Shown here: positions 1-18,232 of the stretch, piece after piece | Numbering within the stretch: position 1 is the first letter of the stretch | How the letters are laid out: each line of letters starts with the position of its first letter | Source of the DNA: a virus | Lineage: Duplodnaviria; Heunggongvirae; Uroviricota; Caudoviricetes | Direction: 5' to 3' (one strand) | Length of the DNA: 18,232 bases | IMG/VR virus record: IMGVR_UViG_2698536647_000012 | The notes under the pieces: model-generated | Databases searched by the model: none | Told to the model about the DNA's origin: nothing | The model's input: only the letters and a program-made list of their open reading frames with translations | Position numbers and translations under genes: made by a program

Positions 1-1284
1 TTACTTCTTCGCCTCTGCAACCACTTTACTACCCACGCCGCGGTTATTGTATTCCCACATGCGGTTGTAGTTAGTGTCATTCAGATTGCGCTGTATTTCG
101 TCGTTATCATCTACGCTGCCGGTATTACCCGCAAACGGACGATTAGAGATCACCGCATCGGCCCACGGTTTAGCCGTGTTAAAACCTTCGTTGATGGCGC
201 TATCACGGATCACCACCTGACCGTTGGTATTGGCATCAACATCCAGCGAGCGGCCCAGTTGCGCCACACCATCACCGAAAGCATTGAAACGGCTGTTTAC
301 GGCGAGGAAACCGTAGTAAATGTTGGACAGCGTAGCCGGTGCAAACACATACGCTTCTTGCTGAGTACGTGAGTTCACCACGCGGAATTCGGTGTTATCG
401 AACACCACTGCGCCGCGACCAGAAACGATATCCACATCCCCTTCAATGTAGCTGTTGGTCACCAGCGTACGCGGCTGACGATTCGTTTCCAGACGGTTCT
501 GCACACCGCTGTTGGTGACAAAGAAGGTGTTCTGACGACCGAGAATGTTAACGTTGTTAATCTGTACCTGGTCACCATCAGTACGCAGTGCCACCGCCGG
601 ATGGTTACCTGCATCTACGCTATCGCCCAGCGTGTTTTCGATGGTCAGATTTTGCAGTTGCAGGCCATTGTTTTGTGACCAGAAGACCGCAGAGCAGAGA
701 ACACCGATACTGTCGCTGCGTTTGCTCTGGCAGCTATCGTACATATACCACGCTGGTTTACCTGGCATATATTTGCCGCGCGGGTTGACGTCGTGACGCC
801 AGTCGGCAGGGCTCATGCCACCATCAAGGGAAAGCCCAATCTTCACATCAATCGGTTTTTCACCTGTACCGTACAGAGTAATTCCACCCGGAGCGGCAGG
901 GACATATACCGTTCCCTGATACTCACCAGGCATCACGGCAATATACTGGCGCTTGTTGGTACGCTTGATAATTGCCGCATCTACCGCCGCCTGAATCGTG
1001 GTATGCGTTACACCTTGAGTGCCCGCCGGGCCGACAACAAAGTCAGGTTGCGCAGGCAGGGTAATCGGGGAAGGATTCCACGCTGCAGCACCTGGTGTCA
1101 GGGATGCAAAATAGTGTTGAGCATCGAAATTCTGCGCTTCTTTTGCCGACAGAATCGGGCGAGAAGAGGTACCAGGCGCGGTTTGATCAGAAGGACGTTG
1201 ATCGGGCGGGGTTGAGCTACAGGCGGTCAGCGTCACGCCAAAAGCCAATGCCAGCGCCAGACGGGAAACTGAAAATGTGTTCAC
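1..1284 (-). CDS. ybhC: YbhC, pectinesterase-like / acyl-CoA thioesterase outer-membrane lipoprotein (host gene flanking attB-lambda)
   Basis: 427-aa ORF filling the window start. N-terminal lipoprotein signal with lipobox (LTAC). Sequence recognised as E. coli YbhC, whose 5' side abuts the lambda attachment site. Start Met at 1284; stop codon at 1-3. Confidence 0.88.
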   Translation of the reverse strand: MNTFSVSRLALALAFGVTLTACSSTPPDQRPSDQTAPGTSSRPILSAKEAQNFDAQHYFASLTPGAAAWNPSPITLPAQPDFVVGPAGTQGVTHTTIQAAVDAAIIKRTNKRQYIAVMPGEYQGTVYVPAAPGGITLYGTGEKPIDVKIGLSLDGGMSPADWRHDVNPRGKYMPGKPAWYMYDSCQSKRSDSIGVLCSAVFWSQNNGLQLQNLTIENTLGDSVDAGNHPAVALRTDGDQVQINNVNILGRQNTFFVTNSGVQNRLETNRQPRTLVTNSYIEGDVDIVSGRGAVVFDNTEFRVVNSRTQQEAYVFAPATLSNIYYGFLAVNSRFNAFGDGVAQLGRSLDVDANTNGQVVIRDSAINEGFNTAKPWADAVISNRPFAGNTGSVDDNDEIQRNLNDTNYNRMWEYNNRGVGSKVVAEAKK

Positions 1285-1330
1285 AGGTTGCTCCGGGCTA
1301 TGAAATAGAAAAATGAATCCGTTGAAGCCT

Positions 1331-1345
1331 GCTTTTTTATACTAA
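1331..1345. other. attL core (lambda O overlap sequence GCTTTTTTATACTAA); phage P' arm with Int/IHF sites extends right to about 1420
   Basis: Exact 15-bp lambda att core read in sequence. It is preceded by a bacterial-type B arm (..gaagcct) and followed by a lambda P'-arm sequence (gttggcattataaaaaagcattgcttatcaatttgttgcaacgaacagg...) leading into int. Confidence 0.85.
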
Positions 1346-1418
1346 GTTGGCATTATAAAAAAGCATTGCTTATCAATTTGTTGCAACGAACAGGTCACTA
1401 TCAGTCAAAATAAAATCA

Positions 1419-2489
1419 TTATTTGATTTCAATTTTGTCCCACTCCCTGCCTCTGTCATCACGATACTGTGATGCCATGGTGTCCGACTTATGCCCGAGA
1501 AGATGTTGAGCAAACTTATCGCTTATCTGCTTCTCATAGAGTCTTGCAGACAAACTGCGCAACTCGTGAAAGGTAGGCGGATCCCCTTCGAAGGAAAGAC
1601 CTGATGCTTTTCGTGCGCGCATAAAATACCTTGATACTGTGCCGGATGAAAGCGGTTCACGACGAGTAGATGCAATTATGGTTTCTCCGCCAAGAATCTC
1701 TTTGCATTTATCAAGTGTTTCCTTCATTGATATCCCGAGAGCATCAACATGCAATGTTGTTGGGATGGCAATTTTTACGCCTGTTTTGCTTTGCTCGACA
1801 TAAAGATATCCATCTACGATATCAGACCACTTCATTTCGCATAAATCACCAACTCGTTGCCCGGTAACAACAGCCAGTTCCATTGCAAGTCTGAGCCAAC
1901 ATGGTGATGATTCTGCTGCTTGATAAATTTTCAGGTATTCGTCAGCCGTAAGTCTTGATCTCCTTACCTCTGATTTTGCTGCGCGAGTGGCAGCGACAGG
2001 GTTTGTTGTTATATGGCCTTCAGCTATTGCCTCTCGGAATGCATCGCTCAGTGTTGATCTGATTAACTTGGCTGACGCCGCCTTGCCCTCGTCTATGTAT
2101 CCATTGAGCATTGCCGCAATTTCTTTTGTGGTGATGTCTTCAAGTGGAGCATCAGGCAGACCCCTCCTTATTGCTTTAATTTTGCTCATGTAATTTATGA
2201 GTGTCTTCTGCTTGATTCCTCTGCTGGCCAGGATTTTTTCGTAGCGATCAAGCCATGAATGTAACGTAACGGAATTATCACTGTTGATTCTCGCTGTCAG
2301 AGGCTTGTGTTTGTGTCCTGAAAATAACTCAATGTTGGCCTGTATGGCTTCAGTGATTGCGATTCGCCTGTCTCTGCCTAATCCAAACTCTTTACCCGTC
2401 CTTGGGTCCCTGTAGCAGTAATATCCATTGTTTCTTATATAAAGGTTAGGGGGTAAATCCCGGCGCTCATGACTTCGCCTTCTTCCCAT
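1419..2489 (-). CDS. int: Lambda-type integrase (tyrosine recombinase)
   Basis: 356-aa ORF; translation recognised as phage lambda Int essentially along its full length, adjacent to the att core and overlapped by xis. Confidence 0.95.
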   Translation of the reverse strand: MGRRRSHERRDLPPNLYIRNNGYYCYRDPRTGKEFGLGRDRRIAITEAIQANIELFSGHKHKPLTARINSDNSVTLHSWLDRYEKILASRGIKQKTLINYMSKIKAIRRGLPDAPLEDITTKEIAAMLNGYIDEGKAASAKLIRSTLSDAFREAIAEGHITTNPVAATRAAKSEVRRSRLTADEYLKIYQAAESSPCWLRLAMELAVVTGQRVGDLCEMKWSDIVDGYLYVEQSKTGVKIAIPTTLHVDALGISMKETLDKCKEILGGETIIASTRREPLSSGTVSRYFMRARKASGLSFEGDPPTFHELRSLSARLYEKQISDKFAQHLLGHKSDTMASQYRDDRGREWDKIEIK

Positions 2490-2685
2490 TTCTGATCCTC
2501 TTCAAAAGGCTACCTGTTACTGGTCGATTTAAGTCAACCTTTACCGCTGATTCGTGGAACAGATACTCTCTTCCATCCTTAACCGGAGGAGGGAATATCC
2601 TGCACTCGCGTACCCATCGACGAACTGTTTCAAGGCTTCTTGGGCGTCGCTGGCGTGCGTTCCACTCCTGAAGTGTCAAGTACAT
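2467..2685 (-). CDS. xis: Lambda-type excisionase
   Basis: 72-aa ORF (MYLTLQEWNARQRRPRSLETVRRWVRE...) recognised as lambda Xis; overlaps the int start as in lambda. Confidence 0.93.
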   Translation of the reverse strand: MYLTLQEWNARQRRPRSLETVRRWVRECRIFPPPVKDGREYLFHESAVKVDLNRPVTGSLLKRIRNGKKAKS

Positions 2686-2724
2686 CGCAAAGTCTCCGCA
2701 ATTACACGCAAGAAAAAACCGCCA

Positions 2725-2892
2725 TCAGGCGGCTTGGTGTTCTTTCAGTTCTTCAATTCGAATATTGGTTACGTCTGCATGTGCTATCTGCGCCCACAGC
2801 ATCCAGTGGTCATAGCAGTCGCTGATGTTCTCGGCTTCGATAACTCTGTTGAATGGTTCTCCATTCCATTCACCTGTGACTCGGAAGTGCAT
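2725..2892 (-). CDS. Small hypothetical protein, 55 aa, in the xis-proximal position
   Basis: Translated by hand (MHFRVTGEWNGEPFNRVIEAENISDCYDHWMLWAQIAHADVTNIRIEELKEHQAA). ATG start preceded by a GGAGA Shine-Dalgarno about 8 nt upstream. Too short for the 60-aa ORF track. Position matches the small ORF next to xis in lambda-like phages. Confidence 0.6.
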   Translation of the reverse strand: MHFRVTGEWNGEPFNRVIEAENISDCYDHWMLWAQIAHADVTNIRIEELKEHQAA

Positions 2893-2942
2893 TTATCATC
2901 TCCATAAAACAAAACCCGCCGTAGCGAGTTCAGATAAAAGAA

Positions 2943-2962
2943 ATCCTCGTCAGTGCGAGGAT
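2943..2962 (-). terminator. Possible intrinsic terminator for leftward transcripts (hairpin ATCCTCG-n6-CGAGGAT followed by a T-rich tract on the minus strand)
   Basis: 7-bp perfect stem with 6-nt loop; on the minus strand it is followed by TTCTTTTATCT. Confidence 0.3.
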
Positions 2963-3206
2963 GCTGTTCATTGCTGCTATACACTTTTTTGCTCTCAACG
3001 TAAGCGGTAGCCCATTCTGTTGGGTTGGTGCAGTTGCTTTTAGGAAATGCTATTTACCCCTTAAATGTCGGCTGAAAGAGCTAAAATCCATGCAAAAAAT
3101 TTACGCAATTTTGTGTATTATTGTGCAGTAAGTAATGAGCTATTTTCTGCGCAAAAAATGGATGGTAAATTTGTCCGGGTCAGGAAAAATTTTATGGGCG
3201 CTAAAC

Positions 3207-3737
3207 ATGAAAAAAGATTCGTATCCTTATTTGATTTGCATGACAGTTTCAGGGCTGATCTTTATTTTCCTTTTCTTCTGGTGGCGGGCAGATATCTACA
3301 GGGTCACGTTTCTTAATCAGAGTATATCCCACTATTACATTCTGTTTAGCATGGGAATAGCTTTTCTGTTATCTCTGTTTTGGGTTAAGAAGGGGATAGT
3401 AAAACAAAGAGGCTGGAAGAGTCTGTCAGCATACCTTAAGGTTTATGCAGGGATGTGCATATTTGCTGGATTTTTTCTGATTATACCCCTTACGACACTA
3501 ACTTATTTTTTGCCTGGAGAGACATCGTCTTATGTTGCACCGTATCGGTATACTTCCGGTAGTTCAAAAAGTTGTTCTGGAGCTGAGGTGGATGACCCCG
3601 ATCTACATGAGAATATTCGCATTTGCTATCCGTATGGCAATTATGAGTACGATAATATTATCTATGTTGAAAAGAAAATTAATATATTAGGTGCGGTAGT
3701 GACATATGCACAGACCGCGCGTGATGATACTGAATGA
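3207..3737 (+). CDS. Hypothetical integral membrane protein (about 4 predicted TM helices plus a C-terminal soluble Cys/Tyr-rich domain); accessory cargo gene
   Basis: Longest ORF in a visibly AT-rich block, on the strand opposite the pL operon. Strongly hydrophobic segments (LICMTVSGLIFIFLFFWW, ILFSMGIAFLLSLFWV, YAGMCIFAGFFLIIPLTTL). ATG at 3207 is in frame with the track ORF 3135..3737. No family recognised. Confidence 0.6.
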   Translation: MKKDSYPYLICMTVSGLIFIFLFFWWRADIYRVTFLNQSISHYYILFSMGIAFLLSLFWVKKGIVKQRGWKSLSAYLKVYAGMCIFAGFFLIIPLTTLTYFLPGETSSYVAPYRYTSGSSKSCSGAEVDDPDLHENIRICYPYGNYEYDNIIYVEKKINILGAVVTYAQTARDDTE

Positions 3738-3771
3738 TATAGTATATAGCGGGCAAGTTTTAGTTAATTTA

Positions 3772-3795
3772 TCGAGGTAATATAATTTACCTCGA
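3772..3795. terminator. Hairpin (TCGAGGTAA-tataat-TTACCTCGA) between convergent genes; possible bidirectional terminator
   Basis: 9-bp perfect inverted repeat with 6-nt loop, 35 bp downstream of the membrane-protein stop, followed by a moderately T-rich stretch. Confidence 0.4.
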
Positions 3796-3947
3796 CTCGT
3801 TTGTTCTGGTATTAATATTTCGCTTTACGACCGATTTTTATCTGATGATATCATGCGGTTTTCATATACTGACTTACTGTCTTTTCTCCGTTAGCGATTT
3901 TCTCCTGCTCAGCGATGATTTTATCTTTGGCTTCTAGTTAATTTCGC

Positions 3948-4169
3948 TCACTTCGAACCTCTCTGTTTACTGATAAGCTCCAGATCCTCCTGGCAACTTG
4001 CACAAGTCCGACAACCCTGAACGACCAGGCGTCTTCGTTCATCTATCGGATCGCCACACTCACAACAATGAGTGGCAGATATAGCCTGGTGGTTCAGGCG
4101 GCGCATTTTTATTGCTGTGTTGCGCTGTAATTCTTCAATTTCTGATGCTGAATCAATGATGTCTGCCAT
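3948..4169 (-). CDS. TraR/DksA-family C4 zinc-finger protein
   Basis: 73-aa ORF with CxxC...CxxC zinc-finger motif (CCECGDPIDERRRLVVQGCRTCASC), typical of the small TraR-like proteins common in lambdoid early-left operons. Confidence 0.75.
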   Translation of the reverse strand: MADIIDSASEIEELQRNTAIKMRRLNHQAISATHCCECGDPIDERRRLVVQGCRTCASCQEDLELISKQRGSK

Positions 4170-4222
4170 CTTCCATTAATCCCTGAATTGTTGGTTAATA
4201 CGCTTGAGGGTGAATGCGAATA

Positions 4223-4245
4223 ATAAAAAAGGAGCCTGTAGCTCC
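4223..4245 (-). terminator. Weak candidate intrinsic terminator (GGAGC-ctgta-GCTCC plus T6 on the minus strand)
   Basis: 5-bp stem followed on the minus strand by TTTTTT; lies between the 4268..4579 ORF and the TraR-like gene. Confidence 0.25.
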
Positions 4246-4267
4246 CTGATGATTTTGCTTTTCATGT

Positions 4268-4579
4268 TCATCGTTCCTTAAAGACGCCGTTTAACATGCC
4301 GATTGCCAGGCTTAAATGAGTCGGTGTGAATCCCATCAGCGTTACCGTTTCGCGGTGCTTCTTCAGTACGCTACGGCAAATGTCATCGACGTTTTTATCC
4401 GGAAACTGCTGTCTGGCTTTTTTGATTTCAGAATTAGCCTGATGGGCAATGCTGCGAAGGGCGTTTTCCTGCTGAGGTGTCATTGAACAAGTCCCATGTC
4501 GGCAAGCATAAGCACACAGAATATGAAGCCCGCTGCCAGAAAAATGCATTCCGTGGTTGTCATACCTGGTCTCTCTCAT
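4268..4579 (-). CDS. Hypothetical early-left operon protein (start uncertain; an internal ATG at 4483 would give a 71-aa product)
   Basis: ORF in series with the exo/bet operon on the same strand. No family recognised. The first 32 codons overlap the upstream ORF and lack a clear RBS. Confidence 0.45.
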   Translation of the reverse strand: MRETRYDNHGMHFSGSGLHILCAYACRHGTCSMTPQQENALRSIAHQANSEIKKARQQFPDKNVDDICRSVLKKHRETVTLMGFTPTHLSLAIGMLNGVFKER

Positions 4580-4751
4580 CTGCTTCTGCTTTCGCCACCA
4601 TCATTTCCAGCTTTTGTGAAAGGGATGCGGCTAACGTATGAAATTCTTCGTCTGTTTCTACTGGTATTGGCACAAACCTGACTCCAATTTGAGCGAGGCT
4701 ATGTGCCATCTCGATACTCGTTCTTAACTCAACGGGAGATGCTTTGTGCAT
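4560..4751 (-). CDS. Small lambda-like early protein (orf63-like)
   Basis: 63-aa ORF in the position of lambda orf63, between orf60a and orf61; sequence recalled as lambda-like but not verified. Confidence 0.55.
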   Translation of the reverse strand: MHKASPVELRTSIEMAHSLAQIGVRFVPIPVETDEEFHTLAASLSQKLEMMVAKAEADERDQV

Positions 4752-4912
4752 ACAGCTCCCCGTTTATTATTTATCTCCTCAGCCAGCCGCTGTGCTTTCA
4801 GGGGATTTCGGATAACAGAAAGGCCGGTAAATACCCAGCCTCGCTTTGTAACGGAGTAGACGAAAGTGATCGTGCCTACGCGGATATTATCGTGAGGATG
4901 TTTCATCGCCAT
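4724..4912 (-). CDS. Small lambda-like early protein (orf60a-like, DUF1317)
   Basis: 62-aa ORF ([13 protein letters not shown]...) immediately downstream of exo, overlapping its stop, as in lambda. Confidence 0.6.
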
Positions 4913-5583
4913 TGCTCCCCAAATACAAAACCAATTTCAGCCAGTGCCTCGTCCATTTTTTCGATGAACTCCGGCACCATCTCGTCAAAACTCGCTATAT
5001 ACTTTTCATTCCGCTCAATCACGACATAATGCAGGCCTTCACGCTTCATACGCGGGTCATAGTTGGCAAAGTACCAGGCATCTTTTCGCGTCACCCACAT
5101 GCTGTACTGCACCTGGGCCATGTAAGCCGACTTTATGGCCTCGAAACCACCGAGCCGGAATTTCATGAAATCCCGGGAGGTAAACGGGCATTTCAGCTCA
5201 AGGCCATTGCCGTCACTGCATAAACCATCGGGAGAGCAGGCGGTGCGCATACTTTCGTCGCGATAGATGATCGGGGATTCAATAACATTTACGCCGGAAG
5301 TGAACTCAAACAGGGTTCTGGCGTCGTTCTCGTACTGTTTTCCCCAGGCCAGCGCTTTAGCGTTAACTTCCGGAGCCACACCGGTGCAAACCTCAGCTAG
5401 CAGGGTGTGGAAGTAGGACATTTTCATGTCTGGCCACTTCTTTCCTGATCGGGGCTTTGCTATCACGTTGTGAACTTCTGAAGCGGTGATGACGCCGAGC
5501 CGTAATTTGTGCCATGCATCATCCCCCTGTTCGACAGCTCTCACGTCGATCCCGGTACGCTGCAGGATAATGTCCGGTGTCAT
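4903..5583 (-). CDS. exo: Lambda exonuclease (Red-alpha)
   Basis: 226-aa ORF recognised as lambda Exo along its length; overlaps the bet stop as in lambda. Confidence 0.95.
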
Positions 5584-6365
5584 GCTGCCACCTTCTGCTC
5601 AGTGGCTTTCTGTTTCAGGAATCCAATAGCTTTCACTGCTTCGGCCTGTGTCAGTTCTGACGATGCGCGAATGTCGCGGCGAAATATCTGGGAACAGAGC
5701 GGCAATAAGTCGTCATCCCATGTTTTATCCAGGGCGATCAGCAGAGTGTTAATCTCCTGCATGGTTTCATCGTTAACCGGAGTGATGTCGCGTTCCGGCT
5801 GACGTTCTGCAGTGTATGCGGTATTTTCGACAATGCGCTCGGCTTCATCCTTGTCATAGATACCAGCAAATCCGAAGGCCAGACGGGCACACTGAATCAT
5901 GGCTTTATGCCGTAACATCCGTTTGGGATGCGACTGCCACGGTCCGGTGATTTCTCTGCCTTCGCGGGTTTTGAATGGTTCGCGGCGGCATTCATCCATC
6001 CACTCGGTAACGCAGATCGGATGATTGCGGTCTTTGCGGTAAATCCGGCATGTGCAGGATTCGTTGTCCTGTTCAAAGTCCATGCCGTCAAACTGCTGGT
6101 TTTCGTTGATGATGCGGGACCAGCCATCAACGCCCACCACCGGAACGATGCCGTTCTGCTTATCAGGGAAGGCGTAAATTTCTTTCGTCCACGGATTAAG
6201 ACCGTACTGGTTGGCGACGATCAGCAATGCGATGAACTGCGCATCGCTGGCATCACCTTTAAATGCCGTCTGGCGAAGAGTGGTGATCAGTTCCTGTGGG
6301 TCGACAGAATCCATGCCGACTCGTTCAGCCAGCTTCCCTGCCAGCGTTGCGAGTGCTGTACTCAT
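5580..6365 (-). CDS. bet: Lambda Beta single-strand annealing protein (Red-beta)
   Basis: 261-aa ORF recognised as lambda Bet. Confidence 0.95.
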
Positions 6366-6370
6366 CCGTT

Positions 6371-6667
6371 TTATACCTCTGAATCAATATCAACCTGATG
6401 GTGAGCAATGGTTTCAACCATGTACCGGATGTGTTCTGCCATGCGCTCCTGAAACTCAACATCGTCATCAAACGCACGGGTAATGGCTTTTTTGCTGGCC
6501 CCGTGGCGTTGCAAATGATCGATGCATAGCGATTCAAACAGGTGCTGGGGCAGTCCTTTTTCCATGTCGTCTGCCAGTTCTGCCTCTTTCTCTTCACGGG
6601 CGATCTGCTGGTAGTGACGCGCCCAGCTCTGAGCCTCAAGACGATCCTGAATGTAATAAGCGTTCAT
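6371..6667 (-). CDS. gam: Gam (RecBCD inhibitor), 98-aa form
   Basis: Translation matches the lambda Gam short form ([21 protein letters not shown]...). Reading upstream in frame by hand gives a stop with no intervening Met, so only the short form is encoded. Confidence 0.9.
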
Positions 6668-6742
6668 GGCTGAACTCCTGAAAATGGCTGTGAAAATATC
6701 GCCCGCGAAATGCCAGGCTGATTAGGAAAACAGGAAAGGGGA

Positions 6743-7033
6743 TTAGTGATTGAGGCCGTTACCGCGTCCGTCGAGAAAAACTTCCACGAGCAAATCACGG
6801 GTATAAGTGCGCTCGATGCCGCGATGCAGATAAAGCCGTCCGCGTAAATTAGCTGATGCAGTCCAGGTACCATCTTTGTGTTTGACCAGCATGCCTGGCA
6901 TGACCGCACCGCGATTAACGGTCTGCGTTCCGTAATGTTGATGAACCATAAAAACTCCTGCCCGTAAGCTGGGCTGCTGAACATATAGAGACTTCTGCGC
7001 GTATTCAGGCGGTGGATGGCCGCCGGTTGTCAT
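6743..7033 (-). CDS. Hypothetical protein, first gene downstream of pL (ATG-start version of track ORF 6743..7153)
   Basis: The track ORF starts with TTG at 7153. The first ATG (7033) has a GAGG-type SD upstream and gives a 96-aa product ([13 protein letters not shown]...). No family recognised. It occupies the N/kil/cIII position. Confidence 0.4.
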
Positions 7034-7170
7034 AACTAAGCCGCCTCGTTGAAGCGACTGAGGTATAAAGTGTTGTGTTGATTTCAGCTGGTCACACCGA
7101 CGTTCACGCGTCCGTTTCACCCCTCGCACTCCCCGAAGCCTGCTGAAATTCAAACTGCGGATCTAAGCGG

Positions 7171-7222
7171 TCATCGCAACGGTGAAACAGGTGGTTACCG
7201 TATCGTTGTGTCGTTGCGATGA
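7171..7222 (-). promoter_or_regulatory. Compound inverted repeat at the 5' end of the predicted pL transcript (outer stem TCATCGCAACG/CGTTGCGATGA, nested ACGGT/ACCGT)
   Basis: 11-bp outer inverted repeat with a nested 5-bp repeat and reiterated CAACG/CGTTG and CATCGCA motifs, just downstream of the predicted pL start. Confidence 0.4.
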
Positions 7223-7226
7223 ATTT

Positions 7227-7255
7227 ATTTAAAACTATAGTTGTTTTATCGTCAA
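7227..7255 (-). promoter_or_regulatory. pL candidate (minus strand: -35 TTGACG, 17-bp spacer, -10 TTAAAT)
   Basis: Minus-strand sequence gttgttgacgataaaacaactatagttttaaat is nearly identical in architecture to the pR candidate on the other side of the repressor gene. Confidence 0.55.
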
Positions 7256-7290
7256 CAACAAAAGTTGTTTTATCGGTTGTTTTAAATATA
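7236..7290. promoter_or_regulatory. OL operator cluster (reiterated GTTGTT/AACAAC half-sites, e.g. GTTGTTTTATCGTCAACAACAAAAGTTGTTTTATCGGTTGTTTT)
   Basis: Several direct and inverted copies of the hexamer GTTGTT overlapping the pL candidate; the same half-site forms the palindrome at OR. Confidence 0.55.
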
Positions 7291-7394
7291 ACTGGTTGTA
7301 TTTAGGATGGATTTATTTTGTGACTTGCATCGCATAGCGATAACTGAAGTGAGGTGTGGTGGTTTTTTGGACGGTATGAGTTATGAGGGGGAGG

Positions 7395-7421
7395 AAAAGA
7401 AAACCCGGCGCGGTTGCCGGG
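7395..7421 (-). terminator. Intrinsic terminator of the repressor-lipoprotein transcript (CCCGGC-gcggtt-GCCGGG then T-rich on the minus strand)
   Basis: 6-bp GC stem 9 bp downstream of the lipoprotein stop, followed on the minus strand by TTTTCTTTTCC. Confidence 0.6.
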
Positions 7422-7429
7422 TATGATTA

Positions 7430-7810
7430 TCAGTCAGCCCAACCTGATTTCGAGTTTATTTGGGTTTCTGACATTGTGTATTTCTTAATCGTGTCATCGT
7501 TAAAAAGAATAGTAAGTTCTTTTTTCGTACCGTTCGTTCCATTATGGAATAATCCATAGAATGGAATAAAAGTGGTGCCATTAACTTTTACTTTTGCAAA
7601 GGCGTACTTCCAGATCTCGTTTCCACTGTCAGTATATGAAACAGCATCAGGAGAACCAAAGTAAGATTTAACCTCATTCTTGGTTGTTTTACCTTCCTGA
7701 AGTTTAGACTGGACACTAATTTCAGTTTCATTTTTGAGTTGCTGGTTGCCTGAAGAAGCACACCCAGCCAATACAGATGCCATCATGGCAGCGATTAGGA
7801 TTTTTCTCAT
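7430..7810 (-). CDS. Lipoprotein (signal peptide plus lipobox LAGC), accessory gene in the rex position downstream of the repressor gene
   Basis: 126-aa ORF, N-terminus MRKILIAAMMASVLAGCASS. Same strand as and downstream of the repressor gene, so it would be expressed in the lysogen. Mature part loosely resembles small BamE/SmpA-like lipoproteins; not verified. Confidence 0.7.
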   Translation of the reverse strand: MRKILIAAMMASVLAGCASSGNQQLKNETEISVQSKLQEGKTTKNEVKSYFGSPDAVSYTDSGNEIWKYAFAKVKVNGTTFIPFYGLFHNGTNGTKKELTILFNDDTIKKYTMSETQINSKSGWAD

Positions 7811-8039
7811 TTTATGTTTCCATTCATTATAACCAGAAACATCTTAACATAATGATTCGAAATAAAAACCGCTACGAGATAGGGGGACATTTTGCTGACA
7901 GTAGCAACAAATCTCAGCTAACAACGAGAATATTTACTGAAATATGCAAACAGATTTGGCGTTCTTATAGAGAATTTAGTGCAATATCTAATCCGAGTGG
8001 TATAAATCTTAACCTTCGCTCCCTTAAGTCGTAGATAAA

Positions 8040-8729
8040 TTAACCATGCTTCCTGTACGTCTGCGGCATGCTTCCAATGACCTTACCGAATATGAACACC
8101 CGGTTCATCTCGTCTTTCTCGATCGGGTCCCACGGCGAGTAGCTCTTGTTATCAGAGATAACCAGCAGCTTATCCTTCATCATTTGAAGACGTTTTACAT
8201 GGGCAGTGTCGTCGTACAGAAACGCATAGATGCCATCACCGTCGAAAGATTTAACAGTGATATCAACGAACAGCAGGTCACCTGGTTCGATCGTCCCTGA
8301 CATGCTGTCACCTCGCACGTTAATGATGCGGATATTTTCCGCCTTCCTGCCATCGAACATGTGACGAGCATCGTCAAACGAGTACTCAACCGAGCGTAGA
8401 ACTTCTACAAACTCACGGTTGATTACACCTGGCCCGGCACTGACTTCTATATCAAGAACGTCAATTTTGAAGTATTTGGAATGGCTGACAGTTGATTGTA
8501 TTGGTTGCACTGTACTGTCTGACATATTTCCAACGCCAGAAGATAACCATTCTGCGCGTACACCCAAAGCGTTCGCGATCTCCACGATTTTAGTTGTTTG
8601 GTTAGCTTTCCCTGTTTCGATTTTCTGAATAGCAGCCTGGCTAACCCCGACCAAATCCCCAAGCGCCTTTTGTGTAAGGCCTCGCGCTAATCTGGCTTCT
8701 TTAAGTCTTTCTGAGAGTGTTGTTTTCAT
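8040..8729 (-). CDS. CI-type prophage repressor (N-terminal XRE HTH plus C-terminal S24 LexA-like autopeptidase)
   Basis: 229-aa ORF. HTH segment (LTQKALGDLVGVSQAAIQKIETGK). S24 catalytic motif GDSM (VRGDSMSGTIEPGDLLFVD) and a downstream Lys (AHVKRL). Divergent from the cro-like gene across an operator/promoter region. Confidence 0.9.
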   Translation of the reverse strand: MKTTLSERLKEARLARGLTQKALGDLVGVSQAAIQKIETGKANQTTKIVEIANALGVRAEWLSSGVGNMSDSTVQPIQSTVSHSKYFKIDVLDIEVSAGPGVINREFVEVLRSVEYSFDDARHMFDGRKAENIRIINVRGDSMSGTIEPGDLLFVDITVKSFDGDGIYAFLYDDTAHVKRLQMMKDKLLVISDNKSYSPWDPIEKDEMNRVFIFGKVIGSMPQTYRKHG

Positions 8730-8770
8730 AGATCAAATGTACAACCAAGGTTTTATTTCATCAAACGAAA

Positions 8771-8806
8771 ATGGTTGTTGACTAAAAACAACCATAGTTT
8801 TAATCT
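8771..8806 (+). promoter_or_regulatory. OR/pR: palindromic operator ATGGTTGTTGACTAAAAACAACCAT overlapping -35 TTGACT, 17-bp spacer, -10 TAATCT
   Basis: Perfect 25-bp palindrome with GTTGTT/AACAAC half-sites covering a near-consensus sigma70 promoter aimed at the cro-like gene (start 8834, SD GGAGG). Confidence 0.65.
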
Positions 8807-8833
8807 TGATTCGGATTAACCACGGAGGTTGTT

Positions 8834-9064
8834 ATGAACCCAGCAATCAAAACAGCGATCAATATCGTTGGTTCACAAAAGAAACTAGGCGATGCCTGCG
8901 AAGTTTCACAGCAGGCCGTCTATAAGTGGCTTCACAACAAAGCAAAGGTATCCCCTGAACATGTCGGCAGCATTGTTACGGCTACTGGTGGAGTTGTGAA
9001 GGCATACCAGATTCGCCCGGATCTTCCGAAGTTGTTTCCACACACCGAAAAGAACGCAGCTTAA
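8834..9064 (+). CDS. Cro-like HTH regulator of the YdaS family
   Basis: 76-aa ORF (MNPAIKTAINIVGSQKKLGDACEVSQQAVYKWL...), first gene of the rightward operon with a strong SD; resembles Rac-prophage YdaS-type Cro proteins. Confidence 0.75.
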   Translation: MNPAIKTAINIVGSQKKLGDACEVSQQAVYKWLHNKAKVSPEHVGSIVTATGGVVKAYQIRPDLPKLFPHTEKNAA

Positions 9065-9076
9065 ATTTCCATTTCA

Positions 9077-9088
9077 CGCTCTTTAACA
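9077..9088 (+). promoter_or_regulatory. boxA-like element (CGCTCTTTAACA) downstream of cro, candidate nutR
   Basis: 12-mer matching the lambdoid boxA consensus (CGCTCTT(T)A) in the cro to cII-position intergenic region. No clean boxB hairpin was found next to it. Confidence 0.4.
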
Positions 9089-9133
9089 ATAAGCAATCAA
9101 CTTAACAGTCAATTCAAACTAAAGGAGTCAATT

Positions 9134-9673
9134 ATGCAACCACTTACATACCAACAGACTAGCGGATTTATTCCGACTGCGGTGATAAATCGTTCTCAAA
9201 CAAAACAAGCTCCAGGCCACGAAAAAATCCGTGATGCCGTCCGCGCCTGGTCGGCTGTAGATAATCAGGATGTCGTTGCCGCACTCATTGTGAATGAGTA
9301 TCGGGAGCAGGGCGACGGCACCATCGATTTCCCTGATGATGTCAGCCGTGCACGCCAGAAGCTGTTCCGCTTCCTCGATAACAAATTCGATTCTGAAAAA
9401 TACCGAAATAACGTGCGTGAACTGACCCCGGCAATTCTGGCGGTACTACCGCTGGAATATCGCGGTTACCTGGTTGAGCAGGATAGCTTCATGGTTAGGT
9501 TGGCTGAAATGGAAAAGGAACTCAGTGAGGCAAAACAGGCTGTCATTCTCAACGCACCACGCCACCAGAAACTGAAGGAAATTAGTGAAGGTATTGTGTC
9601 GATGTTTCGTGTGGACCCAGATCTGGCTGGTCCATTGATGGCGATGGTTACTACCATGCTGGGGGCGATATGA
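9134..9673 (+). CDS. YdaT-like protein in the cII position
   Basis: 179-aa ORF with good SD (AAAGGAG). Central segment (ELTPAILAVLPLEYRGYL) resembles Rac-prophage YdaT, which follows the YdaS-type Cro. Confidence 0.6.
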   Translation: MQPLTYQQTSGFIPTAVINRSQTKQAPGHEKIRDAVRAWSAVDNQDVVAALIVNEYREQGDGTIDFPDDVSRARQKLFRFLDNKFDSEKYRNNVRELTPAILAVLPLEYRGYLVEQDSFMVRLAEMEKELSEAKQAVILNAPRHQKLKEISEGIVSMFRVDPDLAGPLMAMVTTMLGAI

Positions 9674-9759
9674 CAGGTTCAGAAATGGCGAAAGCCGGTC
9701 TGCTGGAACAGAACCGACTTTCAGGTGCAAATCGTAACACACTCATTGCGGGAGGAATT

Positions 9760-10689
9760 ATGGCAAACACTGCTGAGATATTCAATTTTCCAGTGCCGGA
9801 TGCGGCACAAAAGGAGCCGCGCGTGGCAGATCTCGATGATGGTTATACGCGCATTGCAAATGAGTTGCTGGAAGCTGTGATGCTGGCCGGATTAACACAG
9901 CACCAGCTTCTGGTCTTCCTGGCTGTCATGCGCAAAACATATGGCTTTAATAAAAAACTGGATTGGGTGAGCAACGAGCAACTGTCCGGATTGACCGGGA
10001 TATTACCGCACAAGTGTTCTGCTGCAAAAAGTGTTCTGGTAAAGCGTGGGATTTTGATTCAGAGCGGGCGGAATATCGGTATTAATAATGTGGTCAGTGA
10101 ATGGTCAACATTACCCGAATCAGGTAAGAAAAATAAAGTTTACCTGAAAGAGGTAAATTTACCTGAATCAGGTAAGAAAAGTTTACCCAAATCAGGTAAA
10201 GGCGTTTACCCGAATCAGGTAAACACAAAAGACAAACTAACAAAAGACAATATAAAACCTTTTTCGTCCGAGAATTCTGGCGAATCCTCTGACCAACCAG
10301 AAAACGATCTTCCTGTGGTGAAACCAGATGCTGCAATTCAGAGCGGCAGCAAGTGGGGGACAGCAGAAGACCTGACCGCCGCAGAGTGGATGTTTGACAT
10401 GGTGAAGACCATCGCACCATCAGCCAGAAAACCGAATTTTGCAGGGTGGGCTAACGATATCCGCCTGATGCGTGAACGTGACGGACGTAACCACCGCGAC
10501 ATGTGCGTGCTTTTCCGCTGGGCATGCCAGGACAACTTCTGGTCCGGTAACGTGCTAAGTCCGGCCAAACTCCGCGACAAGTGGACCCAACTCGAAATCA
10601 ACCGTAACAAGCAACAGGCAGGCATGATAGCCAGCAAACCAAAACTCGACCTGACAAACACTGACTGGATTTACGGGGTGGATTTATGA
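9760..10689 (+). CDS. O: Replication initiator O (lambda O family; contains the origin iterons)
   Basis: N-terminal region (MANTAEIFNF...VADLDDGYTRIANELLEA...RKTYGFNK...NISEW) is clearly homologous to lambda O. The track ORF starts at 9670, but the ATG at 9760 has a GGAGG SD and aligns with the lambda O start. Iterons and an AT-rich tract lie inside the gene, as for ori-lambda. Confidence 0.85.
   Translation: MANTAEIFNFPVPDAAQKEPRVADLDDGYTRIANELLEAVMLAGLTQHQLLVFLAVMRKTYGFNKKLDWVSNEQLSGLTGILPHKCSAAKSVLVKRGILIQSGRNIGINNVVSEWSTLPESGKKNKVYLKEVNLPESGKKSLPKSGKGVYPNQVNTKDKLTKDNIKPFSSENSGESSDQPENDLPVVKPDAAIQSGSKWGTAEDLTAAEWMFDMVKTIAPSARKPNFAGWANDIRLMRERDGRNHRDMCVLFRWACQDNFWSGNVLSPAKLRDKWTQLEINRNKQQAGMIASKPKLDLTNTDWIYGVDL
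10111..10222. repeat. Origin iterons: about five copies of the palindromic 17-mer TTACC(C/T)(G/A)AATCAGGTAA at roughly 23-24 bp spacing, followed by an AT-rich tract (to about 10260)
   Basis: Copies read at about 10111, 10140 (degenerate), 10159, 10183 and 10206, inside the O coding region, which also encodes a repeated LPESGKK peptide. Followed by aaacacaaaagacaaactaacaaaagacaatataaaacc. Confidence 0.8.
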
Positions 10690-11387
10690 AAAACATCGCC
10701 GCACAGATGGTTAACTTTGACCGTGAGCAGATGCGTCGGATCGCCAACAACATGCCGGAACAGTACGACGAAAAGCCGCAGGTACAGCAGGTAGCGCAGA
10801 TCATCAACGGTGTGTTCAGCCAGTTACTGGCAACTTTCCCGGCGAGCCTGGCTAACCGTGACCAGAATGAACTGAACGAAATCCGCCGCCAGTGGGTTCT
10901 GGCTTTCCGGGAAAACGGGATCACCACAATGGAACAGGTTAACGCAGGAATGCGCGTAGCCCGTCGGCAGAATCGACCATTCCTGCCATCACCCGGGCAG
11001 TTTGTTGCCTGGTGCCGGGAAGAAGCATCCGTTACCGCCGGGCTGCCAAACGCCAGCGAGCTGGTTGATATGGTTTACGAGTATTGCCGGAAACGTGGCC
11101 TGTATCCGGATGCAGAGTCTTATCCGTGGAAATCGAACGCGCATTACTGGTTGGTTACCAACTTGTACCAGAACATGCGGGCCAATGCGCTGACTGACGC
11201 GGAATTACGGCGCAAGGCTGCCGATGAACTGACCTGTATGACAGCGCGAATTAACCGTGGTGAGACGATACCTGAACCAGTAAAACAACTTCCTGTTATG
11301 GGCGGTAGACCTCTAAATCGTGCACAGGCTCTGGCGAAGATCGCAGAAATTAAAGCTAAGTTCGGACTGAAAGGAGCAAGTGTATGA
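10686..11387 (+). CDS. P: Replication protein P (DnaB helicase loader)
   Basis: 233-aa ORF recognised as lambda P along its full length; start overlaps the O stop. Confidence 0.95.
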   Translation: MKNIAAQMVNFDREQMRRIANNMPEQYDEKPQVQQVAQIINGVFSQLLATFPASLANRDQNELNEIRRQWVLAFRENGITTMEQVNAGMRVARRQNRPFLPSPGQFVAWCREEASVTAGLPNASELVDMVYEYCRKRGLYPDAESYPWKSNAHYWLVTNLYQNMRANALTDAELRRKAADELTCMTARINRGETIPEPVKQLPVMGGRPLNRAQALAKIAEIKAKFGLKGASV

Positions 11388-11563
11388 CGGGCAAAGAGGC
11401 AATTATTCATTACCTGGGGACGCATAAGAGCTTCTGTGCACAGGACGTTGCCGCGGTAACAGGCGCAACCGTAACCAGCATAAATCAGGCTGCGGCTAAA
11501 ATGGCGCGGGCAGGAATCTTAGTCATTGATGGTAAGGTCTGGCGAACGGTATGTTATTTTTAA
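11384..11563 (+). CDS. ren: Ren, C-terminally truncated (59 aa; homology lost after ...GKVWRTV)
   Basis: ATG overlaps the P stop (ATGA), SD AAGGAG. N-terminal 57 residues match lambda Ren as recalled; the ORF then stops 2 codons later where the AT-rich island begins. Confidence 0.65.
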   Translation: MTGKEAIIHYLGTHKSFCAQDVAAVTGATVTSINQAAAKMARAGILVIDGKVWRTVCYF

Positions 11564-11887
11564 TAATAGAAAACGTATGGGAGCTTAAATCCTTGTATAT
11601 GAAATTTATTACCGTCGCCCTACGGTTAAATCATGAAAATTTATATAAAAATGAATGTTCGTAATTGCATATTTAATATGATGACCTCGTGTTGACTATT
11701 ATAAATTATAGGTGTGTAAGATGTTTAAAGTAGATGAGGTGATTAATATCGATTCCTTACTATATATTCAAGCCCTGTGATTAAGCGATGTACTGAATGC
11801 TTGTAGGAAGGTTGTATATTATATAGTGTTTAAAATTATGGTGCTACAATTGTTTATGGCGTTTTGCAATCATGCGAAAACCTATGA

Positions 11888-11916
11888 TTGACAATTGTTA
11901 CTGAGTCTTGTAAGAA
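11888..11916 (+). promoter_or_regulatory. Candidate sigma70 promoter for the NACHT NTPase gene (-35 TTGACA, 17-bp spacer, -10 TAAGAA)
   Basis: Consensus -35 hexamer with 17-bp spacing to an A/T-rich -10-like hexamer in the AT-rich leader. Confidence 0.35.
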
Positions 11917-11951
11917 TGCACCACGTATTGGTTAATGAATGTGGTGAAAAA

Positions 11952-13847
11952 ATGGATGAGTTTCTTGCGACTATTATTAATAGCACAGTAGGAAAAGCTG
12001 CGGAAAAAATAACAGAAGTATTGCTCTCTAAACCTTGGGCTAGGGACCTAGATGAAGGCAAGGTTATACTCGAACAATTAAATGATCCCCTCGGAAGAGA
12101 AAATTATTTAAGAAAGCATGTGCTACCATCTCTGAAAATGAGAACTTTGCACAACGCTGATTATGATATTTTTTTAGATGATATTTATTATCCGTTAACT
12201 GTTGAGGTGGCATCTAATAAAGACAAGGTCGTTATAAAAGATGGGGTCACTTTACCATTTCATGGTATTGTAAATATAGTCGGTATAGCGGGGCAAGGGA
12301 AAAGTACTATTTTACGCAAGTTGTTTAGCGAGGAAATAAAAAAATCAGAACGGATGCCTTTTTTTATTGAATTAAGAAGGGTGAAGAATGCAAATATTAT
12401 TGCTTATCTGGCAGACATTCTTAATTCATTTGGTGTGGGGTGTTCAGAGGATAGCTTGAAAATATTACTGCAATCCCAAAGAGTCGTTTTAATGTTGGAT
12501 GGATTTGATGAGGTTAAACATGAAGAGCGAACTATGATGATGAATGAAATAAAAAACATTCATTATCATTTTAACACACCAATTATCGCAACAACGAGAC
12601 CAAATACAGATATATGTTATACTACTGATGTGTATAATATTTTTATAGATAAGCTAAATATTTCTGATAAGATTTGTATTCTTCATTCTTTATCGAAAAA
12701 TGACAGATTCTCAAGTAGTGATGCCTCGTTTAAAGTCTTGGCGGATTTACTATGTGATAAAGAAGAACTTGAGGGAACTATTTGCAATCCAATTTTAGTT
12801 ACTCTTTTGTATTATTGTTATCCTTATATGAATGATATTCCAAATAATATAATAGAGTTTTATCGAAGCCTCTTTGACACCTTATATGCAAGGCATGATA
12901 AAATAAAAGTATATACGCGCGAGAAAAAATCAAACATTATTGGTGAAAAAGCTAAATTGTGTTTTTCAGCTATTTGCTATAACGCACTGATTGAGGAGAA
13001 ATTTGAGTTTTGGGGAGAGGAGTTGCTTAGATATGCTGAAGATGCTATTGAAACAGAAGGTTATCTTAAAGAAGATGCATCAAACTTTATAGATGATCTT
13101 ATTGAGATAACTTGCCTTATCCAACCTGAGGGAAATAATAGGTATGTTTTTCTGCATAAATCAGTGCAAGAATTTTATGCTGCTTTTGCGGTAGCAAATT
13201 TACCGATTGAGTATAAAAAAGATATATACGAAAATCTTATGGTGGCTATTAAATGCTCTGAACAGTTAGATAACTTCATGTTGTTTTTACATTCACTAGA
13301 TTCCAAAGCATTTATAGATGAAATCACAATAAAAGCTTCTCGTGATATGGGGGTTGTAGATGTCGCAAACATGACGAGAGAGAGAGTTGAGAATGTTTTT
13401 GACTCGGCACTAAGTAGAGTATTTATCAAAGGCAACTCGACATCGAATGACTCAGTGATTTCGCTTCATTACGACTTTGTATTAGGTTCGCTCTTAGGTA
13501 TTGATATTCTACCTATAATGTCTGGAAAAGAACGAGTTCCTATGACAGAAATTGATTTGATTTTTGACGACCTTTTTTCATGCACGATGGATAAGGGTGA
13601 GTTAAACTTATACAAATTTGAAGTTAAAAAACAAAAAAATAATATTGATACTGATGTTCAGACTGATGATTATTTATTTCCCTTGGTGGATTATCTTAAG
13701 GTCAGGGGGGTTTATGGTTTGATGCTGGATACTTACCATCAGACAATTAAGGATTTTTATGATAGATATTATCAACCAGCTTATGATTCGAATCTTCGAA
13801 GAACACTAGCAATGGGAAGAAATTTCAAGTTAAAGAAAAATAATTAA
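11952..13847 (+). CDS. NACHT-type STAND NTPase (bacterial NLR-like protein), candidate anti-phage defence protein
   Basis: Walker A GIAGQGKST; Walker B of the NACHT type (VVLMLDGFDEV); sensor-1-like IIATTRP; NPxL-type segment (CNPILVTLL); winged-helix signature YVFLHKSVQEFYAAF. Start placed at the second in-frame ATG (MDEFLAT...); the track ORF begins at a TTG at 11895. Sits in a visibly AT-rich island. Confidence 0.85.
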   Translation: MDEFLATIINSTVGKAAEKITEVLLSKPWARDLDEGKVILEQLNDPLGRENYLRKHVLPSLKMRTLHNADYDIFLDDIYYPLTVEVASNKDKVVIKDGVTLPFHGIVNIVGIAGQGKSTILRKLFSEEIKKSERMPFFIELRRVKNANIIAYLADILNSFGVGCSEDSLKILLQSQRVVLMLDGFDEVKHEERTMMMNEIKNIHYHFNTPIIATTRPNTDICYTTDVYNIFIDKLNISDKICILHSLSKNDRFSSSDASFKVLADLLCDKEELEGTICNPILVTLLYYCYPYMNDIPNNIIEFYRSLFDTLYARHDKIKVYTREKKSNIIGEKAKLCFSAICYNALIEEKFEFWGEELLRYAEDAIETEGYLKEDASNFIDDLIEITCLIQPEGNNRYVFLHKSVQEFYAAFAVANLPIEYKKDIYENLMVAIKCSEQLDNFMLFLHSLDSKAFIDEITIKASRDMGVVDVANMTRERVENVFDSALSRVFIKGNSTSNDSVISLHYDFVLGSLLGIDILPIMSGKERVPMTEIDLIFDDLFSCTMDKGELNLYKFEVKKQKNNIDTDVQTDDYLFPLVDYLKVRGVYGLMLDTYHQTIKDFYDRYYQPAYDSNLRRTLAMGRNFKLKKNN

Positions 13848-13931
13848 ATTGATAGTTACAAAGAGACAGCTAATTATAAGTTTCTAACAGTTGAAAAATT
13901 AATTGTAAGTAGGCAATATTAATAAGCCGGA

Positions 13932-14029
13932 GCCTGAACAACTCCGGTGACTTCTGCGCTAAACGGGGACGTTTATGCGCACATACAATCCAACCTATCT
14001 TCTCCATTCACAGATGCAGAAATGCACCT
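13932..14029. repeat. Copy A of a ~100-bp bipartite repeat (conserved ends GCCTGAACA.C.C.GGTGACTTCTGCGC and CACAGATGCAGAAATGCACCT, variable middle)
   Basis: Both conserved blocks recur about 1.48 kb downstream with the same spacing (about 77-78 bp). Confidence 0.6.
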
Positions 14030-14281
14030 ACGATTTTTTACATTCGGTGTTTTACTTCGACAGCCAGAATTGGGAGTCTCTATTCGTCTGGCGGCTAAAG
14101 GTGATATGGAAATCGTTATGTTTTGGCCTGAGGTAGTTGTAACTGTTGTAGCAGCTATGGCTGTGATCATCATGGTGTCCATTTACTGGGGTTGACGACA
14201 TGATTTATCTGGGGATATATTCTGTGCGTTGCCGCAAAATCGGCACACGGGATTGGCGTCCCGGAATACTACTCAACGCAT

Positions 14282-14303
14282 ACCGCGTTAAGCGGTTTTT
14301 TTA
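14282..14303 (+). terminator. Candidate intrinsic terminator (ACCGC-gttaa-GCGGT then T7)
   Basis: 5-bp stem and 5-nt loop followed by TTTTTTT on the plus strand, upstream of the Roi-like gene. Confidence 0.4.
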
Positions 14304-14458
14304 TGCGCTAAGCACGGCTACGCCCAAATTATGGTGGGCTGTGTGAGGGCTTCTTCGGGAGCGCCGGATTTGAGTAGCCGGTTACGCCAACCTTGCACAG
14401 TTCACCACCAGTCGATTGGCGTCGTTGGTGGTGATGGTTAACCTGATGAGGTGAAACT

Positions 14459-15073
14459 ATGACTACTCAATTAGCATTCCACAAAACGACGTTTACCCCA
14501 ATTTGCCACAATAACAGAATTTGGCTTACTGCCACTGAAGTTGGTTTAGCTCTGGAATATGCGGACGATAAAGCAGTTCAGCGCATTTACTCTCGTCACT
14601 CAGATGAATTTACAGATATGATGACAAGGGTGGTCAAAGTGACCACCCCTCGTGGAATGCAGGACTCTCGAGTATTTAGCCTTCGCGGAGCCCATTTGAT
14701 CGCCATGTTTGCACGAACTCCTGTAGCCAAAGAGTTCCGCCGCTGGGTTCTGGATATTCTCGATCGAGAAGTTCAACAATCCCCGATCACAAAACAATTC
14801 ACTGATAACGAACTTTGCACACTTGCTTGGTTATGGCGAGCTGGGGATGCGATGTTAACCGCCTGCCAGAACGTTACTCCTCTTCTTCAGGTTGCGGAGC
14901 ATCGTGAAGCTGGTCGCTTCACTTCCATCGAGCAAGAATATCCCCAGATACTCACCAGAGCGCGAGCAATCCTCGCCAGAGAAACGGCACATGTAAAATT
15001 CCAGCCGTGGCAGGATGATAAGTGGAGTCGAGTATTGCCACATTTGCGTCAGAATGTTATTAAACAACGTTAG
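14459..15073 (+). CDS. Bro-N domain protein (Roi / antirepressor-like DNA-binding protein)
   Basis: 204-aa ORF with Bro-N-type N-terminal features (RIWLTATEVGLALEY..., ...FRRWVLDIL). SD GAGGTGA upstream. Position between the replication and nin genes, as for HK022 roi. Confidence 0.65.
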   Translation: MTTQLAFHKTTFTPICHNNRIWLTATEVGLALEYADDKAVQRIYSRHSDEFTDMMTRVVKVTTPRGMQDSRVFSLRGAHLIAMFARTPVAKEFRRWVLDILDREVQQSPITKQFTDNELCTLAWLWRAGDAMLTACQNVTPLLQVAEHREAGRFTSIEQEYPQILTRARAILARETAHVKFQPWQDDKWSRVLPHLRQNVIKQR

Positions 15074-15132
15074 CTACTGTGTCTCTCCAATTTAGCTAAC
15101 ATATGGATTCATAAGAAAAAGGAGCTTTTGCC

Positions 15133-15384
15133 ATGATGTCCTTCACCAAATGTAAATTAATGCACAGCCATAAAACTAGCGTAAATGCAGCGCTCTTGGA
15201 CGATACGAAATTAGTTGTAGAGAGGGATCTCCATTTTCTTCGTGAGTTATACATATCAAGCCCAGAAGAATTTGTCGGACATTGGGTTTATGCAAATGAG
15301 CCAATATTTCATGAACATCCACTGTCTGTTGGCCTTTCTGGTATTGTCTATCACAAGGTTATTGATGAAATTGAAAAATCATAA
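15133..15384 (+). CDS. Hypothetical protein (83 aa)
   Basis: ATG with SD AAGGAG about 8 nt upstream; same strand and context as the Roi-like gene. No family recognised. Confidence 0.5.
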   Translation: MMSFTKCKLMHSHKTSVNAALLDDTKLVVERDLHFLRELYISSPEEFVGHWVYANEPIFHEHPLSVGLSGIVYHKVIDEIEKS

Positions 15385-15412
15385 TCAATAAGCAATAATA
15401 CCGTCACCGTTG

Positions 15413-15511
15413 GCCTGAACACCCTGCGGTGACTTCTGCGCATATGATTGGGAAATTATATGCGACCACAAGTTAAACTCCTCGCCTTGCCACAGATGCA
15501 GAAATGCACCT
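15413..15511. repeat. Copy B of the ~100-bp bipartite repeat
   Basis: GCCTGAACACCCTGCGGTGACTTCTGCGC ... CACAGATGCAGAAATGCACCT; matches copy A at both ends with a divergent middle. Confidence 0.6.
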
Positions 15512-15554
15512 GCGATATTTTGCATCCAGCGTTTGACCTCTGCGGAGGTGAAGC

Positions 15555-16010
15555 GTGAACCTCCCACAAGACGGCATCAAATTACATCGCGGTAACTTCA
15601 CCGCTATCGGTCGGCAGATCCAGCCTTATCTGGAGGACGGTAAATGCTTTCGCATGGTGCTTAAACCGTGGCGCGAGAGACGCAGTCTTTCCCAGAATGC
15701 ACTCAGCCACATGTGGTACAGCGAAATCAGTGAATACCTCATCAGCAGGGGTAAAACGTTCGCCACTCCAGCTTGGGTAAAAGATGCTCTCAAACACACT
15801 TATCTCGGTTATGAAACCAAAGAACTGGTTGATGTCGTAACCGGTGAAATCACCACCATTCAGTCATTACGTCATACCTCCAATCTTGATACCGGAGAGA
15901 TGTATGTCTTCCTGTGTAAGGTTGAAGCCTGGGCGATGAATATTGGCTGCCACCTGACTATTCCGCAGAGCTGCGAGTTCCAGCTGCTCCGCGACAAGCA
16001 GGAGGCGTAA
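15555..16010 (+). CDS. ybcN: NinB/Orf-family recombination protein (YbcN-like)
   Basis: 151-aa ORF with GTG start and SD GGAGGTG. Contains the NinB-like RSLSQN motif. Gene order ybcN-ninE-ybcO-rusA-ylcG-Q matches the DLP12-type nin region. Confidence 0.65.
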
Positions 16011-16180
16011 TGGCTACACCGCTTATTCGTGTCATGAACGGACACATCTACAGAGTATCAAATCGTCGTAAGCGTAAGCCTGAGCTGAAGCCATCCGAAA
16101 TACCAACACTGCTCGGATATACCGCTAGCCTGGTTGATAAAAAATGGTTGCGACTGGCAGCAAGGAGGAATCATGGCTGA
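16010..16180 (+). CDS. ninE: NinE-like small protein (56 aa)
   Basis: Hand-translated [59 protein letters not shown] overlaps the ybcN stop. C-terminal W-L-R-rich segment resembles lambda NinE. Confidence 0.6.
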   Translation: MATPLIRVMNGHIYRVSNRRKRKPELKPSEIPTLLGYTASLVDKKWLRLAARRNHG

Positions 16181-16463
16181 TTTGAGAAAAGCAGCGCGTG
16201 GTCGGGAATGCCAGGTAAGAATCCCTGGCGTATGTAATGGCAATTCTGAGACGTCTGTACTGGCACATATCCGGCTGGCTGGATTGTGCGGTACCGGTAT
16301 CAAACCGCCAGACCTGATTGCCACCATTGCATGTTCTGCCTGCCACGACGAAATCGACCGCCGCACACATTTTGTCGATGCTGCATATGCAAAAGAATGC
16401 GCGCTGGAAGGTATGGCGAGAACACAGGTTATCTGGCTGAAAGAGGGGGTTATTAAGGCGTGA
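16173..16463 (+). CDS. ybcO: YbcO-like putative nuclease (DUF1364, Cys-rich)
   Basis: ATG at 16173 preceded by AGGAGG; product [24 protein letters not shown]... recognised as the DLP12 YbcO family. The track ORF 16134..16463 starts at an upstream TTG. Confidence 0.75.
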
Positions 16464-16822
16464 ATACCTACAGCATCACATTACCCTGGCCTCCGAGCAA
16501 TAATCGCTATTACCGCCATAATCGCGGGCGCACGCACATCAGCGCAGAGGGGCAGGCATACCGCGATAACGTCGCCCGAATCATTAAAAACGCAATGCTA
16601 GATATCGGCCTGGCTATGCCTGTGAAAATCCGCATTGAGTGCCACATGCCGGATCGCCGTCGCCGTGACCTGGATAATCTGCAAAAAGCCGCTTTTGACG
16701 CACTCACTAAAGCAGGTTTCTGGCTGGATGATGCTCAGGTCGTTGATTACCGCGTTGTGAAGATGCCTGTTACCAAAGGTGGGAGGCTGGAACTGACCAT
16801 CACCGAAATGGGGAATGAATGA
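16460..16822 (+). CDS. rusA: RusA Holliday-junction resolvase
   Basis: 120-aa ORF recognised as RusA ([25 protein letters not shown]...); GTG start overlapping the ybcO stop. Confidence 0.92.
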
Positions 16823-16959
16823 TGTTTGAGTTTAATATGGCAGAACTTCTTCGCCACCGCTGGGGGCGTCTGCGCTTATATCGTTTCCCCGGTTCTGTTT
16901 TGACCGATTACCGAATACTGAAGAATTACGCCAAAACACTGACAGGAGCAGGAGTATGA
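16819..16959 (+). CDS. ylcG: Small protein YlcG-like (46 aa)
   Basis: Hand-translated [46 protein letters not shown]; start overlaps the rusA stop; same position as ylcG in DLP12. Confidence 0.5.
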
Positions 16960-17044
16960 AGTCAGAGATAACAATCAACTAATACTGTTTTGTTGATTTT
17001 TGCTTGTAATTGGCGTTCTGGTCTGAGTTTTGTGGAGTAAGTTG

Positions 17045-17422
17045 ATGCGTGATATTCAGATGGTTCTTGAGCGTTGGGGAGCGTGGGCGGCTAATAATCA
17101 TGAAGATGTGACCTGGTCGTCCATTGCCGCCGGTTTTAAGGGATTAATTCCTTCAAAGGTAAAATCTCGCCCACAATGTTGTGACGATGACGCGATGATC
17201 ATTTGCGGGTGCATGGCCCGTCTGAAAAAGAACAACAGCGATTTGCATGATTTATTGGTGGACTATTATGTCGGCGGCATGACTTTTATGGCGCTTGCAC
17301 GTAAGCATGGGCGATCTGATTGTTGGGTTGGCAGGATGCTTCAGAAAGCTGAGGGCGTAGTGGAGGGTATGCTGATGGTGTTGGATCTCCGATTGGAGAT
17401 GGATGCTGATTGTTCGAAATAA
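17045..17422 (+). CDS. quuD: Late antiterminator Q (phage 82 / DLP12 QuuD type)
   Basis: Track ORF 17030..17422 begins at a TTG; the ATG giving [22 protein letters not shown]... is the likely start. Sequence recognised as QuuD/Q82-like, followed by a pR'-like promoter and terminator. My hand count of the printed sequence is 1 nt out of register with the track here, so the start is given in the track frame. Confidence 0.85.
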
Positions 17423-17434
17423 TTAAAGGAAAAG

Positions 17435-17463
17435 TTGCTGTCTGATTGTCATTAGTCTAACAT
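17435..17463 (+). promoter_or_regulatory. pR' late promoter candidate (-35 TTGCTG, 17-bp spacer, -10 TAACAT)
   Basis: Promoter-like hexamers immediately downstream of Q with a short leader to the tR' hairpin; the qut site is expected to overlap. Confidence 0.4.
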
Positions 17464-17520
17464 TTTAAATGTTGGAATCGCAACGTAGTTATTATCATAT
17501 AACAGCTTGTTTCCTGATTT

Positions 17521-17549
17521 AGCCAGCCTCCCCAAAGGCTGGTTTTTTT
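17521..17549 (+). terminator. tR'-like intrinsic terminator (CCAGCC-tccccaaa-GGCTGG then T7)
   Basis: 6-bp GC-rich stem followed by TTTTTTT on the plus strand, about 60 nt downstream of the pR' candidate; also lies just past the 3' end of the convergent lipocalin gene. Confidence 0.7.
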
Positions 17550-17577
17550 CTAATAAGTATTATTTCGGGTAGGGATT

Positions 17578-17933
17578 TTATTGTTTAACCCATAATAATT
17601 CATTGACATTGAATCCCAACTTTTGAGCGGTTCGCACATAGTCTGCTTTTACTTTATCTGGAATAGTTGGGGTCCTTGCCAGAATCCATAGGTATTCTCT
17701 GTTCGGACCACTGACAAGAGCATACTTATACTCATCATCCAGTTTGATTACATTATAGCCACCATAGAAGGGGCCAAAAAACGAAACCTTCAATGCTGCA
17801 GTTTTAGTATCTCCAGTAAAGTATGCTTTACCTTCGCTCTCGCTCCATTTATTTTTCGTTGGATCGTATCCACGGTTAAGTACACGAATCCCTCCGTCGT
17901 TCCGTTTTCCATAAGTAGCGCTGACCTGTTCCA
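17578..17933 (-). pseudogene. Blc-like bacterial lipocalin, 5'-truncated by IS3 insertion
   Basis: Translation aligns with the C-terminal two-thirds of E. coli lipocalin Blc (ATYGKRNDGGIRVLNRGYDP...SEGKAYFTGD...ALKVSFFGPFYGGYNVI...YLWILARTPTI). The reading frame runs straight into the IS3 terminal inverted repeat, so the signal peptide and N-terminal strands are missing. Confidence 0.75.
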
Positions 17934-18232
17934 TGATCTTACCCAGCAATAGTGGACACGCGGCTAAGTGAGTAAACTCTCAGTCAGAGGTGACTCACAT
18001 GACAAAAACAGTATCAACCAGTAAAAAACCCCGTAAACAGCATTCGCCTGAATTTCGCAGTGAAGCCCTGAAGCTTGCTGAACGCATCGGTGTTACTGCC
18101 GCAGCCCGTGAACTCAGCCTGTATGAATCACAGCTCTACAACTGGCGCAGTAAACAGCAAAATCAGCAGACGTCTTCTGAACGTGAACTGGAGATGTCTA
18201 CCGAGATTGCACGTCTCAAACGCCAGCTGGCA
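17934..18232 (+). mobile_element. IS3-family insertion sequence, left end (continues beyond the window)
   Basis: Terminal inverted repeat TGATCTTACCCAGCAATAGTGGACAC followed by the orfA start; recognised as E. coli IS3. Confidence 0.9.
17999..18232 (+). CDS. insE: IS3 transposase OrfA (InsE), 5' part, partial at window end
   Basis: ATG at 17999; product MTKTVSTSKKPRKQHSPEFRSEALKLAERIGVTAAARELSLYESQLYNWRSKQQ... recognised as IS3 OrfA; ORF is open to the window end. Confidence 0.9.
   Translation, partial: MTKTVSTSKKPRKQHSPEFRSEALKLAERIGVTAAARELSLYESQLYNWRSKQQNQQTSSERELEMSTEIARLKRQLA

What the first reader, a model, noticed from the sequence alone, without database searches (positions are those of the whole stretch)
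3065..3950. AT-rich cargo gene for a 4-TM membrane protein on the opposite strand, in the ea8.5/ea22 position between xis and the recombination genes
Seen in sequence: a composition-distinct block with a plus-strand ORF (3207-3737), convergent with the leftward early operon, with its own upstream A/T-rich region and a downstream 9-bp hairpin (3772-3795). The product has about four hydrophobic helices and a C-terminal soluble region rich in Tyr and Cys (SCSGAEVDDPDLHENIRICYPYGNYEYDN). Established knowledge: lambda carries the non-essential, hypervariable ea8.5/ea22 genes at this position; here they are replaced. Inference: lysogen-expressed membrane proteins at such positions are often superinfection-exclusion or abortive-infection factors.
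Basis: partly seen in the sequence, partly recalled or inferred. Interest (0 to 1): 0.55.

Follow-up and report, generated by a model that had tools for sequence, protein, structure and literature searches.

The report
Uncharacterised prophage inner-membrane cargo gene
A lambda-like prophage carries, where lambda has ea8.5 and ea22, a self-contained cargo gene for a small inner-membrane protein with a disulfide-braced domain facing the periplasm; the gene is common in E. coli and sits in known phage cargo slots, so it may block infecting phages, but nobody has tested what it does.

Summary
A real gene lies on the + strand at 3207-3737 (176 aa). It is AT-rich, runs opposite to the leftward early operon, and is followed by the 3772-3795 hairpin. 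It fills the slot where lambda has ea8.5 and ea22.

Corrections: there are three membrane helices, not four. The C-terminal 75 residues form a five-strand beta barrel, predicted with high confidence. Its two cysteines are the only residues invariant across the family, so the domain is probably periplasmic and disulfide-bonded.

The family is small (61 representatives among 1.84 billion proteins), enterobacterial, and has no Pfam, NCBIfam or PADLOC match. It is not homologous to P22 SieA.

The cassette is in phages 434, mEp332 and 2B8 and in 905 of 5,426 complete E. coli genomes. Diverged copies, with the same upstream region in several that were aligned, sit in the gpA-gpQ defence hotspot of P2-like prophages. 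A distant member sits between Q and the holin of another prophage. Other members are single chromosomal genes in Enterobacter, Klebsiella, Citrobacter, Pseudescherichia and Serratia, and sit on large Pantoea plasmids.

Best reading: a lysogen-expressed envelope protein, most likely blocking phage DNA entry. This is circumstantial, and no paper found here reports a test of it.

The parts
3085..3175 (+). Upstream regulatory region that travels with the gene
   Evidence: It is 62-82% identical (53-63% in the two most diverged copies) to P2-like prophage copies whose synonymous sites are only 29-44% identical. Sequence left of 3085 is at background, 37-46% with gaps.
3100..3129 (+). Degenerate 10-bp direct repeats (TTTACGCAAT TTTGTGTATT ATTGTGCAGT)
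   Evidence: P2-like copies have 3-4 clean copies of ATTGTGCA(G/A)N at 10-bp spacing. The repeat finder does not call them in the window itself. The 434 annotators marked 3111-3124 as a CII box, which I doubt.
3143..3171 (+). Candidate promoter: -35 TTTTCT (3143-3148), 17-bp spacer, extended -10 TGgTAAATT (3163-3171)
   Evidence: This is my reading of alignment A4. The TGnTAAATT element is kept in lambdoid and most P2-like copies and in Citrobacter. The consensus scanner did not report it. It is inferred, not shown.
3207..3737 (+). Coding sequence, 176 aa plus stop
3219..3299 (+). Transmembrane helix 1 (residues 5-31)
   Evidence: AlphaFold2 model, overall pLDDT 84.7; hydropathy peak.
3318..3389 (+). 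Transmembrane helix 2 (residues 38-61)
3414..3509 (+). Lys/Arg-rich start followed by transmembrane helix 3 (residues 70-101)
3510..3734 (+). C-terminal five-strand beta domain (residues 102-176), predicted periplasmic
3573..3575 (+). Codon of Cys123
   Evidence: Invariant in 24 sequences down to 17% identity.
3624..3626 (+). Codon of Cys140
   Evidence: Invariant. A disulfide with Cys123 is inferred.
3772..3795 (+). Hairpin, terminator-like
   Evidence: It is weakly kept in L089 and absent in L011.
3890..3937 (-). Probable short relic of an Ead/Ea22-like gene
   Evidence: 16 aa are 69% identical to the intact 127-aa Ead_Ea22 gene next to the P2-like copy in L089. At DNA level, 44 nt are 77% identical, E = 2e-6.
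2943..2962 (-). Leftward terminator (t-L4 of phage 434) just beyond the cassette
2725..2892 (-). Left flank gene, ORF55
3948..4169 (-). Right flank gene, TraR/DksA-type zinc finger

Best explanation
The block at about 3085-3940 is a moron: a self-contained cargo unit with its own upstream control region, one gene and a hairpin. It is set against the direction of the leftward early operon.

The gene makes a 176-aa inner-membrane protein. The N-terminus is in the cytoplasm, three helices cross the membrane, and a 75-residue beta barrel held by one disulfide faces the periplasm.

Inferred working. In a lysogen the leftward promoter is repressed, so nothing reads against the gene and it is expressed. 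The protein sits in the inner membrane. Its periplasmic domain binds a conserved partner, either a host inner-membrane or periplasmic component that incoming phages need, or a conserved part of the injection machinery. This blocks phage DNA entry, protecting the lysogen and its prophage.

Shown here: the gene, its boundaries, its architecture, selection on it, and its distribution. Inferred: the topology, the disulfide, the promoter, expression in lysogens, and the exclusion function.
For: The gene is real and constrained. The structure model is confident. The charge pattern fits N-in, C-out. The two Cys are the only invariant residues, and a short strand in loop 1 (residues 34-36) lies on the same side as the C-domain.

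The cassette replaces ea8.5/ea22. The upstream 90 nt is conserved far beyond synonymous sites across two unrelated phage types.

The gene occurs in three separate prophage cargo slots: lambdoid xis-exo, P2-like gpA-gpQ and lambdoid Q-holin. The gpA-gpQ interval is an experimentally supported anti-phage hotspot (PMC9122126), and the P2-like allele WP_000711113 is listed there as 'hypothetical'.

It is common: 905 of 5,426 complete E. coli genomes, and the exact protein is on at least 1000 contigs. Known single-gene exclusion proteins have a similar size and membrane layout, for example P22 SieA with 162-164 aa and three helices in the inner membrane (PMC10883804).
Against: There is no functional evidence at all. 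There is no homology to SieA (hhalign probability 0.2%), to any PADLOC model, or to any annotated PHROG.

Chromosomal members are syntenic across six Enterobacter species, and others sit in ordinary neighbourhoods in Klebsiella, Citrobacter, Pseudescherichia and Serratia and on Pantoea megaplasmids. This points to a cellular role that phages borrowed.

In the family alignments the periplasmic domain is the best-conserved part, although pairwise dN/dS between copies is mixed. That is not what an arms race with variable phage proteins predicts. The hairpin has a weak T-run and is not kept in distant copies. The promoter is only a reading of conserved sequence.
Confidence: 0.4

Rival explanations
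1. It is a lysogenic-conversion or housekeeping envelope factor unrelated to phage defence. The protein would modulate a host envelope process, such as a transporter, a sensor or cell-surface polysaccharide handling, through its periplasmic domain. Prophages would carry it because it raises host fitness.
For: Apparently native chromosomal copies sit in non-defence neighbourhoods and are syntenic across Enterobacter species. Copies occur on Pantoea megaplasmids. The periplasmic domain is strongly conserved in the family alignments. Two contexts lie beside glucose-family PTS permease genes. The small OB-like barrel is a fold type often used for ligand binding (the generalisation is my knowledge).
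Against: Repeated capture into phage cargo hotspots, including the P2 defence hotspot. No conserved partner gene was found across contexts.
Confidence: 0.3
2. It is an abortive-infection effector. The protein would permeabilise or depolarise the inner membrane when infection is sensed, killing the cell before phage release.
For: Multi-pass membrane proteins serve as effectors in several defence systems (discussed in PMC9122126). The gene sits in prophage hotspots.
Against: It is a solitary gene with no sensor partner in any context. The cytoplasmic parts are only a few residues at the N-terminus and a short basic loop, so nothing is placed to sense events in the cytoplasm. It is widespread and intact, with no sign of toxicity control.
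Confidence: 0.1
3. It is an orphan immunity protein against a membrane-acting bacteriocin or contact-delivered toxin.
For: The size and multi-pass inner-membrane layout resemble immunity proteins of pore-forming colicins (my knowledge). It is a single gene in variable islets.
Against: There is no Pfam or NCBIfam match to any immunity family. No toxin gene is adjacent in any context examined. A folded beta domain in the periplasm is not a feature of those families (my knowledge).
Confidence: 0.1
4. It is a decaying remnant with no present function.
For: A 112-aa form lacking the first 64 residues of the P2-like allele is on at least 1000 contigs.
Against: dN/dS is 0.09-0.15. The reading frame is intact in hundreds of genomes and across genera. 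The upstream region is conserved.
Confidence: 0.03

Closest known systems
P22 SieA (superinfection exclusion protein A)
   Same: It is a prophage-expressed single gene for a protein of about 160-176 aa with three predicted membrane helices, located in the inner membrane (PMC10883804).
   Different: There is no sequence relationship (hhalign probability 0.2%). In my reading of the SieA sequence, its soluble stretch lies between helix 1 and helices 2-3. Here a C-terminal beta domain follows helix 3. SieA's target, the ejection proteins gp16 and gp20, has no known counterpart here.
Lambda ea8.5 and ea22 (occupants of the same slot)
   Same: They occupy the same position between the ORF55-like gene and the TraR-like gene. 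They are non-essential and variable.
   Different: Those genes lie on the leftward strand within the pL operon and are unrelated in sequence. Here they are replaced, and only a 44-48 nt Ead/Ea22-like relic remains.
Cargo of the P2 gpA-gpQ hotspot (old, tin and other defence genes)
   Same: Diverged copies of this gene sit in that hotspot.
   Different: Old and Tin are cytoplasmic proteins (my knowledge). This gene was listed only as 'hypothetical', and its accession does not appear in the paper's table of tested systems.
DicB (Qin prophage) and SNIPE: defences acting at the inner-membrane DNA-entry site
   Same: Both interfere with phage genome entry at the inner membrane, through ManYZ and the tape measure protein (PMC6832061; PMC13190303). 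This is the step proposed here.
   Different: [quoted passage not shown] This protein has no nuclease or other recognisable catalytic domain.
Small OB/cold-shock-like barrels, e.g. DUF1093 (PDB 3npp)
   Different: The scores are below the level that shows kinship, identity is 11%, and there is no sequence match to any solved structure.

Membership tests
Phage moron (autonomous cargo unit) | Present in some and absent in other closely related phages at the same site | tested here: met
   Lambda-type phages have ea8.5 and ea22 there; 434, mEp332 and 2B8 have this gene.
Phage moron (autonomous cargo unit) | Base composition differs from the neighbours | tested here: met
   GC is 0.34-0.41 against mostly 0.44-0.54.
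Phage moron (autonomous cargo unit) | Own promoter and terminator | tested here: inconclusive
   The upstream region is conserved and holds a candidate extended -10. The hairpin is real but its T-run is weak. The consensus scan found no promoter upstream of the gene.
Phage moron (autonomous cargo unit) | Expressed from the repressed prophage | not testable with these tools
   This needs RNA-seq or 5' RACE of a lysogen.
P22 SieA family | Sequence homology to SieA types A-C | tested here: not met
   Only type A (P22 SieA) was compared: hhalign probability 0.2%. No annotated PHROG matched.
P22 SieA family | Blocks DNA injection of specific phages | not testable with these tools
   This needs infection assays.
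Known anti-phage defence systems (PADLOC-DB v2) | Match to a defence protein model | tested here: not met
   No hits for the window protein or for two distant homologues.
Other annotated phage exclusion proteins (those annotated in PHROGs or modelled in Pfam) | Match to the PHROG or Pfam family | tested here: not met
   The only strong PHROG match is phrog_1416 (unknown function), covering the C-terminal half; phrog_19046, also of unknown function, matched at E = 0.57. Pfam gave nothing above threshold.
Pore-forming colicin immunity proteins | Match to a Pfam or NCBIfam immunity family, and an adjacent toxin gene | tested here: not met
   No family match. No toxin neighbour in the contexts examined.
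OB-fold / DUF1093-like periplasmic barrels | Significant structural or sequence similarity | tested here: inconclusive

The most novel reading that the evidence does not exclude
This is the founding member of a new family of single-gene exclusion proteins. Its conserved periplasmic barrel would clamp a host inner-membrane component that siphophages need for genome entry. A glucose-family PTS permease is one candidate, suggested by the neighbours in Serratia and Klebsiella. The gene would have been borrowed from an enterobacterial chromosomal gene and shuttled, with its own control region, between lambdoid and P2-like phages.
Probability: 0.2. Interest if true: 0.6.

Novelty: new member of a known kind. 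Interest (0 to 1): 0.4.

Why it matters
The gene is in classic phage 434 and in about one in six complete E. coli genomes, yet it has no name, no family and no tested function.

It has been captured in at least three prophage cargo slots. [quoted passage not shown] That makes it a cheap and well-motivated candidate for a new envelope-level exclusion protein.

If it is one, it would add a family unrelated to SieA, Imm, Sp or Cor. It would also offer a handle on the inner-membrane step of phage DNA entry. If it is not, the native Enterobacter copies point to an unknown envelope function that phages find worth carrying.

Tried and rejected
- **Family libraries.** Pfam, NCBIfam and PADLOC gave nothing. 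The only strong PHROG match was phrog_1416, of unknown function.
- **P22 SieA.** Its size and helix count are alike, but there is no homology.
- **Sequence search of solved structures.** Nothing.
- **P0121.** This 3,074-aa hit in the exhaustive search is an artefact of 12 near-identical 21-aa repeats scoring 0-4 bits each.
- **CII box.** The 434 record marks one at 3111-3124. I reject it as the likely control: the repeats read TTGT rather than TTGC, no good -10 follows at the pRE/pI spacing, and the same repeats are kept in P2-like phages, which as far as I know have no lambda-type CII.
- **Rfam.** No RNA family in 2850-4250.
- **Literature.** No paper names the gene, its accessions or a phenotype. 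In the P2 hotspot study it appears only as 'hypothetical' in a locus table.
- **The 200-aa and 188-aa start calls.** The RefSeq (200 aa) and 434 (188 aa) starts are rejected in favour of 3207.

Full report
**Setting.** The window is the early left arm and immunity region of a lambda-like prophage inserted at the lambda attachment site. From the left it holds:
- ybhC (1..1284 -), the integrase (1419..2489 -) and the excisionase (2467..2685 -);
- ORF55 (2725..2892 -);
- the finding;
- a TraR/DksA-type zinc-finger gene (3948..4169 -);
- exo, bet and gam, then a CI-like repressor, Cro, a CII-like activator and the O- and P-like replication genes.

The same DNA (98.7-100% identical over 2900-4000) is in phages 434, mEp332 and 2B8. 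It is also in 905 of 5,426 complete E. coli genomes at 80% coverage or more. RefSeq calls the product 'hypothetical protein' (WP_001348592.1). The 434 record calls it 'putative membrane protein'.

- **Gene and start.** The + strand ORF ends at 3737. Three start codons have been used by annotators: 3135, 3171 and 3207. Homologues from Salmonella, Enterobacter, Klebsiella, Cedecea and others all begin at the Met encoded at 3207. In P2-like prophage copies, in-frame stop codons lie a few codons upstream of it.
- **Composition.** GC is 0.34-0.41 across 3001-3900, against mostly 0.44-0.54 around it.
- **Hairpin.** The hairpin at 3772-3795 is real: 9-bp stem, -12.9 kcal/mol, z = -2.96. Its T-run is poor, and the structure is weak or absent in distant copies.
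- **Selection.** Against copies whose synonymous sites are saturated, dN/dS is 0.09-0.15. This is a working gene.
- **Slot.** Only the two ends of 2900-4000 match lambda. In lambda-type phage 4W, the stretch between the ORF55-like gene and the TraR-like gene holds ea8.5 and ea22.

**The protein.** An AlphaFold2 model built on 21 homologues is confident (mean pLDDT 84.7). It shows three long helices (residues 5-31, 38-61, 70-101), a short strand at 34-36, and a five-strand beta domain at 105-171.
- **Helix count.** Hydropathy gives three peaks, not four. The 24 residues added by the 200-aa call are not hydrophobic.
- **C-domain.** Modelled alone, it reaches pLDDT 91.
- **Topology.** The N-terminus and the loop after helix 2 are rich in Lys and Arg. 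The C-domain is net acidic. By the positive-inside rule this gives N-terminus in, C-domain out.
- **Disulfide.** In an alignment reaching 17% identity, the only invariant residues are Cys123 and Cys140. They flank a beta hairpin. A structural disulfide in the oxidising periplasm is the simplest reading.

Topology and disulfide are inferences. They were not tested here.

**What it resembles.** Nothing known.
- Pfam, NCBIfam and PADLOC give no match. The only strong PHROG match, phrog_1416, has no function and covers only the C-terminal half.
- Viral predicted structures give nothing significant, and sequence search of solved structures gives nothing.
- P22 SieA has the same size, three helices and an inner-membrane location (PMC10883804). 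It is unrelated (hhalign probability 0.2%) and its soluble part is placed differently.

An exhaustive profile search of 1.84 billion representative proteins finds only 61 relatives. The full-length ones are about 170 aa with the same layout, and every organism identified for a family member is an enterobacterium. One long repeat protein in that list is an artefact.

**Where the family lives.** This is the most informative result.
- **(a) Lambdoid prophages of E. coli.** The gene lies between ORF55 or xis and the TraR-like gene, at 97-100% identity and with more than one integrase type.
- **(b) P2-like prophages of E. coli and Salmonella.** The gene lies between the portal gene Q and the replication gene A, at 46-79% identity and in more than one P2-like lineage.
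  - That interval is where P2 carries old and tin. It has been shown to be a hotspot of anti-phage systems (PMC9122126).
  - The E. coli P2-like allele WP_000711113 is listed there as 'hypothetical', within an arrangement containing ParM/StbA and StbB.
  - Its accession is absent from that paper's table of tested systems.
- **(c) A third prophage slot.** A distant member (187 aa, both Cys conserved) lies between antiterminator Q and the holin of another lambdoid prophage. This is the classic late-operon cargo site.
- **(d) Single chromosomal genes.**
  - Enterobacter: syntenic in six species, flanked by a GGDEF gene, and just downstream of a LysR gene in four of them.
  - Klebsiella sp.: next to a bgl-type PTS operon.
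  - Citrobacter: within an islet between rstA and rstB.
  - Pseudescherichia.
  - Serratia: immediately after ptsG.
- **(e) Large Pantoea plasmids**.

No partner gene is shared across these settings, so the protein works alone or with core host components.

**The cassette moves with its control region.** The lambdoid copy and the P2-like copies differ at 56-71% of synonymous sites. Even so, the 90 nt upstream of the gene (3085-3175) stays 62-82% identical in most copies, and 53-63% in the two most diverged. Sequence to the left of 3085 is unrelated, and the last 30 nt before the start codon drift in all but the closest copy.

The conserved part holds 10-bp direct repeats of ATTGTGCA. There are three to four clean copies in P2-like phages and a degenerate set in the window at 3100-3129. 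It also holds a conserved TGnTAAATT element at 3163-3171. I read that element as an extended -10, with a weak -35 (TTTTCT) 17 bp upstream and a transcript start near 3178. This is a reading of conservation only; the consensus scanner did not report it.

The 434 annotators marked part of the repeats as a CII site. I think this unlikely, for three reasons: the repeats read TTGT rather than TTGC, no suitable -10 follows at the spacing seen in the known CII promoters, and the repeats persist in P2-like phages. What binds them is unexplained.

On the right side, homology to the closest P2-like copy is patchy. It includes the hairpin and a 44-nt piece at 3894-3937. That piece matches the middle of an intact Ead/Ea22-like gene lying next to the P2-like copy. 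So the unit exchanged between the two phage types probably included an ea22-type neighbour, of which only a relic remains here.

**How it most likely works.** The gene points against the leftward early operon.
- **Lytic growth.** Antiterminated transcripts from the left promoter must cross the gene in antisense before reaching the terminators at 2943-2962 and 2912-2931.
- **Lysogeny.** That promoter is silent, so the cassette's own promoter is unopposed. This arrangement fits lysogen-specific expression (inference).
- **The product.** It has almost nothing in the cytoplasm. Whatever it does, it does in the membrane or periplasm.

Repeated capture into prophage cargo slots, one of them a proven defence hotspot, makes protection of the lysogen against other phages at the DNA-entry step the most likely role. 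I put this at about 0.4.

In the family alignments the periplasmic domain is the best-conserved part: mean column identity is 69%, against 54% for the whole protein. Pairwise dN/dS between copies does not single it out consistently. This suggests that it binds a conserved partner, more likely a host component than a fast-evolving phage protein. Two of roughly eight distinct chromosomal neighbourhoods lie beside glucose-family PTS permease genes. Phage HK97 needs PtsG, and lambda needs ManYZ, for DNA entry (my knowledge; ManYZ also in PMC6832061 and PMC13190303). This is a post hoc lead, not evidence.

**Rivals.**
- **Envelope function unrelated to phages.** The apparently native, syntenic chromosomal copies keep this open, with the gene carried by phages as a fitness gene (about 0.3).
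- **Abortive infection.** This fits poorly because there is no cytoplasmic sensor and no partner gene (about 0.1).
- **Orphan immunity protein against a membrane-acting toxin.** This is possible on architecture alone, but it has no family match and no toxin neighbour (about 0.1).
- **Decay.** This is excluded by selection, although a 112-aa form lacking the first two helices is very common among P2-like copies. That form would keep one membrane anchor plus the periplasmic domain.

**Verdict.** The finding is a real, well-bounded cargo cassette encoding an uncharacterised family of small inner-membrane proteins. The functional guess is reasonable but unproven. The thing belongs to a known kind (a prophage moron encoding an envelope protein), from a family nobody has studied. 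Its abundance, its presence in phage 434 and its hotspot locations make it an easy and worthwhile target for experiment.

Noticed in passing
window 11895-13847 (+): A 650-aa ORF lies directly after the P-like helicase loader. It has a NACHT domain (Pfam 3e-11, residues 126-237) and a weak NB-ARC match, but no PADLOC hit. It is probably a STAND/NLR-type defence gene in the nin region of the same prophage.
   Followed up: partly
window 7430-7810 (-), within the AT-rich stretch 7050-7950: A 126-aa ORF lies in a second low-GC block (0.37-0.42) between the leftward early genes and the CI-like repressor. It has a weak BamE-like match (1.6e-4) and hits PHROG 3135 of unknown function. It may be another cargo gene.
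   Followed up: partly
window 3100-3129 (+); L095 7884-7923; L012 5894-5926: 10-bp direct repeats of ATTGTGCA lie upstream of the gene. There are 3-4 clean copies in P2-like prophages and the copy number varies. The spacing is like that of sites for winged-helix activators, but the binding factor is unknown.
   Followed up: partly
window 3890-3937 (-): A short relic of an Ead/Ea22-like gene. The intact 127-aa gene (Pfam Ead_Ea22, 2.7e-29) lies next to the P2-like copy in L089 at 8622-9005.
   Followed up: yes
window 2685-2725, compared with L001 2453-2797: Phage 434 has a 114-codon ORF (ORF114) between xis and ORF55. The window prophage lacks it.
   Followed up: no
L107 4333-6510; L008 3882-6543: In Serratia the homologue sits directly downstream of ptsG. 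In Klebsiella sp. R390 it is divergent from a bgl-type PTS EIIBCA gene. This may link the family to glucose-family PTS permeases.
   Followed up: no
L112 and L113, 5001-5564: A distant family member (187 aa) sits between antiterminator Q and the holin of a lambdoid prophage. This is a third independent cargo slot.
   Followed up: partly
proteins P0159 and P0161 (P2-like allele): A 112-aa form that lacks the first two helices and keeps helix 3 plus the C-domain is recorded on at least 1000 contigs.
   Followed up: partly
L089 9069-10344 (-); L114 4689-5964 (-): P2-like prophages carrying this gene also carry a ParM/StbA and StbB plasmid-partition pair in the gpA-gpQ hotspot.
   Followed up: no
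L014 (3,561-bp contig): A contig labelled as a Candidatus Nanosynbacter metagenome bin carries the E. coli prophage cassette at 100% identity, with the TraR-like gene and exo. This is almost certainly a binning contaminant.
   Followed up: no

Follow-up and report, generated by a model that had tools for sequence, protein, structure and literature searches.

The prophage early region and its left operon

The window (the whole stretch of DNA analysed, 18,232 nt; IMG/VR record IMGVR_UViG_2698536647_000012) holds the early region of a lambda-like E. coli prophage. Encoded on its minus strand, in order of rising coordinate, are the integrase and xis (1419-2685), then in the left arm beyond xis a TraR/DksA-like gene followed by orf61, orf63 and orf60a homologues, exo, bet and gam (4903-6667) and kil (6743-6949), the 68-aa product of which belongs to the FtsZ-inhibitor family (phrog_294, E 1e-37). 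Kil was identified from the PGAP annotation in relatives and by alignment with Kil of HK225, HK639 and phi80; its gene carries AGGAG 5 nt upstream of the ATG and is the first conserved protein gene in the pL operon, so that in this lineage a cell-division inhibitor comes first after pL. To the right lie a BamE-like lipoprotein gene (7430-7810), placed between the S24 repressor gene and OL, the S24 repressor gene itself (229 aa, 8040-8729) and, on the plus strand, a YdaS/Cro-like gene (8834-9064) followed by a YdaT-like 'cII' gene, O, P and morons, with Q at 17030-17422. The feature studied here is the promoter-proximal part of the early-left leader, which is about 271 nt long, untranslated and runs straight into kil.

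Relatives of the prophage are inserted at the argU tRNA gene beside intD, which is the DLP12 site, and the region is common to the complete phage genomes PhiR26_1, Perceval, 4A7, Lambda_4C10, 1W and 3W. PhiR26_1, whose record describes a complete phage genome and names K-12 MG1655 as the host, is 99.6% identical. The leader was found in 2210 of 5426 complete E. coli genomes at an identity of at least 93%, so that the prophage type whose early-left operon begins with it is among the most frequent in E. coli. Its 150-nt lineage-specific part was found in E. coli only: the 25 kil loci compared from other genera, all from species representatives, lack it and have the kil-proximal segment alone in common with the leader, and the power to detect covariation in the leader is therefore low.

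A strong intrinsic terminator lies within the early-left operon at 4229-4247 (minus strand), between the orf61-like and TraR/DksA-like genes. A 201-bp query spanning it (4140-4340) was 96.5-99% identical in lambda, 434, 21 and 933W, all of which are N-dependent phages, and three more terminator-like hairpins precede xis. The left arm is thus close to that of lambda and has kept its terminator, yet N and put are both absent, the prophage being a lambda-like, DLP12/Perceval-type element without N/nut and without put. The function of the leader bears on how the TraR-like gene, xis and int come to be expressed in this lineage, the outcome being either a new antitermination device or lambda-like phages that manage without early antitermination.

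The early-left promoter and the predicted transcript start

Promoters, terminators and folds were predicted by consensus or by energy. The early-left promoter pL was found on the minus strand (7227-7255) at the site given in the original prediction, with a -35 element TTGACG (7255-7250), a 17-nt spacer and a -10 element TTAAAT (7232-7227), and is a near base-for-base match to pR (8775-8815). Half-sites of the form GTTGTT/AACAAC flank both promoters; the OL operator (7233-7306) is made up of them, reiterated as direct and inverted repeats like the OR palindrome GGTTGTTGACTAAAAACAACC.

The promoter region was compared across more than 120 further leader-bearing loci from IMG/VR and E. coli genomes, the IMG/VR loci having been fetched by exact patterns, so that the matched bases are fixed and the variation seen is biased. 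Five unrelated operator/promoter cassettes join one leader: type A (this window), type B (Perceval), type C (O157) and types D and E. In every cassette the -10 element ends 6 nt before ATCGCAAC, generalised as AT(C/T)(G/A)C; the four other types have a TTGAYN-17-TATTRT-like promoter at the same 6-nt distance from the common leader, and across the five cassettes similarity or stem complementarity to that leader starts 7 nt past the -10 element. The same promoter-to-start geometry is found at pL of phi80, HK225, HK639 and lambda. Because the -10-to-leader distance is shared by the five cassettes and the related phages, the pL transcript is predicted, from the cassette junctions and the geometry of relatives, to start at A7220 on the minus strand. 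By this placement, and by the parallel with pR, the inverted repeat noted just downstream of pL does lie at the 5' end of the pL transcript.

The predicted start coincides with a 21-nt initial transcribed motif (7200-7220, minus strand) common to the pL transcripts of phi80, HK225 and HK639. The alignment of this motif (CATCGCAACGACACAACGATA), which begins one base upstream of the predicted start, has 18 of 21 positions identical and a score of 27, against 16.4 +/- 2.4 for shuffles (maximum 25; z 4.4). Since the motif is common to phages with N (phi80) and with put (HK639), it is not tied to one antitermination system, and judged from these alignments the predicted transcript start is a shared pL feature rather than part of any one such system. 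Local mini-hairpins at +1 in lambda and phi80 were thermodynamically marginal. Two other candidates at this position were considered and rejected: a plus-strand terminator or promoter at the repeat, because the T-run and TATAGT box belong to the type-A cassette only, and a sigma-dependent pause hexamer AACGAT at +14 to +19, which is not kept in types D and E.

A short inverted repeat upstream of OL

A short inverted repeat, ATCGC-ATA-GCGAT, occupies 7329-7341 between the cI-operon terminator and OL. It had been described as a palindrome (ATCGCATAGCGAT) in which CATCGCA recurs about 110 bp upstream of the leader repeat. The repeat exists, but its 5-bp arms flank a 3-nt centre and it is not a full palindrome; repeats of this 5-3-5 size are estimated to occur many times by chance in 18 kb. 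CATCGCA does recur (7 occurrences in the window against 2.2 expected), which is weak evidence for an upstream link. The short repeat is present in cassette types A, B and D, is absent in C and E, and belongs to a conserved terminator-spacer module of about 130 nt that is separate from the hairpin and parts OL from whichever moron follows cI. The intrinsic terminator of the cI/BamE-like lipoprotein transcript (7403-7422, minus strand) is likewise kept whatever moron lies upstream. Nothing ties the upstream repeat to the hairpin. Published prophage sRNAs were also considered and rejected as counterparts: svsR lies at the cI 3' end, and four of the five Pas sRNAs were described beside late-region genes (holin/lysozyme, sialic acid esterase, Q).

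These observations bear on the binding site for a second regulator raised in the original prediction. As a DNA-level site it would use ATCGC half-sites in the hairpin arms and in the upstream repeat. The half-site does recur, and types A, B and D have both elements, but the spacing differs (3 bp in one element, 38 bp in the other), type E has the hairpin without the upstream repeat, the +1 motif is common to phages with unrelated regulators, and the recurrence of the half-site is not statistically notable. Variants of the hairpin moreover pair through G-U, which in DNA is a mismatch. A regulator site is for these reasons considered very unlikely.

The inverted repeat and hairpin H1

The 11-bp inverted repeat TCATCGCAACG/CGTTGCGATGA is perfect, with arms at 7171-7181 and 7212-7222 and 30 nt between them, and the nested ACGGT/ACCGT pair is present at 7179-7183 and 7197-7201, as first described. 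Three perfect 11-bp inverted repeats with a loop of up to 60 nt were observed, against 0.28 expected per shuffled window, and the repeat is therefore not a chance feature. RNA folding, proposed earlier as a check, gave a 54-nt hairpin of -19 kcal/mol (z -4.4; none of 200 shuffles reached this stability). With the predicted start at A7220, the transcript would include just 9 of the 11 bp. The transcribed form, a 5'-terminal stem-loop here called H1 (7173-7220, minus strand), has arms AUCGCAACG (7220-7212) and CGUUGCGAU (7181-7173) and a predicted energy of -14.7 kcal/mol (z -2.4). The DNA-level inverted repeat at H1 spans 7171-7222, and the interior of H1 is variable.

Every variant folds with a stem that reaches from +1 to the 3' arm GUUGCGAU, by different means. 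In the commonest variant G7212 is replaced by A, which leaves an 8-bp stem of -8.6 kcal/mol that is no more stable than shuffled sequence (z -0.6). In types D and E, 8-nt insertions (indels) come with another inner stem; the interior of type C is AU-rich and unrelated, and the type C 5' arm AUUGCAUCG pairs at 8 of 9 positions by way of a G-U pair. H1 of Perceval starts with G-U, that of PhiR26_1 has a stem mismatch, and pair 9 is G-C in this window, A.C in most copies and A-U in two. Across 11 variants 85.6% of stem cells were paired, with G-U wobbles and one both-sided swap (G-C to A-U), although a formal count of covariation was not above the shuffle control. The wobbles and the swap are valid on the transcript strand only and point to an RNA-level rather than a DNA-level feature, in agreement with the earlier suggestion of an RNA-based element.

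Nucleotide diversity (pi) was computed from the distinct sequences of type A/B copies, whose prophages recombine. In H1 the 3' arm hardly varies (0.0035), the 5' arm reaches 0.050 with variation at +1 and +9 alone, and the interior, at 0.039, resembles the third codon positions of gam (0.039) and kil (0.053) and so varies at about the synonymous rate. The constraint on H1 falls on the stem only, while the interior drifts. Pairing of the H1 loop with the kil Shine-Dalgarno sequence was rejected, the match by eye being 4-6 of 6 bases and inconsistent across types.

The remainder of the leader

The interval from pL to kil contains neither a conserved protein gene nor a terminator, no terminator-like site being called on the minus strand of 6950-7222. 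The leader comprises, in order, H1, a 23-nt linker (pi 0.030), H2, a G-free tract, H3, H4 and the kil ribosome-binding site. H2 (7081-7149, minus strand) is an inverted repeat predicted to form a three-way structure closed by AUUUCAGCAGG and CCAGCUGAAAU (-25.9 kcal/mol, z -2.05); it is weakly constrained (pi 0.023, or about 0.03 without the search anchor). The G-free, C-rich tract that follows (7059-7084, minus strand) is 26 nt long, has a rut-like composition as read from the sequence, carries a +5 TCAAC indel and is the most variable part of the leader (pi 0.087). H3 (7030-7068, minus strand) is a hairpin enclosing the ATG at 7033 (-13.6 kcal/mol, z -3.6), in which five of six variable pairs are kept paired through G-U. 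H4 (7008-7024, minus strand) is the hairpin GGCGG-CCAUCCA-CCGCC and lies at a mosaic joint. An intrinsic attenuator, one of the functions proposed earlier for the element, is contradicted by the lack of a U-tract after either H1 (followed by CCGCUUAGAUCC) or H2 (followed by CAACACAAC).

For the whole 5' part of the leader, fold z-scores were not significant; RNAalifold on 63 variants returned an unstable long-range fold with no pair changed on both sides; and Rfam gave no gathering-level match in the leader, the best sub-threshold hits (E 0.5-4) being chance matches. The strongest constraint of the leader lies in its kil-proximal 110 nt. H3-H4 and the remaining kil-proximal part (7007-6950) each have a pi of 0.008, like non-synonymous sites (0.006-0.009 at positions 1 and 2 of kil and gam), and any specific control of kil expression would probably be held in these kil-proximal hairpins (7068-6950).

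Only about 7069-6989 of the leader is common to other phages. H3 is the first part of this kil-proximal segment, which was found by Blast in phi80, HK225 and HK639. In phi80 and HK225 the segment lies directly 3' of the intrinsic terminator tL1, which is preceded by N in the former and by three small ORFs in the latter; the HK639 copy of the segment comes after an annotated putL-like RNA, two ORFs and two terminators. The lineage-specific 150 nt therefore occupy the position that in relatives is taken by N or put together with tL1. This arrangement would suit a functionless recombination scar, left by the deletion of tL1 together with N (or put), the hairpin being an incidental product carried along with kil-gam-bet: the shared segment follows directly on tL1 in phi80 and HK225, whereas here it follows 150 nt found nowhere else, the ORFs in protein databases break at the same joint, and H2 and the H1 interior are weakly constrained. 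The H1 3' arm, however, is almost invariant, the stem has survived 8-nt indels in types D and E and, independently, the exchange of its 5' arm in type C, and the leader has been recombined onto five immunity cassettes, each time exactly at +1. A scar is accordingly judged unlikely. Since every copy comes from E. coli and is 93% identical or more, conservation may nonetheless be partly hitch-hiking.

N, nut and leader open reading frames

The original prediction described a TTG-initiated ORF (7153-6743) with its first ATG at 7033 and an Arg-rich stretch (RLRGVRGVKRTRERR), downstream of pL and unlike any N gene. The ORF is as described, and no N gene was found. The leader ORF had no Pfam match and its sole significant PHROGs match was Kil, none of nine other left-arm ORFs matched an antiterminator family in PHROGs, and N is not annotated in PhiR26_1 or Perceval, the two records inspected. 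An N remnant was also rejected: homologues of the Arg-rich peptide were found at this locus alone, both by a word-indexed search and by an exhaustive HMMER search of 1.84 billion representatives. The reading frame itself is not maintained. C7060T introduces a stop in about 45% of copies, cutting the peptide to 20 aa, and frameshifting indels occur at five positions: +5 (7082), -1 (7028), -2 (6996), +1 (6955) and +1 (7124). The Arg-rich ORF is thus an orphan and not a conserved protein.

No nut site is present in the leader either, which has neither boxA nor boxB. No boxA was found within 3 mismatches in 6950-7222, nor within 1 mismatch in the leader of 104 loci. The single perfect boxA of the window (9077-9089) lies after cro, is found in type-A immunity only and is followed by no hairpin-forming sequence. 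A minimal N-like system, in which an Arg-rich peptide would bind a leader hairpin as the arginine-rich motif of N binds boxB, could draw on this boxA and on KRTRERR, which we take to resemble the arginine-rich motif of lambda and P22 N. Against it stand the lack of any N family match in Pfam or PHROGs and of a homologue beyond the locus among the 1.84 billion representatives, the truncation to 20 aa in about 45% of copies, a leader without boxA, and a right-hand boxA without a hairpin and restricted to type-A immunity. Such a system is largely refuted and is regarded as extremely improbable.

A shorter ORF within the same region was also considered. It starts at a GTG (7058-7120, minus strand) with GGAG 8 nt upstream, encodes (M)KRTRERRCDQLKSTQHFIP followed by Q or a stop, and is open for at least 20 codons in nearly all copies; the start codon is ATG in 20 copies and is lost in only one of about 125. 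Its translation across the G-free tract (7084-7059) might govern Rho loading, or coupling to kil, in the manner of a leader-peptide attenuator. Consistent with this are the ribosome-binding sequence and retained start, four synonymous changes among the six common SNPs in codons 2-20, and the tolerance of stops and frameshifts after codon 13-21, which would be expected if only the act of translation mattered. The bias between codon positions, however, lacks significance (5 sites at position 1, 1 at position 2 and 5 at position 3), the D-type copy has the changes R to C, Q to H and K to E, indels are not depleted, and the Arg codons coincide with a CG-rich hairpin that would yield Arg codons regardless. 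A translated leader ORF is rated as a rather unlikely explanation.

Comparison with put RNAs and antitermination

The putL RNA is located just downstream of an early promoter, at or near the 5' end of the transcript (PMC9378689), and H1, which lies at the predicted +1, has a similar position. HK022-type put was among the identities suggested for the element. Rfam holds no put family. Put elements were retrieved from IMG/VR by a degenerate pattern, many of the contigs having one L-type and one R-type copy on opposite strands, separated by about 1.2 kb, and a covariance model was built from 16 aligned putL/putR sequences; the consensus tested comprised a GAACGGC loop, GUCGG, GGCGKG.UCA, CAAU and two stems. 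The model scored HK022 putL at 99.4, HK639 putL at 83.8 and HK022 putR at 76.7 bits. It had no match at E<=10 anywhere in the window or in loci whose leaders are of types B-E; an unfiltered search gave 4 bits at best across 6800-9300 and reported no match inside 7038-7380. A resemblance to putL seen by eye (19 of 24 nt and a GACG/CGUC stem) was rejected because its score fell within the shuffle range. No second copy of the leader was found downstream of pR, the window holding nothing beyond chance words of 8-14 nt, and the cro-cII gap there is 69 nt, G-poor and unstructured. With no match to the model, a different architecture and no right-operon copy, membership of the put family is rejected at the level of sequence and predicted fold.

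The element might instead be a new cis-acting processive antiterminator RNA, unrelated to put but acting in a put-like manner, in which nascent H1/H2 RNA would stay on RNA polymerase and carry it past the lambda-type terminators of the left arm. Put itself needs no phage protein and suppresses termination in cis by way of the beta' zinc-binding domain. The left-arm terminators persist downstream, which keeps such an RNA in consideration: the strong terminator at 4229-4247 is kept in a segment near-identical in N-dependent phages, three more terminator-like hairpins stand before xis, and the lineage lacks N, yet PhiR26_1 was deposited as a complete phage genome. The element also sits at +1, as putL does, and the same slot holds put in HK639 and N in phi80. 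The put model nevertheless found no match, there is no copy downstream of pR, the O157-type cassette swaps the 5' arm and interior, the fold z-scores of the 5' part are not significant, and the H1 interior and H2 vary at near the synonymous rate, whereas put loops are invariant. Since put loops and bulges are invariant, the element fits an RNA polymerase-binding aptamer poorly, and we consider antitermination by it distinctly improbable. The genes past the terminator would have either their own promoters or an unrecognised device, for which the leader is the obvious candidate, although one that the data do not favour and that is quite doubtful. Were it nonetheless to prove true, which seems a slim prospect, H1-H2 would join put and EAR among the RNA-only processive antiterminators as a third class unrelated to either, and N would not be needed to express a lambda-type left arm, with its terminators, in a prophage lineage present in about 40% of sequenced E. 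coli.

A candidate 5'-terminal protective stem-loop

The reading that best accommodates these observations, and that is put forward tentatively, is a 5'-terminal protective stem-loop on the untranslated leader of the kil operon. Transcription would begin at A7220, and the first 9 nt (AUCGCAACG) would pair with CGUUGCGAU 30 nt downstream, so that the pL RNA would carry a stem-loop with no unpaired 5' nucleotides. The stem-loop may then shield the long untranslated leader of kil-gam-bet-exo from 5'-end-dependent decay, a stabilising role suggested by analogy with stem-loops that prolong mRNA half-life in dependence on RppH and RNase E. H1 would also mark a boundary for the exchange of immunity cassettes. 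What makes a protective stem-loop the best fit is that the stem starts from the first nucleotide, the loop varies freely and the untranslated leader is long. A7220, the predicted start, is the first stem base in five cassettes, within the 0-2 nt expected of a stem at the 5' end, and the stem persists although the loop varies, as the paired fraction and the contrast in diversity between the 3' arm and the interior indicate. Against a protective role are the weak stem of the commonest variant, with its 8 bp and -8.6 kcal/mol, the mismatch in PhiR26_1, covariation no higher than in the shuffle control and the close relationship of all copies.

Comparison with known systems

The leader resembles the N leaders of lambda and phi80 in its promoter geometry and, in the case of phi80, in its initial transcribed motif, and the left arm that it heads has the same kil, gam, bet, exo, orf60a/63/61, terminator and TraR-like gene. 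It differs in having neither N, boxA/boxB nor tL1, and kil is here the first gene, whereas in lambda and phi80 it lies downstream of a terminator. The perfect boxA after cro recalls boxA-only (rrn-type) Nus antitermination; unlike in such a system, that boxA is in the right operon, occurs with one immunity type only and is absent from the pL leader.

The put phages HK022 and HK639 are, like this prophage, lambdoid, without N and with an element directly 3' of the early-left promoter, and in HK639 put is flanked by the +1 motif and the kil-proximal segment found here. The put element, however, consists of two adjacent stem-loops of about 70 nt with invariant loops, whereas the present leader has a 48-nt hairpin, then a 23-nt linker, then a 69-nt branched fold, and their interiors drift. 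H4 in HK639 is followed by a T-run and annotated as a terminator, while here no T-run follows it.

The 5' UTR of ompA reportedly carries a 5'-terminal stabilising stem-loop of E. coli mRNA, a finding credited to Emory, Bouvet and Belasco in 1992. Although H1 differs from stabilising stem-loops of this kind in that its commonest variant has a weak stem, it is like them in that it heads a long untranslated leader, its stem begins at the predicted +1 and conservation is confined to that stem.

Kil-proximal segment of the leader

The segment of the pL leader closest to kil (6989-7069, minus strand), which is common to the lambdoid phages phi80, HK225 and HK639, shows the strongest constraint anywhere in the leader (nucleotide diversity among copies, pi, 0.008). 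It contains a short ORF that starts with MTTGGHPP(P) at ATG 7033, which is in frame with kil in the window and is 21 aa long in phi80 and 20 aa in HK639. In some copies a 1-nt deletion destroys the peptide and the hairpin is kept. The database ORFs P0001-P0003 are chimeras whose break point falls exactly at this segment. Within the AAUCAAC(AC)AAC tract of the leader, a 5-nt duplication of TCAAC at 7082 (minus strand) was found in four distinct sequences (loci L052, L063, L075 and L120). The leader is also present in the chromosome of E. coli NC101 (match H131, NZ_CP047057.1 1409151-1409293), and a recent report describes an sRNA, svsR, encoded at the 3' end of cI in the NC101 lambdoid prophage NC-SV (PMC12803456).

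boxA downstream of cro

The window contains a single exact boxA match, the perfect consensus CGCTCTTTAACAA at 9077-9089 (plus strand), directly 3' of cro and followed by no boxB-like hairpin. This perfect boxA is restricted to loci with the type-A immunity cassette, the window's own (47 of 104 loci), and boxA was never found in the pL leader across the 104 loci. 3' of the right-hand boxA, an AAUCAAC..AACA string at 9092-9110 is similar to the tract of the leader that carries the 5-nt duplication.

Terminators and other inverted repeats

Between the orf61-like and TraR/DksA-like genes lies a strong intrinsic terminator (4229-4247, minus strand), within a stretch of 201 bp that lambda, 434, 21 and 933W share at 96.5-99% identity. 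Three further terminator-like hairpins (2716-2962) lie between the pL operon and xis/int, which are also separated by an opposite-strand gene of 200 aa (3135-3737). Apart from the one in the pL leader, perfect 11-bp inverted repeats with short loops occur twice in the window, at 1330-1365 and 12368-12428 (0.28 expected in total).

Accessory genes

A conserved module of ~130 nt (7310-7430), comprising an intrinsic terminator (7403-7422) and a spacer with ATCGC-ATA-GCGAT, is retained between the operator region OL and differing morons downstream of cI. The window has a BamE-like lipoprotein there, and its relatives have ASCH-domain, SIR2-family or membrane proteins. The module looks like a fixed slot for moron insertion.

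The 650-aa ORF at 11895-13847 (plus strand), with a P-loop (GIAGQGKST) and its own promoter-like site, matched solely PHROGs families that have no assigned function. Its place is that of a defence gene annotated PD-lambda-1 in the related phage PhiR26_1, which makes it a possible defence moron.

Rfam matches placed isrK (60.7 bits) and C4 antisense RNA (72.4 bits) in tandem at 14230-14412 (plus strand), just upstream of a 204-aa ORF (14459-15073); at the corresponding position PhiR26_1 has a gene annotated as Rha. We take the tandem and this ORF, in the nin region, to resemble the c4/ant module of P1 or the IsrK module of Gifsy-1.

Follow-up and report, generated by a model that had tools for sequence, protein, structure and literature searches.

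A 434-related repressor and predicted 14-bp operators in the immunity region of a lambda-like Escherichia coli phage

The DNA analysed here, a window of 18,232 nucleotides taken at its full length, includes the region in which a lambda-like E. coli phage controls lysis versus lysogeny, with a 434-related repressor and a switch of ordinary type. Over positions 7000–9200 it is 99.7% identical to PhiR26_1, a phage whose deposited record gives E. coli K-12 MG1655 as its host; a literature search on the PhiR phage names returned only their membership in a panel of lambda relatives. The cI repressor gene (8040–8729, minus strand) encodes 229 amino acids, with a 434-type helix-turn-helix (Pfam HTH_3, residues 9–62, 5e-13) joined to a LexA-like S24 domain (Peptidase_S24, residues 95–218, 1e-18). 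The motifs for self-cleavage are also in place: Ala98-Gly99 (aligned to VRAG of 434), Ser142 (GDSM) and Lys179 (VKRL). On the plus strand, cro (8834–9064, 76 aa) encodes a YdaS-type helix-turn-helix protein (Pfam YdaS_toxin, 6.6e-17; phrog_35), and the protein at the cII position (9134–9673) is of YdaT type (YdaT_toxin, 7.6e-30; phrog_163), YdaT having been described as a cII equivalent (PMC9986795). These domain matches agree with an initial annotation of the region, which had called the repressor LexA-like and the other two proteins YdaS- and YdaT-type. Between cI and OL is a cargo slot (7403–7810, minus strand) holding a BamE-like lipoprotein gene (7430–7810) and an intrinsic terminator (7403–7422). 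The slot carries GevAT in PhiR47_2, nothing in PhiR34_1, and defence or toxin-antitoxin genes elsewhere. Compared with lambda, no N homologue was seen in the window.

Promoters were assigned from their hexamers. For pR (8778–8806, plus strand) these are TTGACT (8778–8783) and TAATCT (8801–8806), 17 nt apart, and four relatives have TATTCT, TATTAT, TATATT or TATAAT at the same place as the latter. The predicted pL (7226–7255, minus strand) has a -35 element TTGACG (7255–7250) and a -10 element that could be read as TTAAAT (7232–7227, 17-nt spacer) or TAAATA (7231–7226, 18-nt spacer), with a predicted start at approximately 7219–7220; TTGAC(A/T/G) and TAAAT are kept in five phages, and the reverse complement of 7227–7259 is gttgTTGACGataaaacaactatagttttaaat. 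A strict sigma-70 consensus scan missed both pR and pL owing to their weak -10 hexamers, and we kept the assignments because the hexamer positions are conserved across relatives. The plus strand of OR and the minus strand of OL share 78% column identity over about 120 nt, with a 19-nt core that is 95% complementary. This bears out the proposal in the initial annotation of divergent, mirror-image early promoters that are near-duplicates, and both sequence strings quoted there are found in the window. Facing pR, a pRM is predicted at 8736–8764 (minus strand; TTGATG 8764–8759, 17-nt spacer, TACATT 8741–8736). A Shine-Dalgarno sequence is absent and just 6 nt separate the -10 element from the cI ATG (8729), so the cI mRNA is predicted to be leaderless; the same geometry (TTGNNN-N17-TAnnTT-N6/7-ATG) can be read in the sequences of relatives. 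The pL leader was considered as a candidate antiterminator RNA of the HK022/HK639 put type and rejected, having no nucleotide similarity to those RNAs, no Rfam family and no unusual fold energy (z of -0.6 to -1.0). This leader was found in only 16 closely related phages.

Given these promoters, we assessed where the repeated words GTTGT and ACAAC fall. Their densest 100-bp windows in the 18.2 kb are at OL (6 words) and OR (4–5 words), with Poisson P values, before correction for the number of windows, of 3e-7 and 2e-5, respectively. Clustering in the window is limited to these two places, consistent with the earlier suggestion that the words are operator half-sites. The conserved unit is a 14-bp sequence, ACAAC-N4-GTTGT, in which the spacing is fixed at all sites and which is kept across genera. 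Allowing at most one mismatch, the window contains five matches to ACAACNNNNGTTGT, all in OL or OR, where 0.63 were expected, and none of 200 shuffles reached that number.

The sites were compared across ten loci whose repressors share the recognition helix SQAAIQK(I/L) (residues 28–37 of cI read GVSQAAIQKI). These comprise the window, phages of Klebsiella, Providencia, Salmonella and Erwinia, and five genome loci (Kosakonia, Enterobacter, Klebsiella grimontii, Symbiopectobacterium and Providencia), and they are non-independent samples. Sites recur in these loci at -25, -49 and -72 from the cI ATG, with an OL pair exactly 24 bp apart; OR1 to OR3 are all kept in nine of the ten and the OL1/OL2 pair in all ten, at fixed positions. 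OR3 (8741–8754, ACAACCAAGGTTTT) is centred 18.5 bp upstream of the cI start, within the predicted pRM spacer, and lies at -25/-26 in 10/10 loci. OR2 (8765–8778, ACGAAAATGGTTGT), centred 42.5 bp upstream, adjoins the pRM -35 element and shares one base, its last, with the start of the pR -35 element. It is the weakest match, with two mismatches, and occurs at -49/-50 in 9/10 loci, being missing at that threshold from the Symbiopectobacterium locus. OR1 (8788–8801, ACAACCATAGTTTT) occupies the pR spacer, its last base being the first of the -10 element, and is found at -72/-73 in 10/10 loci.

At the other end of the region, OL1 (7231–7244, minus strand, ACAACTATAGTTTT) has one mismatch, lies in the pL spacer, overlaps the -10 element and keeps a 24-bp distance to OL2 in all ten loci. 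OL2 (7255–7268) is a perfect match, ACAACAAAAGTTGT, and at its promoter-proximal end it runs into the first base of the pL -35 element. A weak candidate for OL3 (7286–7299, minus strand, ACAACCAGTTATAT) has a single good half-site, 31 bp from OL2. That distance is the one annotated in phage 434, and relatives carry an isolated AAAACAACC half-site 31–42 bp upstream of OL2. Site spacings are thus 23 + 24 bp at OR and 24 + 31 bp at OL, against 22 + 23 and 23 + 31 bp as annotated in 434. Overall, three operators lie between the divergent predicted pRM and pR, and a distant OL accompanies pL, which is the tripartite arrangement of lambdoid phages.

A putative fourth site, ORx (8819–8832, ACCACGGAGGTTGT, one mismatch), lies over the cro Shine-Dalgarno sequence, 31 bp or three helical turns from OR1, covering roughly +6 to +19 of the pR transcript. 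With at most one mismatch it is present at the same position in eight of the ten loci and missing from two, while the DNA between ORx and OR1 has diverged. Part of its conservation is translational, because it contains the Shine-Dalgarno sequence GGAG. Among the records examined for lambda, 434 and 21, a fourth site on the cro ribosome-binding site is absent.

In 50 half-sites from five loci (the window and four phages), A1 and A4 are invariant, followed by C5 (46), A3 (45) and C2 (34); the central 4 nt and the flanks of the 14-mers vary among the ten loci. Two-fold sites of 14 bp with conserved outer 4–5 bp and a variable centre would, on this conservation, be operators of the 434 family. We consider it likely that the region is a lambda-style bistable switch in which a 434-family repressor acts on 14-bp two-fold ACAAC-N4-GTTGT sites.

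The half-sites had been paired differently in the initial annotation, which took GTTGT and ACAAC words of neighbouring 14-mers together as a unit, GTTGTT-N7/8-AACAAC, and reported a perfect 25-bp palindrome at OR. The latter (8771–8795) combines the right half of OR2 with the left half of OR1. Its 9-bp arms, ATGGTTGTT and AACAACCAT, are indeed perfect, but they flank an asymmetric 7-nt spacer, GACTAAA, and the counterpart at OL has 6-bp arms around 8 nt. Operators in the form of such long inverted repeats (21–25 bp, at the -35 elements and spacers of pR and pL, each with one dimer) would still be expected to repress, since the repeats exist and overlap the -35 elements. However, their spacing is unequal within the phage (7 nt at OR, 8 nt at OL), and the inequality between OR and OL recurs in 10/10 related loci, where 9 nt separate the 14-mers at OR and 10 nt at OL. 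Pairing of this kind also leaves OR3, ORx and, in OL1 as in OL2, the outer half without a partner, though all of these are conserved. In OR2 of the Salmonella phage UPF_BP1, the right half has decayed to GTGTT while the left half has improved to ACAAC, so that the change is compensated inside the same 14-mer. Finally, the gapless alignment of the DNA-binding domain with the 434 repressor and the presence of 14-bp sites in all the sister groups point to the shorter geometry. For these reasons we regard operators built as long repeats as unlikely, and favour the 14-bp unit.

The relationship to 434 itself was examined from both the protein and the DNA. For the five-helix DNA-binding domain of cI, the best match among solved structures is the 434 repressor (E 4.5e-9; residues 5–68 against 2–65, gapless), with 24 of 64 residues identical (37.5%), and 434 Cro is also among the best matches. 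Both systems have the helix-turn-helix joined to an S24 domain, 14-bp operators with outer A-C-A-A, three OR sites, a pRM -35 element adjoining OR2, and similar recognition helices in Cro and cI. Homology of the two DNA-binding domains, the majority outer sequence A-C-A-A and the exact fit of OL2 to the 434 pattern ACAA-N6-TTGT would each suit a region homoimmune with 434. Against this, fewer than half of the domain residues are identical (the 24 above), and the contact residues of the helix are replaced: SQAAIQK aligns to TQQSIEQ such that Gln29, Ser30 and Gln33 become Ala, Ala and Lys, and Arg43 becomes Thr. Only Gln28 is therefore retained from the imm434 contact set (Gln28, Gln29, Ser30, Gln33), placing the repressor outside imm434. 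At position 5 of the operator, the window group has C in 46 of 50 half-sites, whereas 434, with 12 half-sites, has G, A or T there and no C at all. Of the window sites, only OL2 matches the 434 pattern; conversely, none of the 434 sites matches the window pattern at a tolerance of one mismatch. Other differences are that OR1 lies downstream of the pR -10 element in 434 but in the pR spacer here, that a cI ribosome-binding site is annotated in 434 whereas the cI mRNA here is predicted to be leaderless, and that the window adds a site on top of the cro ribosome-binding site and has Cro and cII proteins of the YdaS and YdaT types, respectively. Homoimmunity with 434 thus appears very unlikely.

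Across the whole repressor, identity is 29% to 434 (205 aligned columns), 25% to 21 and 23% to lambda. Repressor identities and operators likewise place the region outside imm21 and imm-lambda, and no ACAAC-type sites were found in the imm21 region. The claim of a specificity distinct from lambda, 434 and 21 therefore stands as judged from these differences, yet it needs qualifying for 434, with which the region shares a gapless DNA-binding domain, the 14-bp geometry and the outer A-C-A-A; in specificity the region would be a sibling of 434.

Comparison with the sister phage PhiR68_2 showed that the sites are exchanged together with the part of the repressor that would read them. The two sequences are 89–98% identical except in two patches. 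The first (7221–7314, 94 bp) is an OL/pL cassette replaced whole between stretches of near-identical DNA, its left edge falling at the predicted pL +1. The second (8597–9132) is a block swap of cI residues 1–44 (helices 1–3), OR, cro and the cro-ydaT spacer. In both phages, the OL patch carries the word of the phage's own OR. The YdaT-type gene lies outside the specificity cassette (98% shared), and ydaT, O, P and the pL leader are common to both phages. PhiR68_2, SPLA1b and ST104 have a near-identical cI C-terminal domain and the same Cro family as the window, but differ in cI helices 1–3 (AQPTIWRL), in the Cro helix and in their operators (ATACG-N4-CGTAT-like), and are therefore predicted to be heteroimmune. 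A further explanation, which we regard as very unlikely, is that the S24 repressor has its sites in another place and that the repeats are kept for a different reason, for example promoter architecture, a host factor or binding by Cro alone. In its favour, -35 and -10 elements overlap the repeats, so that some of the conservation would be promoter-driven. Against it, the repeats swap wholesale at OL and OR with the cI recognition helix while promoter-distal flanks and the rest of the repressor are unchanged, and two of the sites, OR3 and ORx, are not within the core elements of pR.

The association between recognition helix and operator word extends to further groups. As a control, 20 loci with the helix AQPTIWRL had 0–1 ACAAC-N4-GTTGT sites each, PhiR68_2 and its relatives having the ATACG-N4-CGTAT-like sites given above. 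HK639 and PA28 have the helix SQPAIQK, one residue different, and the word ATAAC-N4-GTTAT. In each group, the Cro helix co-varies with the cI helix. Ala or Pro at the position of 434 Gln29 tracks C or T at operator position 2, and Lys at the position of Gln33 tracks a C·G pair at position 5. HK639 and PA28 otherwise match the window in cI/Cro/operator architecture, with 14-bp operators at the same positions (and, in HK639, a YdaT-type cII), but have T for C at position 2 and are without the site over the cro ribosome-binding site; their regions have been sequenced, and no description of their operators was found in the searchable literature. The 933W repressor was considered as the closest characterised relative of this group and set aside, because its 15-bp operator and helix residues Ser41, Lys42 and Lys46, as published, point to a different specificity. 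We tentatively suggest that this immunity type and its sister groups form a natural recognition-code series for 434-type repressors, together with a conserved fourth operator.

The switch belongs to an already known kind, and no new kind of system is revealed. The PaaR2/YdaS/YdaT switch of CP-933P (PMC8630535, PMC9986795) resembles it in several respects: Cro is of YdaS type, a YdaT-type protein is the cII equivalent, pRM and pR diverge, the repressor gene is leaderless, and a slot for cargo follows that gene. Its operator consensus differs, being GTTTAGTAA in 18-bp repeats. The CP-933P YdaT site (TTGATT-N6-AATCAA) was tried as a marker of an establishment promoter and rejected: the best local matches (8806–8823 and 9083–9100) have 2–3 mismatches, and such matches are no commoner in the window than by chance. 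Nor was a motif for a YdaT-dependent establishment promoter found in common between the window and PhiR68_2. Phage 21 differs in its annotated 18-bp operators, ATTTAAG..CTTAAAT. Lambda operators are 17 bp long and of unrelated sequence, and the Cro and cII folds of lambda are likewise unrelated to those here. The likeness to lambda is instead one of layout, namely a tripartite OR with OR2 at about -42 of a leaderless pRM, an OL some 1.5 kb distant, a repressor of the RecA-cleavable kind and a cargo slot comparable to that of rexAB.

A working model follows from this arrangement. One cI dimer would bind each 14-bp site by means of its 434-type helix-turn-helix, and the Gln that opens the recognition helix may lie opposite position 1, where A is invariant. 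In a lysogen, cI at OR1 and OR2 would occlude pR, and cI at OL1 and OL2 would occlude pL. From OR2, at -42.5 and against the -35 element of the leaderless pRM, cI probably activates pRM, while OR3, within the pRM spacer, would shut pRM off at high repressor levels. ORx, over the cro ribosome-binding site, is probably an extra block just downstream of the pR start; if it truly binds repressor, the classic three-site switch would gain a roadblock close to the promoter or an anchor for a loop. When stimulated by RecA, the repressor would cleave itself at Ala98-Gly99 through Ser142/Lys179, so that the DNA-binding and oligomerisation domains come apart and the prophage is induced. The YdaS-type Cro, with its near-identical recognition helix (VSQQAVYKW), is expected to read the same sites as cI, and the YdaT-type protein would take the role of cII.

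A correct operator model would predict which prophages are homoimmune and where repressor-controlled cargo, as in the slot between cI and OL, is expressed, and would provide a clean natural series on DNA reading by 434-type helices. A full-text search with the operator strings returned no relevant paper, and the operators of this immunity type were not found described; the type is very common yet biochemically unstudied. The 536-bp cassette at 8597–9132 was present at 95% identity or more in 1,509 of 5,426 complete E. coli genomes (about 28%), with up to four copies per genome, and has relatives across Enterobacterales, which would make this immunity among the commonest lambdoid immunities in nature.

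The region is, as far as sequence comparison can tell, a standard 434-type lambdoid switch with a very common, uncharacterised specificity. Pfam and PHROGs bore out the gene assignments of the initial annotation: an S24-type repressor (cI, HTH_3 and Peptidase_S24, 8040–8729, minus strand), a YdaS-type Cro of 76 amino acids (8834–9064, plus strand) and a YdaT-type protein in the cII position (9134–9673, plus strand). Lambda O and P homologues lie downstream of 9670 on the plus strand. The mirror-image early promoters that had been quoted were also found in the sequence. The predicted pR (TTGACT 8778–8783, 17-nt spacer, TAATCT 8801–8806, plus strand) lies 28 nt upstream of cro, and the predicted pL reads on the minus strand from a -35 TTGACG (7255–7250) into TTAAAT or TAAATA (7232–7226). 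Compared in the direction of transcription, the two regions align at 78% over ~120 nt, and their 19-nt core is 95% complementary. The GTTGT/ACAAC repeats said to overlap both promoters reach their highest density in the whole window exactly there (Poisson P = 3e-7 at OL and 2e-5 at OR). Neither promoter was called in a strict consensus scan of the window; the hexamers are conserved in position in four phage relatives (of Klebsiella, Providencia, Salmonella and Erwinia), where the pR -10 reads TATTCT, TATTAT, TATATT and TATAAT.

We assessed how the repeats assemble into operators. Among solved structures, 434 repressor and 434 Cro are the best matches to the repressor DNA-binding domain, which aligns to them without gaps (24 of 64 residues identical to 434 repressor). 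The annotated 434 genome gives 14-bp operators of the form ACAA-N6-TTGT, and pairing the window half-sites in the same orientation yields ACAAC-N4-GTTGT. Between cI and cro this 14-mer occurs as OR3 (8741–8754, ACAACCAAGGTTTT), OR2 (8765–8778, ACGAAAATGGTTGT) and OR1 (8788–8801, ACAACCATAGTTTT), with a fourth site, ORx, at cro (8819–8832, ACCACGGAGGTTGT); at pL it occurs as OL1 (7231–7244, minus strand, ACAACTATAGTTTT) and OL2 (7255–7268, ACAACAAAAGTTGT). Five matches with at most one mismatch were found in the 18.2-kb window, all among these sites, against an expectation of 0.63, and none of 200 shuffles reached five. The initial annotation had taken the opposite pairing (GTTGTT...AACAAC) as the operator unit. 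On that pairing, the gap between 14-mers is 9 nt at OR versus 10 nt at OL in all loci but one (Erwinia phiEt88, 10 nt at both), so it cannot be one fixed dimer geometry, and OR3 and ORx are left partnerless. That unit was mis-assembled, the spacing within the 14-mer being fixed at all sites, and in the "perfect 25-bp palindrome" at OR (8771–8795) only the two 9-bp arms are perfect, while the 7-nt spacer between them is asymmetric.

The 14-mer was followed across the window and nine further loci whose repressors carry the recognition helix SQAAIQK(I/L), drawn from phages of Klebsiella, Providencia, Salmonella and Erwinia and from genomes of Kosakonia, Enterobacter, Klebsiella grimontii, Symbiopectobacterium and Providencia. 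The intergenic DNA of these nine is diverged. All ten loci have sites at -25/-26 and -72/-73 relative to the cI ATG, all except Symbiopectobacterium (9/10) have one at -49/-50, and an OL pair spaced exactly 24 bp lies 0.8–3.3 kb downstream in all ten. Five loci (the window and four phages) supply 50 half-sites, in which A1 and A4 never change, C5 (46/50), A3 (45/50) and C2 (34/50) are less constant, and positions 6–9 are variable. PhiR47_2, with an immunity region 97% identical to that of the window, retains OL1, OL2 and the weak candidate half-site OL3; the window's GTTGTT at 7276 is GTTTTT there, and all three OR-region differences fall outside the 14-mers.

Operator and helix sequences also vary together. 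HK639 and PA28 form a sister immunity group with the cI helix SQPAIQK and carry ATAAC-N4-GTTAT in the corresponding places at OR and OL (HK639 sequence L013, 2421–2483 and 5028–5087; PA28 sequence L014, 2421–2483 and 3672–3710); compared with the window's group, a single residue of the helix and a single base of the operator differ. The 20 loci with helix AQPTIWRL have 0–1 ACAAC-type sites each. In PhiR68_2, SPLA1b and Klebsiella phage 6 LV-2017 the sites are ATACG-N4-CGTAT-like, and a cross-scan with all four operator patterns, the 434 set included, was essentially diagonal. Within each group, Cro and cI have corresponding helices (VSQQAVYKW/SQAAIQK, VSQPAVHKW/SQPAIQK, VAQPTVWRW/AQPTIWRL). 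In the 434 complex, Gln28 contacts adenine; such a contact would fit the placing of A1 opposite the first Gln of the helix, both of which are invariant.

A pRM is predicted on the minus strand (-35 TTGATG 8764–8759, 17-nt spacer, -10 TACATT 8741–8736), 6 nt before the cI ATG, and the sequences of the four phage relatives allow a pRM of this geometry. No Shine-Dalgarno sequence precedes the ATG, which together with the pRM position predicts a leaderless cI mRNA. This geometry would centre OR2 at -42.5, against the -35, and place OR3 inside the spacer; the pRM -35 of phage 434 likewise abuts OR2. ORx covers the Shine-Dalgarno sequence of cro at a distance of 31 bp from OR1 and is present with at most one mismatch in 8/10 loci despite free divergence of the intervening DNA; GGAG itself accounts for part of this conservation but leaves the ACNAC and GTTGT flanks unexplained, and ORx is probably an extra repressor or Cro site. 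RecA-dependent induction is expected from cI Ala98-Gly99, aligned with the 434 cleavage site, and from GDSM (Ser142) and VKRL (Lys179).

The proposal of a specificity distinct from lambda, 434 and 21 was right as a general reading. Window cI is 23% identical to lambda repressor, and the 17-bp lambda operators are unrelated in sequence to those of the window. Identity to phage 21 repressor is 25%, with 18-bp, P22-like operators (ATTTAAG..CTTAAAT), and to HK022 repressor 41%. For 434 repressor it is 29% overall and 37.5% in the DNA-binding domain, and 434 operators never have C at position 5; judged on these sequences, the window's specificity is a sibling of 434's, though distinct from it. In CP-933P the YdaS and YdaT types are found as well, but the operator consensus is different (GTTTAGTAA; PMC8630535, PMC9986795). 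Published work describes YdaT as an equivalent of cII (PMC9986795); a YdaT site was sought in the window and could not be placed. Operator strings returned nothing relevant from full-text literature, a search that excludes older subscription literature.

Over window positions 7000–9200, identity to Escherichia phage PhiR26_1 is 99.7%, and the record of that phage annotates cI, Cro and cII and leaves the operators without annotation; the region also occurs in PhiR34_1, PhiR47_2, PhiR5_1, IdasGreatGrand and Turner. The heteroimmune sister phage PhiR68_2 is 89–98% identical to the window in 6474–7220, 7315–7422, 8036–8596 (cI C-terminal domain) and 9133–11259 (ydaT, O and P), and unrelated in two patches only, 7221–7314 and 8597–9132. 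The former has its left edge at the predicted pL start, and in PhiR68_2 it bears the TATTGCTATT word that is also found at that phage's OR. The latter holds cI residues 1–44, OR, cro and a short spacer, and the recombination junction between immunity types falls at 8597 in cI codon 44, past helix 3 but still within the DNA-binding domain; cI helices 4–5 (TKIVEIANALGV) and the entire C-terminal domain are common to heteroimmune phages. This 536-bp patch was present at ≥95% identity in 1509/5426 complete E. coli genomes. Some complete E. coli genomes hold 2–4 copies of the cassette (maximum four), which would be homoimmune prophages or remnants sharing one cell.

At its start the pL leader forms a hairpin with a perfect stem of 11 bp (7171–7181 with 7212–7222), and the leader is common to heteroimmune phages; it showed no similarity to the put RNAs of HK022 and HK639, and its fold energy is not unusual. 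Beyond pL (6743–7222, minus strand) there is no N homologue, and the first ORF there has a Kil-like C-terminal part (phrog_294) and an Arg-rich N-terminus (KRTRERR). Between cI and OL, a BamE-like lipoprotein gene (phrog_3135, 7403–7810, minus strand) with its own terminator fills the rexAB-like slot; elsewhere this slot holds the GevT/GevA toxin-antitoxin pair (PhiR47_2) or other genes (E. coli prophages), or is empty (PhiR34_1). An ORF of 650 aa downstream of the P gene (11895–13847, plus strand) encodes a NACHT NTPase domain (Pfam 3e-11), has no PADLOC match and is probably a defence-type cargo gene; here the window differs from PhiR26_1, which has PD-lambda-1 annotated on the opposite strand. 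Matches at Rfam gathering score to isrK (14230–14302) and C4 antisense RNA (14327–14412), both on the plus strand, directly precede a Bro-N/P22_AR_C antirepressor-like ORF (14459–15073, plus strand), and together these may form an RNA-controlled antirepressor module against the window's cI.

What the first reader, a model, noticed from the sequence alone, without database searches (positions are those of the whole stretch)
7430..7810. Lipoprotein gene in the rex position, apparently co-transcribed with the repressor
Seen in sequence: a 126-aa ORF with signal peptide and lipobox (VLAGC), directly downstream of and on the same strand as the CI-like repressor, ending at a clean intrinsic terminator (7395-7421). 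Established knowledge: in lambda the equivalent position holds rexA/rexB (exclusion of other phages), and other lambdoid phages carry lysogenic-conversion or exclusion genes there, including lipoproteins that block phage receptors. Inference: this is a lysogen-expressed envelope protein, a candidate superinfection-exclusion or conversion factor.
Basis: partly seen in the sequence, partly recalled or inferred. Interest (0 to 1): 0.5.

Follow-up and report, generated by a model that had tools for sequence, protein, structure and literature searches.

The report
Prophage BamE-like lipoprotein beside the repressor
A lambda-like prophage in E. coli carries, in the slot where lambda keeps its rex exclusion genes, a small, strongly conserved outer-membrane lipoprotein shaped like the cell's BamE protein; it is a known but uncharacterised cargo gene of phages, plasmids and islands, and most likely blocks entry of foreign DNA, though nobody has tested this.

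Summary

It is not BamE itself. It scores below the Pfam cut-off, has no counterpart of the BamE N-terminal segment, and carries a family-specific conserved 14-residue insert. It belongs to a catalogued, function-unknown family (PGAP "SEN1984 family lipoprotein", phrog_3135).

"Co-transcribed with the repressor" is only partly right. No terminator separates the gene from cI. However, it carries its own conserved extended -10 element (TGTTAAGAT, 7841-7849), which 50 of 78 distinct relatives share. Many relatives also have a terminator upstream of that element, so this is a classic moron.

Relatives recur at two prophage sites: after the repressor, and next to the tape-measure gene. They also occur in conjugative-plasmid tra regions and in the ROD21 island. 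The mature protein has dN/dS of about 0.04.

Exclusion of incoming DNA is the best-supported function but is untested. This is a solid finding of moderate interest, and a new member of a known kind.

The parts
7430..7810 (-). Coding sequence of the 126-aa lipoprotein (SEN1984 family / phrog_3135), including the stop codon
   Evidence: ORF list and sequence. phrog_3135 at 2.9e-48 over the full length. The identical protein WP_001226568.1 is named 'SEN1984 family lipoprotein' or 'BamE' by PGAP. dN/dS is about 0.04.
7760..7810 (-). Type II (lipoprotein) signal peptide, residues 1-17. The lipobox L-A-G-C is encoded at 7771-7760. Cys17 would be the lipidated first residue of the mature protein. Ala at +2 (not Asp) predicts outer-membrane sorting.
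   Evidence: Direct reading of the sequence. Cys17 is invariant and G21/N22 are nearly invariant across 70 diverse relatives. The signal peptide diverges (pN 0.25-0.43) while the mature part is conserved. Outer-membrane sorting follows from the established +2 rule and was not tested.
7445..7723 (-). BamE-like (SmpA/OmlA) alpha-alpha-beta-beta-beta domain, residues about 30-122
7532..7582 (-). Family-specific aromatic insert between the first two strands (residues about 77-93, NGTTFIPFYGLFHNGTN). It is absent from BamE and is a candidate partner- or membrane-contact loop.
   Evidence: It aligns to a gap in BamE. F81, I82, P83, Y85, G86, F88, H89, N90 and G91 are invariant among 20 relatives from several genera, and the NFIP..LF..G pattern persists at 31-63% identity. 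Model confidence is lowest here (pLDDT 54-72). The functional role is inferred.
7393..7422 (-). Intrinsic terminator closing the unit: stem-loop 7422-7403 and T-tract 7402-7393, seven bases after the stop codon
   Evidence: Terminator scan. A comparable hairpin plus T-tract follows the gene in most relatives, whatever their context.
7841..7849 (-). Conserved extended -10 promoter-like element TG-T-TAAGAT, 39 nt upstream of the ATG. The predicted transcription start is near 7834, and a GGAA Shine-Dalgarno-like sequence lies at 7821-7818.
   Evidence: The motif TGnTAnnnT lies 38-46 nt from the ATG in 50 of 78 distinct gene copies. The background chance of finding it in a 15-nt window is about 1%. 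Homology to other loci begins exactly here. No transcript mapping is available, so promoter activity is inferred.
7850..8039 (-). Lineage-specific AT-rich spacer between the repressor stop and the moron's promoter element. It contains no terminator and no recognisable gene or RNA.
   Evidence: No similarity to any other fetched locus beyond the E. coli lineage. No terminator-like site. No Rfam family at the gathering thresholds. Folding energy is unremarkable, z = -0.92.
8040..8729 (-). CI-type repressor (HTH_3 + Peptidase_S24, 229 aa), upstream neighbour on the same strand
   Evidence: Pfam and PHROG matches. Annotated as cI in PhiR26_1.
7227..7285 (-). OL/PL: three AAAACAAC-containing operator repeats overlapping a PL-like TTGACG (7255-7250)-N17-TTAAAT (7232-7227). 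This marks the left border of the immunity region.
   Evidence: Repeat finder and pattern count: 19-nt arms at 7229-7247 and 8785-8803 are 95% complementary. The promoter hexamers were read directly.
8719..8803 (.). OR operators between cI and cro (cro is at 8834-9064, + strand). This marks the right border of the immunity region.
   Evidence: cro is annotated in PhiR26_1.

Best explanation
The gene is a self-contained accessory unit (a moron) carried in the immunity region of a lambda-like prophage integrated at the lambda attachment site next to ybhC.

Shown:
- It encodes a lipoprotein precursor with a canonical lipobox.
- Its mature part has a BamE-like two-helix, three-strand fold plus a conserved aromatic insert.
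- It is under strong purifying selection.
- It is bracketed by a conserved promoter-like extended -10 element and an intrinsic terminator.
- Close relatives are cargo of prophages (after the repressor, or next to the tape-measure gene), phage-plasmids, conjugative-plasmid tra regions and the ROD21 island.

Inferred:
- It is made in the lysogen, from its own promoter and possibly also by read-through from the repressor promoters.
- It is lipidated at Cys17 and sorted to the periplasmic face of the outer membrane.
- There it acts as a small binding or blocking protein on a conserved envelope component, most plausibly the periplasmic side of an outer-membrane barrel protein. This is how BamE binds BamA and how the BamE-like domain of TpgA binds its autotransporter barrel.
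- The result is that incoming DNA-transfer machines (phage tails, possibly conjugative pili or T4SS) cannot complete entry.

On this reading it is a superinfection/entry-exclusion factor that works like T5 Llp or phi80/N15 Cor, but it is unrelated to them and to Rex. The confidence given (0.4) is for the exclusion mechanism; the anatomy (real lipoprotein gene, BamE-like fold, rex position, moron structure) I hold at about 0.9.
For: Anatomy:
- ORF, lipobox and terminator.
- Operators on both sides.
- Low-GC island.
- Conserved extended -10 and upstream terminators in relatives.

Fold:
- pLDDT 85.6.
- hhalign 91%.
- TpgA's BamE-like domain is described as likely binding the AtaA barrel (bioRxiv 10.64898/2026.01.22.700529).

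Selection: dN/dS about 0.04 in the mature part, with a divergent signal peptide.

Context:
- All 10 places shown for two homologues in Citrobacter and Enterobacter genomes and assemblies place it downstream of a repressor. Repressor types differ among the Citrobacter places.
- Of 77 IMG/VR loci, 50 have a repressor upstream within 1-3 ORFs and 23 lie in the tail module next to the tape-measure gene.
- The tape-measure genes belong to at least three families.
- A myovirus-type phage-plasmid carries it in the same slot.
- 139 plasmid records carry a relative, 103 of them conjugative. One Burkholderia glumae plasmid was inspected, and there the gene lies in the tra region after traH.

Both prophage sites are known homes of lysogen-expressed exclusion genes. 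The repressor-PL interval holds rexAB and bstA (PMC7067206). The tape-measure-adjacent slot holds HK97 gp15 (my knowledge of Cumby et al. 2012; not re-read here).
Against: - No phenotype is known for any member. Nothing was found in the held literature, and there is no PADLOC match.
- The mature protein is 71-85% identical across genera and across prophages with different tails. Receptor-specific blockers such as Cor or Llp usually track a particular receptor-binding protein. This gene is not linked to J or tail-fibre genes.
- Distant members (about 29-42% identity) in Neisseria, Limibaculum, Desulfovibrio and others sit in ordinary chromosomal neighbourhoods such as ATP synthase genes and carbonic anhydrase. 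This suggests an ancestral housekeeping envelope role.
- Promoter activity, lipidation and outer-membrane location are all predictions.
Confidence: 0.4

Rival explanations
1. Lysogenic-conversion or envelope-fitness factor. The lipoprotein modulates outer-membrane protein assembly or envelope robustness in the lysogen, acting on or beside the BAM complex like BamE, or as a stress lipoprotein like OsmE. It would benefit the host (serum, bile, detergent or antibiotic tolerance, or handling of the prophage's own barrel proteins) rather than excluding phages.
For: - The near-identical phage PhiR26_1 carries several outer-membrane cargo genes that need BAM: an OmpD/NmpC-like porin, Lom and an omptin, plus the lipoprotein Bor.
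- Very high cross-genus conservation fits a conserved host target.
- Chromosomal, non-mobile homologues exist in distant bacteria.
- The family name comes from a gene of the Salmonella virulence island ROD21.
Against: - The BamE N-terminal stretch (RPDINQGNYL) has no counterpart. From memory of Knowles et al. 2011, that stretch carries contacts to BamD.
- The score is below the Pfam BamE cut-off.
- The linkage to porin, Lom and omptin genes is specific to this phage. It is not seen in the Citrobacter and Enterobacter prophages.
- The recurrent placement beside DNA-delivery genes (tape measure, tra) is not explained by a general fitness role.
Confidence: 0.25
2. Periplasmic immunity or inhibitor protein. 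The BamE/BLIP-type fold is used to bind and neutralise an incoming periplasm-acting toxin or enzyme (a bacteriocin, a T6SS effector, or a phage or plasmid lytic transglycosylase), protecting the carrier cell.
For: - Membrane-anchored BamE-like proteins are described as the most widespread immunity proteins for lipid-targeting polymorphic toxins (PMC12419801).
- In a phage-plasmid the gene lies two genes upstream of a tape-measure protein with a lytic transglycosylase domain.
Against: - No toxin or effector gene is adjacent in the window or in the prophage relatives.
- Those immunity proteins are described as rapidly evolving, whereas this family shows dN/dS about 0.04.
Confidence: 0.12
3. It is simply a second copy of the housekeeping BAM subunit BamE, as many RefSeq records name it.
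For: PGAP labels the identical protein 'outer membrane protein assembly factor BamE' in most of the 78 genomes. The fold match is to BamE.
Against: - Pfam score is below the gathering threshold.
- Only 22-23% identity to BamE.
- Missing N-terminal segment and an extra conserved insert.
- Newer PGAP runs rename it 'SEN1984 family lipoprotein'.
- It is prophage cargo present in only 1.4% of E. coli genomes.
Confidence: 0.03

Closest known systems
SEN1984 family lipoprotein (Salmonella Enteritidis island ROD21) / PHROG 3135
   Same: This is the family the gene belongs to: a full-length match to phrog_3135. PGAP gives this name to the identical protein. SEN1984 is a 378-nt gene, and Phyre2 likewise predicted a BamE-like fold for it.
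   Different: SEN1984 sits in an excisable, mobilisable island next to mob and pilus genes, not in a prophage immunity region. Neither has a tested function.
E. coli BamE (SmpA/OmlA; Pfam PF04355), subunit of the beta-barrel assembly machine
   Different: Identity is 22-23%, and the score is below the Pfam cut-off. BamE residues about 29-38 have no counterpart. A 14-residue conserved aromatic insert is present. The gene is mobile-element cargo rather than a core gene.
Lambda rexA/rexB, and other cargo of the repressor-PL interval such as BstA of Salmonella prophage BTP1
   Same: Same genomic slot: downstream of the repressor on the same strand, inside the immunity region, closed by a terminator before OL/PL. 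The slot is a recognised moron site, and bstA is transcribed from the cI promoter (PMC7067206).
   Different: No sequence or architectural similarity. Rex and BstA are cytoplasmic or inner-membrane abortive-infection systems, whereas this is a single exported lipoprotein. It also carries its own promoter-like element.
Receptor-blocking exclusion lipoproteins: T5 Llp and Cor of phi80/N15/HK022/mEp phages
   Same: These are small outer-membrane lipoproteins made by a resident phage that block entry by acting on an outer-membrane receptor. Llp sits in the inner leaflet of the outer membrane and binds FhuA (bioRxiv 10.64898/2026.03.26.714494). The mEp Lpp proteins exclude phages by receptor type (PMC11893012). 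This is the proposed mode of action here.
   Different: There is no homology: the Cor PHROG matches only the signal peptide at E 0.066. Those genes sit next to receptor-binding or structural genes, and they are shorter. No target or phenotype is known here.
HK97 gp15 moron (superinfection exclusion; my knowledge of Cumby et al. 2012)
   Same: About a third of relatives occupy the equivalent slot, between the tail chaperone and the tape-measure gene, as a promoter-gene-terminator insert.
   Different: gp15 is an inner-membrane protein, not a lipoprotein. Homology was not tested. The window copy is in the immunity region, not the tail module.
TpgA N-terminal BamE-like domain (Acinetobacter)
   Different: TpgA also has an OmpA-like peptidoglycan-binding domain, and it helps secretion of a partner adhesin encoded next to it. 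No such partner gene is present here.

Membership tests
Bacterial lipoprotein (signal peptidase II substrate) | N-terminal signal peptide with positive n-region, hydrophobic core and lipobox [LVI][ASTVI][GAS]C | tested here: met
   MRK-ILIAAMMASV-LAGC. Cys17 is invariant in 70 relatives. The Pfam LPAM_1 match is weak (E 0.19).
Bacterial lipoprotein (signal peptidase II substrate) | Actual lipidation and cleavage by Lgt/Lsp/Lnt, and outer-membrane sorting by Lol | not testable with these tools
   Ala at +2 (not Asp) predicts outer-membrane sorting, but only by the +2 rule.
BamE (PF04355; BAM complex subunit) | Sequence match above the curated Pfam threshold | tested here: not met
   21.8 bits against a cut-off of 23.2. 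58 of 70 relatives match at E <= 0.01, so this is superfamily-level homology only.
BamE (PF04355; BAM complex subunit) | Alpha-alpha-beta-beta-beta fold | tested here: met
BamE (PF04355; BAM complex subunit) | N-terminal segment and surface residues that contact BamD/BamA | tested here: not met
   BamE residues about 26-38 align to a gap in the family profile. Which residues matter is recalled from the literature and was not re-read.
BamE (PF04355; BAM complex subunit) | Physical association with BamA-D and a core-genome location | tested here: not met
   The location is prophage cargo in 78 of 5426 genomes. Physical association is not testable here.
SEN1984 family lipoprotein / phrog_3135 | Full-length sequence match to the family | tested here: met
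   phrog_3135 at 2.9e-48, residues 1-124 of 126. PGAP names WP_001226568.1 'SEN1984 family lipoprotein'. The NCBIfam release searched did not return that model.
Moron (independent accessory transcription unit in a phage genome) | Own promoter upstream and terminator downstream | tested here: inconclusive
   The terminator is present. The conserved extended -10 lies at a fixed distance in 50 of 78 copies, and relatives have upstream terminators. No transcription start has been mapped.
Moron (independent accessory transcription unit in a phage genome) | Deviant base composition, and presence/absence or different positions among related phages | tested here: met
   36-39% against 52% G+C. The same gene occurs after different repressor types, in tail modules, and in plasmids and islands.
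Moron (independent accessory transcription unit in a phage genome) | Expression from the repressed prophage | not testable with these tools
   No RNA data are available. No operator word lies near the promoter-like element.
Lambda Rex exclusion system | Homology to RexA/RexB (two-component, inner-membrane channel plus sensor) | tested here: not met
   It is a single exported lipoprotein with no PADLOC or PHROG match to Rex. Only the position is shared.
Cor/Llp-type receptor-blocking exclusion lipoproteins | Sequence relationship to Cor or Llp | tested here: not met
   phrog_1119 (Cor) at E 0.066, and only over residues 1-29, the signal peptide.
Cor/Llp-type receptor-blocking exclusion lipoproteins | Blocks adsorption or DNA entry of phages using a defined receptor | not tested
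   This needs plating and adsorption assays.

The most novel reading that the evidence does not exclude
Mobile elements of very different kinds (lambdoid prophages, myovirus-type phage-plasmids, F-type conjugative plasmids, the ROD21 island) share one BamE-derived outer-membrane lipoprotein. It docks, through its conserved aromatic insert, onto a universally conserved outer-membrane machine such as BamA/BAM or another essential barrel. In doing so it closes the envelope to incoming DNA-transfer devices in general. That would be a cross-element, receptor-independent exclusion principle that hijacks the BamE binding mode.
Probability: 0.15. Interest if true: 0.75.

Novelty: new member of a known kind. 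Interest (0 to 1): 0.4.

Why it matters
The interval between repressor and PL is where temperate phages keep genes that work for the lysogen. Several defence systems (Rex, BstA) were found there.

This family is abundant: 1796 cluster representatives, 135 viral contigs, 139 plasmid records and 1.4% of complete E. coli genomes. It is under strong purifying selection, and it is mislabelled as the housekeeping BamE in most RefSeq records, yet it has no assigned function.

If it is an exclusion factor, it would add a new structural class to the short list of outer-membrane exclusion lipoproteins (Llp, Cor, TraT). It would also show that a BAM-subunit fold has been recruited by mobile elements. The clean modular anatomy (promoter-like element, gene, terminator, about 470 bp in all) makes it directly clonable and testable.

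In practical terms, the RefSeq 'BamE' annotation should be read as 'BamE-like prophage lipoprotein'.

Tried and rejected
- A direct sequence search of the PDB with the single protein gave only a signal-peptide match to apolipoprotein E.
- The first structure model, from a shallow 20-sequence alignment, was poor (pLDDT 66). Its Foldseek hits were meaningless. It was replaced by the 70-sequence model.
- The search for related loci with the diverse alignment failed because no stretch was conserved enough. It was rerun with the close alignment.
- PADLOC returned no model.
- NCBIfam returned only weak signal-peptide-driven matches (Ag473, TrsH, YgdI/YgdR and others), all far below their cut-offs. 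I rejected these as family assignments.
- I considered whether the 229-nt spacer hides a gene or an RNA. There is no Rfam family at the gathering thresholds, the folding energy is ordinary (z -0.92), and there is no homology outside the E. coli lineage. The antisense ORF 7777-8034 and the ORF 7383-7559 overlap the gene or the terminator, and I regard them as spurious.
- I first took the large neighbours in the tail-module loci for the host-specificity protein J. Pfam and PHROG show they are tape-measure proteins.
- The simple sigma-70 scan found no -35/-10 pair upstream of the gene. The promoter proposal therefore rests on the conserved extended -10 only.
- Literature searches for SEN1984, the protein accession, BamE-like proteins and phage lipoproteins found no functional study. 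The 'PhiR26' hits were unrelated Pseudomonas phages.
- An early note that the window carries PD-lambda-1, as PhiR26_1 does, was wrong. The window has a NACHT-domain ORF there instead.
Full report
**1. What is in the sequence**

The window is E. coli chromosome: ybhC lies at 1-1284, followed by a tyrosine integrase. It carries a lambda-like prophage at the lambda attachment site.

On the minus strand, ORF 7430-7810 encodes 126 residues beginning MRKILIAAMMASVLAGC. This is a textbook lipoprotein signal peptide with lipobox LAGC. In a 70-sequence alignment of relatives at 31-63% identity, Cys17 and Gly52 are the only invariant columns.

Upstream on the same strand, 8040-8729 encodes an HTH_3 + Peptidase_S24 repressor. 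Seven bases after the lipoprotein stop codon lies a G+C-rich hairpin (7422-7403) followed by a T-tract.

The operator word AAAACAAC occurs 8 times in the window against 1.05 expected. Three copies cluster at 7240-7283 and two at 8719-8792. Nineteen-nucleotide arms at 7229-7247 and 8785-8803 are 95% complementary. The left cluster overlaps a PL-like TTGACG-N17-TTAAAT (7255-7227, read).

The lipoprotein gene therefore lies inside the immunity region, between cI and OL/PL.

**2. It is a real, constrained gene**

- The 671-nt stretch is 99.7% identical in Escherichia phage PhiR26_1 and in 78 of 5426 complete E. coli genomes.
- The word-index protein search found 228 homologues, most of them 126 aa, from Citrobacter, Enterobacter, Leclercia, Cronobacter, Kluyvera and others.
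- The exhaustive profile search found 1796 cluster representatives at E <= 1e-3.
- Among 20 relatives from several genera the mature part is almost invariant, while the signal peptide drifts.
- Nei-Gojobori estimates give dN of about 0.06-0.10 with saturated dS. dN/dS is about 0.04 for the 13 pairs where dS could be computed.

**3. What the protein is**

Pfam gives only a sub-threshold BamE match for the window protein (21.8 bits; cut-off 23.2). However, 58 of 70 diverse relatives hit BamE, the best at 4e-9.

With the 70-sequence alignment, AlphaFold2 gives a confident model (pLDDT 85.6). Comparisons of that model:

| Method | Result |
|---|---|
| Foldseek (PDB) | The nine best hits are all BamE chains in BAM complexes, but E-values are 0.02-0.07 and none reaches 0.001 |
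| hhalign, family vs E. coli BamE | 91% probability, E 1e-6, 23% identity |

The hhalign alignment also shows the differences. BamE's N-terminal stretch (about residues 26-38) has no counterpart. The family has a 14-residue insert (NGTTFIPFYGLFHN, residues 77-90) that is its most conserved motif and the least confidently modelled part.

PGAP now calls the identical protein 'SEN1984 family lipoprotein'. That name comes from a gene of the Salmonella Enteritidis island ROD21, for which only a Phyre2 BamE-like prediction exists. PHROGs files it as phrog_3135, function unknown. PADLOC has no match.

**4. How it is transcribed**

The gene and the 229-nt gap upstream are 36-39% G+C, against about 52% on both sides. 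No terminator-like site lies between cI and the gene, so read-through from the repressor promoters is possible.

However, similarity between the window's upstream DNA and other loci starts only about 45 nt before the ATG. It starts with TGTTAAGAT (7849-7841), which fits the extended -10 consensus TGnTAnnnT.

This motif lies 38-46 nt upstream of the start codon in 50 of 78 distinct gene copies. These include copies at 50% protein identity and copies in quite different genomic contexts. The background chance of finding it in such an interval is about 1%.

In several relatives an intrinsic terminator sits just upstream of the motif, for example in L003, L008-L011, L016, L024 and L025. Nearly all relatives have a terminator just after the gene. 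This is the anatomy of a moron: terminator, promoter, gene, terminator.

A distinct subgroup of about 14 distinct loci (for example L014, L015, L072-L078) lacks the motif. In these the gene follows the stop codon of a repressor closely related to the window's cI by about 45 nt, so those copies must be co-transcribed with the repressor.

The window copy has the motif and no upstream terminator, so both routes may operate. None of this has been checked by transcript mapping.

**5. Where relatives live**

- **Citrobacter and Enterobacter.** All 10 places shown for two homologues place the gene downstream of a repressor on the same strand. The Citrobacter repressors differ in type (155-, 240- and 251-aa). 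All five Enterobacter places have a 250-aa S24 repressor. Sometimes other genes intervene.
- **Species-representative genomes (35 loci).** Two positions recur: after the repressor, and inside the tail module next to the tape-measure gene.
- **IMG/VR viral loci (77 analysable).** 50 have a repressor upstream within 1-3 ORFs, 23 are in the tail module (mostly between the DUF6246 tail chaperone and the tape measure), and 4 are elsewhere.
- **Tape-measure genes.** They belong to at least three families. A myovirus-type E. coli phage-plasmid carries a 46%-identical copy in the equivalent slot, ahead of a lytic-transglycosylase-domain tape measure.
- **Plasmids.** 139 plasmid records carry relatives, 111 of them from Burkholderia and 103 predicted conjugative. 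One Burkholderia glumae plasmid was inspected, and there the gene lies in the F-type tra region after traH.
- **Distant members.** Copies at about 29-42% identity in Neisseria, Limibaculum, Desulfovibrio and others lie in ordinary chromosomal neighbourhoods.

**6. Most likely mechanism**

*Shown:* an exported lipoprotein precursor with a BamE-like domain, strong constraint, moron anatomy, and recurrent carriage by elements that move DNA across the envelope.

*Inferred:* expression in the lysogen, and an outer-membrane location (Ala at +2).

The fold class works by binding partner proteins in the periplasm:
- BamE binds BamA and BamD.
- TpgA's BamE-like domain is described as likely binding the barrel of its autotransporter.
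- BLIP inhibits beta-lactamase.
- BtiO and the lipocone-toxin immunity proteins neutralise effectors.

Both prophage positions are known homes of exclusion genes. The repressor-PL interval holds rexAB and bstA, and bstA is transcribed from the cI promoter in all conditions examined (PMC7067206). The tape-measure-adjacent slot holds HK97 gp15 (my knowledge). Resident-phage outer-membrane lipoproteins that block entry are well documented: T5 Llp on FhuA and the mEp Lpp proteins.

I therefore favour an exclusion factor that binds a conserved outer-membrane component from the periplasmic side, with the aromatic insert as the likely contact. My confidence in this mechanism is about 0.4.

Two observations keep the rivals alive: the protein is unusually conserved and is not linked to receptor-binding genes, and chromosomal homologues exist. 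The rivals are an envelope or BAM-related fitness factor (0.25) and a periplasmic immunity/inhibitor protein (0.12). A genuine second BamE is very unlikely (0.03).

**7. Comparison with known systems and novelty**

The gene shares only its position with Rex, only its proposed mode of action with Llp and Cor, and only its fold with BamE. It is a member of an already catalogued but uncharacterised family. The concepts involved (a moron in the immunity region, a prophage lipoprotein) are established, so I rate it a new member of a known kind.

What this analysis adds:
- confirmation of the fold;
- the conserved promoter-like element, and the coexistence of autonomous and cI-fused versions;
- the two-site distribution in prophages, plus plasmid and island carriage;
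- the family-specific insert;
- the point that 'BamE' in RefSeq is an over-annotation.

Interest is moderate (0.4): the family is abundant, cleanly testable and functionally blank, but nothing in it contradicts current understanding.

Noticed in passing
window 6743-7255 (minus strand): There is no separate N-type antiterminator gene between the PL-like promoter (about 7227-7255) and kil (6743-6949 as annotated in RefSeq relatives). The in-frame upstream extension of the kil ORF (to TTG 7153) contains an arginine-rich stretch, RLRGVRGVKRTRERR, reminiscent of N-protein RNA-binding motifs. Pfam finds nothing in it.
   Followed up: partly
window 11895-13847 (+): A 650-aa ORF with a NACHT/NB-ARC-type NTPase domain (Pfam NACHT 3e-11) lies downstream of the replication genes. 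This is a candidate bacterial NLR-like anti-phage defence gene. The otherwise near-identical phage PhiR26_1 carries PD-lambda-1 in this region instead, so it is a defence-cargo exchange site.
   Followed up: partly
window 14230-14412 (+), upstream of ORF 14459-15073: Rfam matches above the gathering scores to isrK (14230-14302) and C4 antisense RNA (14327-14412). They lie directly upstream of a Bro-N/P22_AR_C antirepressor-like gene. This looks like a P1/P7-type C4-ant secondary immunity module inside a lambdoid prophage.
   Followed up: no
L003, L008, L013, L016 and others, 15-25 nt upstream of the lipoprotein ATG; window 7835-7826: Most relatives have a perfect 10-bp palindrome, GATTGCAATC, between the extended -10 element and the ribosome-binding site. 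It could be a regulator-binding site. In the window it is replaced by GGTTATAATG, which creates a perfect TATAAT at 7831-7826.
   Followed up: no
L020, L095-L128 (tail-module loci), between the DUF6246 chaperone gene and the tape-measure gene: This slot is a multi-gene cargo island holding varied small exported proteins, several of them further lipoproteins (for example L028 +1, L096 +1, L109 +1, L128 +1). It also holds KilA-N/Bro-like and HNH genes. Different cargo genes are preceded by the same roughly 60-nt junction, which translates as LLLVALKPDISLLICPKPTSGDRDM. This suggests cassette exchange at a fixed joint.
   Followed up: partly
L003-L015, L021: 30-100 nt downstream of the lipoprotein gene, opposite strand: A conserved convergent ORF of 68-97 aa follows the lipoprotein gene in Citrobacter, Enterobacter and Pseudocitrobacter prophages. 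No full-length counterpart is present in the window. Only 46 nt after the terminator resemble L009 and L011. Its function is unknown.
   Followed up: no
PhiR26_1 (L048), late region: The near-identical phage carries an unusual load of envelope cargo: an OmpD/NmpC-like porin, Bor, Lom and an omptin protease. Together with the BamE-like lipoprotein, that makes five outer-membrane proteins from one prophage.
   Followed up: no
window 9134-9673 (+): The gene in the cII position is a YdaT_toxin-domain protein (Pfam 7.6e-30), although PhiR26_1 annotates it as cII. The same cro-YdaT pairing accompanies the lipoprotein in most Citrobacter and Enterobacter prophages.
   Followed up: no
L041 (Limibaculum MAG) 5986-6378: A distant family member (40% identity) sits between the ATP synthase gamma and beta subunit genes. 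This is an odd place for a lipoprotein gene.
   Followed up: no

Follow-up and report, generated by a model that had tools for sequence, protein, structure and literature searches.

What can a boxA do in an early phage operon that comes with neither an N gene nor a boxB hairpin? This question is raised by a 12-nt sequence lying between a cro-like gene and the gene that follows it on the same strand. In its textbook roles boxA is one half of the lambda nut site and a signal of rrn antitermination; action of boxA alone has been shown only recently, for a few cellular genes and for CRISPR arrays. The stretch of DNA analysed here (hereafter, the window; 18,232 nt) represents the early region of a lambdoid Escherichia coli prophage, with an immunity region 99% identical to that of Escherichia phage PhiR26_1; phage 4A7 (Bievrevirus) is a relative and HK639 a more distant one.

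The features of the window are compiled in Table 1. The leftward genes are arranged in the order int, xis, small genes, exo, bet, gam and kil, and the putative promoters pL and pR were placed by means of an operator/promoter sequence of which a 19-nt stretch recurs inverted, with 95% complementarity. To the right, boxA is followed first by ydaT, whose end overlaps the start of O (9670); the role of YdaT as a CII analogue is described in PMC9986795 and PMC8630535. An Rfam search of the whole window at E-values up to 1 returned no match at boxA or in the pL leader, and none of the NACHT, lipoprotein and Rha-type proteins was matched in a PADLOC scan.

Table 1. Features of the window with positions, strand or direction, and basis of assignment.
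Feature	Position	Strand	Basis or remark
exo	4903-5583	leftward	
bet	5580-6365	leftward	
gam	6371-6667	leftward	
kil-like gene, first gene of the pL operon	6743-7033	-	PHROG 294, E=1.8e-38; comparison with L126
pL leader cassette, no N gene, no boxA, not a put	7075-7220	-	occupies the HK639-type putL slot of L126 and others
Putative oL/pL, TTGTTGTTGACGATAAAACAACTATAGTTTTAAAT	7226-7260	-	common to L126, L127 and L129
Lipoprotein moron with its own terminator	7430-7810; terminator 7422-7403		
cI-type repressor (HTH and S24 peptidase)	8040-8729	-	Pfam PF00717, PF01381; annotated cI in relatives
Putative oR/pR	8771-8812	+	operator-like palindrome ATGGTTGTTGACTAAAAACAACCAT, -10-like TTTAAT
cro analogue, YdaS-type helix-turn-helix, 76 aa	8834-9064	+	PF15943, E=6.6e-17; PHROG 35 transcriptional repressor; Cro in PhiR26_1 annotation
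boxA 12-mer CGCTCTTTAACA	9077-9088	+	direct sequence; consensus match; positional homology to nutR boxA of relatives, lambda and P22
A-rich unstructured remnant of the boxA-spacer-hairpin module	9089-9133	+	folding; alignment with L126, L127 and L129
YdaT-type gene, CII functional analogue	9134-9673	+	PF06254, E=7.6e-30; PHROG 163 CII-like
O	9670-10689		
P	10686-11387		
NACHT NTPase in AT-rich island	11895-13847		
isrK/C4 RNA module with Rha-type gene	14215-15073		
isrK intrinsic terminator	14282-14296		
nin-like region and Q	Q 17030-17422		

The preliminary description of this DNA had placed a boxA consensus at 9077-9088 in a nutR-like position, and both points were borne out. The exact 12-mer CGCTCTTTAACA is found there on the plus strand, as its sole exact copy in the window, starting 13 nt past the stop of the YdaS-type cro (8 nt in lambda and 7 nt in P22, as measured to the nutR boxA) and ending 45 nt ahead of the ydaT ATG. 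The spacer holding it is 69 nt long, the cro-like reading frame ending at 9064 and the next one starting at 9134, and the conserved block around boxA runs on to 9090 (CGCTCTTTAACAAT). The functional boxA consensus for the host NusB/NusE (S10) heterodimer has been given as GYTCTTTAANA (PMC5725501); positions 9078-9088 match it perfectly and are the only match in the window, i.e. judged by sequence the site falls under the definition of a NusB/E BoxA. No other site within one mismatch of the 11-mer core GCTCTTTAACA was detected on either strand of the whole window. The boxA shares its strand with cro and ydaT and is located downstream of the putative operator/promoter suggested by sequence and by the inverted copy at pL, which predicts its appearance some 260-270 nt into the pR RNA, counted from a putative start near 8810-8815. 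Relative to the ydaT start the 11-mer spans -56 to -46, at the edge of the 50-nt search window applied in PMC5725501.

Matches to GYTCTTTAANA numbered 0.12 on average per shuffled window (either strand, anywhere) and at least one was present in 24 of 200 shuffles, which is the argument for chance, the 12-mer being T/A-rich and its spacer rich in AT; for a sense-strand match inside the 69-nt spacer, arithmetic from the same shuffle rate gives an expectation of roughly 2 in 10,000. Chance is further opposed by the position and strand of the site, which agree with nutR of many relatives, of lambda and of P22, and by the spacer flanking boxA, which can be aligned with relatives having the same boxA. 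On account of this homology the chance reading is effectively refuted, and we give it practically no weight.

To place the site among related loci, we aligned 34 Cro homologues, which resulted in 41 loci at one genome per species, and four loci with the closest Cro were added; a search of genome contigs with the single YdaT protein returned no matches, and the Cro alignment was used instead. Among the 44 Cro-anchored loci with enough downstream sequence, 20 carried a boxA 7-25 nt after the cro stop (13 perfect, seven with one mismatch), and in 13 of these 20 a perfect boxA was also found on the opposite strand, left of the repressor gene. Where examined, this left-arm boxA precedes a hairpin similar to that of the right arm, as in nutL, and then a reading frame with an N-type arginine-rich N-terminus (L008, L012, L014, L016, L017, L018, L019, L021 and L024). 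The motif is P22-like in L018, where GNAKTRRHERRRKLAIERD stands beside the P22 boxB GCGCTGACAAAGCGC, and phage-21-like in L008 (SKSRYKARR). The 12-mer and the following approximately 10 nt of the relatives align with P22 nutR (CGCTCTTTACCAATCTGAAC). Since many Cro-related loci carry the full set of nutR, nutL and N, the boxA after the YdaS-type cro is, as the comparison of sequences indicates, the boxA of nutR by descent. The window resembles lambda, P22 and 21 in the position of the element (after cro, before a cII-type gene), in its strand and in boxA itself; however, nut of these phages has boxB, N and nutL, its boxA and boxB on the pR transcript being recognised by NusB/S10 and the N protein, and the window has none of the three. 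With three of the four nut features readable in this genome lacking, the element should not be annotated as nutR.

As to N, the preliminary description had noted its absence, and indeed no member of an N family was recognised among all leftward reading frames in Pfam and PHROG scans. The first gene after pL is kil, whose MTTGGHPPP start and ribosome-binding region are common to relatives, and there is therefore no N gene between pL and kil. Neither strand of the pL transcript region contains a boxA with up to one mismatch, i.e. no nutL was found, and apart from the operators the two leaders share no repeats. An HK022-type put was sought in the window with short-word BLAST, with negative result, and with the covariance model R1, built from HK022 putL and putR, HK639 putL and the putL of L126; with filters off, the best hits of R1 in the window reached 6.6 bits (E 0.83) at unrelated places, and in other loci the model finds known and new puts at 42-96 bits. 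The pL leader cassette of the window sits exactly where close relatives carry the HK639-type putL, and the same cassette is present in phage 4A7; in a covariation check its fold displayed only single-sided changes and zero compensatory pairs. The absence of nutL, N and put, together with the cassette replacing putL, supports the atypical antitermination arrangement proposed earlier for this DNA.

An N that has escaped recognition could nevertheless turn boxA into half of an N-dependent nut site, if it acted at a non-canonical RNA partner near boxA. The candidate is a reading frame from GTG 7120, in frame with kil, which begins with MKRTRERRCDQLK, like the arginine-rich motif of N, and has GGGGAG 8 nt upstream of the GTG; the start is ATG in 6 of 54 haplotypes, and a synonymous AAA-to-AAG change in codon 2 is common. 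Against this, the Pfam/PHROG match is to Kil only, at residues 49-125, and in L126 the homologous upstream sequence is put RNA, standing before an unrelated protein that has the same MTTGGHPPP start. The variable sites among the 54 haplotypes are distributed as 9, 6 and 6 over codon positions 1, 2 and 3, without the third-position excess, and no hairpin near boxA, boxA in the pL leader or common leader sequence other than operators is there to serve such a protein. Because MTTGGHPPP and the ribosome-binding region upstream of it are common to L126, the real start is most likely ATG 7033. From the Kil-only PHROG match, the L126 comparison and the codon-position pattern we judged the stretch from 7120, resembling an arginine-rich motif, to be non-coding, and an N-dependent site of this kind is very improbable.

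The second half of a classical site, the boxB-type hairpin, had been reported as not apparent in the 40 nt after boxA, and folding agreed with this: RNAfold gave -3.6 kcal/mol for 9065-9133 (z = -0.76), without a GC stem, and -4.1 kcal/mol for 9065-9140 (z = -0.28), no better than shuffles. What had been overlooked is the loss of a hairpin partner, as the closest relatives still have a hairpin, albeit not an N-type boxB. Their homologous spacers fold into a clear hairpin of 6-7 bp (e.g. z = -2.9 in L129). The window spacer can be aligned with the L126/L129 type over boxA and the greater part of the 20-nt spacer, the hairpin being degraded to AGTCAATTCA where relatives have GGCTGAATTATCAGCC; approximately 25 nt are absent, with 69 nt in the window vs 87-96 nt in relatives, and the Shine-Dalgarno sequence AAGGAG of ydaT at 9122-9127 closes the remnant. 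Judging by this alignment, the lineage of the window has secondarily lost the GGCUGA-N4-UCAGCC hairpin of its relatives and retained boxA. A second lineage, represented by L167 and L191, likewise lacks the hairpin, and it combines a perfect boxA with a ydaT-like gene. The YdaT operator TTGATT-N6-AATCAA (PMC9986795) was not seen by eye in the cro-ydaT spacer, and it should lie outside this spacer, given that phages with unrelated spacers rely on the same YdaT.

The nearest Cro relatives, L126-L129 (82-86% amino acid identity), share one organisation, in which boxA, about 20 nt, a GGCUGA-NNNN-UCAGCC hairpin and the ribosome-binding site of the next gene follow one another, this gene being ydaT in L126 and a PF05269 cII in L127-L129. 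The left arm of these four loci has neither a perfect boxA nor a copy of the hairpin. It contains an HK639-type putL in the pL leader of L126, and a hairpin with a one-mismatch boxA-like sequence and a leader of about 600 nt free of reading frames in L127 and L129; no N-like reading frame was found in the L127 leader, and no Rfam match was obtained for the alternative leaders of L127 and L129. The same module (L126-L129, L132, L139, L155 and others) agrees with the window in boxA, in the type of downstream gene, in its N-less context and, partly, in an alignable spacer; it differs by the hairpin and the approximately 25 nt of spacer that are gone in the window. More than 20 IMG/VR phages have the boxA-20 nt-hairpin module, once per locus and without nutL, and six module-bearing phages carry putL on the opposite arm (93-96 bits); the latter are therefore N-less by the HK022/HK639 paradigm, where statements on HK639 draw on its GenBank annotation. 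The hairpin loops vary among close relatives (ATTA, GTAA, GCAA, GTTA, GAAA, GGAA), a variation that would not be expected of a specific N-boxB pair. We do not take the GGCUGA hairpin for the boxB of an N, given its single occurrence per locus, the missing nutL copy and the variable loops.

The conservation of boxA in this N-less context was assessed with a pattern scan of IMG/VR on boxA and spacer, which yielded many further phages with the module and was then repeated with the hairpin and an ATGCAA anchor in order to avoid selecting on boxA. The hairpin-anchored scan produced 23 distinct sequences from the cro end to ydaT, all of them with a boxA about 20 nt upstream of the hairpin; 22 are at consensus, and L321 has a single G1-to-T change. 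Across the 23 sequences the boxA 11-mer is variable in three of 11 columns (Y2 as C/T, N10 as C/A, and one singleton), with a mean pairwise identity of 0.94. In the same set the 20 nt 5' of boxA are variable in all 20 columns (identity 0.48; the sequences are unrelated), the boxA-hairpin spacer in 15 of 20 (0.71) and the 30 nt past the hairpin in 22 of 30 (0.69). The boxA thus appears to be under selection in N-less relatives, with a pattern of substitutions as selection for NusB/S10 binding would produce, a pattern measured in the relatives and not in the window's own lineage. In the literature searched no description was found of sites with boxA only, or with boxA and a GNRA hairpin, in N-less lambdoids, and the GGCUGA hairpin module of N-less YdaT-type lambdoids is apparently undescribed; the nearest trace is a prophage of E. 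coli S88 with GCTCTTTAACA ahead of its cII, listed in a supplementary table of the screen of PMC5725501.

The lineage of the window is widespread, the oR-cro-boxA segment being present at 95-100% identity in 1524 of 5426 complete E. coli genomes (~28%). The 80 IMG/VR copies compared comprise 29 haplotypes with two variable sites in the 69-nt spacer and none in boxA, a variation that is too low to show selection on boxA there. Among 71 IMG/VR phages with 96-99% identical ydaT, 35 have the window-type cro with boxA, and the other 36 lack boxA and have a 4A7-type cro with a spacer of 30 nt; boxA is likewise absent from the loci of 4A7 and HK639 that we read. With such sibling phages in existence, boxA is not required for expression of the operon, and any function of it must be accessory.

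These data bear on the possibility that the boxA is an inert relic or hitchhiker, i.e. a conserved linker at the junction of the immunity and replication modules, inherited from an N-dependent ancestor and having no effect on transcription. It would persist owing to the youth of the lineage, or by recombination at a short conserved sequence that copies it along. The siblings without boxA and with near-identical ydaT speak for it, as do the mosaic boundaries: in relatives they fall just 5' of boxA, where unrelated cro ends join one boxA-spacer-hairpin-ydaT module, and in the window one lies at the ydaT start codon. The decayed hairpin partner and a within-lineage polymorphism that cannot show constraint point in the same direction. 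A relic, however, would hardly be expected to stay at consensus across N-less sub-lineages whose spacers differ at 15 of 20 columns, as does boxA in 22 of the 23 ydaT-linked hairpin-anchored sequences (L321 having its one G1-to-T); the few changes fall on the two consensus-free positions, and neutral decay would be less selective. Furthermore, boxA is intact in two independent hairpin-less lineages. We regard the inert linker as somewhat unlikely on this evidence, although it is the strongest competitor of the explanation favoured below.

An effect of opposite sign has to be considered as well. In a negative element of the suhB type, NusB/S10 on boxA would lower the initiation of YdaT translation and permit Rho termination in or after ydaT, which would tie the lysis-lysogeny regulator and the replication genes to the availability of host Nus factors. 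The outcome at a boxA depends on its context: at suhB, a consensus boxA in the 5' UTR, overlapping a rut element, represses translation and triggers Rho termination, and does so even at distances of more than 50 nt to the start codon (PMC5725501, PMC12360218). According to annotation, the boxA of lambda nutR overlaps rutA of the Rho-dependent terminator tR1; the S88 prophage site upstream of cII originates from the same screen, and boxA of the relatives is always directly upstream of a CII-like gene, be it ydaT or PF05269 cII. This position is, however, equally explained by descent from nutR. The 45 nt after boxA are A-rich and not C-rich (8 C and 5 G), which makes a poor rut site, and 4A7-type phages regulate the same ydaT without boxA. 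A negative element of this type is thus quite unlikely.

Any function ascribed to the site has to accommodate what is established, namely the sequence of the site, where it lies, that it is homologous to nutR, that N, boxB, nutL and put are all missing, and that N-less relatives conserve boxA selectively. As there is neither an N protein nor nutL, anything that boxA does must be N-independent. The explanation we favour, with about half of our confidence behind it, is that the orphan boxA, derived from nutR, would load host Nus factors independently of N, in an accessory and not an essential role. What is left is one half of a classical antitermination site, which probably still works with host factors alone. 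In this scenario nascent boxA would bind NusB/S10 as RNA polymerase leaves cro, and NusB/S10 would dock on the elongation complex through NusG/NusA (and SuhB), as at rrn and CRISPR leaders. Early-right transcription of ydaT-O-P would thereby become more processive and less Rho-sensitive in and past the untranslated cro-ydaT spacer, with a modest effect. We infer both the binding of NusB/S10 and the direction and size of the effect on termination.

The biochemistry known from other systems is in agreement with this host-factor loading. The boxA RNA binds NusB-S10 and, together with NusA, NusG and SuhB, nucleates a Rho-resistant elongation complex (PMC12360218); boxA alone acts in rrn antitermination and in the suhB leader (PMC12360218, PMC5725501), and downstream RNA rose about 10-fold when an 11-nt boxA was inserted in a CRISPR leader (PMC7862264). 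The retention of boxA after loss of the hairpin in two lineages, that of the window and that of L167/L191, is a further point in its favour. On the other side, the conserved hairpin of the relatives is gone here, and the functional unit may be crippled; lambdoid mosaicism could re-import intact boxAs from N-dependent phages; and a need for protection from Rho is not obvious, because the downstream genes are translated and tightly packed. An rrn-type complex is also not known to overcome intrinsic terminators such as that of isrK. A boxA kept for host Nus-factor binding only had been one of the options of the preliminary description; the retention fits the conservation in N-less relatives, whereas the binding itself stays a prediction, and siblings dispense with the site.

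Two known systems offer themselves for comparison. The rrn-type boxA is the closest in sequence: GCTCTTTAACA matches GYTCTTTAANA perfectly, over 12 nt there is no difference between the window boxA and the core of the E. coli rrn boxA (leader TGCTCTTTAACAA), and it would likewise act without a phage protein. Unlike the rrn boxA, the site in the window belongs to a translated operon and does not precede a long untranslated RNA, and the rrn boxC and upstream boxB are both missing from the window. The put RNAs (HK022 putL and putR, HK639 putL) answer the same problem as posed by the window, processivity of early operons without N, and HK022 putR occupies the same cro-cII slot as the window boxA; in close relatives of the window, putL on one arm goes together with boxA on the right one. 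The put RNAs nonetheless have no similarity to the window site in sequence or structure, and put binds the zinc-binding domain of the RNA polymerase beta' subunit directly and not via Nus factors (PMC9378689).

If the boxA is inert, it shows that conserved regulatory linkers persist at mosaic junctions, and annotators should not infer N-dependence from boxA alone. If it loads Nus factors, it would be a natural case of a phage employing the Nus complex independently of N, would help to explain the expression of the right operon in N-less lambdoids of the HK639/4A7 type, and would provide a simple genetic system, with boxA point mutants, nusB/nusE alleles and siblings having or lacking boxA, for the effect of boxA alone on a translated operon. 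More broadly, and as something possible rather than probable, a large and very common group of N-less lambdoid phages and prophages of Enterobacteriaceae may run their early-right operon on a host-only, rrn-like complex and their left operon via interchangeable cis-RNA cassettes. The right-hand signal may usually be boxA with a GNRA-type hairpin 20 nt downstream, and boxA alone in the lineage of the window; the left-hand cassettes may be an HK639-type put, a hairpin and boxA-like sequence with a leader of about 600 nt, or the 7220-7075 cassette. If true, this would amount to a strategy without an encoded early protein antiterminator, with two RNA mechanisms in one genome.

The pL leader of the window carries a cassette occupying the exact slot of the HK639-type putL of close relatives (loci L126, L183, L185, L189, L134 and L155), and the flanks on either side are common to these putL-bearing phages. 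Its identification as put, the cis-acting antiterminator RNA of N-less HK022 and HK639, was ruled out by the covariance model built from four put RNAs, and Rfam returned no match to the cassette. Its first element, where the transcript starts, is a strong hairpin of 11 bp. The cassette was found in E. coli phages only, with 93-99% identity; no compensatory changes were detected among its haplotypes. We consider it a candidate for a new antiterminator or regulatory RNA.

Coordinates of the features (L-numbers denote loci of relatives)
Feature	Location	Strand	Remark
pL leader cassette	window 7075-7220	-	~145 nt
ORF from GTG 7120	window 7034-7120	-	in frame with kil (ATG 7033)
BamE-like lipoprotein gene with own strong terminator	window 7403-7810	-	126 aa
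AT-rich island	window 11564-14200
isrK/C4 antisense RNA module	window 14215-14412	+	Rfam
Rha-type protein gene	window 14459-15073	+	downstream of isrK/C4 module
Third pL leader type	L127 1250-1860; L129 1432-1916	-; -	N-less relatives
Put-like covariance-model match	L140 1203-1283; L144 2776-2856	+; -	42-46 bits
Short GC hairpin across cro stop codon	L002 10015-10040; L004 6050-6075	+; +	4A7/HK639-type cro, without boxA

The ORF upstream of kil reads MKRTRERRCDQLKSTQ..., a sequence similar to the arginine-rich motif found in N proteins; its start codon, GTG in the window, is ATG in 6 of 54 haplotypes. This ORF was judged, rather than proven, to be non-coding. It should be added that the pL transcript start TTTTAAATAAATTCATCGCAACG (7212-7234) resembles TTTTAAATGTTGGAATCGCAACG (17463-17485), directly downstream of Q and presumably the pR' initial transcribed region, with 74% over 23 nt, a likeness that may be due to chance.

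Apart from the two loci tabulated, the third type of pL leader was also present in L005, L007, L128, L145, L147, L161 and L178. It consists of a small hairpin, followed by the conserved boxA-like GCTTTTTAACA (one mismatch; boxA is perfect in this context in L009) and by about 600 nt of GC-rich sequence, in which neither a convincing ORF nor an Rfam match was found. A perfect boxA lies within the put-like matches of L140 and L144 (TTAAACCATGCGTCGGAACC-GCTCTTTAACAATCTGGAA), and this element looks like a put/boxA composite.

On the right arm, at the nutR position, a GGCUGA-NNNN-UCAGCC hairpin with mostly GNRA-type loops is conserved about 20 nt 3' of boxA, in one copy per genome, among N-less relatives (L126-L129, L132, L139, L155 and others). 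The GC hairpin at the cro end of the boxA-less phages (GCCGCCTAANCTGCGGCG in the 4A7 type, GCCGCTTAACGGCGGC in HK639) lies only about 30 nt 5' of ydaT.

Further downstream in the window, Rfam assigned 60.7 bits to isrK and 72.4 bits to the C4 antisense RNA; for the C4 a1/b1 target family the match stayed below the gathering score of 46.7, at 37.8 bits. Together these form an antisense immunity module of the P1/P7 and Gifsy type. Between pR and Q thus lies an intrinsic terminator, that of isrK (14282-14296).

Among accessory genes, the BamE-like lipoprotein gene is inserted between cI and pL, where lambda has rexAB and 4A7 two different genes. The AT-rich island contains a 650-aa NACHT/AAA NTPase (11895-13847), for which a PADLOC search gave no match; the gene has a promoter-like site to itself. 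Since the close relative PhiR26_1 has PD-lambda-1 where the window has the NACHT island, this position is likely a hotspot of defence genes.

What the first reader, a model, noticed from the sequence alone, without database searches (positions are those of the whole stretch)
11564..13930. AT-rich island replacing the ren 3' end encodes a stand-alone NACHT/STAND NTPase with uncharacterised flanking domains
Seen in sequence: ren ends prematurely (..GKVWRTVCYF stop), where composition switches to strongly AT-rich DNA. The island carries one large gene with a promoter-like leader. Its product has the full NACHT motif set: Walker A GIAGQGKST, Walker B VVLMLDGFDEV, IIATTRP, CNPIL and the winged-helix signature YVFLHKSVQEFYAAF. 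Established knowledge: bacterial NACHT and related STAND NTPases (bNACHT, Avs) are anti-phage defence proteins, and the early-region/nin junction of lambdoid prophages is a known cargo hotspot. Inference: this is a prophage-borne defence gene. The N-terminal region (about 120 aa) and the C-terminal region (about 250 aa, no obvious TPR/WD40/LRR periodicity) match nothing I recognise, so sensor and effector functions are unassigned and the architecture may represent an undescribed subtype.
Basis: partly seen in the sequence, partly recalled or inferred. Interest (0 to 1): 0.85.

Follow-up and report, generated by a model that had tools for sequence, protein, structure and literature searches.

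The report
Prophage-borne short bacterial NLR (bNACHT)
A lambda-like prophage carries, in a slot where related prophages carry other anti-phage genes, one intact gene for a short bacterial NLR-type (NACHT) immune sensor; it is an untested member of an already described and experimentally studied defence family, not a new kind of system.

Summary
A 2,371-bp AT-rich island (11557-13927; GC 0.32, against 0.47-0.51 in the flanks) replaces the 3' end of ren. The "undescribed subtype" reading does not hold. The protein aligns from residue 1 with the validated clade-14 bacterial NACHT proteins of Kibby et al.: bNACHT11 (39-41% identity), 01, 02 and 12. It starts with the family's N-terminal "MD" motif. 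Its C-terminal 190 aa is a divergent SNaCT sensor domain (profile-profile probability 96.6-99.9%). Its predicted fold matches NLRC4 and NOD2. The gene is under purifying selection (dN/dS 0.11). A promoter-like site upstream is conserved between alleles. Five diverged relatives occupy the same position in other lambdoid prophages. A sibling prophage at the same attachment site carries the known defence gene PD-Lambda-1 in this slot. The most likely function, by analogy with bNACHT11, is sensing of phage proteins, ATP-dependent oligomerisation and membrane/osmotic cell death (abortive infection). The phage triggers are unknown and no phenotype has been tested. Verdict: a new member of a known kind, of modest interest.

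The parts
11384..11563 (+). Truncated ren (59 aa; the normal C-terminal ~40 aa are replaced by ...CYF*)
   Evidence: ORF; homology to lambdoid ren ends at 11556. PGAP marks it as a partial pseudogene in an identical locus.
11557..13927 (.). AT-rich cargo island (2,371 bp, GC 0.324) with no flanking repeats
   Evidence: The same ren-to-flank stretch (query 11384-14200, >=80% covered) occurs in 9 of 5,426 complete E. coli genomes and in no phage record.
11867..11951 (+). Promoter-proximal leader, conserved between two alleles of the cassette (86% identity, against 58-59% in the distal leader and 71% at third codon positions)
11888..11917 (+). Sigma-70-like promoter candidate: TTGACA, 18 nt, TG-n-AAGAAT (10 of 12 matches, extended -10)
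   Evidence: Both elements are kept in the 85%-identical allele. A consensus match only; not tested.
11952..13847 (+). bNACHT gene, 631 aa plus stop (identical to WP_053263715.1)
11952..12134 (+). N-terminal helical extension (residues 1-61), beginning MDEFLATI; presumed effector region (MDPIT/MEPIS-like motif). W29 is nearly invariant.
   Evidence: Role taken from bNACHT11 and the Bell/Hell comparison.
12135..13271 (+). NACHT module (residues ~62-440): Walker A K117 (12300-12302), Walker B D183/D186/E187, R216, winged-helix H402
13272..13844 (+). Divergent SNaCT domain (residues 441-631), the presumed phage-protein sensor. Includes the conserved C-terminal tail NF[KR][IL]xK[KR] (F625 = 13824-13826).
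13928..14058 (.). Right junction: a conserved linker that in other lambdoid prophages lies just upstream of ninB/ybcN. Contains the hairpin 13927-13947.

Best explanation
The island is a single-gene anti-phage cassette. It encodes a clade-14 bacterial NLR-related protein (NACHT + SNaCT) carried as cargo between the replication genes and the nin region of a lambda-like prophage.

Proposed mechanism, by analogy with bNACHT11:
1. The gene is transcribed from its own promoter in the lysogen.
2. The monomer is held inactive.
3. Its C-terminal SNaCT domain binds one or more proteins of a superinfecting phage.
4. [quoted passage not shown]
5. The N-terminal M-D... helices are clustered and disrupt inner-membrane or osmotic integrity (plasmolysis), killing the cell before the phage completes its cycle (abortive infection).

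Shown here: family membership, an intact gene under selection, conserved catalytic and tail residues, and the hotspot context. Inferred: expression in the lysogen, the triggers, oligomerisation, the mode of killing, and the defence phenotype itself.
For: Family and fold:
- Pfam NACHT scores above the curated cut-off.
- The AlphaFold2 model has pLDDT 88.7 and pTM 0.87. Its top PDB matches are NLRC4, NOD2, NAIP and NLRP3, at E down to 4e-13.
- The protein is collinear from residue 1 with validated defenders: bNACHT11 41%, 01 38%, 02 37%, 12 35% identity over the first ~400 aa, and 39% over residues 1-452 against the full-length bNACHT11 cluster representative.
- Kibby Table S1 assigns those proteins, and bNACHT23 and 04, to clade 14. 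Most have the 'NACHT+SNaCT' architecture.
- An NJ tree nests the window protein among them.

C-terminal domain:
- Residues 441-631 match the C-terminal profiles of relatives. hhalign gives 99.9% and 99.6% probability, and 96.6% (E 5e-10, full length) against members that hit Pfam SNaCT1.
- This domain occurs only at the C-terminus of 618-639-aa NACHT proteins among 1.84 billion cluster representatives.

Functional residues and selection:
- K117, D183, D186, E187, R216 and H402 are invariant, and F625 in the tail is nearly invariant, across 61 relatives.
- The N-terminus is M-D-x, as in the clade.
- dN/dS is 0.11 against an 85%-identical allele (dS 0.69). SNaCT dN is 2.5-3 times NACHT dN in deeper pairs, as expected for a sensor domain.
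- The promoter-proximal 85 nt are conserved between alleles.

Context:
- Five relatives at 51-66% identity all sit immediately after lambdoid replication genes.
- A sibling prophage at the same attB carries PD-Lambda-1 (PADLOC E 2e-198) in this slot.

Mechanistic precedent: bNACHT11 preprint 10.1101/2024.12.17.629029 and Kibby et al. 10.1101/2022.07.19.500537.
Against: - There is no experimental phenotype for this protein or for any member of its sublineage.
- PADLOC 2023 gives no defence-model hit.
- The window protein does not itself hit Pfam SNaCT1.
- Its SNaCT cannot be aligned with bNACHT11's by BLASTP or significantly by profile comparison. The beta-augmentation interface therefore cannot be mapped, and the triggers are unknown.
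- Proline 3 of the MDPIT motif, mutated together with D2 in bNACHT11, is glutamate here. bNACHT01 and 12 also lack it and still defend.
- The promoter is only a consensus match plus a two-sequence footprint.
- The gene lies in the pR transcription direction, so it is unclear how the prophage tolerates it during its own induction.
Confidence: 0.78

Rival explanations
1. It is a clade-14 bNACHT defence protein but senses infection indirectly rather than by directly binding phage proteins through SNaCT. For example, it might sense a host factor or chaperone perturbed by phage, as DnaJ mediates sensing for bNACHT25.
For: The SNaCT domain here is not demonstrably homologous in sequence to bNACHT11's, so the binding mode need not be shared. 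A paper titled 'DnaJ mediates phage sensing by the bacterial NLR-related protein bNACHT25' exists (PMC12169576; title and abstract only were read).
Against: bNACHT25 has a different architecture, with a long N-terminal domain and 752 aa. The closest studied relative, bNACHT11, binds its activators directly. SNaCT evolves 2.5-3 times faster than the NACHT module, as expected for a surface facing phage proteins.
Confidence: 0.12
2. It is a functional NLR-like switch that serves the prophage itself rather than defending against other phages. Possible roles include addiction or post-segregational killing, control of induction, or lysis timing.
For: The gene is oriented with early rightward transcription and follows O-P-ren, so it would be read through during induction. 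No phenotype is known.
Against: The slot is interchangeable with unrelated cargo, including PD-Lambda-1, EmrE, an acyltransferase plus lipoprotein, and TagO. It is therefore not a core phage function. The island is absent from almost all lambdoid prophages, occurring in 9 of 5,426 genomes. Five related proteins are experimentally anti-phage.
Confidence: 0.05
3. It is a decaying or inactive hitch-hiker gene.
For: It truncates ren. It is rare. It has foreign AT-rich composition, which may be silenced by H-NS.
Against: The ORF is intact in all copies found. dN/dS is 0.11 in each of the three domains. All nucleotide-binding residues and the C-terminal tail are conserved. By contrast, the neighbouring ren remnant in the sister allele has accumulated stops.
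Confidence: 0.03
4. It represents a new STAND subtype, or an Avs-type protein, with novel sensor and effector domains.
Against: The protein is collinear and nested within clade 14. There is a profile-level SNaCT match. Validated bNACHT11-, 02-, 01- and 12-like proteins equally lack Pfam SNaCT hits. No clade-14 structure is in the PDB copy, which explains the lack of a fold match. Avs4 is only a distant structural hit, at E 4e-6.
Confidence: 0.02

Closest known systems
bNACHT11 (Klebsiella pneumoniae, WP_114260439.1; clade 14; Robbins et al. preprint 10.1101/2024.12.17.629029)
   Same: Similar length (639 vs 631 aa). Single-gene system. 39-41% identity, collinear from residue 1 to about 450. 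M-D N-terminus. Walker A lysine (K115 vs K117) and ATP-contacting arginine (R214 vs R216). A C-terminal domain of about 190 aa without repeats, plus a short C-terminal tail with a terminal aromatic or hydrophobic motif.
   Different: The SNaCT domains are not alignable pairwise, and the profile comparison is not significant. Residue 3 is E, not P. The tail is basic (NFKLKKNN) rather than LKEILGF. The window gene is prophage cargo. Its triggers are unknown.
bNACHT01, 02, 12 and 23 (Kibby et al. 2023; clade 14, NACHT+SNaCT)
   Same: Same architecture and clade. 31-38% identity over the first ~400 aa. Single genes expressed from their own promoters. Defence against T-even phages, T5, T7 or MS2 has been shown for them.
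   Different: The window protein belongs to a separate sublineage: an NJ branch with the 623- and 639-aa enterobacterial groups. That sublineage has not been tested and, in every context examined, is prophage-borne.
[quoted passage not shown]
   Same: The profile of the window sublineage's C-terminus matches the C-termini of SNaCT1-positive relatives over their full length (hhalign 96.6%, E 5e-10).
   Different: The window protein does not reach the Pfam model directly. Identity to those members in this domain is only 12-18%.
Mammalian NLRs (NLRC4 4KXF, NOD2 5IRM, NAIP, NLRP3)
   Same: Best structural matches for the NBD-HD1-WHD-HD2 core (Foldseek E 4e-13 to 1e-9, about 460-470 aligned columns).
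   Different: 12-17% identity. No LRR sensor and no CARD or PYD effector; a SNaCT domain and a short helical N-terminus take their places.
PD-Lambda-1 (DUF4041 protein; PADLOC PDLC03976)
   Same: Occupies exactly the same slot, between ren and the isrK/C4/antirepressor module, in a near-identical prophage at the same ybhC attachment site.
   Different: It is an unrelated protein, on the opposite strand, and ren is intact beside it.
Bell/Hell/HeLo-type membrane-targeting domains with the 'MEPIS' N-terminal motif (Bab; preprint 10.1101/2024.11.07.622273)
   Same: A very N-terminal acidic and hydrophobic motif heading a small helical domain. It has been proposed as a shared cell-death effector for bNACHT02, 11 and 23.
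   Different: The relationship was not tested here. The N-terminal 105 aa gave no Pfam hit.

Membership tests
NACHT NTPases (Pfam PF05729; STAND) | Profile match above the curated threshold, with Walker A, Walker B, the sensor arginine and the winged-helix histidine | tested here: met
   43.9 bits against a cut-off of 26.7. K117, D183, D186, E187, R216 and H402 are invariant in 61 relatives.
NACHT NTPases (Pfam PF05729; STAND) | NBD-HD1-WHD-HD2 fold | tested here: met
   AlphaFold2 pLDDT 88.7. Top PDB hits are NLRC4, NOD2, NAIP and NLRP3. This is a predicted structure, not a solved one.
bNACHT clade 14 (NACHT+SNaCT; Kibby et al. 2023) | Full-length collinear homology to validated members, and phylogenetic nesting among them | tested here: met
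   (collinear from residue 1; 35-41% identity); an NJ tree without support values, with bNACHT04 as outgroup. Clade labels come from Table S1. The window accession itself is not listed in Table S1.
bNACHT clade 14 (NACHT+SNaCT; Kibby et al. 2023) | A short C-terminal extension without repeat elements, homologous to SNaCT | tested here: met
   No repeat families were hit. hhalign gives 96.6-99.9% against relatives' C-termini, including SNaCT1-positive ones. Caveats: there is no direct Pfam SNaCT1 hit, the comparison with the bNACHT11 group's SNaCT is not significant, and validated members also miss the Pfam model.
bNACHT clade 14 (NACHT+SNaCT; Kibby et al. 2023) | Conserved extreme N-terminal motif (consensus MDPIT) on a ~45-60-aa extension | tested here: inconclusive
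   The window protein starts MDEFL. D2 is kept, and P3 is E (A, L or P in close relatives). bNACHT01 (MDII) and bNACHT12 (MDLV) also lack P3 yet defend. The functional equivalence of the MDE variant is untested.
bNACHT clade 14 (NACHT+SNaCT; Kibby et al. 2023) | Single-gene system with its own promoter | tested here: met
   It is the only substantial ORF in the island. There is a promoter-like site with a conserved footprint. Expression itself was not measured.
bNACHT clade 14 (NACHT+SNaCT; Kibby et al. 2023) | Walker-A-dependent protection against phage; activator- and ATP-dependent oligomerisation; cell death | not testable with these tools
   Requires plaque assays, biochemistry and microscopy.
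Avs / AVAST STAND defence proteins | Match to Avs profile models | tested here: not met
   PADLOC-DB returned only three marginal hits, none to Avs, at E >= 0.013. Avs4 is a distant structural match only, at E 4e-6.
Prophage defence hotspot (ren/P to nin junction of lambdoid prophages) | The same flanks hold alternative cargo, including a recognised defence gene | tested here: met
   PD-Lambda-1 is in the sibling prophage. Other cargo is shown. Relatives of the NACHT gene occupy the same position in five other prophages. I did not find a paper naming this slot as a hotspot.

The most novel reading that the evidence does not exclude
This may be a prophage-restricted sublineage of clade-14 bNACHTs. 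Its SNaCT domain has diverged beyond sequence alignment from that of bNACHT11, so it may recognise a different, still unknown set of phage proteins, possibly those of competing temperate or lambdoid phages. It would act as one allele of an exchangeable defence cassette, alternating with PD-Lambda-1, at the ren-nin junction. If so, the resident prophage must somehow avoid triggering it during its own induction.
Probability: 0.45. Interest if true: 0.4.

Novelty: new member of a known kind. Interest (0 to 1): 0.27.

Why it matters
Clade 14 is described as the most abundant clade of bacterial NLR-related proteins, and one member (bNACHT11) now has a detailed mechanism. This locus adds a naturally prophage-borne sublineage with a strongly diverged sensor domain. 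It also shows that the ren-nin junction of lambda-like prophages swaps defence cassettes, with bNACHT here and PD-Lambda-1 in a sibling prophage. That makes it a convenient natural pair for two questions: how sensor specificity diversifies, and how a prophage tolerates an abortive-infection sensor during its own lytic growth. It does not open a new class of system.

Tried and rejected
- PADLOC (2023) and NCBIfam scans gave no informative hit. PHROGs matched only families of unknown function.
- The PDB sequence search found no relative, so the bNACHT11 cryo-EM structure is not in the copy.
- The direct profile comparison of the window sublineage's C-terminus with the bNACHT11 group's SNaCT was not significant, so I did not map the beta-augmentation interface residues.
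- Upstream regions of relatives at 51-66% identity share no alignable sequence. Only the 85%-identical allele gave a footprint.
- No direct or inverted repeats flank the island, so transposition is not indicated.
- Two scans of species-representative genomes found no close relative.
- tblastn against 50,697 phage records found only four distant hits, at 24-25% identity.
- Literature searches for a named 'ren hotspot' and for 'MEPIS' were unproductive.
- I considered and rejected the upstream starts at TTG 11895 and ATG 11916 (the 643-aa form in some databases). Homologues start at M-D, the candidate promoter overlaps these codons, and N-terminal additions inactivate bNACHT11.
Full report
**1. 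The observation**

The window starts in the host gene ybhC (1-1284, minus strand), next to a lambda-type integrase and excisionase. It then runs through exo/bet/gam, the repressor region, O-like and P replication genes, ren, the nin region and Q. It is therefore the left half of a lambda-like prophage sitting beside ybhC.

ren (11384-11563) encodes only 59 aa, ending ...GKVWRTVCYF*. Related phages encode 97-100 aa. Alignment with four lambdoid ren genes, and BLAST against five loci, put the end of homology at 11556/11557. Homology to other prophages resumes at 13928-13955.

The 2,371 bp in between have GC 0.324, against 0.505 and 0.466 in the flanking 2 kb. No direct or inverted repeats bracket them.

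**2. The gene**

One large ORF lies in the island (11895-13847). I take ATG 11952 as the start (631 aa), for four reasons:
- PGAP uses it in an identical locus.
- The product is then identical to WP_053263715.1.
- Relatives begin exactly there with M-D.
- The best promoter-like site overlaps the upstream in-frame ATG. It reads TTGACA at 11888, then 18 nt, then TG-n-AAGAAT ending at 11917, a 10-of-12 match.

Pfam NACHT scores 43.9 bits against a cut-off of 26.7, and no repeat family is hit.

An AlphaFold2 model built on 61 relatives is confident (pLDDT 88.7, pTM 0.87). Its best PDB matches are NLRC4, NOD2, NAIP and NLRP3, with E from 4e-13. So the NACHT assignment is sound.

**3. What the flanking regions are**

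They belong to a described family.

Table S2 of Kibby et al. (bioRxiv 10.1101/2022.07.19.500537) gives the first ~400 residues of the tested bNACHT proteins. The window protein aligns with them from residue 1: bNACHT11 41%, bNACHT01 38%, bNACHT02 37%, bNACHT12 35% and bNACHT23 31% identity. bNACHT04 is far lower, at 24%.

I retrieved the full-length cluster representative of bNACHT11 (P0153, 99% identical to the published 399 aa). BLASTP against it gives 39% identity over residues 1-452.

Kibby Table S1 places bNACHT01, 02, 04, 11, 12, 22, 23 and 24 in clade 14. It annotates 01, 02, 11, 12 and 23 as 'NACHT+SNaCT', with SNaCT at roughly 445-640. A neighbour-joining tree of the first ~400 residues, rooted on bNACHT04, nests the window protein inside the group bracketed by bNACHT23 and bNACHT01/02/11/12. 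The tree has no support values.

**4. The C-terminal domain**

The window protein does not hit Pfam SNaCT1 directly. However, 22 of 61 relatives do, the best at E 1e-88.

Profile-profile comparison of residues 441-631 (the window plus eight relatives of at least 50% identity) matches the C-termini of three groups over their full length:

| Compared group | hhalign probability | E-value |
|---|---|---|
| 639-aa group | 99.9% | 1e-36 |
| 623-aa group | 99.6% | 3e-24 |
| SNaCT1-positive group | 96.6% | 5e-10 |

The validated bNACHT11-, 02-, 01- and 12-like proteins also lack a Pfam SNaCT hit. That miss therefore does not argue against membership.

Against the bNACHT11 group itself, the profile comparison is collinear but not significant, and BLASTP finds nothing. 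The sensor domain has thus diverged beyond sequence recognition from the one member with a structure.

Searching 1.84 billion cluster representatives with the domain alone returns eight hits. Four are the C-termini of 618-639-aa NACHT proteins. Two are short fragments at 98% identity. Two are weak multi-stretch matches in long proteins, probably chance.

**5. Signs of function**

- Against an allele at 85% aa identity (P0002), dN/dS is 0.11 with dS 0.69. The three segments give similar values: 0.09, 0.11 and 0.12.
- In deeper pairs, dN of SNaCT (0.43-0.50) is 2.5-3 times that of the NACHT module (0.16-0.21). This matches the faster diversification of SNaCT reported by Kibby et al..
- K117, D183, D186, E187, R216 and H402 are invariant, and W29, R528, Y607 and F625 nearly invariant, across 61 relatives.
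- The last residues form a conserved tail, NF[KR][IL]xK[KR], in the sublineage. In bNACHT11 the C-terminal tail docks into the neighbouring protomer and is required for oligomerisation and defence.
- The 85 nt before the ATG, which include both promoter elements, are 86% identical between the two alleles. The distal leader is 58-59% identical and third codon positions 71%.
- By contrast, the ren remnant beside the P0002 allele is only 69% identical and is interrupted by stop codons. So the gene and its proximal leader are maintained, and the truncated ren is not.

**6. Context**

The ren-to-flank stretch holding the island (query 11384-14200) is at least 80% covered in 9 of 5,426 complete E. 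coli genomes. In each it follows replication protein P and a truncated ren. It occurs in none of 50,697 phage records. By tblastn those phage records contain only four distant relatives.

Cluster members of the protein come from E. coli, Salmonella enterica and E. marmotae.

Five diverged relatives for which context was available (P0004, P0005, P0006, P0007 and P0009; 51-66% identity) all lie directly after lambdoid replication genes. Where the contig extends far enough, they lie before rusA/ylcG/Q-type genes. One of them sits beside FRG, a Ser/Thr kinase and a KAP NTPase.

Other prophages hold different cargo in the slot: EmrE, an acyltransferase plus lipoprotein, TagO, or small ORFs.

The closest overall relative of the window is the prophage of strain MFDS1016424, at the same ybhC site (82% coverage at 97.8% identity). 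It has intact ren and, in the same slot, a DUF4041 gene. That gene matches PADLOC's PD-Lambda-1 model at E 2e-198. So this slot exchanges defence cassettes.

The right junction (13928-14058, with the hairpin at 13927-13947) repeats a sequence that in other prophages lies just upstream of ninB/ybcN. It is kept beside the P0002 allele too. It looks like a conserved linker at which modules are swapped.

**7. Mechanism**

For bNACHT01, the Walker A lysine is needed for defence.

For bNACHT11 (preprint 10.1101/2024.12.17.629029):
- The SNaCT domain binds several unrelated phage proteins through beta-augmentation plus hydrophobic contacts.
- Binding with ATP gives a heptameric wheel.
- The C-terminal tail stabilises that wheel.
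- The unresolved N-terminal ~45 residues carry the MDPIT motif. D2A/P3A mutations and N-terminal additions abolish defence.
- Activation causes plasmolysis and cell death.

A second preprint (10.1101/2024.11.07.622273) relates this motif to Bell/Hell/HeLo membrane-targeting domains.

I infer the same chain of events here, because the nucleotide-binding residues, the M-D N-terminus, a SNaCT domain and a conserved tail are all present.

Several steps are not shown: expression in the lysogen, the triggers, oligomerisation and killing. Residue 3 is glutamate rather than proline, although bNACHT01 and 12 also lack the proline. The sensor interface cannot be mapped.

**8. Rivals**

- Indirect sensing remains possible.
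- A role in the prophage's own biology is unlikely, given the interchangeable cargo and the rarity of the island.
- An inactive remnant is contradicted by the selection analysis.
- A new subtype or an Avs protein is contradicted by the collinearity, the tree and the absence of any Avs hit.

**9. Verdict**

The sequence observation is confirmed. The defence inference is reasonable and is strengthened by context. The suggestion of an undescribed architecture is not supported. This is an untested, prophage-borne member of clade-14 bNACHT proteins, with a strongly diverged SNaCT sensor. Novelty: a new member of a known kind. Interest is modest.

Noticed in passing
window 14230-14302 and 14327-14412 (+), with the gene at 14459-15073 (+): Just right of the island, Rfam finds an isrK Hfq-binding sRNA (60.7 bits) and a C4 antisense RNA (72.4 bits), both above their gathering scores. 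They lie directly upstream of a Bro-N / P22AR C-terminal (antirepressor-like) gene. This resembles P1/P7-type c4-ant or Gifsy isrK-antQ control modules (the resemblance is from my own knowledge).
   Followed up: partly
L013:11935-13437 (-), E. coli MFDS1016424 prophage at ybhC: The closest sibling prophage carries a DUF4041 protein that matches PADLOC PD-Lambda-1 (E 2e-198) in exactly the slot occupied here by the NACHT gene. Its ren is intact.
   Followed up: yes
window 13928-14058 (hairpin 13927-13947): The right junction of the island is a ~130-bp sequence that other lambdoid prophages have immediately upstream of ninB/ybcN. It contains an 8-bp-stem GC-rich hairpin with no T-run on the + strand. 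It may be a module-exchange linker or a tR2-like element.
   Followed up: partly
L014:52-135 (metagenomic allele P0002, 85% aa identity): The sister allele sits behind a ren remnant that is only 69% identical and interrupted by stop codons, and it has the same right-hand hairpin. The ren'-NACHT-hairpin cassette is therefore old, and the sharp break at 11556 in the window may be a later recombination inside ren.
   Followed up: partly
L009:1841-6577 (context of P0007, Enterobacter): Between replication protein P and the NACHT homologue lie an FRG-domain protein, a Ser/Thr protein kinase and, on the minus strand, a 746-aa KAP NTPase. This looks like a small multi-gene defence island in the same prophage slot.
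   Followed up: no
window 7430-7810 (-): A 126-aa BamE-like lipoprotein gene (Pfam BamE 21.8 bits, just below the cut-off of 23.2) lies in an AT-rich patch (GC 0.36-0.40) between the kil/gam side and the repressor. It is a likely moron, possibly involved in surface exclusion.
   Followed up: partly
window 3135-3737 (+): A 200-aa ORF on the opposite strand to its neighbours lies in an AT-rich patch (GC ~0.38-0.40) between xis and the exo/bet region. It has no Pfam or PADLOC hit and is annotated hypothetical (WP_001348592.1) in a sibling prophage. In strain Res13 an IS66 element sits at about this place.
   Followed up: partly
window 1-2685: The window begins in the host gene ybhC (1-1284, -), followed by a tyrosine integrase (1419-2489, -) and an excisionase (2467-2685, -). 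The prophage end and attachment site therefore lie near 1285-1418. The NACHT island also occurs in a differently integrated prophage with intD, so it moves between mosaic lambdoid backbones.
   Followed up: partly
window ~17600-18232 (-): By comparison with sibling loci, an ompC/nmpC-like porin gene on the minus strand follows the Q antiterminator gene and runs off the right end of the window. It is another cargo gene of this prophage.
   Followed up: no

What the first reader, a model, noticed from the sequence alone, without database searches (positions are those of the whole stretch)
13925..15545. Roi-like two-gene module bracketed by two copies of a ~100-bp bipartite repeat
Seen in sequence: GCCTGAACA(A/C)C(T/C)C..GGTGACTTCTGCGC and, about 77 bp later, CACAGATGCAGAAATGCACCT(A/G)CGAT occur at 13932-14029 and again at 15413-15511 with the same spacing and orientation, but with a divergent middle. 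They bracket the Bro-N/Roi-like gene and an 83-aa ORF, and sit directly after the NACHT island and directly before ybcN. The conserved blocks are not conserved as protein in any frame, so the signal is at nucleotide level. Inference: these could be module-boundary sequences used for homologous exchange of cargo cassettes (the classical explanation of lambdoid mosaicism), cis-regulatory elements shared by two units, or small RNA genes.
Basis: seen in the sequence. Interest (0 to 1): 0.5.

Follow-up and report, generated by a model that had tools for sequence, protein, structure and literature searches.

The report
Duplicated structured leader of the prophage nin operon
The two repeats are diverged copies of a widespread but uncharacterised promoter-plus-folded-RNA leader (with a tiny upstream reading frame) that normally heads the ninB/ybcN-to-Q operon of lambda-like prophages; here a second copy also heads an inserted anti-repressor cassette.

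Summary
The repeat is real: both blocks recur 1482 bp apart, with none expected by chance. Each copy is longer than reported, about 170-200 bp (13891-14063 and 15369-15567).

Each copy holds five parts:
- a sigma-70-like promoter;
- hairpin HP1 with a conserved loop (CCUGAACAA);
- hairpin HP2, with a Shine-Dalgarno GGGA loop and the start codon in its 3' arm;
- a short ORF, equivalent to phage 82 orf33 and K-12 ylcH;
- hairpin HP3a, which is block B, with a GAAA loop followed by a U-tract.

All three stems keep pairing through compensatory changes across Escherichia and Klebsiella phages. In relatives the ORF stop overlaps the ninB/ybcN start in 138 of 148 elements, but its codon positions vary evenly, so the peptide itself is not selected.

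Copy 2 is the normal leader of ybcN. Copy 1 is a different allele that heads a hydrophobic ORF, isrK, C4 and an anti-repressor. This two-copy layout recurs in 6 of 7 other two-copy viral loci.

The element also borders a variable cargo slot and shows internal reassortment. No Rfam family matches it. The mechanism I propose, a translation-coupled attenuator, is inferred and untested.

The parts
13891..13920 (+). Copy 1: promoter-like site TTGAAA-N18-AATATT. It is degenerate: the palindrome seen in relatives is lost here.
   Evidence: Consensus scan, 9/12. Aligns with the TTGATT-N17-CATAAT site of relatives.
13926..13948 (+). Copy 1 HP1: GCCGGAG / loop CCUGAACAA / CUCCGGU. This is the core of block A.
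   Evidence: MFE fold. Family-wide covariation: 12/12 pairs change on both sides, 88% of cells paired against 64% in shuffles.
13956..13980 (+). Copy 1 HP2: GCGCUAAACG / GGGA / CGUUUAUGCGC. The Shine-Dalgarno-like sequence is in the loop and the ATG (13975) is in the 3' arm.
   Evidence: Ten distinct stems in the family, 98% paired, 9/11 pairs with double changes. Phi80 annotates the equivalent as IR4.
13975..14136 (+). Copy 1 leader ORF remnant (53 codons). The first ~27 codons are homologous to orf33/ylcH; the 3' end has diverged and is not coupled to a ninB-type gene.
   Evidence: The ORF is broken or frameshifted in sister loci L031, L119 and L041.
14008..14039 (+). Copy 1 HP3a (block B): CAGAUGCA-GAAA-UGCACCUA followed by U6. 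The hairpin is weakened by a G-to-A change at its base.
   Evidence: -4.4 kcal/mol; family covariation.
14106..14195 (+). 29-codon hydrophobic ORF (MEIVMFWPEVVVTVVAAMAVIIMVSIYWG) with an AAGGTGA Shine-Dalgarno sequence. It matches the C-terminal half of phrog_4612.
   Evidence: E 1.7e-16. Intact in sister loci L032, L041, L031/L119 and L002; truncated in L112.
14192..14302 (+). isrK promoter (TTGACG-N18-TATATT) and isrK sRNA with its terminator (14230-14302). Carries the b1/a1 targets of C4.
   Evidence: Rfam RF01394, 60.7 bits; promoter and terminator scan; RF03163 c4-a1b1 below threshold; complementarity.
14327..14412 (+). C4-type antisense RNA. Loop a' is UUGAGUAG (14370-14377) and b' is ACGCCAA (14384-14390).
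   Evidence: Rfam RF01695, 72.4 bits.
14459..15073 (+). Anti-repressor (Bro-N + P22AR_C) gene. C4 targets b2 (14415-14423) and a2 (14463-14470) lie at its ribosome-binding and start region.
   Evidence: Pfam; PHROG anti-repressor Ant.
15133..15384 (+). orf83, variable cargo in the slot to the left of copy 2 (phrog_9613, unknown function).
   Evidence: This position holds different genes in sister loci.
15371..15399 (+). Copy 2: promoter-like site TTGAAA-N17-AATAAT with a near-palindrome TTGAA-N8-ATCAA.
   Evidence: (10/12).
15403..15433 (+). Copy 2 HP1: GUCACCG...loop with CCUGAACAC...CGGUGAC (block A).
15439..15464 (+). Copy 2 HP2: CGCAUAUGAUU / GGGA / AAUUAUAUGCG, with the ATG (15460) in the 3' arm.
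15460..15558 (+). Copy 2 leader ORF (32 codons, ylcH/orf33 type). Its TGA stop overlaps the GTG start of ybcN (GTGA).
   Evidence: (RefSeq CDS).
15490..15522 (+). Copy 2 HP3a (block B): CAGAUGCA-GAAA-UGCACCUG followed by CGAUAUUUUG. Terminator-like.
   Evidence: Terminator scan; -8.1 kcal/mol; covariation.
15555..16010 (+). ybcN (NinB/Orf superfamily), the first gene of the ybcN-ninE-ybcO-rusA-ylcG-quuD operon served by copy 2.
   Evidence: NCBIfam PRK09741; RefSeq annotation.

Best explanation
Each repeat is one copy of a conserved 5' control region of lambdoid prophages. It has five parts:
- a sigma-70 promoter carrying an operator-like palindrome;
- a stem-loop at or next to the predicted 5' end of the transcript (HP1, loop YCUGRRCAA);
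- a second hairpin (HP2) that shows the Shine-Dalgarno sequence in its GGGA loop and holds the start codon of a 31-33-codon leader ORF (orf33/ylcH) in its 3' arm;
- a third hairpin inside that ORF (HP3a, which is block B, GAAA loop) followed by a U-tract;
- a leader stop codon that overlaps the start codon of the first nin gene.

Copy 2 is the ordinary leader of ybcN-ninE-ybcO-rusA-ylcG-quuD. Copy 1 is a different allele of the same element. It heads an inserted cassette made of a hydrophobic small ORF, isrK, a C4 antisense RNA, an anti-repressor and cargo. In copy 1 the hairpins are kept, but the leader ORF has lost its coupling.

Shown here: homology, hairpin covariation, the ORF frame with start/stop coupling, promoter geometry, recurrence of the two-copy layout, and mosaic junctions.

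Inferred, not shown:
- The promoter fires just before HP1, which then acts as a 5' stabiliser and/or binding site.
- HP3a plus the U-tract is a leaky terminator. A ribosome translating the leader would melt it, giving translation-coupled attenuation and then translational coupling into ninB/ybcN.
- Because the element is conserved, it also serves as a crossover patch, which is how two alleles came to bracket the cassette.
For: Homology and earlier annotation:
- Copy 1 is 93% identical to the phage 82 orf33 region. There the depositors annotated a putative -35/-10, a 'possible regulator-binding site' (equivalent to HP1), an RBS and orf33.
- K-12 DLP12 has the same element, with a 33-codon CDS abutting ybcN.
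- Phi80 annotates HP2 as IR4.

RNA structure:
- HP1: 46 distinct sequences, 88.2% of cells paired against 64.1% in shuffles (0/500). All 12 pairs have changes on both sides. Slid controls give 29-49%. There are many U-G pairs, so the + strand is the folded one.
- HP2: 98.1% paired, 9/11 pairs with double changes, slid controls 17-49%.
- HP3a: 96.2% paired. The Klebsiella lineage has three compensatory pairs with the GAAA loop kept. Three loop-swap variants keep the stem.
- Folding z-scores are -3.6 to -5.3 for canonical copies.

Leader ORF:
- It is 31-33 codons in 102/108 elements, and its stop overlaps the next start in 138/148.
- Substitutions by codon position are 12:13:14 in the leader against 18:11:61 in ybcN.

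Promoter:
- TTGAnn-N17-nATAAT occurs in 103/128 elements. The spacer ATCAA is 97-100% conserved.
- Gifsy-1 has the same promoter plus HP1 directly before the first gene of the antQ operon. PMC4825925 cites a mapped start 1,600 nt upstream of antQ; the -10 predicts about 1,606.

Terminator-like site:
- The consensus scan reports one at block B in copy 2 and in phage 82.
- rusA, downstream in DLP12, needs insertions that supply a promoter to be expressed (PMC4118853).

Two-copy layout:
- Six of seven other two-copy loci repeat element / hydrophobic ORF / isrK / C4 / ant / variable cargo / element / ybcN.
Against: - No transcript ends were measured for this element. The Gifsy-1 start site is a rounded literature figure, and that relative lacks HP2 and HP3.
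- HP3a is modest (-7 to -13 kcal/mol). In the E. coli lineage a longer alternative hairpin (HP3b) that swallows the U-tract is the MFE once the tail is included. L031/L119 even show a compensatory pair for HP3b. Termination is therefore uncertain.
- The copy 1 promoter is degenerate in this window (9/12, palindrome lost), and its HP3a is weakened (-4.4 kcal/mol).
- The loop-anchored alignments used for the HP1 and HP2 counts were assembled by a script that picked the best stem, which leans towards the structure.
- Most sequences were ascertained through exact matches to parts of the element.
- The factor that would bind the palindrome or the HP1 loop is unknown.
Confidence: 0.7

Rival explanations
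1. Pure recombination linkers: the blocks are kept only because they mediate homologous exchange of cassettes between lambdoid phages, and they have no function of their own.
For: The left flank is hypervariable: 63 neighbour families in 138 elements. HP1, HP2 and 3'-end types are reassorted in all four-gamete combinations. Relaxed Red-beta recombination between diverged nin regions has been shown experimentally (PMC3945230).
Against: Compensatory changes keep three hairpins intact on unrelated stem sequences. Promoter geometry, the Shine-Dalgarno loop, the start codon position and the stop/start overlap are all conserved. A homology patch needs none of these.
Confidence: 0.08
2. Duplicated small protein gene: the repeat is two copies of ylcH/orf33, and block B is conserved because the peptide (QMQKCTC motif) has a function.
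For: An ORF in the same frame exists in both copies and in 102/108 relatives at 31-33 codons. RefSeq annotates it as a CDS.
Against: Substitutions are flat across codon positions (12:13:14) while ybcN shows 18:11:61. The Klebsiella lineage changes QMQKCTC to PMAKATG exactly at the compensating stem positions. Loop swaps give QMLNGTC. Sister copy-1 alleles carry a stop or a frameshift yet keep the hairpins. There is no Pfam, NCBIfam or PHROG family for it.
Confidence: 0.07
3. Trans-acting small RNA gene: promoter to HP3a/U-tract yields a stable RNA of about 125 nt (by analogy with lambda oop or 6S RNA) that acts on other targets.
For: A promoter-like site and a terminator-like site lie about 125 nt apart. 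A structured 5' hairpin is present. ylcH RNA is listed as changing without ybcN in one K-12 transcriptome (PMC8910356).
Against: The element always sits immediately before a ninB-type gene. It has an in-frame uORF whose stop overlaps that gene's start (138/148), and the next gene's Shine-Dalgarno sequence lies inside the uORF. These are features of a cis leader. No target complementarity was found, and the element is not in Rfam. The two roles are not mutually exclusive.
Confidence: 0.12
4. DNA-level operator: the HP1 inverted repeat is a binding site for a dimeric regulator on double-stranded DNA, as suggested in the phage 82 record.
For: Annotated as a 'possible regulator-binding site'. It lies just downstream of the putative promoter.
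Against: The arms vary freely and covary while the centre is conserved, which is the opposite of a protein operator. Frequent G-U pairs would be A-C mismatches on the other strand. By contrast, the upstream TTGAT-N8-ATCAA palindrome does look like an operator.
Confidence: 0.03

Closest known systems
Phage 82 orf33 region / E. coli K-12 DLP12 ylcH-ybcN intergenic region (X92588; Mahdi et al. 1996)
   Same: Directly homologous: copy 1 is 93% identical over 126 nt and copy 2 is 81%. It has the same putative -35/-10, inverted repeat, RBS and 33-codon ORF overlapping orf151/ybcN.
   Different: Phage 82 and K-12 have one copy; the window has two different alleles 1482 bp apart. The record treats the parts as putative DNA and protein features. 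The RNA hairpins and their covariation are not annotated there.
Leader-peptide transcription attenuators in which the leader ORF overlaps the terminator (pyrBI type)
   Same: A short translated leader ORF runs through a hairpin followed by a U-tract, upstream of the structural gene, so a closely following ribosome could prevent hairpin formation.
   Different: No regulatory codons or pause signals were identified. Termination is untested. The start codon is itself sequestered in HP2, and the leader is also translationally coupled to the next gene by ATGA/GTGA overlaps. This is a functional analogy only, not membership.
Gifsy-1 antQ-operon promoter region (Salmonella; PMC4825925)
   Same: It has the same -35-N17-CATAAT promoter followed at the same distance by a hairpin with the identical CCUGAACAA loop, in front of the nin-to-Q operon. 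A transcription start is reported there. The same paper describes the isrK-orf45-anrP unit found between the window's repeats.
   Different: Gifsy-1 lacks HP2, the leader ORF and HP3a. Its isrK-anrP unit lies downstream of Q, not upstream of the nin genes.
P1/P7 immI (c4 antisense RNA - icd - ant)
   Same: This applies to the interior of the bracketed module, not to the repeats. There is a C4 RNA above the Rfam threshold, paired a/b target boxes on both sides of it, and an anti-repressor gene downstream.
   Different: The upstream targets lie inside an isrK-type sRNA with its own promoter and terminator, and there is no icd. The bracketing repeats have no counterpart in P1.
Moron / module-boundary sequences of lambdoid phages (Susskind-Botstein modules; Hendrix-type morons)
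   Same: It is a conserved patch at a mosaic junction with unrelated cargo on one side, and there is evidence of crossovers within it.
   Different: Here the patch has its own conserved promoter, RNA structure and uORF, so function explains its conservation and exchange is a by-product.

Membership tests
orf33 / YlcH small-ORF family (phage 82, DLP12) | ORF of 31-33 codons starting in the 3' arm of the GGGA-loop hairpin | tested here: met
   Copy 2 has 32 codons at 15460-15558. Copy 1 starts at the homologous ATG (13975) but runs 53 codons with a diverged 3' end.
orf33 / YlcH small-ORF family (phage 82, DLP12) | Stop codon overlapping the start of a ninB/ybcN gene (ATGA/GTGA) | tested here: met
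   In copy 2, TGA 15556-15558 overlaps GTG 15555 of ybcN. The overlap holds in 138/148 relatives. It is not met by copy 1.
orf33 / YlcH small-ORF family (phage 82, DLP12) | Amino-acid sequence under purifying selection (a real protein family) | tested here: not met
   Substitutions by codon position are 12:13:14 against 18:11:61 in ybcN. Replacements at compensating stem positions are non-conservative.
Sigma-70 promoter | -35 and -10 hexamers with 17 +/- 1 spacing, conserved in relatives | tested here: met
   (103/128 elements with TTGAnn-N17-nATAAT).
Sigma-70 promoter | Mapped transcription start | not testable with these tools
   There is only an indirect, rounded literature value for the Gifsy-1 relative.
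Intrinsic terminator / leader attenuator | Stem-loop followed directly by a U-rich tract | tested here: met
   The consensus scan reports it for copy 2 and phage 82. With the extra U-A and C-G pairs the stem abuts UUUU. Copy 1 has U6 but a weak stem.
Intrinsic terminator / leader attenuator | Hairpin maintained by selection | tested here: met
   96.2% of cells paired. Three of seven pairs have double changes. Slid controls give 22-42%.
Intrinsic terminator / leader attenuator | Termination that responds to leader translation | not testable with these tools
   Needs Term-seq, in vitro transcription or reporter fusions. A competing longer hairpin (HP3b) is predicted in the E. coli lineage.
5'-terminal stabilising stem-loop (ompA type) | Hairpin within a few nucleotides of the transcript's 5' end | tested here: inconclusive
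   The stem base lies 3-7 nt after the -10 hexamer in the aligned elements. The start site itself is only predicted.
Any Rfam 15 family | Covariance-model match over the repeats | tested here: not met
   Nothing on the repeats at gathering threshold or at E <= 10.
nut (boxA/boxB) or put antitermination RNA | Position just downstream of PL/PR, boxA next to the hairpin or a paired two-stem put fold, and specificity matching the phage's N | tested here: not met
   The element lies in the nin region, after the replication genes. No boxA was seen by eye next to HP1. The same loop is shared by phi80, HK639, phage 82 and Gifsy-1. HK639 carries it at about 42.3 kb, in front of ninB.
P1/P7 c4-ant antisense unit (interior of the module) | C4 RNA, a/b target boxes on both sides of it, and a downstream anti-repressor | tested here: met
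   RF01695 at 72.4 bits. Targets b1/a1 at 14252/14269 and b2/a2 at 14415/14463 are complementary to the C4 loops. The Ant gene is confirmed.
Lambdoid module-boundary sequence | Conserved patch between unrelated flanks, with crossovers inside it | tested here: met
   63 upstream families in 138 elements. The four-gamete test is violated for HP1 x HP2 and for HP2 x 3' end.

The most novel reading that the evidence does not exclude
The element is an undescribed three-hairpin riboregulator. Together with an operator-like palindrome and an unknown factor that reads the invariant HP1 loop, it gates N-independent transcription and translation of the nin-to-Q operon, and therefore entry into late gene expression. 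A paralogous allele of it gates an anti-repressor cassette. If so, a large share of enterobacterial lambdoid prophages would carry a second, RNA-based checkpoint on induction.
Probability: 0.25. Interest if true: 0.65.

Novelty: new member of a known kind. Interest (0 to 1): 0.4.

Why it matters
The element is very common. Up to 2961 of 5426 complete E. coli genomes match the query region, and K-12 DLP12 is among them. It also occurs in Klebsiella, Enterobacter and, in part, Salmonella phages.

It sits at the entry to the operon that ends in the late-gene antiterminator Q, and in this window it also precedes an anti-repressor. Parts of it were noted in 1996 (phage 82) and in the phi80 record, but it has no Rfam model, and the limited literature searches run here found no functional study.

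If it is a real promoter plus attenuator, it would help explain three things:
- why rusA and Q of cryptic prophages stay silent;
- how nin genes can be expressed without N;
- why accessory and defence cargo accumulates just upstream of it.

For annotation, it shows that ylcH-type 'hypothetical proteins' are better treated as leader ORFs inside a structured RNA.

Tried and rejected
- Rfam, at gathering threshold and at E <= 10: nothing on the repeats.
- RNAalifold on a plain MAFFT alignment recovered only HP3a. HP1 and HP2 stems differ in length and register, so the alignment was not structure-consistent. I replaced it with loop-anchored, ungapped alignments.
About a fifth of the GGTGACTTCTGCGC loci, and about half of the unique GATGGCGAAAGCCACC matches, were also unrelated and were filtered out by profile or by context.
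- The idea that the prophage's CI/Cro binds the promoter palindrome was rejected. The immunity-region operators here (ATGGTTGTT..AACAACCAT) are unrelated, and the palindrome is shared by phages of different immunity.
- FNR was rejected for TTGAT-N8-ATCAA because the spacing is wrong (N4 is required; from my own knowledge).
- boxB/nut, put and RfaH-ops resemblances for HP1 were considered and dropped on grounds of position, lack of boxA and inconsistency among variants.
- Complementarity between the HP1 loop and C4 or isrK is only 5 nt, so it was dropped.
- Literature: ylcH has no functional paper in the library. The phi80 genome paper and the E. coli TSS paper are not held. No supplementary tables are held for two small-protein studies.
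- PADLOC gave no hit for the NACHT gene, Ant or orf83.
- I did not build a covariance model or scan genome contigs.
Full report
**1. The observation**

- Block B (CACAGATGCAGAAATGCACCT) is at 14009-14029 and 15491-15511, with no mismatch. No other match with up to 3 mismatches exists, and none appeared in 200 shuffles.
- Block A is at 13932-13959 and 15413-15441.
- Both blocks are offset by exactly 1482 bp.
- The similarity is wider than reported. A pairwise alignment runs from a promoter-like site to about 30 nt beyond block B. A profile built from relatives matches 13892-14063 and 15369-15567.

**2. What the unit is homologous to**

- The closest database relative of copy 1 is the start of the phage 82 nin-region record X92588 (93% over 126 nt). 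That record annotates a putative -35/-10, an inverted repeat described as a 'possible regulator-binding site', an RBS, and orf33, whose stop overlaps orf151 (ybcN).
- K-12 DLP12 has the same arrangement, with a 33-codon CDS directly before ybcN.
- A RefSeq genome 99.8% identical to the window annotates the copy-2 ORF as a CDS.
- Phi80 annotates the second hairpin as IR4. HK639 and phi80 carry the element in front of their NinB/PRK09741 gene.
- Up to 2961 of 5426 complete E. coli genomes match some part of the 13850-15600 query. In an evenly spaced sample of hits, most are a single element in front of ybcN. Only 9 genomes contain the whole two-copy region.

**3. Anatomy, read from about 180 distinct elements collected from viral contigs and phage records**

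(i) Promoter.
- TTGAnn-N17-nATAAT occurs in 103 of 128 unique E. coli-lineage elements.
- The spacer bases AATCAA are 97-100% conserved. With the -35 they form a palindrome, TTGAT-N8-ATCAA, with conserved arms and a variable centre. That pattern fits a protein operator.
- The Klebsiella lineage has a different palindrome at the same place.
- The window's copies score 9/12 and 10/12 in the consensus scan.

(ii) HP1.
- It starts 3-7 nt after the -10 hexamer.
- There are 48 different stems, with a median of 9.5 uninterrupted pairs. A stem of 8 bp or more arises in 0.5% of shuffles.
- The loop is almost invariant: YCUGRRCAA.
- On a loop-anchored ungapped alignment of 46 distinct sequences, 88.2% of cells pair, against 64.1% in shuffles (0/500) and 29-49% when partners are slid. 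All 12 pairs show changes on both sides. U-G pairs are frequent, which identifies the + strand as the folding strand.

(iii) A conserved linker, GACUUCUGCGC.

(iv) HP2.
- It has a GGGA loop, which is Shine-Dalgarno-like.
- There are ten unrelated stems, and an ATG or GTG always lies in the 3' arm.
- 98.1% of cells pair, and 9 of 11 pairs have double changes.

(v) A leader ORF.
- It is 31-33 codons in 102 of 108 elements.
- Its TGA overlaps the start codon of the next gene (ATGA/GTGA) in 138 of 148 elements. That gene is YbcN-type in 96 and NinB-type in 34.

(vi) HP3a, which is block B: CAGAUGCA-GAAA-UGCACCUG, followed by CGA and a U-rich run.
- The Klebsiella lineage reads CCGAUGGC-GAAA-GCCACCGG. 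That is three compensatory pairs, with the same loop and the same A·C mismatch.
- Four loci replace AGAAAU with UUA(A/U/G)CG while keeping the stem.
- Across 19 distinct variants, 96.2% of cells pair, against 22-42% when slid.
- The consensus scan calls the site terminator-like in copy 2 and in phage 82.
- Predicted stability is -7 to -13 kcal/mol.

**4. Coding or RNA?**

- The open frame and its stop/start overlap are conserved, so translation of the leader appears to be selected.
- The peptide itself is not. Within the phage-82-type group, substitutions fall 12:13:14 on codon positions 1, 2 and 3, while the adjacent ybcN shows 18:11:61.
- The compensatory changes in HP3a turn QMQKCTC into PMAKATG. 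The loop swaps give QMLNGTC.
- No Pfam, NCBIfam or PHROG family covers the ORF.

**5. Why there are two copies**

- The copies are not a recent tandem duplication. They are different alleles, with HP2 type 'a' in copy 1 and type 'c' in copy 2. Copy 1 is closer to phage 82 (93%) than to copy 2 (about 79-81%).
- Seven viral loci also have two copies, 1.9-4.1 kb apart.
- In six of them the order is the same as here: element, hydrophobic small ORF (intact in five, truncated in L112), isrK, C4, a 201-202-codon anti-repressor, then different cargo in each locus, then a second element and ybcN.
- The upstream allele forms its own lineage. It has G-to-A changes in HP3 and a 3' end that leads into the hydrophobic ORF. 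Its leader ORF is not maintained: there is a TAG stop in L031/L119, a frameshift in L041, and 46-53 codons elsewhere. HP1, HP2 and HP3 persist.
- I read this as each gene block carrying its own copy of the same control region.

**6. Boundary role**

- The gene immediately to the left of the element belongs to 63 unrelated families in 138 elements. It usually ends within a few tens of bases of the -35.
- In the window these left neighbours are the NACHT gene (copy 1) and orf83 (copy 2).
- HP1 types, HP2 types and 3'-end types occur in all combinations. For example, HP2 'a', 'b', 'd' and 'k' each occur with both the GGAGGTGAAGCGTGA and the AGGAGGCCGTATGA ends. Crossovers have therefore occurred in the conserved blocks A and B.
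- Relaxed homologous recombination between diverged nin regions is documented (PMC3945230).
- The 'exchange boundary' idea is thus true as a consequence of conservation.

**7. Mechanism (inferred)**

- A relative gives indirect support for the promoter. Gifsy-1 has TTGACT-N17-CATAAT followed by a hairpin with the identical CCUGAACAA loop, directly before the first gene of the antQ operon. PMC4825925 states that the antQ start site was mapped 1,600 nt upstream of antQ. The -10 predicts about 1,606.
- In DLP12, expression of rusA needs insertions that supply a promoter (PMC4118853). That fits a repressed or attenuated native leader.
- I propose the following sequence of events:
  - Transcription starts at the base of HP1. 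HP1 protects the 5' end and/or binds a factor through its invariant loop.
  - HP2 limits initiation on the leader.
  - If no ribosome follows the polymerase, HP3a plus the U-tract terminates the transcript.
  - If the leader is translated, the hairpin is melted, and the terminating ribosome reinitiates on ninB/ybcN.
- Caveats:
  - In the E. coli lineage a longer hairpin (HP3b) that includes the U-tract is the MFE. It has one compensatory pair in L031/L119.
  - HP3b is not supported by the Klebsiella lineage or by the loop-swap variants.
  - None of these steps has been measured.

**8. The interior of the module**

- Rfam finds isrK (14230-14302) and C4 (14327-14412).
- The C4 loops UUGAGUAG and ACGCCAA are complementary to AUUGGCGUC and CUACUCAA. 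Both targets occur inside isrK, and again at the ribosome-binding and start region of the Bro-N/P22AR_C gene.
- This is the P1/P7 c4-ant logic and the Gifsy-1 isrK-orf45-anrP unit.
- The gene is Ant/AnrP-like by PHROG.

**9. Verdict**

- The element is a real, common and partly annotated leader that has not been characterised. It belongs to a known kind: promoter, structured 5' UTR, upstream ORF and attenuator-like hairpin.
- I score interest as moderate (0.4), because the function is inferred and the parts were noticed before.

Noticed in passing
window 14230-14470: The interior carries a complete C4-type antisense unit. isrK holds the b1/a1 boxes (14252-14260, 14269-14276). The C4 loops a' and b' are at 14370-14377 and 14384-14390. 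The b2/a2 boxes (14415-14423, 14463-14470) sit on the ribosome-binding and start region of the anti-repressor gene.
   Followed up: yes
window 14106-14195 (possibly from AUG 14022): A 29-codon, very hydrophobic ORF with a strong Shine-Dalgarno sequence matches the C-terminal half of phrog_4612 (57 aa, unknown function). The 57-codon version would start at an AUG inside HP3a of copy 1. The ORF is intact in five of the six sister ant-module loci and truncated in L112. It might be a small membrane protein or toxin-like peptide.
   Followed up: partly
window 15371-15388; relatives such as L001 50-67 and L126 2469-2486: There is an operator-like palindrome, TTGAT-N8-ATCAA, across the -35 and spacer. 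The spacer half-site is 97-100% conserved. The Klebsiella lineage has a different palindrome (ATCCCC-N4/5-GGGCGAT) at the same position. The binding factor is unknown, and the site is unrelated to this prophage's CI operators at 8740-8810.
   Followed up: partly
window 11895-13847: A 650-codon NACHT/NB-ARC-type NTPase gene fills the cargo slot to the left of copy 1. It replaces the truncated ren region, and its right end runs into the promoter of copy 1. It has no PADLOC model hit.
   Followed up: partly
L169 (Gifsy-1) 36590-36660, minus strand: A short version of the element (promoter plus HP1 with the identical CCUGAACAA loop, no HP2, leader or HP3) precedes the first gene of the antQ operon, where the literature reports a transcription start.
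   Followed up: yes
L100 6816-11114: This two-copy locus has different contents. The first element is followed by a truncated ybcN-like start, then genes of 380, 620 and 84 codons, then a second element. It looks like a cassette inserted just inside ybcN with duplication of the leader.
   Followed up: no
L031 / L119 copy 1 (for example L119 10348-10539): A C-to-U change in block B creates a TAG stop in the leader frame. It is matched by a G-to-A change 24 nt downstream that restores pairing in the longer alternative hairpin HP3b. This is a hint that HP3a and HP3b may be alternative conformations.
   Followed up: partly
K-12 ylcH (L126 2553-2654): A published K-12 transcriptome table lists ylcH RNA as 2.03-fold up under microaerobic conditions, without listing ybcN (PMC8910356). 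This is compatible with a short leader transcript, but the evidence is weak.
   Followed up: no
window 13949-13959 and 15431-15441; relatives after HP3: The motif UUCUGCG occurs both in the conserved linker after HP1 (GACUUCUGCGC) and again after HP3 in many alleles (GCAUUCUGCGG/GUU). It is unexplained.
   Followed up: no

Follow-up and report, generated by a model that had tools for sequence, protein, structure and literature searches.

In the cryptic prophage DLP12 of E. coli K-12, the PF06530-type Q gene quuD and the lysis cassette essD-rrrD-rzpD flank a slot that holds nmpC, which codes for an outer-membrane protein, is read on the opposite strand and is split by an insertion sequence (nmpC::IS5). 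The window (the whole 18,232-nt stretch of DNA analysed here) resembles this arrangement, with a homologous backbone (ybcN, ninE, ybcO, rusA, ylcG and Q) followed in the same slot by an opposite-strand gene for an outer-membrane protein that is likewise interrupted. It differs from DLP12 in that the interrupted gene encodes a lipocalin and not a porin, the element is IS3 and not IS5, and relatedness to quuD is lost in the C-terminal part of Q and in the sequence that follows. Three isolated phages, IdasGreatGrand (PP925829), 1H12 (NC_049947) and Lambda_ev087, have the same genes in the same order and place. IdasGreatGrand is 99.1% identical to the intact module of locus L001, which served as the reference for the uninterrupted lipocalin gene and its module, and 99.8% identical to the Q-lipocalin part of the window; unlike in the window, the lipocalin gene of these three phages is uninterrupted and without IS3. 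In the complete genome M23917 (NZ_CP133913) a lipocalin::IS3 insertion is identical to that of the window in insertion point, orientation and duplication of a CCA triplet, but it lies in a Qin-type prophage (with ydfU upstream of Q) and on another lipocalin haplotype, the nearest differences being 20 nt to the left and 17 nt to the right of the IS, and it is probably a separate event. The intact prophage lipocalin belongs to the same fold family and has the same lipoprotein layout as the chromosomal Blc of E. coli (PDB 1QWD, 2ACO, 3MBT), to which it is about two-thirds identical over the aligned region (3MBT, 1QWD; E 1.8e-67); unlike chromosomal Blc, it is a prophage-borne paralogue, and the window copy comprises only residues 58-174. 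The left inverted repeat and orfA start of IS3 (IS3 family, 1,258 bp) are essentially identical in the window, which holds only 299 nt of the element.

Its gene order marks the window as the left part of a lambda-like prophage that sits beside ybhC in the lambda attachment site. It runs from ybhC through the lambda att core (GCTTTTTTATACTAA), a lambda-type int and xis (the ybhC and int segment being 99.9% identical to an E. coli genome) to exo, bet, gam, the repressor gene, cro, O, P, the nin region (the five genes from ybcN to ylcG named above) and Q, and the left arm up to Q looks intact. Accessory features of this arm are listed in Table 1. The 650-aa NACHT/NB-ARC ORF lies between the replication genes and an antirepressor-like gene, a position at which relatives have other genes (DUF4041, TagO-like); PADLOC gave no match for this protein, which we regard as a candidate defence gene. 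The isrK and C4 matches are directly upstream of a Bro-N/P22 antirepressor-type gene, in a layout that resembles Gifsy-1 isrK. The small ORF beside the repressor gene is annotated as BamE-like in a relative.

The Q gene of relatives is annotated as an antiterminator Q family protein, and Q of the window is distantly matched to the solved Q21 protein 6P18 (E 1.9e-8). Three candidates were considered in the interval expected to hold the late promoter pR' (Table 1); the consensus promoter scan gave no convincing pR', and candidates 2 and 3 are weaker than candidate 1. The sequence ATATAACAG, which follows candidate 3, is common to the region downstream of DLP12-type quuD, and a comparison with DLP12-type quuD as a means of locating pR' was dropped because homology stops inside Q. 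No Q-binding element was identified between Q and the cargo. The candidate tR' has a 9-bp stem (17521-17544) and is the sole terminator-like site that the scan found in 16900-18232. Its fold energy (17521-17551) is -26.9 kcal/mol (z = -4.3 against shuffles), the same terminator-like hairpin is present in a Qin-type relative (L002), and the lipocalin stop codon lies 27 nt to its right. No Rfam family matches the RNA from Q to the terminator (17423-17551). Should pR' be constitutive, as it is in other lambdoid phages, the lysogen would be expected to make a short, terminated RNA (~45-120 nt) from this interval on the plus strand, and it would parallel lambda 6S RNA or the Stx-phage sRNA (PMC7547250).

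Table 1. Features of the window, with positions counted from its first nucleotide
Feature	Position	Strand	Evidence
200-aa ORF in the int-to-exo accessory region	3135-3737	+	no match in Pfam or PADLOC
Small ORF beside the repressor gene	7430-7810	-	weak BamE match (E 1.6e-4, below the Pfam cut-off)
650-aa ORF with NACHT/NB-ARC NTPase domain	11895-13847	+	domain match, E 3e-11
isrK match	14230-14412	+	Rfam, 60.7 bits
C4 antisense RNA match	14459-15073	+	Rfam, 72.4 bits
Q antiterminator gene, 125 codons from the ATG of RefSeq relatives	17045..17422	+	Pfam Phage_antitermQ, E 2.5e-51
Interval expected to hold pR', three candidates	17394..17498	+	inference
pR' candidate 1, TGGAGA-18-AATAAT	17394-17423	+	only one passing the consensus scan, 9/12
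pR' candidate 2, TTGCTG-17-TAACAT	17435-17463	+	read by eye
pR' candidate 3, TTGGAA-15-TATCAT	17472-17498	+	read by eye
Candidate tR', hairpin AGCCAGCC...GGCTGGTT followed by a T run	17521..17551	+	terminator scan, fold
Blc-type lipocalin 3' fragment, codons 58-174 and stop	17578..17933	-	Pfam Lipocalin_2, collinear with L001
CCA target triplet, left copy of the expected 3-bp duplication	17931..17933		flanks in M23917, L032 and L037
In-frame ATG made at the junction (CA from the gene, T from IS3)	17932..17934	-	sequence
IS3 left end, ended by the contig end	17934..18232	+	99.7% identity to IS3 positions 1-299
Imperfect 39-bp terminal inverted repeat of IS3	17934-17972	+	IS3 match
orfA 5' part, 78 codons	17999-18232	+	Pfam HTH_Tnp_1, E 2.7e-10

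In relatives, Q is followed by the lipocalin gene (minus strand), ybgA (YbgA/DUF523-DUF1722), an AraC-family gene, and holin, lysozyme and Rz genes, the essD-rrrD-rz lysis genes coming after the module. In related phages and prophages this slot is filled by a porin gene (annotated OmpC, OmpD or NmpC). The module is AT-rich (29-44% GC versus 50-54% in the nin region), and the lipocalin segment is found in 1,146 of the 5,426 complete E. coli genomes; its coverage reaches at least 80% in 1,037 of them, and the intact module occurs in roughly 1,040, or a fifth, of the genomes. That the slot after Q and the terminator-like hairpin is the cargo (moron) slot of lambdoid phages is well supported, the downstream lysis cassette and the alternative cargo being seen in relatives, as the window ends before the downstream side.

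The 117-codon fragment in the window represents the 3' two-thirds of a 174-aa Blc-type lipocalin gene. Alignment with L001 gave identity through ...CTGTTCCA (17933) and none past that base, where the intact gene continues with GATCACG and the window with TGATCTTACC; the junction was therefore placed between 17933 and 17934, past codon 57 of the 174-codon gene, and the fragment adjoins the IS3 left inverted repeat there without a gap. The minus-strand ORF 17578-17949 matches Pfam Lipocalin_2 at profile positions 24-146 of 146 (E 3.1e-31; the intact allele, E 3.5e-43), and this score, together with 99-100% collinearity with the intact gene, ruled out a chance ORF. At least 10 independent assemblies share this fragment with its junction, so chance does not account for it. 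The intact protein of 174 aa begins MKLWPVLTGIALSFTLIAC and has a signal peptide, an LIAC lipobox (Cys19) and a GKWYEIAR strand, the latter two within residues 1-57. In the window copy, which starts at residue 58, the signal peptide with its lipobox cysteine and the N-terminal GxW strand are absent; because residues 1-57 are missing, this copy is a pseudogene fragment and not a functional Blc-type member, and the gene is inactivated by IS3, since what is left of it lacks the promoter, the signal peptide, the lipidation cysteine (Cys19) and the first barrel strand. Gene callers start a 118-residue protein at the junction ATG because the junction happens to make this codon in frame (Table 1). 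Neither a promoter nor a good ribosome-binding site was seen upstream of the ATG, there is no reason to think that the product is made or folded, and its export signal would be missing.

The preliminary description had proposed that a minus-strand Blc-like lipocalin ORF runs into an IS3 inverted repeat, that the gene is inactivated by the element, and that it sits in a cargo slot directly after Q and a tR'-like terminator. All of this is borne out by the Lipocalin_2 match and 99.7% identity to IS3, by the cut after codon 57 with loss of the promoter and the N-terminal part, and by the layout (Q ends at 17422, the hairpin follows at 17521-17551, and relatives carry the module or a porin). The prophage lipocalin is often a pseudogene elsewhere, too (P0002, P0004, P0008, P0020, P0033, P0035, P0040, P0046), the lesions comprising frameshifts, an IS1 insertion and a further IS3 site (P0040). 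The lipocalin of P0035 reads into an IS1 end, and another element interrupts the gene at three positions with the shared tail WICPYISRHLLSLNP.

The inverted repeat quoted in the preliminary description (TGATCTTACCCAGCAATAGTGGACAC) corresponds to 17934-17959. The 299 nt of the 1,258-bp IS3 in the window begin with 5'-TG and carry its left inverted repeat; of 39 positions, 28 agree between the two ends of IS3, and the left end is matched about 16,500 times in the complete genomes. Its orfB (DDE transposase) and the programmed -1 frameshift site through which orfB is reached are beyond the contig end and are present at the same site in M23917 and in two contigs from sequencing-run assemblies (L032 and L037). 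The element is oriented as late transcription, and a simple scan of its plus strand, i.e., in the late-transcription direction, found no terminator-like site.

Positions 7578-18232 of the window are base-for-base the last 10,655 nt of a draft contig (CXYJ01000016.1, assembly GCA_001268685.1), and the window end (18232) is the contig end, 299 nt inside the multicopy IS3. The right end of the window reflects an assembly gap caused by the repeat and has no meaning as a biological boundary; because the contig breaks inside a multicopy element, rightward extension is impossible on the window sequence, and nothing about the right arm can be inferred from it. In M23917 the same junction is followed by a full IS3, a repeated CCA at its right end, the first 57 lipocalin codons, ybgA, AraC and the lysis genes, and L032 and L037 span the whole IS3 with the same structure; in all three spanning sequences the IS3 is full (1,258 bp). 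Every right junction that was followed showed the CCA repeat and then the lipocalin 5' part. In each of three samples (GCA_900490215.1, GCA_030717045.1 and ERZ8154741) the two halves were found on different contigs, and a contig of the first of these (L022) continues past the junction with ybgA, AraC, holin, lysozyme, Rz, Bor, HNH, terminase, portal, protease and capsid genes. Longer contigs with the junction continue into lysis genes, and some into terminase or head genes. The predicted product of the 5' fragment, 62 aa long and reading into the IS3 right end (...ERGLVILPT, ...ENRFERGLVILPT), was not itself among the matches of a homology search in which it served as query, but an exact look-up showed that it is on record in ~25 contig blocks and, as two alleles, in dozens of contigs. 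In one piece the junction is present in 1 of 5,426 complete E. coli genomes (M23917), the source genome therefore not being part of this collection, and an exact scan of species-representative genomes with the 36-nt junction found none. The preliminary description had allowed that the lipocalin 5' part might be absent or the IS3 incomplete, and had proposed a search for the other IS3 end and a target-site duplication; in relatives, the 57 codons, the 1,258-bp element, its right end and the duplicated CCA are all present. For the source genome itself a simple insertion is a strong inference from the identical junctions elsewhere.

The explanation that we favour, with a probability of about 0.85, is that a simple IS3 insertion kills an accessory lipocalin gene and does not by itself imply a defect in lysis or late expression. 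After Q, this prophage would have its late promoter region, the first terminator and an AT-rich accessory module, the first gene of which is a paralogue of the outer-membrane lipoprotein Blc on the opposite strand. An IS3 copy would have inserted by ordinary transposition at the CCA past lipocalin codon 57, in the orientation of late transcription, and the rest of IS3, the second CCA, the first 57 codons, ybgA, the AraC-family gene and the lysis cassette would lie on another contig, where simple insertion predicts that the IS3 right end (GTGGGTAGGATCA) is joined to the lipocalin 5' side (CCAGACCACGTTCGAACC). Polymerase modified by Q reads through terminators, and it would read through IS3 as well. 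Since the lesion is in an accessory gene and read-through would be expected, the insertion alone would imply no defect of lysis or late genes, and polarity on the lysis genes is not expected on this analysis. The preliminary description had gone further, suggesting that the right arm is disrupted and the prophage possibly defective for lysis or late functions. The first suggestion is not supported, the window stopping at a contig end and the followed junctions being simple insertions, and the second finds no backing in relatives, whose contigs keep holin, lysozyme, Rz and, in some, terminase, portal and capsid genes, or in the IS3, which is without a predicted terminator. Counting against the favoured explanation, IS3 was found at the lipocalin locus in none of 50,697 phage records, and IS3-adjacent deletions without target duplication occur in the same region of other strains (E4, B27, PSJ-14 and 97.3).

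Insertions of IS3 recur in this region. Between Q and ybgA, complete genomes have at least 9 further IS3 positions, and in viral contigs the lipocalin gene is hit at two more. In the stretch from Q to the lysis genes, more than 15 distinct IS3 sites were noted (L001 6000-10700; equivalents L014-L021, L042-L048 and L057-L111), and some of these copies go with lysis-gene deletions. Chimeric queries consisting of a 934-nt segment and the IS3 left end, which detect one IS3 orientation only, found both together in 26 genomes for the Q-lipocalin segment and in 22 genomes for AraC-essD, and in 1 genome (IS3 in quuD) for the nin segment, which itself occurs in 2,905 genomes. In the orientation that these queries cover, IS3 is thus much rarer beside the nin genes (Fisher p = 9e-14, counted by genomes that are not independent events). 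An orientation-unbiased set of viral contigs comprised 58 IS3 sites, of which 19 could be mapped to reference prophages; 9 of the 19 are in the ~4-kb interval from lipocalin to lysis genes (p = 3e-5, assuming that the interval makes up 4,100/42,000 of prophage length). The viral contigs also have IS3 in ren and at the ybcN end. A possible bias in the orientation of IS3 was dropped, because the chimeric queries detect one orientation only, and a specific targeting of the lipocalin gene by IS3 was softened because IS1 and another element also interrupt it.

These numbers bear on the alternative that the insertion is not neutral, i.e., that IS3 between Q and the lysis genes is kept because it dampens late or lysis expression (grounding) or alters the expression of ybgA or AraC. 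The clustering would agree with it: IS3 accompanies Q-lipocalin in 26 genomes at at least 9 distinct sites and AraC-essD in 22, against 1 of 2,905 for nin, the excess recurs in the viral contigs (9/19), and four IS3 insertions are in or just before Q. The same enrichment, however, would equally result from a target preference combined with tolerance in AT-rich accessory DNA; the genomes are not independent events, the genome-based control sees one IS3 orientation, and viral contigs show IS3 at the ybcN end and in ren. The element, moreover, is in the late-transcription orientation without a predicted terminator, and the lipocalin gene is interrupted by IS1 and another element as well. We consider selection for this insertion unlikely.

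Still less probable, in our view, is that the insertion was followed by an IS3-mediated adjacent deletion or rearrangement that removed the 5' part of the lipocalin gene and perhaps also genes for lysis and morphogenesis. Such events do occur in the Q-to-lysis interval: E4 has a tail gene fragment after IS3, the lysis genes of B27 and PSJ-14 are deleted up to Rz1, and in 97.3 an IS3 without target duplication abuts deleted or foreign DNA. Across the loci examined, 21 full-length IS3 instances are without matching 3-bp flanks, and the partner contig of the source assembly (GCA_001268685.1) was not among the contig matches listed for the 62-aa 5' fragment. Against this, each locus with the same junction that could be followed is a simple insertion with a repeated CCA, the matching 62-aa fragment is found in the ~25 contig blocks mentioned above, and the left arm of the window has intact int, xis, exo, bet, gam, repressor, O, P and nin genes. 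That the junction is an assembly artefact, a chimeric contig end arising from a repeat, is scarcely credible, for although the window stops where its contig does, in a multicopy repeat, a closed genome, two contigs spanning the whole IS and several independent isolate and metagenome assemblies all show the identical junction.

The CCA triplet itself carries IS3 in plus orientation on the haplotype of the window and on the Qin-type haplotype (nearest differences 20 and 17 nt from the IS), and in minus orientation in AB56 and three metagenome contigs (loci considered: window 17931-17934, L002, L021, L010-L012, L032 and L037). Both orientations cannot share one event, and the site was therefore hit independently at least two times, once per orientation; it was probably hit three times, because the same-orientation junction lies on two haplotypes. 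Among 26 unique IS3 sites with a 3-bp duplication (drawn from loci L002-L121), G was found at position -3 in 14/26 and C at position +3 in 18/26, i.e., in 32/52 folded half-sites (30/50 with the CCA site counted once; p about 1e-7). The target preference of IS3 is thus apparently palindromic, with G as the third base ahead of the 3-bp duplication and C as the third base past it, and the site of the window, TGTT[CCA]GACC, fits it. A G/C-flanked preference of IS3 was not described in the literature searched, beyond which the specialised IS literature lies, and no paper on the prophage lipocalin or on the target choice of IS3 was found. A mutation-accumulation study recorded 10 IS3 transpositions among 758 new insertions and did not characterise the target sites of IS3 (PMC5009759). 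It is tentatively suggested, at somewhat below even chances, that the lipocalin CCA is a recurrent IS3 target fitting a previously unremarked palindromic preference and that, together with tolerance or selection, the Q-to-lysis interval may be an IS3 sink that aids grounding.

The IS3-split lipocalin is ordinary prophage decay that has already been annotated, as RefSeq lists the same allele in M23917 as two lipocalin pseudogene pieces on either side of IS3. It adds one more accessory prophage gene lost to an insertion sequence and has little wider biological weight, and the IS3 lesion by itself is no evidence for a defective prophage. The recurrence at one triplet and the apparent target preference are mildly new and, once a proper genome-wide survey has been made, may be of interest for the transposition of the IS3 family and for prophage domestication.
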